Assembly: GCA_027310965.1 (NCBI GenBank)
Contig: DAICZW010000002.1
Span: 14,108-46,370 of the forward strand
Reading direction: 5' to 3'
Length of the DNA stretch: 32,263 nt
Origin: a bacterium
GTDB lineage: Bacteria; Patescibacteriota; Minisyncoccia; UBA6257; 2-01-FULL-56-20
A program made the translations under genes and the position numbers. The notes beneath the pieces are model-generated. The model saw nothing but the letters and a program-made list of their open reading frames with translations, made no database searches and was not told the DNA's origin. Within the stretch, counting starts at the first letter, position 1. Every line of letters begins with the position of its first letter. This document shows positions 1 to 32,263 of the stretch, piece by piece.

Positions 1-107
1 AAAAATTCCGGCGGGCAAAGGATCCGCACTCTGAAGAATAAGACGGGCAGCGCGCGATTATCTGCCGGAGTCCGCCTTCGGCTGCGATCAAGGGCTGACG
101 ATGACAG
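1..107 (-). repeat. TGTC-type palindromic element (family 1), truncated by window start; carries cassettes X and Y
   Basis: Reverse complement TGTCATCGTC...GGATCCTTTGCCCGCCGGAATTTTT aligns colinearly with the element at 3986-4120. Confidence 0.75.
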
Positions 108-115
108 CCATATTT

Positions 116-826
116 TTATTTTCCAAACCGCCGTTCCCTTTTCGAGAAATCTTCAACCGCCGCTTCTGTTTCCTTTTTTTTGAAATCGGGCCAGAGCGTC
201 CGGGTGAAATACAGCTGGGCGTTTGCGGCGTGCCACATCATGAATCCCGCCGACCAGTGCGGTTCGCCGCCAGTGCGGATGACGAGGTCGACCGGCGGCA
301 ATATGCCGGTCCGCAACGCTTCGCGTACGGCGCGCTCATCCACTTTTTTTGCGCCGCCATTCTTTATTTTTTCGATTGCCTCCATCATTTCCTGCCGGCT
401 GTCATAGCCGAAGAGTAGGGTTAGATTTTTCCCGTGGAAATGTTCCGTTTTTTTCTCGAGCCCGCGGATAAGTTTTTTCAGCGCGGCCGTTTTTTTGTCT
501 TTCGCAAGGATCGTGTCCCAGCGCCCGATGACTCTGAATTTTATTTTGTTTTTGACGAAGGTATCTAATGCCGCCATTTTTAAAAGCCAGTTATGGAGGA
601 GGGAGACCAGAAATCGCACTTCGATTCTGCTCCGTTTCGTGAGGTTATCTTCCGATCCCGCCCAAAAAGTGACGTAGGACACGTTATGGCCGAACAGGAA
701 TTCGGCGGTTTCCTCGAACCGTTTCGCGCCTTCCTCGACGCCCCGCCACGCCATGATGCCGTGTTTTTTTGCCCAACGGCGGTTGCCGTCGGGGATGATG
801 GCGATATGATTCGGGATGTTTTTCAT
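116..826 (-). CDS. uppS: polyprenyl diphosphate synthase (undecaprenyl diphosphate synthase)
   Basis: HIAIIPDGNRRWA, DLVIRTGGE, LWPDF and RRFG motifs of cis-prenyltransferases. Confidence 0.95.
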   Translation of the reverse strand: MKNIPNHIAIIPDGNRRWAKKHGIMAWRGVEEGAKRFEETAEFLFGHNVSYVTFWAGSEDNLTKRSRIEVRFLVSLLHNWLLKMAALDTFVKNKIKFRVIGRWDTILAKDKKTAALKKLIRGLEKKTEHFHGKNLTLLFGYDSRQEMMEAIEKIKNGGAKKVDERAVREALRTGILPPVDLVIRTGGEPHWSAGFMMWHAANAQLYFTRTLWPDFKKKETEAAVEDFSKRERRFGK

Positions 827-934
827 CGGAGGATGTTTTTAAATGCTGTTTTGCGCCGCCGCAACGAAATGAGTATATGCTTTTTCTGAAAAATTTTCCA
901 ACGTGCGCATAAAGATCTTCTGATGGTTCGCAGA

Positions 935-980
935 TTAAAATGCTTTTATCAAAACAGTTGTTTTGATAAAAGCATTTTAA
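935..980. repeat. perfect 22-bp inverted repeat (2-nt spacer) between divergent uppS and rpsU
   Basis: TTAAAATGCTTTTATCAAAACA-GT-TGTTTTGATAAAAGCATTTTAA; homologous to 30314-30353. Confidence 0.9.
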
Positions 981-1095
981 GGTTTTTGTCACTTTATTCT
1001 CTCAAAGAGGAACGGCATCTTACTATGCCGCTATTGCCATGCGATGAGCGCGCGCTATTGCGCAAAAAATATTTTTCCGCTACACTTTTCTTATT

Positions 1096-1311
1096 ATGGC
1101 CGTGGAAGTAAGAAAAAAAGAAGGGGAATCGGGAAATTCGCTGCTTTTCAGTTTCACGAAACGGGTGAAGAGGAGCGGTATTTTGCGCGAAATGCGCCGG
1201 AGGAAGTTCCATACGCGCGCCACGAGCCGCGTGAAAAGAAAGTTGACGGCAATTCATCGCGACGCGAAGAAAAAAGAACTTGAACGGCAGAAGAAGCTGG
1301 GGTTGGTTTAA
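1096..1311 (+). CDS. rpsU: 30S ribosomal protein S21
   Basis: 71 aa basic protein, VEVRKKEGES...FTKRVKRSGILREMRRRKF pattern; precedes yqeY as in the common rpsU-yqeY arrangement. Confidence 0.85.
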   Translation: MAVEVRKKEGESGNSLLFSFTKRVKRSGILREMRRRKFHTRATSRVKRKLTAIHRDAKKKELERQKKLGLV

Positions 1312-1313
1312 AG

Positions 1314-1386
1314 AAATGAAAAGTGAAAAACTAAAAACGTAGGTATTCGCTTCGCGCATTCATTCACTTTTCACTATCCACTTTTC
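1314..1386. repeat. inverted arrays of 7-nt repeats around a GC core
   Basis: AAATGAA AAGTGAA AAACTAA ... TTCACTT TTCACTA TCCACTT; TGAAAAGTGAA pairs with TTCACTTTTCA. Confidence 0.6.
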
Positions 1387-1401
1387 GTCATTAACTTTTT
1401 T

Positions 1402-1845
1402 ATGCTTTATGAACAGATCAGGGAGGATATGAAATCGGCGATGAAGGCGGGCGAAAAGGACCGTCTTGAAACATTACGTTTCATCCTTTCCGGCTTGAAC
1501 GGCGCTCAGAAAGAAAAAGAAGCAAAGGAACCCGGCGCGGCGCTCACGGATGCGGAAGCGATTGCCGTGCTCCAAAAAGAAGCGAAACGGCGGAAGGAGT
1601 CCATCGAGCTTTTCCGGCAGGGGAACCGGGACGATCTTGTGGAGAAAGAAGAAACAGGCCTTGCTATTATCAGAACGTATCTTCCCGAAGAACTTTCCCG
1701 CGCGGCGATTGCGAAAATTGTTGATGATGCGATGGCGCAGGGATTTTCCGATTTCAATGCGCTGATGCGCGAGACGATGAAAACGGTCAAAGGCCGCGCC
1801 GACGGGAAGCTGGTGGGGGAGATAATAAAAGAAAAATTGTTGTAA
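1402..1845 (+). CDS. GatB/YqeY domain protein
   Basis: DMKSAMKAG, KRRKESIELF...GNRDDL, YLPEELS, GRADG motifs. Confidence 0.92.
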   Translation: MLYEQIREDMKSAMKAGEKDRLETLRFILSGLNGAQKEKEAKEPGAALTDAEAIAVLQKEAKRRKESIELFRQGNRDDLVEKEETGLAIIRTYLPEELSRAAIAKIVDDAMAQGFSDFNALMRETMKTVKGRADGKLVGEIIKEKLL

Positions 1846-1867
1846 GGGTTCCTTAAAAGTTTTTCTT

Positions 1868-1956
1868 TGTCGTTCCCGGCTTGGCCGAGGATTCACGCTT
1901 TGAAAATTTAAGACAAAAGATGGGAAGCATAGATCCTTGACTCCGCGGGGACGACA
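1868..1956. repeat. family 1 palindromic element, head-to-head doublet
   Basis: TGTCGTTCCCG..GAGGATTCACGCTT / AAGCATAGATCC..CGGGGACGACA. Confidence 0.85.
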
Positions 1957-2005
1957 GAGAAGAATCGATTTTCGATAATTTTCCAAAGCTGCAATAATTC
2001 GTCGT

Positions 2006-2377
2006 ATGACCACCGAACGCCGCCTTCATCTTCTTGCCGAGAAAATACTTACATTAATGCGCGAGCGTAATGTTACACTCGATATTTTTCTGCTTAAAAC
2101 CGATGACATAGCGCGTTTGAAAGCGCGATTCATAAAAAAGAAAACGGAACCGAACATTCTTTCTTTTCCCGAGCCGCATTCGTTCCCGCATCCGGAAACC
2201 GAAAAAAAATATCTCGGCGAGATATATCTGAATAAAGATATCCTGAAGAAATCTCCCGAACGCGCGGCGCCGCTTTTGGTCCACGGCATCCTGCATCTTC
2301 TCGGGTATTCCCATGGACGAAAATCGTCCGCCGAAAAAATGGAACGGCTGGAGAAAAAAATTCTTGCGCAGCTTTGA
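2006..2377 (+). CDS. ybeY: rRNA maturation endoribonuclease YbeY
   Basis: NILSFP, LGEIYL and [11 protein letters not shown] (H-x3-H-x5-H) motifs. Confidence 0.9.
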
Positions 2378-2493
2378 TAAAATCTTCGGTTGTGCAAAAC
2401 ACGAAGAAAACAGAACGTTTTTTTTGGTTATTGACGGTCTCACTGTCCGCGAAAGACATCCTGAATTATTCGCAGGATATCTTTTCTTTCCTT

Positions 2494-2539
2494 CCGAAAA
2501 TACTTTTTTTAAAGCCGTTTTAAAAAAAAGTATTTTCGG
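2494..2539. repeat. AT-rich inverted repeat related to the 40-bp palindrome
   Basis: CCGAAAATACTTTT...AAAAGTATTTTCGG; same AAATRCTTTT/AAAAGYATTT arms as 938-977 and 30314-30353. Confidence 0.65.
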
Positions 2540-2549
2540 GCATCTGACG

Positions 2550-2634
2550 CCCGCCGAAATTTTTTGGAGAAAAACTTGAACGCGGGCTTGCCGGAATTTA
2601 TCCCGCACCGCGATAATATAGGACGAGGACGGCA
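2550..2634 (+). repeat. degenerate family 1 copy with cassette Y
   Basis: CCCGCCGAAATTTTTTGGAGAAAAACTTGAACGCGGG resembles 4076-4110 and 13460-13493; ends CGAGGACGGCA. Confidence 0.6.
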
Positions 2635-2690
2635 AATCGAATTTGAATGAAGGCGGCGCACCGTTGCGGTTTTGAAAAATTGCATCCATT

Positions 2691-2699
2691 TGATATAAT
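2691..2699 (+). promoter_or_regulatory. extended -10 promoter of ftsA (leaderless geometry)
   Basis: TGaTATAAT ending 6 nt before the ATG at 2706; TTGAAA at 2672-2677. Confidence 0.7.
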
Positions 2700-2705
2700 T
2701 ACGGC

Positions 2706-3965
2706 ATGAAGTTCAAAGGCATCGCCCATAACGACATTATCACGGGACTTGATATCGGAACCTCTTCGATAAAAATCGTTGTTGCGCGGCGAGGGCAAGG
2801 ACGCGCTACGCTATTATATGCCGCCAAGGAACCGTCGGCCGGCATGCGGCACGGCGCAATCGTGGACATCGCCGAAACGGCGCAAGCGATACGGCGTGCG
2901 CTCGCGGGAGCGGAAAAAATTTCAAAAGCGGCGCTCAGGAATATTTATCTGAGTATCGGGACTTCGCAGGCGAAGATGCAATCCTCGCGCGGCATTGTTG
3001 CGGTCTCGAGCGCGGATGCGCAGATTTATCAGGCGGATGTGGATCGCGCGGTGCGGGCGAGTCAGGCGGTCAACTTACCGCAGAACCGGATGATCGTGCA
3101 CACGCTTACGAAAGAATTCATGGTGGACGGCATGGGTGATATCTTAGATCCTTTGAGTCTTACGGGAAGCCGTCTTGAAGTGCAGAGTTTAATTATCGAT
3201 GCCTTTTCGCCGCACGTGAAAGATCTGATTCACGCGGTGGAGCTTGCGGGCGGCGACGTGGGCGGTCTTGTTTTTTCGCCGCTCGTCGCCGCCCGCGCGG
3301 CTTTGAGCAGGAAACAGAAAGAACTGGGGACGGCGCTCGTCGATATCGGCTTTGGCACGACGGGACTGGCCGTCTATGAAGAGAATAAGCTGGTGCTTGC
3401 GGTGAAATTTCCGGTCGGCGCGGCGAATATTTCAAACGACGTCGCGGTTGGTCTCAAGATTCCGATAGATGCCGCCGAAAGTATCAAGCTTCATTATGGC
3501 TGTGCGCTGGCGAAAGAAGTGGGCGCGCGGGATTCCATCGAACTCAAAAAATTCATTCCGGAAGCGAAGGGATCGGTTTCGCTCCGTTTCATTGCGGAAA
3601 TAATAGAATCGCGCCTCGAAGAAATTTTTGACTTCGTGAATAACGAACTGCGGATCGCGGGGAAATACGGCAATCTGCCGGGCGGCATCGTGCTCGCGGG
3701 CGGCGGCGTGAAAATGCCGGGCCTCGCGGATCTTGTGAAACAGGAAGTGAAGATGACCTCGCAGATAGGATGCTGTGTCGCCGATGAATGGCAGAACGAA
3801 GGAGGGGCGTTCAGGGAGTCGCTCGAGGATCCCGAGTTCGTGTGCGCGTTCGGCCTTGCTCTATGGGGGATTTACGGGGAAAAATCGGCGCAGCCGGAAC
3901 TTCTGCAAACTGGTTTCGGCAGCATGCACGGCATAAAAAAATTCATAAGGTACTTTGCGCCGTAA
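2706..3965 (+). CDS. ftsA: cell division protein FtsA
   Basis: GLDIGTSSIK, VDIGFGTT, LAGGG actin-like ATPase motifs; directly upstream of ftsZ. Confidence 0.97.
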   Translation: MKFKGIAHNDIITGLDIGTSSIKIVVARRGQGRATLLYAAKEPSAGMRHGAIVDIAETAQAIRRALAGAEKISKAALRNIYLSIGTSQAKMQSSRGIVAVSSADAQIYQADVDRAVRASQAVNLPQNRMIVHTLTKEFMVDGMGDILDPLSLTGSRLEVQSLIIDAFSPHVKDLIHAVELAGGDVGGLVFSPLVAARAALSRKQKELGTALVDIGFGTTGLAVYEENKLVLAVKFPVGAANISNDVAVGLKIPIDAAESIKLHYGCALAKEVGARDSIELKKFIPEAKGSVSLRFIAEIIESRLEEIFDFVNNELRIAGKYGNLPGGIVLAGGGVKMPGLADLVKQEVKMTSQIGCCVADEWQNEGGAFRESLEDPEFVCAFGLALWGIYGEKSAQPELLQTGFGSMHGIKKFIRYFAP

Positions 3966-3985
3966 AAACTTTTACTTATCCTCTC

Positions 3986-4120
3986 TGTCATCGTCCGTTC
4001 TCGATTGTGGTCAAGGGCAGGCTCCGGTGGACGGCTCATGCTTCCCATCTTACTTTCTTAAAGCATGGATCATCTCCCGCTAAAATTTTTCGGAGAAAAA
4101 CTTGAGAGGGCGAGGATGAC
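3986..4120. repeat. family 1 doublet with cassette X (3999-4030) and cassette Y (4076-4110)
   Basis: TGTCATCGTC...CATGCTT / AAGCATGGATC...CGAGGATGAC. Confidence 0.8.
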
Positions 4121-4151
4121 TGATAATCGCTATTGCGGGAACCAATCGTTT

Positions 4152-4160
4152 TGCTATAAT
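4152..4160 (+). promoter_or_regulatory. extended -10 promoter of ftsZ
   Basis: TGcTATAAT ending 8 nt before the ATG at 4169. Confidence 0.65.
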
Positions 4161-4168
4161 TTAAAGAA

Positions 4169-5509
4169 ATGAAAAAGAAAACCGTTCGCAAGGTTGTTCG
4201 CAAAAAAAATACCGGAGAAAAATTCAGACCGCTTTCGGCGAACGTGAAAGTGATCGGTGTGGGCGGCGGCGGCGGCAATGCCGTCTCGCGCATGGCAAAG
4301 GATTTCGTCCGCGGCGTTGATTTTGTCGCCATCAATACCGACCATCAGGATCTCGACCAGTGCAATGTCAAGCAGAAATTATACATCGGGAAAAATCTGA
4401 CGAAGGGATTGGGGACGGGTATGAACCCCGACCTTGGGCGGCAGGCGGCGGAGGAAAATAAATCGGAGCTTATTGAACTGGTTAAAGGAGCCGATCTTGT
4501 TTTTCTTACGGCAGGCCTTGGCGGCGGCACGGGAACCGGCGTGATGCCGGTGCTCGCGGAAGCGGCGAAGCAATCAGGCGCGCTTACGATAGCGGTCGTC
4601 ACGAGACCATTCAGTTTTGAAGGAAGCCAGCGCGAGCGGATTGCGCAGGAAGGACTTATGAAATTAAAGGACAAAGTCGATGCGCTGATTGTCGTTCCGA
4701 ACGACCGCATTTTTTCCATTATCGGCAAGGACACGCCGATTTTGAAGGCATTCGAGGCGATCGACGAAGTGCTCCGTAATGCGTTGAACGGACTTGTTGA
4801 AGTCGTGGCGCAGCCGGGCATCATCAACGTCGATTTCGCGGACGTGAAGAATGTCGTACAAGATGCCGGCGTTGCGATCGTGGGCGTGGGCATTGCGTCC
4901 GGCCAGGATCGCGCGGTCGCGGCCATTAATATGGCGCTTCATTCGCCGCTTTTGGAAACGAATCCTGAAGGCGCGAAGGCGGTGCTGCTCGGTATTTCGG
5001 GCGGCCGCGATCTCAAAATGACCGAAGTGAACGATATCGCAAAGGTGGTTGCGCAGACCGCGGATCCCGGCGCGCGTATTATTTTTGGAGCGTATTATGA
5101 TCGGAATCTGAAGCAGAATCAGGTGAAAGTGACGCTTATCGCGACCGGTTTTAGTGGCGCAGGCAGCCAGGTGAACTCGCTGTTCGGCGGCGGACATTAC
5201 GGCGGCGAGCGGCAGACGATATTCGGCAGGACATCCGCGTCTTCAGGCGGTGCATCGCAGGAGAGCGAAAATATTTTTGAAAAAAAAACTTTCCCGCGCG
5301 ATGACGCGCGCGCTGCGCGAAAGGAAACTGACCGTTTCCGCGCGGCGGAAGAAACCGCGGCGGGCGCTCCGTCAAAAACAGCCTCGTTTTCGGCGAAGGA
5401 CGAAAAGTTCCTAAAAAAAGACGAAAAAAAAGATAAGGAAAAAGAATCCGAACCGGAAGAAGCCGACCCGTGGGACATTCCGGCCTTTTTAAGAAGGAGA
5501 AAGAAATAA
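4169..5509 (+). CDS. ftsZ: cell division protein FtsZ
   Basis: GGGGGNAV, GGGTGTG tubulin signature, INVDFADV, C-terminal DIPAFLR. Confidence 0.99.
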   Translation: MKKKTVRKVVRKKNTGEKFRPLSANVKVIGVGGGGGNAVSRMAKDFVRGVDFVAINTDHQDLDQCNVKQKLYIGKNLTKGLGTGMNPDLGRQAAEENKSELIELVKGADLVFLTAGLGGGTGTGVMPVLAEAAKQSGALTIAVVTRPFSFEGSQRERIAQEGLMKLKDKVDALIVVPNDRIFSIIGKDTPILKAFEAIDEVLRNALNGLVEVVAQPGIINVDFADVKNVVQDAGVAIVGVGIASGQDRAVAAINMALHSPLLETNPEGAKAVLLGISGGRDLKMTEVNDIAKVVAQTADPGARIIFGAYYDRNLKQNQVKVTLIATGFSGAGSQVNSLFGGGHYGGERQTIFGRTSASSGGASQESENIFEKKTFPRDDARAARKETDRFRAAEETAAGAPSKTASFSAKDEKFLKKDEKKDKEKESEPEEADPWDIPAFLRRRKK

Positions 5510-5541
5510 AAAACATCCCCGCTACCGGGGATGTTTTTTAT
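5506..5541. terminator. bidirectional intrinsic terminator
   Basis: ATAAAAAACATCCCCG-CTAC-CGGGGATGTTTTTTAT between convergent genes. Confidence 0.85.
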
Positions 5542-5695
5542 CATTTTATGATGCGCCCATGTTTCATTCCGGCGTTTTTATTGTTTCGAAAAACGCGCCA
5601 TGCGAACGTTTGCCGGGAATTCGCGTTTTCCCGATCCGGACTTCTGATATTTCCCGCGGATTCAAAATTCCGGAACAGCGGACGAGCGTGTCGGG

Positions 5696-7309
5696 TCAAT
5701 TTATATAAAAAATCTCGTTGGTCGGCGTTCCGGCGGGGATGGCGCTTGACGCTTCGGCTGGCAGGAGGTAATGGATGTTTTTTGCCGCAGCGTACGTTAC
5801 GCCGTCAGGAAGGAAAGAATCGGTGATAAACATCGTGGTTTCGACGGGCATGGGGAGTCCGCGCGTCATAACGCCGCCGGCATTCACGACAACATATTTC
5901 GGCATGCTTGCGGGAAGCGCGTTGATTTCGTTTCCAATCGCGACATAATCGGCGTTGAAAGCGCCGGAGACGTTCGGGTTGTGCGCCCACGTGACGAAAT
6001 AAGCAACGTAGCCGCCGAAGACGGCGACGTACGCGAGGAATATCCACGAAATAATTTTTGCCAGGTTTTCATGGCCCGGCAGTTTTGCGACAAGCCATTG
6101 GTAAAGCCATATGCCGCCGATCGCCGCGAAGATCATCGCAGGCGGACACATAAGAATGGATCGCAGGGCATGAGGAATGCCTTCGTCGGAGGCCGCGGCC
6201 GGCAAACCAGCGAGAACGATCCATGAAAAAACAAGGAGGAGCGGAAACGCCGGAAGAATGTTTTTTCCATCATCGCGCATTGTTTTTTTACGCCGGCTTT
6301 TCCAGAGAGAAAAGAGTCCGATCGCGATGCCGAGGATGAAAAGAATTCCCACGGGCCAGAAAAGTTCCGGCGCGCCGCTGATATTCTGCCGCCAGTTATT
6401 ATCGCCGTGGAAATTAAACATCAATGCGGTCTTTACAACGTTTACGGCGAAATCGCGGACGGGATTTGCCGCGTTCGTGACCGATATTTCCGCGGTGCGT
6501 CCGAAGAAGTCGGAGGGGTGTTTCAAAAAATACCATCCGATCGGCGCCGCTGTGATGAAAACGAGCGCGATAAAAACAGCGACGCGTTTCCAGAAATCTT
6601 TTCCTTTCCGGAAAAACGGGATGAATAAGAGAAAAAGAAGCGGCGTGATGCGGTAGGCGATATAAGTAGAGAAGCCGAGGCCGTAGACAATGCCGGCGAT
6701 AATAGCGCAGGCGGTTGCCGCGCGCGAAGAAACGGCGCGTAGCGCTCTCATAAAAAAATAGAGCGACCAGACGAGGAACAGCGGCGCAAGGATGGCGCGG
6801 AAGCCGATGCGGGAAAAATTGATATGCCAGAACGAGGTTGCGAGGAAGAATGCGGCAAGCAGAGCGATGGCGGAACCGGAAACCGAAAACCGGAAATTTA
6901 AAAACGATGGCTTAACGGCGGATGCTTTTTGGTCCGGGCCGTGGTCCGATTTTTTGCGATCCGCTTGCTCTGTCTCGCCTTCTCTGAACAGTTCGGCGAC
7001 GAGGAAGTAAAGTCCGAGCACCGTCAACACGCCCGCGATCGCGGCGGGAAGCCGGATGATCCACGGTTCATAAACGGGGAATTCTTTGAGTATGACGGCG
7101 ATGATGTTCACATAGAGCCCTTCGCGGCCGTTGTCCTCGGTGTAAAATACTTTGAACTGTCCCGTGCGCGCGACTTCCGCGGCGTTATTGCCGTCCATAG
7201 CTTCGTCGGGATAGAGCCCCGGGGGCACGGTTGTGAAGTGGTAAAAACGGAAGAAGATTGCTATAATCAGGATACCGAACAGGAAAACGTATTTTTTTGT
7301 ATTGGACAT
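5696..7309 (-). CDS. GT39/ArnT/PMT-like membrane glycosyltransferase
   Basis: RFYHFTTVPPGLYPDEA, IRLPAA, WHINFSR, many TM helices; start moved from 7372 to 7309 because the extension begins inside a repeat and TGtTATAAT lies 6 nt upstream of 7309. Confidence 0.85.
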   Translation of the reverse strand: MSNTKKYVFLFGILIIAIFFRFYHFTTVPPGLYPDEAMDGNNAAEVARTGQFKVFYTEDNGREGLYVNIIAVILKEFPVYEPWIIRLPAAIAGVLTVLGLYFLVAELFREGETEQADRKKSDHGPDQKASAVKPSFLNFRFSVSGSAIALLAAFFLATSFWHINFSRIGFRAILAPLFLVWSLYFFMRALRAVSSRAATACAIIAGIVYGLGFSTYIAYRITPLLFLLFIPFFRKGKDFWKRVAVFIALVFITAAPIGWYFLKHPSDFFGRTAEISVTNAANPVRDFAVNVVKTALMFNFHGDNNWRQNISGAPELFWPVGILFILGIAIGLFSLWKSRRKKTMRDDGKNILPAFPLLLVFSWIVLAGLPAAASDEGIPHALRSILMCPPAMIFAAIGGIWLYQWLVAKLPGHENLAKIISWIFLAYVAVFGGYVAYFVTWAHNPNVSGAFNADYVAIGNEINALPASMPKYVVVNAGGVMTRGLPMPVETTMFITDSFLPDGVTYAAAKNIHYLLPAEASSAIPAGTPTNEIFYIN

Positions 7310-7344
7310 ACGGTCATTATAACAAATCGACGCAATTCTTATTG

Positions 7345-7448
7345 CGTCGTCCCCGCGGAGGCGGGGATCCATGCTTTCTTTTAGACTTTCGGCTACCAGC
7401 CATCAGCTCGATAGAAAGCGTTGATCCTCAACCGAGTTGAGGACGACA
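7345..7448. repeat. family 1 doublet
   Basis: CGTCGTCCCCGCGGAGGCGGGGATCCATGCTT / AAGCGTTGATCCTCAACCGAGTTGAGGACGACA. Confidence 0.9.
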
Positions 7449-7490
7449 GAGGAGAGCGTTCTCACCCATAATTCATAATTATTCTCATCA

Positions 7491-7919
7491 ATGCCGGAAG
7501 AAACTTCTCCATTTGAACATGCGGCGCTCGAGGCGGATATGAAACGCCTTACGGAAGAGATCGGCAATCATCGCGGTTGGGCGGAGATGAAAGATGCGCC
7601 CGAAAAACAATTACTCAAGGAATCAATCAGGGCGTTTCCGCGGTTTGAAAAAAACGGTCCGGCGGCCGCTGTGCCGGCGCCGGTTCCACCGCCAAAAGCG
7701 CAGGGCGCTACGCAGAGCCCCTTGCCGGACTACGCGCAAAGCGCGGCGCCGGAAGTGAAGCTTGAGATAGAATATCTTCTCGATCTTGCGCTGCACCAGG
7801 GATTCGGGAAGGCGCTTGCCGAAGCGGACAAGTCACCGTACTTCGTTCAGGATGCATTCCACGACGCCCTGGCGGGGAAACTGTATCCGGAACTGCAAAA
7901 GAGAGGAATTATAAAATAG
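7491..7919 (+). CDS. hypothetical protein (Pro/Ala linker, helical C-terminus with SPYFVQDAFHDAL)
   Basis: 142-aa ORF with host-like codon usage filling the gap between two repeats. Confidence 0.75.
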   Translation: MPEETSPFEHAALEADMKRLTEEIGNHRGWAEMKDAPEKQLLKESIRAFPRFEKNGPAAAVPAPVPPPKAQGATQSPLPDYAQSAAPEVKLEIEYLLDLALHQGFGKALAEADKSPYFVQDAFHDALAGKLYPELQKRGIIK

Positions 7920-7930
7920 AGAGCGTTTCC

Positions 7931-8044
7931 TCTGTCGTTCCCGCGGAGGCGGGGATCCACGCTTTAAAAACTCAGCGATTTGAGATTTATGATTCACGAA
8001 AAAAGACGGGAAGCTTGGATATTCGCCTTTGCGGGGACGACAGA
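7931..8044. repeat. family 1 doublet
   Basis: TCTGTCGTTCCCGCGGAGGCGGGGATCCACGCTT / AAGCTTGGATATTCGCCTTTGCGGGGACGACAGA. Confidence 0.9.
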
Positions 8045-8079
8045 TGGGAAGCAAAAATTTAACGGTTAGGCATTATTAT

Positions 8080-10461
8080 ATGTATATTATTTTCTTTATC
8101 ATCGCTTGCGCCATTGCCGTTGTCGCGATTTTTTTTATCGTCCGCAATGCCGCGCGAAAACGCATCGACGATTCGCTTCGTTCGGCGCTTTTTCTCATCA
8201 AGGTTCCGAAGCCGGACGGCAACGATAAGCCGGGAAACGCCGAACACGGGGATTTCAAGACAGAACTTGCGCATTTTGAACAGCTGCTTGCGGGACTTTC
8301 CGCGATAAAAAAACCGTTTGCGTTCGAGATTGCGGTGCCGCATGTGGGCGAAGAGATACATTTTTATCTTTCCGTTCCGAAGCTGGCGGGTGAGATTGCG
8401 GCGAAACAGATCCAGGGATTATGGAGCGGCGCAAGCGTTGCCTTGGTGCAGGATGATTTTACTATTTTCGACGCGCACGGCGCGGCGGCCGCGGCGTATA
8501 TCGCGCAAAAGGAAAATTTTGCTTTGCCCGTAAAAACATATGCCGAGCTTGGTGTCGATTCTTTCGAGGCGGTGCTCGGCGCATTCGCGAAGATCAACGA
8601 AGCCGGTGAAGGCGCGGCATTGCAGCTTGTCGTGCGTCCGGCGGCGAGAGAAGCGAAAAAGAAAGTCCAGGGATATATCACCGCTTTGAAAAAAGGAGAG
8701 CCGCTGAAGAAAGTGTTCGGCCATGAATTTCCGCTTTCGTTTTCCGAGGTGGCGCATGTTTTGAATCCGTCGAAAGAGGAAGAGGAAAAAAAGGAAAAGA
8801 TCATCGACGAAGAGGCGGCGAAAGCGCTGCAAATGAAGATCGCGAAGCCGCTTTTCGAGGTGAATGCGCGGCTCATCGCGTCCGCCGGTTCGCAATTCCA
8901 GGCCGACGATATTCTGGACGGTCTTGCCGCCGGTTTCAGCCAGTTTGCCGCGCCGGAGCGGAACGAGTTTCGGATCGTAAAGCAGCGTAATCCGAAAAAA
9001 CTCATTGATGATTTCATTTTCCGGTCGTTCACGCCCGCGCAGACGATGACGCTTTCCGCGGAGGAGATCGCGAGTTTTTATCATCTGCCGATTGCGTCGA
9101 CCGAGACGCCGCGCGTGAAATGGCTGAAGTCAAAAGAAGCGCCGCCGCCTTCGAACCTTCCGGCGAAAGGATTTTTGATCGGCGAGAGCGTGTTCCGCGG
9201 GCAGACGAAGCCGGTCTACATGACGGATGACGACCGCCGCCGCCATATTTATATCCTCGGGCAGACCGGTACCGGCAAAACGACGCTGATCGGCAACATG
9301 CTCATCGAGGATATCAAAGCGGGAAAAGGGCTCGCGATCATCGATCCGCACGGCGACCTTGCGGAAGACGCGCTCGGATTCGTGCCGAAGGAGCGGATGG
9401 ATGACGTCATTTACTTCAATCCGGCCGACATGGAGCGGCCGATGGGGTTGAATATGCTCGAATATAATTTCAACCGTCCCGAGGAGAAGACGTTCATCAT
9501 CAACGAGATGTTGAATATTTTCGACAAGCTGTACGACCTGAAAACGACCGGCGGGCCGATGTTCGAGTTGTATCTGCGGAATGCGCTGCTGCTTTTAATG
9601 GAAGACATGCCGAACGAGCCGGCGACCCTGACGGAAGTGCCGCGCATTTTCACCGACGCGGCATACCGCACCCGGAAACTACAGCGCTCGAAAAATCCGC
9701 TGGTTGTCGATTTTTGGGAAAAGGAGGCGTCGAAAACGAGCGGCGACACGTCGCTCGGTAACATGACGGTTTATGTTTCCTCGAAGTTCACGCCGTTTCT
9801 CGGCAACGATTACATCCGTCCGATCATCGGCCAGCCGAAATCGGCGTTCAATTTCCGCGAAGCGATGGACAGCGGGAAAATATTGATCATCAACCTTTCG
9901 AAAGGGCGCATCGGCGACATCAACGCGTCGCTGCTTGGCATGATCTTTACTGGGAAAATCCTCATGGCGGCGTTGTCGCGCGCCGATACGGCGGACAGGG
10001 AAACCCGCCGCGATTTCAACCTTTATATAGACGAGTTCCAGAATTTCGCGACCGATTCCATTGCCACCATCCTTTCCGAAGCGCGTAAATATCGGCTGAA
10101 CCTTATTATCGGGCACCAGTTCATCGCGCAGCTCATTGATAAGATAAGGGATGCCGTTTTCGGCAACGTCGGTTCGCAGATCGTTTTCCGCGTGGGCGCT
10201 GACGACGCGGAATTTATCGTTAAACAGTTCGCGCCGGTGTTCAGCCAGAACGATCTCATGAACATCGACAACATGAACGCGCATGTGAAGCTGCTCATCA
10301 ACGGCCAGACCTCGAATCCCTTCACTATGCGCATCGGCACGGCATGGTGGGGCGGCGGCGACCGCGCGCTCGCGGAAAAGCTCAAGGAATATTCGCGCAT
10401 GAAATACGGCGTCGACCGGCAAACGGTGGAGGATGAGGTCTATGGAAGGTTGAGGGGATAG
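8080..10461 (+). CDS. membrane-anchored VirD4/TraG/VirB4/HerA-like P-loop ATPase
   Basis: N-terminal TM helix, RRHIYILGQTGTGKT Walker A, IIDPHGD, LYIDEFQ Walker B, SEARKY, GHQFIAQL; start moved to 8080 because 8029 is inside a repeat. Confidence 0.88.
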   Translation: MYIIFFIIACAIAVVAIFFIVRNAARKRIDDSLRSALFLIKVPKPDGNDKPGNAEHGDFKTELAHFEQLLAGLSAIKKPFAFEIAVPHVGEEIHFYLSVPKLAGEIAAKQIQGLWSGASVALVQDDFTIFDAHGAAAAAYIAQKENFALPVKTYAELGVDSFEAVLGAFAKINEAGEGAALQLVVRPAAREAKKKVQGYITALKKGEPLKKVFGHEFPLSFSEVAHVLNPSKEEEEKKEKIIDEEAAKALQMKIAKPLFEVNARLIASAGSQFQADDILDGLAAGFSQFAAPERNEFRIVKQRNPKKLIDDFIFRSFTPAQTMTLSAEEIASFYHLPIASTETPRVKWLKSKEAPPPSNLPAKGFLIGESVFRGQTKPVYMTDDDRRRHIYILGQTGTGKTTLIGNMLIEDIKAGKGLAIIDPHGDLAEDALGFVPKERMDDVIYFNPADMERPMGLNMLEYNFNRPEEKTFIINEMLNIFDKLYDLKTTGGPMFELYLRNALLLLMEDMPNEPATLTEVPRIFTDAAYRTRKLQRSKNPLVVDFWEKEASKTSGDTSLGNMTVYVSSKFTPFLGNDYIRPIIGQPKSAFNFREAMDSGKILIINLSKGRIGDINASLLGMIFTGKILMAALSRADTADRETRRDFNLYIDEFQNFATDSIATILSEARKYRLNLIIGHQFIAQLIDKIRDAVFGNVGSQIVFRVGADDAEFIVKQFAPVFSQNDLMNIDNMNAHVKLLINGQTSNPFTMRIGTAWWGGGDRALAEKLKEYSRMKYGVDRQTVEDEVYGRLRG

Positions 10462-10470
10462 ATTCTTTTC

Positions 10471-10502
10471 TGTCGTTCTCGCGAAGGCGAGGATCCACGC
10501 TT
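10471..10502 (+). repeat. single family 1 unit
   Basis: TGTCGTTCTCGCGAAGGCGAGGATCCACGCTT; 31/32 identical to 27791-27822. Confidence 0.9.
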
Positions 10503-10630
10503 AGGATTGATTGATGGTAGAAATCTGTATGCGGGCTTTTAAATCTCTGCTTGTCGCACCAACGGTCACGTTAAGCGGTCATTGGTGTTTTTAAAGAAAA
10601 CCGTCAGATTAAAAAATCATAAATTCAAAT

Positions 10631-10659
10631 TTGACGCGATTTTAAAATCCGCCTATTAT
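10631..10659 (+). promoter_or_regulatory. hicBA promoter with palindromic spacer
   Basis: TTGACG-17nt-TATTAT, 6 nt before ATG 10666; GCGATTTTAAAATCCGC near-palindrome at 10636-10652. Confidence 0.7.
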
Positions 10660-10665
10660 AGCAAC

Positions 10666-10884
10666 ATGCGCATTATGCACTTACAATCTGCGGTTTGGAA
10701 AGAGGGGAAATTCTACGTTGCCCAGTGTTTGAACGTGGATGTTTCCAGTTTCGGCAAAACCAAAAAAGAGGCCTTGAAAAATTTACAGGAGGCGTTGGAG
10801 CTTTATTTTGAAGACAAAAAACCTGGCAAAATCACGCGCGTGGAAAAGCCGGAATTGACCGAATTATCGGTGGCACATGCCTAA
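10666..10884 (+). CDS. hicB: HicB-family antitoxin, short form without C-terminal DNA-binding domain
   Basis: WKEGKFYVAQC..VSSFGKTKKEALKNLQEALELY; overlaps hicA start. Confidence 0.88.
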   Translation: MRIMHLQSAVWKEGKFYVAQCLNVDVSSFGKTKKEALKNLQEALELYFEDKKPGKITRVEKPELTELSVAHA

Positions 10885-11092
10885 ACTTTATTCTTCCACT
10901 AAAATAATCAAAACCCTGGGAAACCGGGGTTTTGTTTTTATATCGCAAAAAGGCAGCCATGCTAAATATCGCAAATATGGCAGTTCTGTGTTAACAGTAA
11001 TTATTCCTGCCGACAGAAAACAGGTTCCTATCGGAACTTTTAAGTCAATATTACGGCAATCAAATTTACAAATAGAAGATTTTGAGAAATAG
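10877..11092 (+). CDS. hicA: HicA-family mRNA interferase toxin
   Basis: GFVFISQKGSH, VIIP, IGTFKSILRQS motifs, 71 aa. Confidence 0.92.
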   Translation: MPKLYSSTKIIKTLGNRGFVFISQKGSHAKYRKYGSSVLTVIIPADRKQVPIGTFKSILRQSNLQIEDFEK

Positions 11093-11133
11093 ATTTTTTC
11101 CGCTATTTCTGAATATGGTATCATTGAACTATC

Positions 11134-12306
11134 ATGATTCATTTTTTACGCGCGGCGGATCCGAAACTGCTTCGCGGGACGGCGTTGCTGCGGCTTGATT
11201 TCAATACGCAGGATGACTGGCGGATGAAGGCGGTCATTCCGACGATAAAGCTGCTTTTGAAGACGAGCGGGAAAATCGTCATAGTGAGCCATCGCGGCCG
11301 GCCGGAAAATATAACGATTAAAAACGGCGCTCCATCCGGTTTTGAAAAACTTTTGAGCCTAAAGAAAGACGCGCGGGAACTTACGCTGCTGTTGAATAGA
11401 AAAGTGATTTTTGTGCCGCATTTCCGGTTCGCGGAAATAAAAAAAATCGTTGCCGTCTCTCCGCGCGGTTCAGTTTTTCTTTTGGAAAATCTGCGGTTCC
11501 TGAAAGGCGAAGAAAAAAACGATCCGCGCTTTGTGCGGCAGCTGGCGGCGCTTGCCGATTTTTATGTGAATGACGCGTTCGCCGTTTCGCATCGCGCGAA
11601 CGCATCCATCGCCGCGATAACGGAATTTTTGCCGAGTTATGCCGGCCTTGAGCTCGAGAAGGAAATAACATTCCTCGGCAAGGCGATGCGGAAGCCGAAA
11701 CATCCGATGGTCTTCGTGATCGGCGGCGCGAAGGCGGCGGACAAGCTGGGCGTGATACGGTATTTCAAGAATAAAGCCGACCGGTTTCTTCTGGGCGGCG
11801 GTCCGGCGAACACAGCGCTCGGCCTGCGCGGTTTCGATGTCGAGCAGTCGCTCATCGACCGCGATCCGAAAGACCGCAAAGAAATGAAAGCGATCGCGCG
11901 GTATAAAAATATTTTCCTTCCCGAAGACTGCGTCTGGCACCGTAACGCAATCGTGGATCTCGGCGAAGCGACGATAAAAAAGTTCAGCCGCGTTATTGCC
12001 GGCGCGAAAACGATCATCTGGAGCGGGCCGCTCGGCATGACCGACAAAAAAGAATATCGCCACGGAAGTTTTTCTATCGCCGCGGCGATCGTGAAAAACC
12101 GGAAAGCGTTTTCCGTCGCCGGCGGCGGCGAGACCGTGAAGTTCCTTAAAGATTACGGTTTCGATAAAAAATTCGGTTTTATCTCGACCGGCGGCGGCGC
12201 GATGCTTGATTTTTTGGCGGGAGAAAAATTGTCGGGCATCGAGGCGCTGCGGCGAAGCGGCGCCTCGAAAAAAATAACGATAAGAAAAAGAGAGATGAGC
12301 GATTAA
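11134..12306 (+). CDS. pgk: phosphoglycerate kinase
   Basis: RLDFN, SHRGRP, LENLRF, NDAF..SHR..AS, GGAK, STGGGA. Confidence 0.95.
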   Translation: MIHFLRAADPKLLRGTALLRLDFNTQDDWRMKAVIPTIKLLLKTSGKIVIVSHRGRPENITIKNGAPSGFEKLLSLKKDARELTLLLNRKVIFVPHFRFAEIKKIVAVSPRGSVFLLENLRFLKGEEKNDPRFVRQLAALADFYVNDAFAVSHRANASIAAITEFLPSYAGLELEKEITFLGKAMRKPKHPMVFVIGGAKAADKLGVIRYFKNKADRFLLGGGPANTALGLRGFDVEQSLIDRDPKDRKEMKAIARYKNIFLPEDCVWHRNAIVDLGEATIKKFSRVIAGAKTIIWSGPLGMTDKKEYRHGSFSIAAAIVKNRKAFSVAGGGETVKFLKDYGFDKKFGFISTGGGAMLDFLAGEKLSGIEALRRSGASKKITIRKREMSD

Positions 12307-12310
12307 GAAG

Positions 12311-12410
12311 AAAAGACGGGAAGCGTGGATCCTTGACTTCGCGAGGACGACGGAGGGGGAGGATTCTTATTTCCGCGAAGACGACAGAGAGGACGGAACG
12401 AGGACGACGG
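12311..12410 (-). repeat. family 1 right-hand unit followed by two decayed tandem units
   Basis: AAAAGACGGGAAGCGTGGATCCTTGACTTCGCGAGGACGAC, then GGATTC..GCGAAGACGACAGA and CGAGGACGAC. Confidence 0.8.
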
Positions 12411-12481
12411 AAAAGACGGGTGCGGGGAGTTATAATGCTTCAAGTCGAAACGGACAAGCGCGTGCATCCTATTTTAAAATC

Positions 12482-13363
12482 ATGACTAAATTCATCGAAA
12501 ATCGCATCAACCAGCGAACGGTAAAGAAAAATATAGCGGTGCTTTATCACGGCGATTGTTCCGACGGGTTCGGCGCGGCATGGGCGGCATGGAAAAAATT
12601 CAAAGATAAAGCGGATTATGTGCCGCTCTTCCGCGGCAGACCGCTTCCCGCGGGACTCAAAGGAAAGGAACTTTATTTTATAGATTTTACGCCGAACCGG
12701 ACGGCGGAACTGAAAAAACTTATCCGGGATAACCGGCGCGTGACGATCATCGACCATCATATTTCCGCGAAAGAAAGCGCGGCGCTCGTCTGCAATCCTC
12801 TTTTTTCGTTGAACCACTCGGGGGCGGTGCTTGCATGGCGCTATTTCCATCCCGGTAAAAAAGTACCCTGGCTTTTACGGACGATCGAGGATATGGATCT
12901 TTGGAAATTTAAAATGCCGCACACGAAGGCCGTTTATGCATTTCTTGATCTCTATGATTTTGATTTCCGTCTTTGGGATAAATTTGCGAAAGATTTTGAA
13001 AATATTTCAAAACGAAAAACATATCTTGAAAAAGGCAGGCTCGTGCTGTGTTATGAGGAGAAGGCCATAGCCCGCATCATCGGCAAAAGCGCGGAGAAAG
13101 TATTATTTGCGGGACATGAAATCTATGCGGTCAATGCCGCGCAATATGCATCCGAGATCGGGCACGCGTTGTATGCCGCGTTTCCTCCCGTGGCGATCAT
13201 CTGGAACAAGCGGCCGGGCATGACCGTCGTTTCGCTCCGTTCCGACGGCACCGTGGATGTCGCGAAGATAGCGGCGCGGTTCGGCGGCGGCGGCCATAGG
13301 GCGTCCGCAGGTTTCGAGATTCCCGACGGGAAACCTTTGCCATGGAAATCTATTAGGCGATAA
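12482..13363 (+). CDS. DHH/DHHA1 phosphoesterase (NrnB-like nanoRNase)
   Basis: YHGDCSDG, IDF, IDHH, SGA, SLRS, GGGGH motifs. Confidence 0.9.
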   Translation: MTKFIENRINQRTVKKNIAVLYHGDCSDGFGAAWAAWKKFKDKADYVPLFRGRPLPAGLKGKELYFIDFTPNRTAELKKLIRDNRRVTIIDHHISAKESAALVCNPLFSLNHSGAVLAWRYFHPGKKVPWLLRTIEDMDLWKFKMPHTKAVYAFLDLYDFDFRLWDKFAKDFENISKRKTYLEKGRLVLCYEEKAIARIIGKSAEKVLFAGHEIYAVNAAQYASEIGHALYAAFPPVAIIWNKRPGMTVVSLRSDGTVDVAKIAARFGGGGHRASAGFEIPDGKPLPWKSIRR

Positions 13364-13387
13364 TCCGTCAGAAATTTTTATTTTTTT

Positions 13388-13503
13388 ATCGTCGTTCGCA
13401 AAGACGAATGGCTTATGTTTCAAACCTTCTCTTTTAAATTCTTAAAGCATGGATTCTCGCCCGCCCGAATTTTCGGAGAAAAATCCGGGCGGGCGAGGAC
13501 GAC
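13388..13503. repeat. family 1 doublet with cassette Y (13460-13493)
   Basis: AAGCATGGATTCTCG-CCCGCCCGAATTTTCGGAGAAAAATCCGGGCGGG-CGAGGACGAC. Confidence 0.8.
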
Positions 13504-13526
13504 CGGCATTAAAAAAATTATCAATT

Positions 13527-14141
13527 ATGGCTACCAAAAATAAGTTTTACGCATACATTATTCCGTCCTTAAAGATAAAAGGGATCGCCGGAAGCTGGGC
13601 GGCATGCGAAAAAATAGTTTCCGGGATCGCCGGCGCGCGCTATCGGGGATTTTCAAACAGGGAAGAGGCCGGACAATGGCTCGAAAGCGGCGCGCGCTAC
13701 GATGCGAAGCCGGCGAAAAAACTTAAAGAAGGAATTTATTTCGATGCGGGAACCGGCAGGGGAAACGGCGTCGAAATAAGCGTGACCGACGAAAAAGGAA
13801 AAAACCTGCTTCACAAGGCGCTTGCGGCGAAAGAACTGAACCGCTTCGGAAAGCATCGCGTTGACCGCGTTTCCGCGACGAACAATTACGGCGAGCTTCT
13901 GGCGTTGCGTTACGCGCTCATAGTGGCGGACCATGACGGCGTAAAAAATATTTTCGGCGACAGCAAACTGGTTATCGATTATTGGTCACGATGGCGTATG
14001 AAAAAAAAAGAATTGCCCGAAGAAACCGTCCGGCTCGCACACGAAGTCGCCGAAATGAGGGATGCCTTTGAAAAAAACGGCGGTGTGATAGAAAGAATTT
14101 CCGGCGCGCATAATCCCGCCGATCTCGGGTTCCACCGGTAA
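13527..14141 (+). CDS. rnhA: ribonuclease HI with N-terminal viroplasmin/hybrid-binding domain
   Basis: KFYAY..SWAACEKIVSG..ARYRGF N-domain; YFDAG, TNNYGEL, GDSKL, HNPAD catalytic motifs; start moved from 13449 (in repeat) to 13527. Confidence 0.85.
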   Translation: MATKNKFYAYIIPSLKIKGIAGSWAACEKIVSGIAGARYRGFSNREEAGQWLESGARYDAKPAKKLKEGIYFDAGTGRGNGVEISVTDEKGKNLLHKALAAKELNRFGKHRVDRVSATNNYGELLALRYALIVADHDGVKNIFGDSKLVIDYWSRWRMKKKELPEETVRLAHEVAEMRDAFEKNGGVIERISGAHNPADLGFHR

Positions 14142-14201
14142 GTTTTTTCTATTTTTTTGGTTGATTGAAACCGTTCGAAACGTTTAAAACCGGCTTTTCC
14201 C

Positions 14202-14301
14202 TGTTGTCCAAGTTATGATTATGGAGCCACGCTTTTAAAAAAATCCGGAAGTGCGGATCCGTTTCCCGTTCGACAAATTCAGGGCAAGCTGTGCGGACAA
14301 C
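14202..14301. repeat. decayed family 1 doublet with TTCGACAAATTCAGGGCAAG loop cassette
   Basis: GTTGTCC...CCACGCTT / AAGTGCGGATCC...GGACAAC. Confidence 0.55.
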
Positions 14302-14388
14302 CGTTTGACAAAATAATGCCGGGCATCCGTAAGTTTTCGATTTCCGATTCGATTTCCGGAATTTTCCGAAATCCTGTAAAATAAAAAC

Positions 14389-15588
14389 ATGATATTGCAC
14401 GGCAATCTATTGGCAAACGTGGCGTTCTTGAACGGCTTCAAGAATGTTTCTCTGGGCGTGAACGACTGGATTGATTTTTTTATCATCGCTGTCCTGATCT
14501 ATGTCGTGATCAGGGTCTTGAGTGAAACGCATTCGCTTTCGGTCGCGGCCGGCATTTTCGGTTTGGGCGTGCTGTATGCCGCATCGATTGTTTTTAATCT
14601 GCCGCTCACGCATCTTGTACTGCAGTCGCTTTTCGGAGTCATTCTTATTTTTATCGCCATTATTTTTCAAAGAGAATTGCGCCGCCTTTTTTCTTTCGTC
14701 GGTTTTTTCAAGTTCCGCAGGCATGTGCCGCCGACCGAGGCGACGATAGCGACGGTTGCCCGCGCGGTCATGCGTTTATCGCAGACAAAAACCGGCGCAC
14801 TCATCGTTTTTCCGGGCAAGGAATCGATCGCGCGCATGCTTGACGGCGGTATCCCGCTTCACGGCAGTATTTCCGAAGAGCTCCTTATGAGCATTTTCGA
14901 CGAATCGACGCCCGGCCATGACGGCGCCGTGATCATCGAAGACAATAAACTGAAAAGGTTCGGGGTTCATCTGCCGCTTGCCGAAAATCTGAAACGGTTG
15001 GGAAAATCAGGGTTGCGCCACCGTGCGGCTATCGGACTTTCGGAACGCTCGGATGCGCTGGTTGTCGTCGTTTCCGGAGAATCGGGAAAAATCGACATTG
15101 CGCGCCATGCCGCATTCGAGCGGTGTGAGGACGAAACGGCGGTCCGTGAAAAACTTTCGGCGTTTTACGGCGCGGTTGTTTCCGGGAGCCGTTGGAGTTA
15201 TTTTTCCCAGTGGACGGCGCGGAACGCGCTTTCTTTCGGCATTGCGGTCGTGATTGCGTTTATTGTGTGGCTTTTTTTCGTCCCTGAATTCACCCTGGTC
15301 CAGAAGAAATTCACCGTACCGCTTGAATTTCAGAACGTTTCTTCGACGTACGTCATCCAGGATGTCATCCCGCGCGAAGCGGTGCTGACGCTTCAGGGGC
15401 AAAACCTTAGTTTCGAATCACTCGCGCCCCAGTCGCTGGACGTTGTCGTCGATCTTAGTTCAGTCGGCAAGCCAGGATGGCATGACGTATCGTTAAAACC
15501 GTCCGACGCGGAGATTCCCGACGGTTTTTCGCTTGCCGCAATCGACCCGGATACCATCGAGGTGGAGATTGCGAATAAAAATCAATAA
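14389..15588 (+). CDS. diadenylate cyclase: CdaA-type 3TM-DAC fused to TM and YbbR (CdaR-like) domain
   Basis: FQRELRR, HDGAV and GLRHRAA DAC motifs; second TM then VPLEF..V.LTLQG..VVVDLS..GWHDV YbbR-like domain. Confidence 0.88.
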   Translation: MILHGNLLANVAFLNGFKNVSLGVNDWIDFFIIAVLIYVVIRVLSETHSLSVAAGIFGLGVLYAASIVFNLPLTHLVLQSLFGVILIFIAIIFQRELRRLFSFVGFFKFRRHVPPTEATIATVARAVMRLSQTKTGALIVFPGKESIARMLDGGIPLHGSISEELLMSIFDESTPGHDGAVIIEDNKLKRFGVHLPLAENLKRLGKSGLRHRAAIGLSERSDALVVVVSGESGKIDIARHAAFERCEDETAVREKLSAFYGAVVSGSRWSYFSQWTARNALSFGIAVVIAFIVWLFFVPEFTLVQKKFTVPLEFQNVSSTYVIQDVIPREAVLTLQGQNLSFESLAPQSLDVVVDLSSVGKPGWHDVSLKPSDAEIPDGFSLAAIDPDTIEVEIANKNQ

Positions 15589-15602
15589 ACCGTTAAGAAT
15601 AA

Positions 15603-15677
15603 AATAGGACGTGCGCATTTGAAAAAATCATAAGAAAATGTCTCAAACCGTAGCGGCGCCAGCGCGGGCGTCCTATT
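15603..15677 (+). repeat. family 2 element (TAGG-ended, 9-bp terminal inverted repeat)
   Basis: AATAGGACG...CGTCCTATT; core TGCGCATTTGAAAAAATCATAAGAAAATGTCTCAAACCG shared with 24202 and 31085. Confidence 0.85.
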
Positions 15678-15683
15678 AAATTT

Positions 15684-18107
15684 ATGGAAAACAAAAAGGC
15701 AAACGTTCCCACTATTTTCGTAGTGCTTGGCGCAACGGGCGATCTTATGGCAAGAAAGATCGTTCCGGCGCTTTTTAATCTGCACGAGAGAAAAAAACTG
15801 CCGCATCGTTTCAAATTGGTGGGCATTTCGCGGCGCGGCTGGACCGATGAAGACCTGAAAAAACACATCGCCACCATTCTTGCCGTGAAGGCGCCCGGCG
15901 CGTCCGCGGCAAACGTGGCGTCGTTTTTGGAATTGGCGCAGTACCATAAAATTGAATTCAACGATCGTTCCGATTATGTCGGACTGGGTGATGCGTTGAA
16001 AAAAATCGATAAAGCATGGGGCATGTGCGCGAACAAACTGTTTTATCTTTCGGTCCATCCGCAGTTTTATGATGTGATTTTTGAAAACATCCACGCGAGC
16101 CATCTTGCCGACGGGTGCGGACCGGACGAAGGCTGGACGCGCATCGTGGTGGAAAAACCGTTCGGGAACGACGAAAAAAGCGCGAAGGCGCTGGACGCGC
16201 GCCTCGCCAGGCTTTTTAAAGAAGAGCAGATTTATCGCATCGACCATTATCTCGCCAAGGAAATGCTCCAGAATATTCTTGCATTCCGGTTCGGAAACAA
16301 TCTTTTTGAAGGGGAATGGGACCGCGGTTTTATCGAAGCGATTAATATCAGGCTTTTTGAAAGCATTGGCGTGGAAGATCGCGGTGGATTTTATGACGGC
16401 GTGGGAATGCTGCGCGATGTCGGGCAGAACCACCTTCTTGCGATGCTTGCGCTGATTACGATGGAAAAACCGGAACGGTATGACGCCGCGGCAATACGGC
16501 GCGCCCGCGCGGAACTTTTGCGCACGCTGAAAATACCGACCGTCGCCGAAGCGGCGGCATCGTCGTTCCGCGCGCAATACGACGGCTACCGGTCCATAAA
16601 AGCCGTTGCGGCGGATTCGCAAACCGAGACGTATTTCAAGATAAAAGGATATCTTGCGGGGCGGCGATGGGAAGGCATTCCCGTCGTGATGGAATCAGGC
16701 AAGCGCATGGGGATAGCGCGTAAGGAAATCGAAATCATTCTGCGTCATCGGCGTCCTTGTTTTTGTCCGGACGGCAATCATCAAAAAAATCGCATCGTGA
16801 TCCGTCTCGAGCCCAAAGAAGGGATTACGATTGCGTTCTTTTCGAAAAAAAAGGGATATTCGTTCGAGACCGAGGAGCGGTCGCTTGCGTTTGATTTTCG
16901 GGACGAAAACGTTCCCGCCGCCGGCATCCGTAAAAAAGAAGCTCATGCGCAGTACACCGAAGAATATGAAAAATTGCTTTTGGATTGCATCGCGGGCGAT
17001 CAGACCCTTTTTGTTTCGAGCGAAGAAGTCACCGCGATGTGGCGGTTCACCGATCCCTTTATCGCCGCATGGGAAAAGAAGCTGGTGCCGCTCCGGCATT
17101 ACGCTCCCGACCATGACGCCATCGCCGGAGAAGCCGACGCCATCGACCGGACGCGGTCGCGGAACATCCCCGTTGCGCCGAAGGAAATCGGCGTCATCGG
17201 CCTTGGCAAGATGGGCGCAGGCGTGGTCCGCCAGCTTCATGAAAAAGGATGGCGCGTTGTCGCCGCAAACCGGTCGCCGGAGCCCGTGCGCGAAATGGAA
17301 AGGGAAGGTATCGCGGGCGCCTTTTCGTCCGCTGATCTTGCTGCGAAATTAAAATCGCCGCGGATTGTCTGGATTATGATTACGGCCGGAAAAGGAGTTG
17401 ATGAAAATTTATTCGGCAAAAACGGCATTGCTGGACACCTTAAAAAAGGAGATATCGTAATCGACGCGGGCAATTCGTTTTATGAAGACACGATCCGCCG
17501 CGCAAAAATTTTCAAAAGAAAGGGAATCCGCTTTATGGATGTCGGATTTTCGGGCGGTCCCGCCGGCGCGCGCCATGGCGGTTCGCTGATGATCGGCGGC
17601 GAGAGGAAGACATTCGAATATCTGGAGCCGCTTTTCCGCGACCTTTCCGTGCCGCAAGGATATGAATATTTCGGCGAAGCCGGCGCGGGGCATTTTGTGA
17701 AGATGGTGCATAACGGCATCGAGTATGGCATGATGCAGTCGATCGCCGAAGGGTTCGCGCTTATGAAAAAATCAAAGTTCCGTCTTGATGTCCGGAAAAT
17801 TGCCGAGGTTTATAACCGCGGGAGCGTCGTCGAATCGCGGCTGGTCGGCTGGCTCGAAGATGCGTTCCGCATTTACGGAAAAGACTTGAAAACGGTGTCC
17901 GGTTCGGTGGCGTACACCGGCGAAGGCGAGTGGACCGTGAAGACCGGTAAAAAAATGAAAATGAAACTGCCCGTTATAGAGGACGCTTTCAAATTCCGCG
18001 TTCGTTCGAAAAAATCGCCGAGCTACACGGGGAAGGTCCTTTCCGCCATGCGCAATCGTTTCGGCGGCCATGCAATCGGTGATAAAAATAAAAATAAGAA
18101 AAAATAA
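15684..18107 (+). CDS. zwf-gnd: fused glucose-6-phosphate dehydrogenase / 6-phosphogluconate dehydrogenase (short type)
   Basis: GATGDL, EKPFG, RIDHYLAKE, DVGQNH (G6PDH); from aa ~500 GLGKMG, IDAGNS, SGGPAGA, KMVHNGIEYG, MRNRFGGH (6PGDH). Confidence 0.93.
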   Translation: MENKKANVPTIFVVLGATGDLMARKIVPALFNLHERKKLPHRFKLVGISRRGWTDEDLKKHIATILAVKAPGASAANVASFLELAQYHKIEFNDRSDYVGLGDALKKIDKAWGMCANKLFYLSVHPQFYDVIFENIHASHLADGCGPDEGWTRIVVEKPFGNDEKSAKALDARLARLFKEEQIYRIDHYLAKEMLQNILAFRFGNNLFEGEWDRGFIEAINIRLFESIGVEDRGGFYDGVGMLRDVGQNHLLAMLALITMEKPERYDAAAIRRARAELLRTLKIPTVAEAAASSFRAQYDGYRSIKAVAADSQTETYFKIKGYLAGRRWEGIPVVMESGKRMGIARKEIEIILRHRRPCFCPDGNHQKNRIVIRLEPKEGITIAFFSKKKGYSFETEERSLAFDFRDENVPAAGIRKKEAHAQYTEEYEKLLLDCIAGDQTLFVSSEEVTAMWRFTDPFIAAWEKKLVPLRHYAPDHDAIAGEADAIDRTRSRNIPVAPKEIGVIGLGKMGAGVVRQLHEKGWRVVAANRSPEPVREMEREGIAGAFSSADLAAKLKSPRIVWIMITAGKGVDENLFGKNGIAGHLKKGDIVIDAGNSFYEDTIRRAKIFKRKGIRFMDVGFSGGPAGARHGGSLMIGGERKTFEYLEPLFRDLSVPQGYEYFGEAGAGHFVKMVHNGIEYGMMQSIAEGFALMKKSKFRLDVRKIAEVYNRGSVVESRLVGWLEDAFRIYGKDLKTVSGSVAYTGEGEWTVKTGKKMKMKLPVIEDAFKFRVRSKKSPSYTGKVLSAMRNRFGGHAIGDKNKNKKK

Positions 18108-18158
18108 CCGGCGCAACGATCCTTTTTTAAATCCGCGGTAAAAGTATATAATGGAACG

Positions 18159-19130
18159 ATGATTTTACAGGACATAAAAGATTTCAATAAGCAGTTCGGA
18201 TGGGAGCCGGATGTTTTAAATGCGGCGCATCTGCCGCGGGGCGCAAAAAAAATCATCGTGTGCGGCATGGGCGGGTCGCATCTGGCGGCGGATATTTTGA
18301 GCGCGTGGAAACCGGAATGGAACATCGTCATTTGGAACGATTACGGCCTGCCGCCGCTTTCCGAACGCGATAAAAAAGAGTGTCTTATCATCGCGAGTTC
18401 GCACTCCGGCGATACCGAGGAAACGATCAGCGCGTTCCTCGAGGCGAAGGAGCGGCGTTTGCCGCTTACGGCGGTGGCGTCCGGCGGTGAACTGCTCTCG
18501 CTCGCGAAAAGTTTCGGCGTGCCGTACGTCGTTATGCCGGACGGATCCATCCAGCCGCGTATGGCGCTCGGGTTTTCAATGAAAGCCATACTCGCGCTTA
18601 TGGGCGAACGGTCGGCGTTGAAAGAAGTTACGTCGCTTGAACATATGCTTACTCCGGCGCATTCCGAAACTATCGGAAAAAAAATGGCGAAAAAATTAAA
18701 AGGCAGCGTTCCTGTTATTTACGCGTCGCGCCGCAACGGCGTTGTCGCGTGGAATTGGAAAATCGTTTTGAACGAAACGGGGAAAATTCCCGCGTTTGCG
18801 AACGTTTTTCCGGAATTGAATCATAACGAGATGACCGGTTTCGACGTGAAAAAAGGAACCCGCGGCCTTTCCGCGAAATTCCATTTTATTTTTTTGCGCG
18901 ATGATGACGACGATCCGCGGATCGCAAAAAGGATGAAAGTGATCGAGAAACTTTTCGCTGCGCGCGGGTTCAGGGTTTCCGCCGTTGAGTTTCGCGGCGG
19001 ACATCGCATCGCAAAGATATTTTCTTCCATCAATACGGCGCAATGGACGGCATTCCATCTCGCGAAGCTCTACGGCGTGGAAGCCGAGAAGGTTCCGATG
19101 GTTGAGGAATTCAAAAAAATGATCGCGTAG
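18159..19130 (+). CDS. bifunctional phosphoglucose/phosphomannose isomerase (SIS family)
   Basis: CGMGGS, SSHSGDTEET, QPRMALG, NETGK, FPELNHNE, final EEFK. Confidence 0.92.
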   Translation: MILQDIKDFNKQFGWEPDVLNAAHLPRGAKKIIVCGMGGSHLAADILSAWKPEWNIVIWNDYGLPPLSERDKKECLIIASSHSGDTEETISAFLEAKERRLPLTAVASGGELLSLAKSFGVPYVVMPDGSIQPRMALGFSMKAILALMGERSALKEVTSLEHMLTPAHSETIGKKMAKKLKGSVPVIYASRRNGVVAWNWKIVLNETGKIPAFANVFPELNHNEMTGFDVKKGTRGLSAKFHFIFLRDDDDDPRIAKRMKVIEKLFAARGFRVSAVEFRGGHRIAKIFSSINTAQWTAFHLAKLYGVEAEKVPMVEEFKKMIA

Positions 19131-19151
19131 GATTATTGGTCGTTTTTTTCA

Positions 19152-19283
19152 TTCTGTCATCCTGGAACTTTGAGTCTTCGAAAAATATCCAGGATCCAGA
19201 TTAATTTTTTCTTAATGATTCCCAAAATATAAAATTCAAACCTGGATCCTGGATAACCGAGGACGGTTTCCAGGATGACAGAA
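19152..19283. repeat. family 1-related doublet with perfect outer (16 bp) and inner (14 bp) inverted repeats
   Basis: TTCTGTCATCCTGGAA..TATCCAGGATCCAG / CTGGATCCTGGATA..TTCCAGGATGACAGAA. Confidence 0.88.
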
Positions 19284-19390
19284 AAAAATATTTACGCCTG
19301 AGGATAACAAAGGAGACGAGAGTTGAAAATTGATTAAAATTTTCTTAAAGACCGCTTTGTAAAACGTGTGGCGCGCGGTAGATTTTATCG

Positions 19391-20377
19391 ATGCGTGTTC
19401 CACTGATTAAAAAAGCGGCCATAGCGCTTGGTGTTGCTTTCGTATCAATAAAAAAAGCGGCCATAGTGTTGGCTATTGTTTCCGCGGCGGCACTCGGCGG
19501 ATTTTTGACGGGACATTTTTATCCTTCTTCCGCTTTTACATCAAACGAACCGGCGATTTTTTACAGTCTGGACAAGCGGGCGAACGATCAGGCGATCATT
19601 GATGTTGTGAACGGCGCGCAACGATATATTTATTTCGCCGTTTACGTTTTTACGAAAAGCAATATCGCGGACGCGCTGGTTGCCGCGAAACAACGTGGCA
19701 TCGATGTGCGCGGCATCACCGATGCGGGGGAAGCCGTAACCGCATACGAAAAGCCGGTCATTCAGGAACTGGCGGCCGCGGGTATCGCGGTCGAAACGCA
19801 GAAACATGCGGACGGCCTGATGCATATCAAGGCGATCGTGACGGACAAGGCATATGCGATGGGCAGTTATAACTGGACGGAGTCGGCGACGGTCGCGAAC
19901 GACGAACTTTTGGAAGTGGGGACCGACGATCGTCTGCGCGGCGAGTACGCGGACATCATCAAGAATATTTTAACGGTAAACAGGGGGAGTGACGGCGCGC
20001 CGGACACGCGGAACGGAACGGAAAATAATCGGCAAAACGCAGCCCGCGGCGGCGCGCCGGGCGCAACCGGCGCCGGTGGCGGAAAAGTTTATCCTTATTT
20101 CGATGCGGCGGCTCACATCGGCGAGACGGCGACCGTTCGCGGCGCGCCGGTCGATATTTATATTTCGACCGGCGGCATGGTGTTTTTCGATTATTGCAAA
20201 GATTATAAAAACTGTCCGTTCAGCGCGGTGATCTTTGCGTCGGACGCGCCAAAGTTTGAAAACGTTTCGCAATATCAGGGCAAAGAAATAGACATCACCG
20301 GCGCAATAAAAAGTTATGGCGGCAAAGTGGAAATAGTGATAAGTGATCCCGGGCAGATTGCGGTGAGTGGATCATAA
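19391..20377 (+). CDS. membrane-anchored PLD-family (Nuc-like) nuclease with C-terminal OB-fold-like domain
   Basis: N-terminal hydrophobic segment, single HIKAIVTD + GSYNWT motif, Gly-rich linker, FSAVIF..YQGKEIDITG.I..Y C-domain. Confidence 0.8.
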   Translation: MRVPLIKKAAIALGVAFVSIKKAAIVLAIVSAAALGGFLTGHFYPSSAFTSNEPAIFYSLDKRANDQAIIDVVNGAQRYIYFAVYVFTKSNIADALVAAKQRGIDVRGITDAGEAVTAYEKPVIQELAAAGIAVETQKHADGLMHIKAIVTDKAYAMGSYNWTESATVANDELLEVGTDDRLRGEYADIIKNILTVNRGSDGAPDTRNGTENNRQNAARGGAPGATGAGGGKVYPYFDAAAHIGETATVRGAPVDIYISTGGMVFFDYCKDYKNCPFSAVIFASDAPKFENVSQYQGKEIDITGAIKSYGGKVEIVISDPGQIAVSGS

Positions 20378-20405
20378 TAACGGGAAATGGATTATAATTG
20401 AGAAC

Positions 20406-20552
20406 ATGTCGGATATAACCATACGAATAATGTCTTATAAAGCGAAGCGATATTTACCCGGCTGTCTGGATAGTATTTTTGAAGAAAGAGATATCTGTAA
20501 TTCGCTGAAGATAAAAAATGGAAAATATTTTTCGTGCAAGACGCGACGATAA
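20406..20552 (+). pseudogene. possible N-terminal fragment of a family 2 glycosyltransferase
   Basis: DITIRIMSYKAKRYLPGCLDSIF resembles the GT2 first strand-helix; TATAAT 7 nt upstream; ORF stops after 48 aa. Confidence 0.45.
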
Positions 20553-20671
20553 CGCATTTTTATTACGGAAGCCGGACACGGCCTCAAAATATAAGCTATT
20601 TCCAAGAATAAAAAAATTTTATAAAAAGTTGCCGCAAGGAGACGCAACGTAAGCGGTATCAATATTTTTTT

Positions 20672-21142
20672 ATGGTTGCAATCAAAAAATCAAAAACCGT
20701 TTCGTGGACGCATCACGCGCGGGCGAAGATGAATTTTTATCGGCTTTCCGAAGCACGGGTGCGGCGGGTGCTCAATGCGCCGAAAAGGACCGAGGAAGGC
20801 GTCGCGCCGAAAACGGTCGCAATGATGCAGCCGGCATCGCTTATATTTAAAATTAAAAGAGATGCCGTTGCCGCCTTTGACTTTGACCGCGGCCGGGGGC
20901 AGGTTTCGGCGGGGACCCCCGTAAAATCAAGCCGCACGTGGAACGATAAAGCGCCGAAAAATGAATCATGGTCGCAGGAAATCTGGGTGATGGTGGAGGA
21001 TTCGCACGATCGCCGGACGATCATCAGCGCGTGGCGCTATCCGGGAAGAACGAGGCCAAAAAGCGAAACCGCGCTTGCGAAGATGCGCGAAGAATACCGG
21101 TCGTTTACCGCACAACGCGTTGATGGAGGTGATAAACAATAA
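20672..21142 (+). CDS. DUF4258-like hypothetical protein
   Basis: WTHHARAKM..RVRRVLNAP.R...EIWVM..IISAWRYP pattern; central insert derived in part from a repeat. Confidence 0.65.
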   Translation: MVAIKKSKTVSWTHHARAKMNFYRLSEARVRRVLNAPKRTEEGVAPKTVAMMQPASLIFKIKRDAVAAFDFDRGRGQVSAGTPVKSSRTWNDKAPKNESWSQEIWVMVEDSHDRRTIISAWRYPGRTRPKSETALAKMREEYRSFTAQRVDGGDKQ

Positions 21143-21208
21143 CGATGGAGAGCGCAAAAGCGGGCGGCCTCATACAGAGAGTGGAAAAAATAATAAAAAT
21201 GTGGCATA

Positions 21209-21670
21209 ATGAGAATTATGATCCTTACCAGTCCTCATTTTGAAAATGGCGGCGCGATACCCGTGCGATATACGTGCGACGGAGGCGGCATCAATCCGGA
21301 GCTCCAGATCCAGAATGTTCCGGATGGGGCGAAAAGTTTGGCACTCATTATGCACGACCCCGATGCGCCGATGCCGGGCGGTTTTACGCACTGGGTGGTG
21401 TGGAATATCAATCCCGCAACGGCGGTCATCAAAGCGGAGAGCGTTCCGGCGGGAAGCGCCGAAGGAGCGACGAGCGGCGGAAACGCGCATTACGTAGCGC
21501 CGTGCCCGCATAAAGGAACACATCGCTATATTTTTTATTTATACGCGCTCGCAAACACGCTTGATCTTCCCGCCGGATCTTCGGCGGCGCGGGTGAAAAA
21601 AGAAATCGAAAAATATCTTCTTGCGGAAACCGAACTTATGGGAACGTATAAAAGAATAAACGAAAAGTGA
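21209..21670 (+). CDS. YbhB/YbcL (PEBP/RKIP-like) protein
   Basis: YTCDG, DPDAP, FTHWVVWNI, PCP..GTHRY.FYLYAL. Confidence 0.93.
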   Translation: MRIMILTSPHFENGGAIPVRYTCDGGGINPELQIQNVPDGAKSLALIMHDPDAPMPGGFTHWVVWNINPATAVIKAESVPAGSAEGATSGGNAHYVAPCPHKGTHRYIFYLYALANTLDLPAGSSAARVKKEIEKYLLAETELMGTYKRINEK

Positions 21671-21673
21671 AAA

Positions 21674-21729
21674 GCGGCCCAATTCTTATTGGGCCGTCCT
21701 TAACCGGAGTCGAGGACGACAGAGAAGAA
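21674..21729. repeat. hairpin followed by a partial family 1 unit
   Basis: CGGCCCAAT-TCTT-ATTGGGCCG then TCCTTAACCGGAGTCGAGGACGACAGAG. Confidence 0.6.
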
Positions 21730-21759
21730 TAAATTTCATAAACGATCGTAAATATAGAC

Positions 21760-22335
21760 ATGTCATTTAAAGAAATTAAAAAAACGGAAATCGAAATTAT
21801 CACAGATTCGCTTGCGGGCGATGCCGGCGCTTTTGCGATTCTTGTCGAGTGCCACGTGGATGCCGTTTATAAATTCGCTTATTCTTACGTCCGCGATGCG
21901 GCGGAGGCAGAGGATATCGCGCAGGAAACGTTCATGCGCGCGTGGAAACACCTGAAAAAATTCGACCGGGAAAAAAAATTCAAAACATGGCTTTTTGCGA
22001 TTGCGAAAAACGCCGCGCTTGATTCCATAAAAAAGAAAAGGCCGCTGTTTTTTTCGCGTATGGCGGAAAGCGACGACGCGCTGGCGTCTTTACTTGCGCC
22101 CTATGCCGAAGAAAGCGTGTCGCTGGATCGCATAATAGACCAAAAGATCCTCAAAACCGGCATCGGAAAGGCGCTTGATAAACTTCCGGCATTGCATCGG
22201 GCCGTTTTTGAGCTGCGTTATAACGAAAATCTTAAGTTCATCGAGATCGCGGAAAAGCTCTGCGAGCCGATCGATACCGTGAAAAGCCGCCATCGCCGGG
22301 GACTCATAATGCTCCGTGAGGCGCTGACGGGATAG
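21760..22335 (+). CDS. ECF-type sigma-70 factor
   Basis: AEDIAQETF.RAW, FKTWLFAIAKN region 2; EIAEKL...DTVKSR region 4. Confidence 0.93.
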   Translation: MSFKEIKKTEIEIITDSLAGDAGAFAILVECHVDAVYKFAYSYVRDAAEAEDIAQETFMRAWKHLKKFDREKKFKTWLFAIAKNAALDSIKKKRPLFFSRMAESDDALASLLAPYAEESVSLDRIIDQKILKTGIGKALDKLPALHRAVFELRYNENLKFIEIAEKLCEPIDTVKSRHRRGLIMLREALTG

Positions 22336-22350
22336 AGCGTTTCGAATTTT

Positions 22351-22441
22351 CTGTCATCTTCGCCTGGAGCCGGGAACGCATGCTTTAAAAATTTTAAAAA
22401 AGACGGGAAGCGCGGGTCGTCCGTCTTCGCGGACGATGACA
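22351..22441. repeat. family 1 doublet
   Basis: CTGTCATCTTCG...CATGCTT / AGACGGGAAGCGCGGGTCGTCCG..CGGACGATGACA. Confidence 0.8.
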
Positions 22442-22475
22442 AGAGGAGGCGGCAAAACTAAAATTTTTTTCCCCC

Positions 22476-24200
22476 ATGAAAGATTCCATTCTTACGATTT
22501 TAAGATCATTACTGCCTGCCGGTACGCCGGTTGACGTTTCCGTGCCGGAACAGGAAACATTCGGCCATTACTCGACGAACGTCGCGATGCGGCTTGCGTC
22601 CGTTAAAGGCGCAAAAAAAGCGGGCGCAACGCCGATGGCGGTTGCGCAAGAGCTTGCCGTGAAAATCGAGGCCGCCGCTCCCGCCGGTTTTTTTGAAAAA
22701 ATCGAGGCCGCCGCTCCCGGGTTCGTTAATTTCTGGTTGAGCAAAAAAACGCTGCAGGAAGAATTTAAAAAAGTTTTTTCGGATAAAAATTACGGCAGGA
22801 GCGAGAGCGGAAAAAAGAAAACGGTGATTGTGGAATATTCCTCGCCGAACATCGCAAAAATTTTGAATGTGGGGCATTTACGGAACACGATCATCGGCGA
22901 ATCGCTCGCCAATATTTTCGAGTTTTCGGGGTATACCGTGATCCGCTGGAATTATCTCGGCGATTGGGGAACGCAGTTCGGGAAACTTATCGCGGCGTAC
23001 CGGCAATGGGGCGATAAAAAAGCGGTAATGAAGAATCCCATCGAAGCATTGCAGAAGCTGTATGTCCGTTTCCACGAAGAAACGAAATCGGATCCGGAGC
23101 TCGAAAGGCGCGGGCAGGAAGAATTCAAAAAACTCGAAGGCGGCGACAAGGAAAACCGGAAATTATGGAAGTGGTTCAGGGAAGAGTCGATAAAGGAGCT
23201 CAAGCGGTCTTATAAAGCGCTCGGTGTCGATTTCGACGTATGGACAGGCGAAAGTTTTTTTGAAAACGAAATGAAGCCGGTTGTGCGGGAATTGTGCGAG
23301 CGCGGCATTGCCGAACGCAGCGAGGGCGCGATGGTGATCAAGCTTGATGCGTTCAATCTGCCGCCGGCGCTTATCGAGAAGTCCGATGGCGCGAGTTTAT
23401 ATCTCACGCGTGATATTGCGAATCTCCGCTATCGGCTCAAAAAATATAAGCCGGCGAAGATATTATATGTGATCGGCAATGAGCAGTCGTTCCAGTTCGA
23501 GCAGCTTTTTGCCGTCGCAAAAGTGCTGAAACTGGATTCCGCCGAACTGCGGCACGTGAAATACGGTCTTGTGCGCGGCGAGAGCGGGAAGAAACTCTCG
23601 ACGAGGGAGGGCCGCACGGTTTCCATGAACGAGATTCTCGGGAAGGCGGTCGCCCTTGCGAAAGAGGCGGTTCAAAAAAAGAACGCGGAACTTTCGGAAA
23701 AAGAAAAAAACGAGATTGCGGAAGCGGTCGGCATCGGCGCCGTGAAATATAACGACCTCAAAGAGAACCGGATGACGGATATCGTTTTTAATTGGGAACG
23801 GATGCTTGCGTTCACGGGCGACAGCGGACCGTATCTGCAATATACCTATGCGAGGATGCGGAGTATTTTAAGAAAATCAGGATACGCGGAACGGGACGCG
23901 AAGGACGCGGGACGCGACTTTGCGGCGCTTGACGGCGATGCGGCGCTTGCGCTAATGCGGAAGCTGTTCGAATTTCCCGATGCCGTCAAAAAATCAAACG
24001 AGCTTCTCATGACGAGTCCGCTCGCGGATTATTTATACAAGTTTGCGTCCGTCGCGAACAAATTCTATGAAACGACGCCGATATTGAAAGACGAGAACGA
24101 ATCCCGCCGCCAGGCGCGGCTCACGCTTATTGAAACCGCCGCCCGCGTCCTGAAAACCGGCCTCGGTCTCTTGGGTATCCAGGCGCCGGAAAAGATTTAA
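22476..24200 (+). CDS. argS: arginine--tRNA ligase
   Basis: FGHYSTN, EYSSPNIAK.LNVGH, GDWGTQFG, KSDG.SLY.TRD, GDSGPYLQY. Confidence 0.98.
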   Translation: MKDSILTILRSLLPAGTPVDVSVPEQETFGHYSTNVAMRLASVKGAKKAGATPMAVAQELAVKIEAAAPAGFFEKIEAAAPGFVNFWLSKKTLQEEFKKVFSDKNYGRSESGKKKTVIVEYSSPNIAKILNVGHLRNTIIGESLANIFEFSGYTVIRWNYLGDWGTQFGKLIAAYRQWGDKKAVMKNPIEALQKLYVRFHEETKSDPELERRGQEEFKKLEGGDKENRKLWKWFREESIKELKRSYKALGVDFDVWTGESFFENEMKPVVRELCERGIAERSEGAMVIKLDAFNLPPALIEKSDGASLYLTRDIANLRYRLKKYKPAKILYVIGNEQSFQFEQLFAVAKVLKLDSAELRHVKYGLVRGESGKKLSTREGRTVSMNEILGKAVALAKEAVQKKNAELSEKEKNEIAEAVGIGAVKYNDLKENRMTDIVFNWERMLAFTGDSGPYLQYTYARMRSILRKSGYAERDAKDAGRDFAALDGDAALALMRKLFEFPDAVKKSNELLMTSPLADYLYKFASVANKFYETTPILKDENESRRQARLTLIETAARVLKTGLGLLGIQAPEKI

Positions 24201-24201
24201 G

Positions 24202-24370
24202 AATAGGACATGCGCATTTAAAAAAAATCATAAGAAAATATCTCAAACCGCATCGGACAAGGCCCGTTCCTCCGTTATTTTCCGGTTATTTTTATCGCCG
24301 AGCACCCGTCGGACTACGTCCCGGAAAATAACCGGAAAATGTCTCGTACTCGGCACAAGCGCGTACGTCC
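24202..24370 (+). repeat. family 2 element interrupted by a ~100-bp insert with a 16-bp internal inverted repeat
   Basis: Family 2 core to CTCAAACCG (24250), resumes GCACAAGCGCGTACGTCC; ATTTTCCGGTTATTTT (24277-24292) pairs with AAAATAACCGGAAAAT (24325-24340). Confidence 0.8.
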
Positions 24371-24441
24371 CGAAGAAAACATTATCGAGGCAGAATCTCG
24401 ATAATGTTGAGATTCGTTGAAAAATCTGGTATTTTTAGAGA

Positions 24442-27400
24442 ATGCCGGCAAAGAAAGAAACCAGAAAAAGCGCAGCGAAAAAAACAACGAGGAAGACAAA
24501 GAACGCTCCGGCGCATCATGTCCCGAATTTCCTTGACGGGGAATTCGAGTTTCCGAAACTGGAAGAAAAAGTTTTGGCATTTTGGGACGAGCATAAAATT
24601 TTTGAGAAAAGCCTGGAAAAGAATTTATCAAAACGCACGTCCGCGGCGGCGAAGAAGAAATTCATTTTTTACGAAGGGCCGCCGTATGCGAACGGGAAGC
24701 CCGGTATTCATCACGTGCTTGCGCGCGTCGTGAAGGATGTTATTTTGCGCTACAAGACGATGCGCGGTTATTACGTGCCGCGGCGCGCGGGCTGGGACAC
24801 GCACGGCTTGCCGGTCGAGATGGCGGCGGAGAAAGCGCTGGGTTTCAAGTCGAAAAAAGAGATTGAACAATACGGCATCGAGGCGTTCAATAAAAAAGCG
24901 AAGGAGCAGGTGTGGCTTTATAAGGACGAATGGGAAAATATCACGCGGCGCATCGGCTATTGGCTGGACCTTAAAAATGCTTACGTTACCTACGAGCCGG
25001 AATATATAGAGAGCGTTTGGTGGACAATAGCACAGATCGCAAAGCGCAAATTATTGTACAAGGGGCACAAAGTGGTGCCGTGGTGCACGCGCTGCGGTAC
25101 GGCGCTTTCCTCGCATGAGCTTGCGCAAGGCTATAAGGAGGTGGAGGACAATGCGGCGTATGTGAAATTCAAATTGAAGTCCGGACAGAAAATCGGGCCT
25201 TTTATGGCGGATGATAAAACATATATTTTGTCATGGACGACGACGCCATGGACATTGCCGGGAAACGTGGCTTTGGCGGTGGGGAAAGACATTGAATATG
25301 TTGTGGCGGAAAAGATTGATTCCCGCGAAAAATATATTCTTGCGAAAGATATATTCATAAAGAGAACAAGAGATGACCAGGATAGTCGTATTACGGATCA
25401 GCGTTCCGGTTGGGATAAAAATGCAAATGAATTTTTAGGAATTTTTAATTTTCAAGAGATAAAAGGTTCCGATCTCGTTCGTTTGGAATACGAGCCGCTT
25501 TTTAAGGTTCCTTCGTTGAAGAATGAAAAATCTTATAAAATCTATCCCGCTGATTTCGTGACGACGACGGACGGCACGGGCGTCGTGCATATTGCGCCGA
25601 TGTACGGTGAGGATGACTACGCGCTTGGAAAAAAATTCGGGTTTCCGGAACGCCATACCGTAAGCGAAGAAGGAAAATTCACGAAGGACGTTCCGGAGCT
25701 TGAAGGCCGGTATGCGAAAGCAAAAGAAACGGAAGAAAAAATTTTCGACCACTTGAAAGCGCGCGGCAATTTTCTGAGTATTGAAAAATATGCGCATGAA
25801 TATCCGTATTGCTGGCGTTGCGGCACGGCGATTTTATATTACGCCAGAATATCGTGGTTTATCGGGATGAGCGGACTTCGGAAAGAACTTCTGGCGCGGA
25901 ATAAAAATATCAACTGGATGCCGGCGCACGTGAAAGAAGGCAGGTTCGGCGAATGGCTTCGCGAGGCAAAAGACTGGAATCTTTCACGCGAACGTTATTG
26001 GGGCACGCCGCTCCCGATCTGGGAATGTAAAAAGTGCGGGCATGCGTCGGTCGCGGGAAGTATGGATGAACTAAGCCGTCTTGCCGGCGGACCGAAAAAT
26101 AATTATTGGGTGATGCGGCATGGCGAGGCGGAAAATAATGCTTTTGATATCATCAATTCGAAAGGCGGCGCGTTTCATTTGACGCCGCGCGGAAAAAGAC
26201 AGGTTACGGCGGCGATAAAGAAATTGAAGACGTCGCTTGCGCGGGAACATAAGCATATCGACATTATTATCGCATCGGACGTGCTGCGGACGAAAGAGAC
26301 AGGAAATATAGCCGCGGAAATTTTTACGGGAGAAAAAATTCTTATCGACGCGCGGCTTGAAGAAATCCACTTAGGGCCGGCGTTTGACGGCTATCGCGAC
26401 GAGAAATATCACAAACAGTTCTCGACCTACGAATCGCGTTTTGAAAAACGGCCCGAAGGCGGTGAATCTTTGCGCGACGTGCGCCGCCGCGTGTGGGAAT
26501 TTTTGCGGGATTGCGAGAAAAAATATAAAGAAAAAAATATTCTCATCGTGAGCCATGAATATCCGATCTGGATGCTGTCGCACGCCGCGGAGGGGTGGAG
26601 CGAAAAACGCGCGATCACGGAAAAAGAAAAAATAGACGAAGAGGGGAAAGGCGGTGTATTTATAGATTTCGCCGAAATCCGGAAGCTTGACGTGAAAATT
26701 CTGCCGCGCAACGAAAGCGGCGAGGTTGATCTCCATCGGCCGTATGCCGACGAGATGACGGTGCCGTGCGTGAAATGCGGGGCGGATATGCGCCGCGTGC
26801 CGGAAGTGGCGGATGTGTGGTACGATTCCGGCGCTATGCCGTTTGCGCAGGCGCATTTTCCGTTCGCGTCCGTTCGAATCAAAAACGGAAAATCAAAAAC
26901 GGAGCATCGGGCAGGATTGGATTTCCCCGCCGATTATATCGCAGAGGGGATGGACCAGACGCGCGGATGGTTTTATACCATGCTTGCGATTGCGACCGCC
27001 ATGGATTATCCCGCGCCGTACAGGAATGTCGTTTCTCTCGGTCTTATCAATGACAAGTTCGGGCAGAAAATGTCCAAGTCGAAAGGAAATATCGTCAATC
27101 CATGGGATATGATGGAAAAATATGGCATTGACGCCGTGCGCTGGTATTTCTTTACGGCGGCGCCGCTCGGCGAACCGAAGGATTTTGACGAGCAGGAGAT
27201 TATGAAATCGTTCCGGAAAACGCACCTCATCGTTTACCATTCGTTTATTTTCTGGAAAACGTACGCGCGCAGGACGGCCGGCCAATCAAAGGCGGTAAAA
27301 AGCAAAAATCTTCTCGATCGATGGATTCTTGCGCGGCTTCATGAAACAATAAACGGCGTCGCGCAAAAACTCGAACGTTATGAGATCCGCGAAGCGGCGC

Positions 27401-28218
27401 TTGAGACGGGGATTTTGATCGACGATCTTTCGCGGTGGTATATCCGCCGCTCGCGGCGGCGTTTGCAGAAACCGGAAACTGCCGCCGATTATCAGGCAGC
27501 ATCCGCGACCCTGCACTATGTCCTTTTGGGGCTTGCGAAACTCATGGCACCGTTCACGCCGTTTTTCGCGGAGATGCTGTATGCGGGGCTTGGCGGAGAA
27601 AAAGAATCGGTGCATTTGGACGAATATCCTGCATCAGGCGATAAGCGACAGGAAATAAGCGGCAGAAAATTAACGGCGTCGATGCAGGCAGTGCGTGAGA
27701 CGGCGGCTTTAGGGCTTTCCGCGCGCGCCATGGCGGGAATAAAAGTGCGCCAGCCGCTGGCAAGGCTAAAAGTTAAAAGCGACATTCTTATGTCGTCCTC
27801 GCGAAGGCGAGGATCCACGCTTCAAAAAAGCGGGAAGTTAAAAATAGGGAAAGAATTTCTTGACATTCTTGCCGACGAGGTGAATGTGAAAGAAATCGTT
27901 TTCGATGCGAAGATAAAAGATGACGTCGAACTTGATACCGCGATCACGCCCGCGCTGCGCGAAGAGGGAATGATGCGCGAATTTATCCGGAAGGTGCAGG
28001 AATTGCGGCAGAAGGCGGCGCTGCAGCCGAAAGATATTATCGCCGTTGCGTTTGATGTTCCGCCGCCGGTGCGCGATGCGATCACGAAAAACGAGGCGTT
28101 CGTGAAAACCGAGATCGCCGCAAAAATGATAAATATCGGGCGATCTGATAAGATGAATGCGGAGGAAACAATCAAAATGGAAGGCGCGGAATCGTGGATC
28201 GGGATACGGAAGATATAA
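24442..28218 (+). CDS. ileS: isoleucine--tRNA ligase (type 2) with inserted histidine phosphatase domain
   Basis: EGPPYANG.PGIHH, GWDTHGLP, WTTTPWTL, SRERYWG, EGMDQTRGW, KMSKS, WYIRRSR; RHG domain at ~26095-26695. Confidence 0.97.
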   Translation: MPAKKETRKSAAKKTTRKTKNAPAHHVPNFLDGEFEFPKLEEKVLAFWDEHKIFEKSLEKNLSKRTSAAAKKKFIFYEGPPYANGKPGIHHVLARVVKDVILRYKTMRGYYVPRRAGWDTHGLPVEMAAEKALGFKSKKEIEQYGIEAFNKKAKEQVWLYKDEWENITRRIGYWLDLKNAYVTYEPEYIESVWWTIAQIAKRKLLYKGHKVVPWCTRCGTALSSHELAQGYKEVEDNAAYVKFKLKSGQKIGPFMADDKTYILSWTTTPWTLPGNVALAVGKDIEYVVAEKIDSREKYILAKDIFIKRTRDDQDSRITDQRSGWDKNANEFLGIFNFQEIKGSDLVRLEYEPLFKVPSLKNEKSYKIYPADFVTTTDGTGVVHIAPMYGEDDYALGKKFGFPERHTVSEEGKFTKDVPELEGRYAKAKETEEKIFDHLKARGNFLSIEKYAHEYPYCWRCGTAILYYARISWFIGMSGLRKELLARNKNINWMPAHVKEGRFGEWLREAKDWNLSRERYWGTPLPIWECKKCGHASVAGSMDELSRLAGGPKNNYWVMRHGEAENNAFDIINSKGGAFHLTPRGKRQVTAAIKKLKTSLAREHKHIDIIIASDVLRTKETGNIAAEIFTGEKILIDARLEEIHLGPAFDGYRDEKYHKQFSTYESRFEKRPEGGESLRDVRRRVWEFLRDCEKKYKEKNILIVSHEYPIWMLSHAAEGWSEKRAITEKEKIDEEGKGGVFIDFAEIRKLDVKILPRNESGEVDLHRPYADEMTVPCVKCGADMRRVPEVADVWYDSGAMPFAQAHFPFASVRIKNGKSKTEHRAGLDFPADYIAEGMDQTRGWFYTMLAIATAMDYPAPYRNVVSLGLINDKFGQKMSKSKGNIVNPWDMMEKYGIDAVRWYFFTAAPLGEPKDFDEQEIMKSFRKTHLIVYHSFIFWKTYARRTAGQSKAVKSKNLLDRWILARLHETINGVAQKLERYEIREAALETGILIDDLSRWYIRRSRRRLQKPETAADYQAASATLHYVLLGLAKLMAPFTPFFAEMLYAGLGGEKESVHLDEYPASGDKRQEISGRKLTASMQAVRETAALGLSARAMAGIKVRQPLARLKVKSDILMSSSRRRGSTLQKSGKLKIGKEFLDILADEVNVKEIVFDAKIKDDVELDTAITPALREEGMMREFIRKVQELRQKAALQPKDIIAVAFDVPPPVRDAITKNEAFVKTEIAAKMINIGRSDKMNAEETIKMEGAESWIGIRKI
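27791..27837 (+). repeat. family 1 unit inserted in frame in ileS
   Basis: TGTCGTCCTCGCGAAGGCGAGGATCCACGCTT..AAAAAGCGGGAAG, read as MSSSRRRGSTLQKSGK. Confidence 0.9.
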
Positions 28219-28250
28219 GATTATTTTTTTTCGCTGCATAAAAAACAATA

Positions 28251-29582
28251 ATGAAAAAAAAATCATCGCAATTCAAAAATATCATCGCGCGGCGCGAGTT
28301 CGTAACGGTATGGGTATCGCTTGCGCTCATTATCGCTGTATGCGCAATCGGCATATCGTTCCTGTCGCCGCTTTTCGCCTTGTTGGAAGCTGGATTTTTA
28401 TGCGTCGTTTTCATCCTCTTTTTTATGGGTGTGTATGCGTCGGCGCGAACCAATCAAATGACCGCGATCGAGCGGAATGAATTGCAAAGTGTCTTGAGCG
28501 GGCTTGAAGATGCGCTTGTCGTTTACGACAATCATTTTAACGCCACTTTTTTCAATCCTGCGGCGGAGCGGCTTTTCAAAATAAATGCGAAGGAGGTGAT
28601 AGGGCATACATTCACGCCGCAGGACGTGGAACGGGCGGGTTGGACGACGCTTACCCAGGTTATTTTTTCTTCGCTTGCGCCGCGTGTCGTGAGCCGATCC
28701 AAAGAAGGGGAATATCCCGAGGTGGTGGATCTTTCTTTTAGCGATCCCGCGATCGAACTGCGCGTTACGACGGCGCCGATCACCGAAGAGCGCGGCGCAA
28801 CGCTTGCATTTATGAAGATCATCCGTGATCGCACGGGGGAAATCGCGGCGTTGCGCGCCAATACCGAGTTCGTGACGGTAGCTTCGCATCAATTGCGCGG
28901 TCCGTTGACCAATATCAACTGGGCGTTCCAGTCGCTTGCGCAATCAACCGGACTGAATGATACGGACAAGGTTATGGTGGCAGGCGCCTCCGGTGCGGCG
29001 CGCGACCTTCTCCGCAGGATTGATGAGCTTTTGATTGTCGCGAAAATGGACGAAGGGCATGTGGGCTATAATTTCGAGGAAGCGAACATCGTTGATTTCA
29101 TAGGGAACATCCTGGGCGATGTGGTGCCGCAGGCGCGGATGGCGGGCATAAAAATATATTTTGACCGTCCTTCGGATGAGTTGCCGCGCGTTATGATCGA
29201 TCCGGCGCAGCTTTCCATCGCCGTCGTCAATATCATAGAGAATGCTATCCGCTATAACGTTGCGAACGGGGAAGTGATCGTAAAAGCGGAAAAGAAGGAT
29301 GATGCGCCTTTCATTGCGGTAAGCGTGCGGGATACCGGCATCGGCATTCCCGCCGAATCAATGGAAAAGGTTTTTACGAAATTTTTCCGCGCCGACAATG
29401 CCGTGAAATCGCAGACCGAAGGATCGGGACTCGGTCTTTATATCGCGAAAAGCATTGTCGCCGCGCATGGCGGCGCGATGACTGTCGCGTCGGAAGTGGA
29501 CCGCGGCACGATAGTCACGTTCACTATTCCCACCGATCCGGCGCTTGTCCCGAAGCGCGAAATCGGAGCGGAATATTTATAG
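28251..29582 (+). CDS. membrane PAS-domain sensor histidine kinase
   Basis: 2 TM, FNPAAE PAS, SHQLRGPL H-box, NAIRY, DTGIG, GSGLGL. Confidence 0.93.
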   Translation: MKKKSSQFKNIIARREFVTVWVSLALIIAVCAIGISFLSPLFALLEAGFLCVVFILFFMGVYASARTNQMTAIERNELQSVLSGLEDALVVYDNHFNATFFNPAAERLFKINAKEVIGHTFTPQDVERAGWTTLTQVIFSSLAPRVVSRSKEGEYPEVVDLSFSDPAIELRVTTAPITEERGATLAFMKIIRDRTGEIAALRANTEFVTVASHQLRGPLTNINWAFQSLAQSTGLNDTDKVMVAGASGAARDLLRRIDELLIVAKMDEGHVGYNFEEANIVDFIGNILGDVVPQARMAGIKIYFDRPSDELPRVMIDPAQLSIAVVNIIENAIRYNVANGEVIVKAEKKDDAPFIAVSVRDTGIGIPAESMEKVFTKFFRADNAVKSQTEGSGLGLYIAKSIVAAHGGAMTVASEVDRGTIVTFTIPTDPALVPKREIGAEYL

Positions 29583-29698
29583 CGTTCGCATCAAACAGTT
29601 TTTATCCGTTTGTTTTTTTCCGCGCGGATAAGTGACGGTTTTTGAGGCGGATTTTAAGAAGCCGACTTTGAATTTGAATCAGGAAGCCGCATCAGACA

Positions 29699-30205
29699 TT
29701 ATTTTTTCGTGATCTGCATGTTCATACCGCGTCCACCGAAGCGGGGTTCGGTGATGCGTTTGAAGTCAACCGGAATCATGGCGAGAAATTCATCAAGCTT
29801 CTGCCGCGCCCACGGCTGGTTATATTTTTCGCGCCCGCGGAGACGCATGGCGATTTCCACGTTGCGTCCTTCGTTGAGGAATTTTTCCGCCTGTTTCGCT
29901 TTCAGAAGCAGATCGTTCCGCGCCGCCCGCGCGCTGATCTGTACTTGTTTCGCCGCCGCGCCTTTCTGGGCAAGCCGTTCCTTTTTTTCGCGTTTTTCCT
30001 CCTCGTAGCGGTACTTGTCGTAGCTCATAATGCGTGCAACGGGCGGCACGGCATTCGCCGATATTTCGATGAGATCGATGCCTTCATCCGGTTTTGCGAG
30101 CAGGATCGCATCCTCGCGCTTCAAAACGCCGAGATTATTTCCTTTCTCGTCGATGACGCGCAGTTCGGGAGCGGTTATTTGGTTGTTGATCCTCGGCTTA
30201 GGTAT
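29699..30205 (-). CDS. infC: translation initiation factor IF-3, probable non-canonical ATA start
   Basis: RINNQITAPELRVIDEKG lies in frame upstream of the ORF-track TTG; PPVARIMSYDKY, LRGRE motifs; in-frame TAG a few codons upstream of ATA 30205. Confidence 0.92.
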   Translation of the reverse strand: MPKPRINNQITAPELRVIDEKGNNLGVLKREDAILLAKPDEGIDLIEISANAVPPVARIMSYDKYRYEEEKREKKERLAQKGAAAKQVQISARAARNDLLLKAKQAEKFLNEGRNVEIAMRLRGREKYNQPWARQKLDEFLAMIPVDFKRITEPRFGGRGMNMQITKK

Positions 30206-30250
30206 GGAAGTAAAATAAAAGTTACGCTATATCTATGGAAATATATGCTT

Positions 30251-30278
30251 ATTGTAAAGGAAAGTGAGCGGTTGTCAA
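30251..30278 (-). promoter_or_regulatory. sigma-70 promoter of infC
   Basis: TTGACA-16nt-TACAAT on minus strand. Confidence 0.7.
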
Positions 30279-30313
30279 AGAGATGAGAATTTTTATGGAC
30301 GTCGGATGCCTTG

Positions 30314-30353
30314 AAATACTTTTATCGGAACGATCATTCCGATAAAAGTATTT
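30314..30353. repeat. 40-bp palindrome homologous to 938-977
   Basis: AAATACTTTTATCGGAA-CGATCA-TTCCGATAAAAGTATTT (17-bp perfect arms). Confidence 0.88.
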
Positions 30354-30418
30354 GCGGAAAGAGAAAACGCTCCATGAATGAATATCAAAGATACTATGGT
30401 TATGCTATAATGAATTCC

Positions 30419-30994
30419 ATGGACGAGGATATCCAAAAACAAACGCCGGCCGCCGCAGGAACATACGAAAAGCTGGGCAGAAAAACGTTCTGGCTTTTTG
30501 TTTTTGAACGATCGCAGGCGGCGATGGCGCTTCTCGGAATCGCTGTTTTATTGTTCGTCTTACAGGGGATGCCTTTTCTTAAAGCGACGCCGTTCGGCGA
30601 CATGAGCCGTTATGCCGCGCTCGCCGCATGGGGCGCGCTCGGTCTGTGCGTTGTCATTTTCCTTTTCGCGCTTTTCATAAGCTGGCTCATTTATATAAAT
30701 TACGTGTTTTTGCTTGACGAGGATGCGCTGAAGATAAAGCGGGGAATTATTGCGCGCGAAGATCATGCCATTCCGTACCGGCAGATCCAGGACGTCGACA
30801 TCGAGCAGGATTTTTCTTTTCGGATGCTTGGTGTAAGCCGGCTCATTATTTTGACTGCAGGCCGCGAGGATGAAAAAGAGGCGAGTAACGAATCGGAAGG
30901 CATTTTGCCGGCGATTGATTCGGCGCTCGCGGAGCGGCTCCAGGCGGAACTGCTGCGGCGGGCGAATGTCGAAACAGTGAAGGAGGAAAAGTAA
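30419..30994 (+). CDS. membrane protein with bacterial PH (bPH_2, YdbS-like) domain
   Basis: 2 TM then LKIKRGII...IPYRQIQDVDIEQ...RMLG; TGcTATAAT 7 nt upstream of ATG 30419 supports this start. Confidence 0.85.
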   Translation: MDEDIQKQTPAAAGTYEKLGRKTFWLFVFERSQAAMALLGIAVLLFVLQGMPFLKATPFGDMSRYAALAAWGALGLCVVIFLFALFISWLIYINYVFLLDEDALKIKRGIIAREDHAIPYRQIQDVDIEQDFSFRMLGVSRLIILTAGREDEKEASNESEGILPAIDSALAERLQAELLRRANVETVKEEK

Positions 30995-31084
30995 AAGACG
31001 GAAAAATATCCCGCCATTTTTCTTTCATGCTTCGACGCTGCGAGTAATGAAATTCACGGGACATTTTTTTAAATTTCAAACAAG

Positions 31085-31153
31085 ATAGGACGTATGCGCT
31101 TGTGCCGGTTTGAGGCATTTTCTTATTATTTTTTTCAAATGCGCACGCCCTAC
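31085..31153 (-). repeat. family 2 element, uninterrupted copy
   Basis: Reverse complement GTAGGGCGTGCGCATTTGAAAAAAATAATAAGAAAATGCCTCAAACCGGCACAAGCGCATACGTCCTAT. Confidence 0.85.
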
Positions 31154-31190
31154 AAATAAAACCCCTGCCGTGAGCAGGGGTTTTATTTGT
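31152..31190. terminator. bidirectional intrinsic terminator
   Basis: ACAAATAAAACCCCTGC-CGTGA-GCAGGGGTTTTATTTGT between convergent genes. Confidence 0.85.
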
Positions 31191-31237
31191 TTCATTCGAT
31201 TCTTTTCTTTCTGCGTTGCGGCAAAAGATTTTTCGAC

Positions 31238-31453
31238 CTACTTCGCCTGGTCGCACTTGCAATGTCTCCCCGTCATCATCATGACCGCGATGATGATAAG
31301 AAGGATCGGCCATGTGACCTGCACGAAATAGCTTGTGAAAACGCCGAGTGCTCCCAGAAGGATATCGAGTCCTATGAGAAGCAAAAGCACGGGCTTTGCC
31401 ATATGGTGGCCACACTTGCATGTCTTGCCTTGCATATTCATTTTTTCTTCCAT
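31238..31453 (-). CDS. small 2-TM protein with CxCxHH and HCxC motifs
   Basis: 71 aa, CKCGHH before TM1, HCKC after TM2; TGgTATAAT at 31500-31508 upstream; terminator downstream. Confidence 0.75.
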   Translation of the reverse strand: MEEKMNMQGKTCKCGHHMAKPVLLLLIGLDILLGALGVFTSYFVQVTWPILLIIIAVMMMTGRHCKCDQAK

Positions 31454-31535
31454 GGTTATTTTGTACGGTTTTTCTCCGACCTTTGGCGCTTATGGATTCA
31501 TTATACCATTTTCATAGTCCATATTTCCATCCGTC

Positions 31536-31754
31536 GTGAAGGAAACTGGATTTTGGCAGGAAAGTACCGCAGAAACCATATGTGTCGGAGAAAATTATGC
31601 CTCTATGCGTGATTTTCTCCGAGATGTCGGGTCAAACCTGAAAATACAAAATTCTCTTTTCACTCTCGCGTTAAAAAATCCGTTTGATTATCTATACAAT
31701 TGGCGTACACAAAACCGCGGCGTAGCCGCGGCAGTTGTGGAAAATTCTGAACTG
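31536..31754 (+). pseudogene. possible C-terminal remnant of a serine recombinase/integrase reading into the tmRNA 3' end
   Basis: RDFLRDVGSNLKIQNSLFTLALKNPFDYL resembles, from memory, tails of tRNA-adjacent recombinases; frame continues antisense into tmRNA (WRRRESNSR). Confidence 0.4.
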
Positions 31755-32069
31755 TGGAGACGGAGAGAATCGAACTCTCGTCTAACGATGGTGCCGGTGG
31801 GCCGTCTACGGGCGTAGTTTGACCGAAGTCGAAACGAATGCGATTCAATGTTCTCGCGCGCGGCGTAGAATCATCATCCGCGCGCCAGCTTCCTTATATA
31901 AGACCGGTGATTGGTTCAAGAAGCCCGAACCAGCCGATCCCCGCATTACGCGTAAGCGAACGCGGGAGCTGCAACTTTGTTGTTGGCAGTTGTTGTTGGT
32001 GCAACGATTATGCCGTTGCCATCAGCCCGCAAACCCGCGGCGCATCGCTATCGAAGCCAGTGCGTCCCC
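31755..32069 (-). ncRNA. ssrA: tmRNA, 315 nt; tag (A)ANNKVAAPAFAYA* at 31987-31946
   Basis: 5' GGGGACG pairs with 3' CGTCTCC-A (G3:U70); T-arm GAGAG-TTCGATT-CTCTC; long helix 2; CAACT-GCC resume context; tag ends in a hairpin; CCA not encoded. Confidence 0.95.
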
Positions 32070-32170
32070 GTGGGAATATAGAATACATTAAAACTAAAAA
32101 AAAGCAACCATGACGGCTAACCCCTCACTGTCTATAACCAGCGCCGATTCCGTCGAAACATTTTCCATCA

Positions 32171-32263
32171 GTCGTCCCCCGAAGGATGGGATCCATGCTC
32201 CCGATCCGAAGATTTCAAAGCGCGGATCCTCGCCCTGTGGAGTGGCGGCTTCGCCTACTCCAC
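32171..32263 (+). repeat. family 1 doublet with cassette Z, truncated by window end
   Basis: GTCGTCCCCCGAAGGATGGGATCCATGCT / AAGCGCGGATCCTCG-CCCTGTGGAGTGGCGGCTTCGCCTACTCCAC. Confidence 0.8.

What the first reader, a model, noticed from the sequence alone, without database searches (positions are those of the whole stretch)
27791..27837. Intergenic palindromic unit inserted in frame in essential IleRS
Seen: 27791-27822 is 31/32 identical to the intergenic unit at 10471-10502, followed by a collapsed spacer (AAAAAGCGGGAAG). It is translated as MSSSRRRGSTLQKSGK between RQPLARLKVK and EFLDILADEVNVK with no frame break. Known: Rickettsia palindromic elements do this. Inference: a recent insertion, showing the family is or was lately active and creates new protein sequence in a CPR-like genome.
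Basis: partly seen in the sequence, partly recalled or inferred. Interest (0 to 1): 0.75.

Follow-up and report, generated by a model that had tools for sequence, protein, structure and literature searches.

The report
Hairpin repeat translated inside IleRS gene
A short hairpin DNA repeat that normally sits between genes has landed in frame inside the only isoleucyl-tRNA synthetase gene of a tiny-genome bacterium, adding a floppy 17-residue loop; this is the known Rickettsia-type "selfish DNA inside genes" phenomenon, here in a new lineage.

Summary
Window 27791-27822 is 31/32 identical to the intergenic unit at 10471-10502. It is read through without a stop inside the 1258-aa ileS ORF 24442-28218.

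The unit belongs to a dispersed family. G000 holds 99 units and a reversed-genome control holds 0. Within 3 mismatches the counts are 49 in G000, 10, 27 and 5 in three relatives, and 0 in 27 others.

Its anatomy is tag TGTC/CGTC, an 8-bp covarying stem, a 4-nt loop and a CCA tail. This fits the published CGTC-1 REP class, which the paper equates with Rickettsia RPE-6 (PMC3733652).

None of the 18 relatives that cover the site has the peptide, and the same-genus IleRS is exactly 17 aa (51 nt) shorter. An AlphaFold model puts its only run of pLDDT below 50 inside the insert.

The same family also sits in frame in trmD, tsaE and valS of this genome. Related REPs sit in valS, mnmA, recG and a uvrD-like gene of relatives.

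Translation, the date of insertion and the mobilising enzyme are not shown. Verdict: a new member of a known kind. The scan has already noted similar in-frame repeats in at least 26 other Patescibacteria genomes.

The parts
24442..28218 (+). ileS ORF (1258 aa), the only full-length IleRS match in the genome
   Evidence: open frame; Pfam tRNA-synt_1, Anticodon_1 959-1106, DUF5915 1162-1257; the other G000 matches are paralogues of 771 and 1072 aa.
27782..27832 (+). Inserted segment, 51 nt = 17 codons. Boundaries are uncertain by about 6 nt because AAAAGCG occurs at both edges (27775-27781 and 27826-27832).
   Evidence: 49 aa between VRQPL and EVNVK here, against 32 in L002 (same genus) and L003; direct repeat AAAAGCG.
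27779..27797 (+). 5' mini-hairpin module GCGACAT-TCTT-ATGTCGT, overlapping the REP tag
   Evidence: 7-bp stem in the MFE fold; the same 23-nt module is identical in trmD and occurs with 3 substitutions at C11:15054 and C14:3945 in front of other hairpins.
27791..27817 (+). CGTC-1-type REP core: tag TGTC 27791-27794, stem 27795-27802, loop GAAG 27803-27806, stem 27807-27814, tail CCA 27815-27817
   Evidence: sequence; family consensus and pair counts; nhmmer 40.4 bits, best unit in the window.
27818..27822 (+). Conserved 3' extension YGCTT of the unit
   Evidence: columns 28-32.
27823..27837 (+). Remnant of the dimer spacer (CAAAAAAGCGGGAAG); the inverted partner REP is missing
   Evidence: spacers of dimers D2, D8; spacers genome-wide.
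10471..10502 (+). Intergenic solo unit, 31/32 identical to the ileS copy
1868..1956 (.). Intergenic dimer (units 1868-1900 + and 1925-1956 -)
7346..7376 (+). Family unit with a 5' mini-hairpin (GACGCAAT-TCTT-ATTGCGTC)
7933..8042 (.). Intergenic dimer (units 7933-7964 + and 8011-8042 -)
12321..12351 (-). Family unit, 94% complementary to the ileS copy
   Evidence: I4.

Best explanation
A monomer of a CGTC-1-type REP was copied into the linker of ileS. That linker joins the last strand after the anticodon-binding domain to the first helix of the C-terminal domain. The copy carried its small 5' hairpin module and a stub of the dimer spacer.

The added length is 51 nt, a multiple of three. The unit has no stop codon in 5 or 6 of its 6 frames. 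The frame therefore runs on, and the gene should make an IleRS with about 17 extra residues (roughly DILMSSSRRRGSTLQKS) as a disordered, basic, Ser/Arg-rich surface loop.

The insert is most likely a tolerated passenger. Copies that land out of frame or in structured parts are lost, so the surviving intragenic copies lie in variable loops of long-lived housekeeping genes.

Shown: homology to the dispersed family, its absence from relatives at this site, frame continuity, and the position in a variable, low-confidence loop. Inferred: translation, near-neutrality, and that the family moved by itself. The enzyme that moves it is unknown.
For: Family and chance. G000 holds 99 units and the reversed genome 0. 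Within 3 mismatches there are 49 hits and 0 control hits. The 8-bp stem is paired in 582 of 672 cells, against a shuffle mean of 547.5 (sd 4.2, maximum 562 in 500 shuffles), with TA/CG and GC/TA/CG swaps.

Insertion. None of 18 relatives covering the site has the peptide. L002 (same genus) and L003 are exactly 17 aa shorter.

Parallel cases in G000, all lacking in the genus-mate and in every aligned relative:
- trmD, +14 aa, 0 of 19 relatives
- tsaE, +17 aa, 0 of 13 relatives
- valS, +12 to 19 aa, 0 of 13 relatives

All three sense frames are used.

Cases in relatives: G018 valS at another site, G018 mnmA in antisense orientation, G018 recG with a dimer, and a G012 uvrD-like helicase with a dimer.

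Open frames. 82 of 99 units have at least 5 of 6 frames open.

Depletion from genes. At most 19 of 99 units lie wholly inside a greedy ORF, although such ORFs cover about 83% of the genome.

Loop. In the AF2 model of residues 929-1258 (mean pLDDT 85.4), pLDDT falls below 50 only at model residues 191-193 and 195-204, which lie inside the insert. The flanks are strand 178-183 and helix 209-219.

Permissive site. In G008 the same linker carries a different dispersed double-hairpin repeat (6 copies, control 0).

Assembly. Unitigs of 4 of 4 runs cover both junctions.
Against: No RNA or protein data show that the insert is transcribed and translated as written. The closest comparison genome is only 69% identical in IleRS, and a metagenome scan found nothing closer (best 48%), so the event cannot be dated. 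No empty-site allele was seen.

No family-wide target-site duplication exists: 5 of 82 elements have flanking direct repeats of 8 nt or more, against 6% in mismatched-flank controls. No Y1 transposase was found in G000, G001 or G012. Autonomous movement is therefore not demonstrated.

The read support comes from one study that may be the source of the assembly. In-CDS calls rest on Pfam. 27 of the 36 scanned ORFs had no family and may hide further cases or be spurious.
Confidence: 0.85

Rival explanations
1. The loop has been exapted. The Arg/Ser-rich peptide, or the three-hairpin RNA it is read from, now contributes to tRNA handling or to regulation of ileS, so it is kept by selection and is not a neutral passenger.
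For: 6 of the 8 Pfam-supported host genes found here handle tRNA: ileS, valS twice, trmD, tsaE and mnmA, against recG and uvrD-like. The insert RNA folds far better than shuffles (-28.9 kcal/mol, z -5.6, 0 of 200 shuffles as good). The unit ends in a single-stranded CCA after a helix.
Against: The same family is used in three sense frames and in antisense, giving unrelated peptides. The insertion sites differ between genomes, and the genus-mate lacks all four G000 insertions. The insert is predicted to be disordered. The stable fold is simply a property of the repeat wherever it lies. PMC3733652 (discussion) argues that insertions in many unrelated proteins speak against functional constraint.
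Confidence: 0.08
2. The segment is an old, inherited linker variant, or the gene segment is the source of the family; it is not an insertion.
For: The linker is variable in length in the family: 32 to 49 aa between the two motifs in the six sequences printed. A-rich native sequence at both edges blurs the junctions.
Against: 0 of 18 relatives have it. The unit is 31/32 identical to intergenic copies and ranks 4th of 99 in likeness to the profile. The family also exists in two other genera whose ileS lacks it.
Confidence: 0.03
3. Assembly artefact: a repeat-induced chimaera placed the unit in ileS.
For: De Bruijn unitigs break inside the repeat, and other copies share up to 35 nt with this one (loose ends and records 2, 10, 18, 26).
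Against: In 4 of 4 runs one unitig runs from unique left flank to 27804, another from 27779 to unique right flank, and a 34-mer bridges them, all with 0 differences. Both flanks are the same gene in the right order, and the frame is kept exactly.
Confidence: 0.03
4. The 51 nt are present in the DNA but are not represented in the protein. Examples would be ribosomal bypass between the two in-frame AAA AGC codons 51 nt apart, or removal at the RNA level.
For: A direct repeat AAAAGCG flanks a strong hairpin, and the spacing is in frame. From recall, this resembles take-off and landing sites of phage T4 gene 60 and of mitochondrial 'byp' elements.
Against: There is no stop codon or rare codon after the first AAA AGC, so ordinary decoding is not blocked. 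The valS copy has no flanking repeat and the trmD repeat is only 7 nt in A-rich sequence. No known intron or intein fits 51 nt.
Confidence: 0.01

Closest known systems
CGTC-1 REPs, intragenic copies (Di Nocera, De Gregorio & Rocco 2013, PMC3733652). The paper equates them with R. conorii RPE-6 and Neisseria dRS3. I read passages, section 6 and supplement 3.
   Same: Both have a TGTC/CGTC tag, an 8-bp stem, a 4-nt loop, a CCA tail, dimers that can fold as one long hairpin, and mostly intergenic copies downstream of genes. Single units and dimers are read through in frame inside known genes, tRNA synthetases and repair genes among them. The encoded peptides are the same types (VIPAKAGI, DSRLRGND, CHSRESGNP, SFPRKRES, WIPAFTGMT). 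No dedicated transposase is known.
   Different: The host is a 0.74-Mb genome that earlier notes call Patescibacteria; the paper lists CGTC REPs in 5 other phyla only. The main stem variant here is GTCCTCGC, with G-T instead of A-T as the first pair. The unit carries a conserved YGCTT extension and, in a subfamily, a 5' mini-hairpin module. ileS is not among the hosts I saw in the supplement rows returned.
Rickettsia palindromic elements, RPE-1 type (Ogata et al. 2000 and 2002, as summarised in PMC10969869 and PMC3733652; the originals were not read)
   Same: Palindromic repeats inserted in frame into housekeeping genes that stay functional, adding surface peptides.
   Different: RPEs are given there as about 150 bp with a conserved peptide. 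The ileS insert is 51 nt, a single REP hairpin with stubs, and the family is read in several frames.
REPINs and RAYT transposases (GTAG REPs; described in PMC3733652; Bertels & Rainey is cited from recall)
   Same: Two inverted REP hairpins separated by a conserved spacer, in tens to hundreds of copies.
   Different: The tag is TGTC/CGTC, not GTAG. No Y1/RAYT gene was found in G000, G001 or G012. The one in G018 is not flanked by this family within 1.5 kb.
MITEs (review PMC10969869, passages read)
   Same: Small, non-coding and dispersed; can make in-frame fusions.
   Different: No target-site duplication is detectable family-wide. No related full-length IS was identified here.

Membership tests
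CGTC-1 REP (PMC3733652) | Terminal tetranucleotide CGTC, often changed to TGTC or CCTC | tested here: met
   84 distinct ungapped units: position 1 T60/C19, position 2 G76, position 3 T70, position 4 C80. The ileS copy has TGTC.
CGTC-1 REP (PMC3733652) | Stem of 8 bp | tested here: met
   582 of 672 cells form standard pairs (shuffle mean 547.5, maximum 562). Compensatory types occur at pairs 9-20, 11-18 and 12-17. One search shows CCTCGC/GCGAGG, CCCGGC/GCCGGG, CCTGGC/GCCAGG and CCCCGC/GCGGGG variants.
CGTC-1 REP (PMC3733652) | Complementary A-T residues in the first and second stem positions | tested here: inconclusive
   the first pair is G-T in 58, A-T in 8 and G-C in 7 of 84; the second pair is T-A in 72 of 84. 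Copies in G012 and in G018 recG have the canonical ATTCC.../...GGAAT.
CGTC-1 REP (PMC3733652) | Loop of 4 nt | tested here: met
   columns 13-16: G77, A46/G33, A77, G82 (GAAG or GGAG).
CGTC-1 REP (PMC3733652) | Short unpaired tail, consensus CCA | tested here: met
   columns 25-27: C75, C61, A72 of 84.
CGTC-1 REP (PMC3733652) | Mostly HH dimers with conserved spacers | tested here: inconclusive
   15 '+-' pairs, 2 '++' pairs and 65 apparent singles. In the pairs the tags face outward and the spacer is conserved. I did not see the paper's definition of 'head', so I cannot say whether these are its HH or TT type.
CGTC-1 REP (PMC3733652) | Intragenic copies give the peptide types listed for R. 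conorii and S. wittichii CGTC-1 | tested here: met
   (supplement 3): VIPAKAGIHA, VVPAEAGIHA, SVIPANAGIQ, LDSRLRGND, MDSRLRGDD, AWIPAFAGMT, CHPGEGRDP, CRPREGEDP, LSSSRRRGS.
CGTC-1 REP (PMC3733652) | No dedicated (flanking) tyrosine transposase | tested here: met
   PF01797 gave 0 matches in G000 (96% complete), G001 and G012. G018 has one match, without this family in its 1.5-kb flanks.
Rickettsia palindromic element RPE-1 | Element of about 100-150 bp encoding one conserved peptide, inserted in frame | tested here: not met
   The insert is 51 nt. The family is read in three sense frames and in antisense. The in-frame behaviour itself is met.
REPIN / RAYT system | GTAG-tagged REPs with a cognate RAYT gene flanked by them | tested here: not met
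   The tag is TGTC/CGTC. There is no Y1_Tnp in G000.
MITE | Terminal inverted repeats plus a target-site duplication of fixed length | tested here: not met
   The dimers do have inverted arms. Flanking direct repeats are no longer than in mismatched-flank controls: 5 of 82 are 8 nt or more, against 6% in controls. The only outlier is tsaE, at 14 nt.

The most novel reading that the evidence does not exclude
CGTC-type REPs are still being copied in these 0.7-0.9-Mb genomes without any tyrosine transposase. A host replication or repair route, such as template switching primed by short A-rich microhomology, would copy a hairpin together with its 5' mini-hairpin module. The copies that persist inside genes would be enriched in tRNA-handling enzymes because the basic loops, or the CCA-tailed helices in the mRNA, are useful there. 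On this reading hairpin repeats would be a main source of the lineage-specific protein insertions of Patescibacteria, and the small gene set would make the long-open question of how CGTC REPs move testable.
Probability: 0.07. Interest if true: 0.65.

Novelty: new member of a known kind. Interest (0 to 1): 0.38.

Why it matters
It shows that the Rickettsia-style colonisation of essential genes by REP hairpins also shapes proteins in ultra-small Patescibacteria-type genomes. Hosts here include four translation genes of one 0.74-Mb genome. The same permissive loops are hit repeatedly by different repeat families; the ileS linker is an example.

I found no paper linking Patescibacteria with REPs in the two searches run. 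The mechanism and the repeat class are already published (PMC3733652).

Practical consequences:
- Lineage-specific loops in CPR proteins should be checked against the genome's own repeats before being read as functional novelties.
- Genomes this small, with about 100 copies and no Y1 transposase, narrow the search for whatever moves CGTC REPs.

Tried and rejected
RNA evidence: no RNA holder was listed for the stretch, so expression could not be examined.

Closer relatives: a metagenome-contig scan with the IleRS C-terminus gave 5 loci, best 48% identity. None was useful for dating the insertion.

Rfam, gathering thresholds, whole window: only tmRNA matched; no family covers the repeat.

Target-site duplication: tested family-wide and rejected. 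The AAAAGCG (ileS) and TCAAAAG (trmD) edge repeats lie in A-rich sequence and are not convincing. AAGTTAAAA in ileS would give a 65-nt, out-of-frame insert. GACATTCTT would give 81 nt, which does not fit the 17-aa difference.

Candidate in-ORF copies that turned out to lie upstream of the true start, or in ORFs without any Pfam family: grpE, hrcA (the unit lies just upstream of a TTGACA-17-TATAAT promoter-like site), the S30AE gene, alaS, a DeoR-HTH gene, and 27 ORFs with no family. The 10 copies in G001 all lie outside long ORFs.

A strict 'always sense orientation' rule was considered and dropped after G018 mnmA and the dimers. 'Only tRNA enzymes' was dropped after uvrD-like and recG.

RAYT link: the single Y1_Tnp gene, in G018, has other hairpins beside it, not this family.

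Not used: complex prediction, fold search, the Atlas, the search for homologous proteins and the search of protein representatives.
Full report
THE OBSERVATION

Window 27791-27822 reads TGTCGTCCTCGCGAAGGCGAGGATCCACGCTT. It differs at one base from 10471-10502 (families D1/D4). The 10471 copy begins 10 nt after the stop of an 810-aa ORF.

The 27791 copy lies inside ORF 24442-28218, which is open for 1258 codons and reads ...VRQPLARLKVKSDILMSSSRRRGSTLQKSGKLKIGKEFLDILADEVNVK.... Pfam identifies the ORF as a class I synthetase with Anticodon_1 (959-1106) and the type-2 IleRS C-terminal domain DUF5915 (1162-1257). It is the only full-length IleRS match in the genome. That genome is 736,702 bases in 67 contigs, 96% complete, and the window is G000:C22:14108-46370.

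The tail AAAAAAGCGGGAAG (27824-27837) matches the distal spacer AAAAAAGACGGGAAGC of the window's full dimers with one base missing.

THE FAMILY

Three rounds of nhmmer, seeded with five window copies, give 99 units at E<=0.01 in G000. The reversed genome gives none even at E<1.

A degenerate 31-mer with up to 3 mismatches gives these counts:
- 49 hits in G000
- 10 in the same-genus G001
- 27 in G012
- 5 in G018
- 0 in the other 27 relatives
- 0 for the reversed-pattern control in all 31 genomes

The consensus is TGTC | GTCCTCGC | GAAG | GCGAGGAT | CCA | YGCTT. Across 84 distinct ungapped copies the 8-bp stem is paired in 582 of 672 cells. The shuffle mean is 547.5 (sd 4.2, best of 500 shuffles 562). 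Compensatory swaps occur, for example TA 46 / CG 21 at pair 9-20. Relatives carry CCCGGC/GCCGGG, CCTGGC/GCCAGG and CCCCGC/GCGGGG stems.

Many units form pairs of inverted units, tags outward, around a conserved spacer. Some solo units carry a small 5' hairpin that includes the tag.

WHAT KIND OF REPEAT

I checked that against the paper, PMC3733652 (Di Nocera et al. 2013). I read passages, section 6 and supplement 3; the figures are not held.

The paper defines CGTC-1 REPs by:
- a CGTC tag, often TGTC or CCTC
- an 8-bp stem that usually begins with A-T pairs
- a 4-nt loop
- a CCA tail

It says they lack a dedicated transposase, and that they equal R. conorii RPE-6 and Neisseria dRS3.

Tag, stem length, loop and tail are met here. 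The first stem pair is mostly G-T here, whereas copies in G012 and in G018 recG have the canonical ATTCC.../...GGAAT.

Supplement 3 lists peptides encoded by intragenic CGTC-1 REPs: VIPAKAGI, DSRLRGND, CHSRESGNP, SFPRKRES, WIPAFTGMT. The same words, or near variants, appear in the frames of the units here.

The paper also reports REPs inside tRNA synthetase and DNA-repair genes, and it lists CGTC REPs in five phyla, none of them this one.

PF01797 (Y1 transposase) is not found in G000, G001 or G012. G018 has one copy, and this family does not lie within 1.5 kb of it.

IS IT AN INSERTION

IleRS genes of 19 relatives were extracted. One (L004) ends before the site. None of the other 18 has the peptide.

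Between the invariant VRQPL and E[VI]NVK motifs the window has 49 residues. L002 (same genus, 69% identical) and L003 have 32, a difference of exactly 17 codons. L003 shares the native AGGCTAAAAGTTAAAAG up to the left edge.

The edges are blurred by AAAAGCG at both sides, 51 nt apart. I therefore give the insert as 27782-27832, uncertain by about 6 nt.

The 23-nt left module AAAAGCGACATTCTTATGTCGTC is identical in the trmD copy. It recurs with 3 substitutions at two other places, in front of different hairpins. It therefore travels with the repeats and is not native ileS sequence.

In the ileS and trmD comparison, 46 of 48 bases from this module to the end of the unit agree.

ASSEMBLY

Logan unitigs of four runs reproduce the left junction (27300-27804), a 34-nt bridge (27775-27808) and the right junction (27779-28300), all without differences. 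No contig skips the unit. The runs are from one study and may be the source of the assembly, and contigs drop rare variants. This excludes a gross assembly error but not a minor empty-site allele.

WHERE IT SITS IN THE PROTEIN

A profile of the C-terminal 330 residues matches solved type-2 IleRS chains (8c8u and others, E 7e-61). The insert falls between ...PLxSLxL and the helix ...DELNVK.

An AlphaFold2 model built on the 19-sequence alignment has mean pLDDT 85.4. Confidence drops below 50 only at model residues 191-193 and 195-204. These are P0001 residues 1119-1121 and 1123-1132, inside the insert. The flanks are strand 178-183 and helix 209-219.

In G008 the same linker holds a different insertion. 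That insertion is itself a copy of a dispersed double-hairpin repeat of that genome (6 copies within 3 mismatches, control 0). The linker is thus a permissive spot that has been colonised more than once.

NOT A ONE-OFF

I scanned 36 stop-to-stop ORFs that contain a unit against Pfam. Three besides ileS have domains on both sides of the unit:
- trmD, 14 aa longer than G001; 0 of 19 relatives carry the peptide
- tsaE, 17 aa longer; 0 of 13 relatives. A perfect 14-nt direct repeat flanks the unit
- valS, 12-19 aa longer; 0 of 13 relatives

The three sense frames are all used: MSSSRRRGSTL, CRPREGKDSRL / CRLRGGEDPRF, and AVPAKAEIRAF.

Six other ORFs with a family had the unit upstream of the real start or of the matched domain, and 27 had no family.

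In relatives:
- G018 valS carries a unit at another site.
- G018 mnmA carries one in antisense orientation.
- G018 recG carries a dimer of the canonical ATTCCGGC type.
- A G012 uvrD-like helicase carries a dimer.
- None of G001's 10 copies lies in a long ORF.

82 of 99 units have at least five of six frames free of stops. At most 19 of 99 units lie wholly within a greedy ORF, although such ORFs cover about 83% of the genome. The greedy ORF set is a rough proxy, not a gene annotation.

HOW IT MOST LIKELY WORKS

A REP monomer, with its 5' mini-hairpin and a spacer stub, was copied into a variable linker. Its length is a multiple of three and the unit lacks stops, so the frame continues. The enzyme gains a disordered, basic Ser/Arg-rich loop of about 17 residues, which is tolerated. 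Insertions elsewhere are purged, and that explains the strong depletion from coding sequence and the restriction to variable loops.

In the mRNA the region folds into three adjacent hairpins (-28.9 kcal/mol, z -5.6, 0 of 200 shuffles as good). This is a property of the repeat and need not have a role.

How the unit was copied is unknown:
- There is no Y1 transposase in this genome.
- There is no family-wide target duplication: 5 of 82 elements have flanking repeats of 8 nt or more, against 6% in controls.
- The A-rich microhomology at the ileS and trmD edges and the 14-nt duplication at tsaE are unexplained.

RELATIVE AGE

The insertion is younger than the split from G001. The ileS copy ranks 4th of 99 in likeness to the family profile; trmD ranks 17th, tsaE 35th and valS 62nd. 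This suggests different ages, with ileS among the youngest. No absolute date can be given. A metagenome scan found no closer relative (best 48%).

COMPARISON AND NOVELTY

This is an intragenic CGTC-1-type REP, the class that includes Rickettsia RPE-6. It behaves as described in PMC3733652 and in the MITE review PMC10969869 (passages read).

New here are:
- the host lineage: earlier notes call it Patescibacteria/Paceibacteria (not checked here); the small genome is shown
- the stem variant
- the 5' module
- the set of host genes

Two literature searches found no paper linking Patescibacteria or the candidate phyla radiation with REPs or with palindromic insertions in synthetases. The scan itself has reported similar in-frame palindromic insertions in at least 26 other Patescibacteria genomes. 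Those are unchecked AI notes.

Six of the eight Pfam-supported host genes handle tRNA. I did not compute a proper null for this, so it is a lead, not a finding.

Noticed in passing
window 26107-26607 (IleRS residues 556-722): A histidine-phosphatase domain (Pfam His_Phos_1, 1.9e-27) is nested inside the catalytic domain of IleRS. Most relatives have IleRS ORFs of 1163-1255 aa, so it seems conserved in the family. The scan has many earlier notes on this design in other genomes.
   Followed up: partly
L007 (G008:C5:26633-26662) and G008:C7:36836-36865: The same IleRS linker in genus g8 carries a different palindromic insert (…SAGGRSSSGGKSQ…). It is a copy of a dispersed double-hairpin repeat of that genome (6 copies within 3 mismatches, control 0). 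One further copy lies within the span of a 1062-aa class I synthetase ORF on C7; I did not verify it in frame.
   Followed up: partly
L150 (G018:C5:42185-45490): A recG-like ORF carries an in-frame dimer of canonical CGTC-1 REPs (…SVIPANAGIQ…LDSRFHGND…). It lies directly upstream of a 234-aa Y1_Tnp/RAYT-like gene (HUH motif HYH, YIHTNP). The spacer in front of that gene holds two other perfect hairpins that are not this family.
   Followed up: partly
G000:C9:3075-3160 (tsaE): A perfect 14-nt direct repeat, TGAAAAGTGGAAAA, flanks the in-frame unit in tsaE and gives KSGK…KSGK in the protein. No other element in the genome has so long a flanking repeat.
   Followed up: partly
window 24204-24250, 15605-15656 and 31106-31152: A second repeat of about 47 nt (TAGGAC.TGCGCATTT…AAAAATCATAAGAAAAT.TCTCAAACCG) lies just upstream of ileS and upstream of the 807-aa ORF 15684-18107. 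It also occurs inverted at 31106-31152 (I1, I8, I17, D19). It could be a shared promoter or leader, or another repeat family.
   Followed up: no
G000:C7:7100-7370 (hrcA-grpE region): Two units flank a TTGACA-17-TATAAT promoter-like site just upstream of hrcA, and a third lies between hrcA and grpE.
   Followed up: partly
window 31752-32069 (-): tmRNA gene (Rfam RF00023, 119.7 bits).
   Followed up: no
G000:C28:4645-5631: A 329-aa open frame with hydrophobic stretches contains a unit (RRPREVKDPRF) at residues 222-232 but has no Pfam family. It may be a fifth in-frame case in an unannotated membrane protein, or a spurious ORF.
   Followed up: partly
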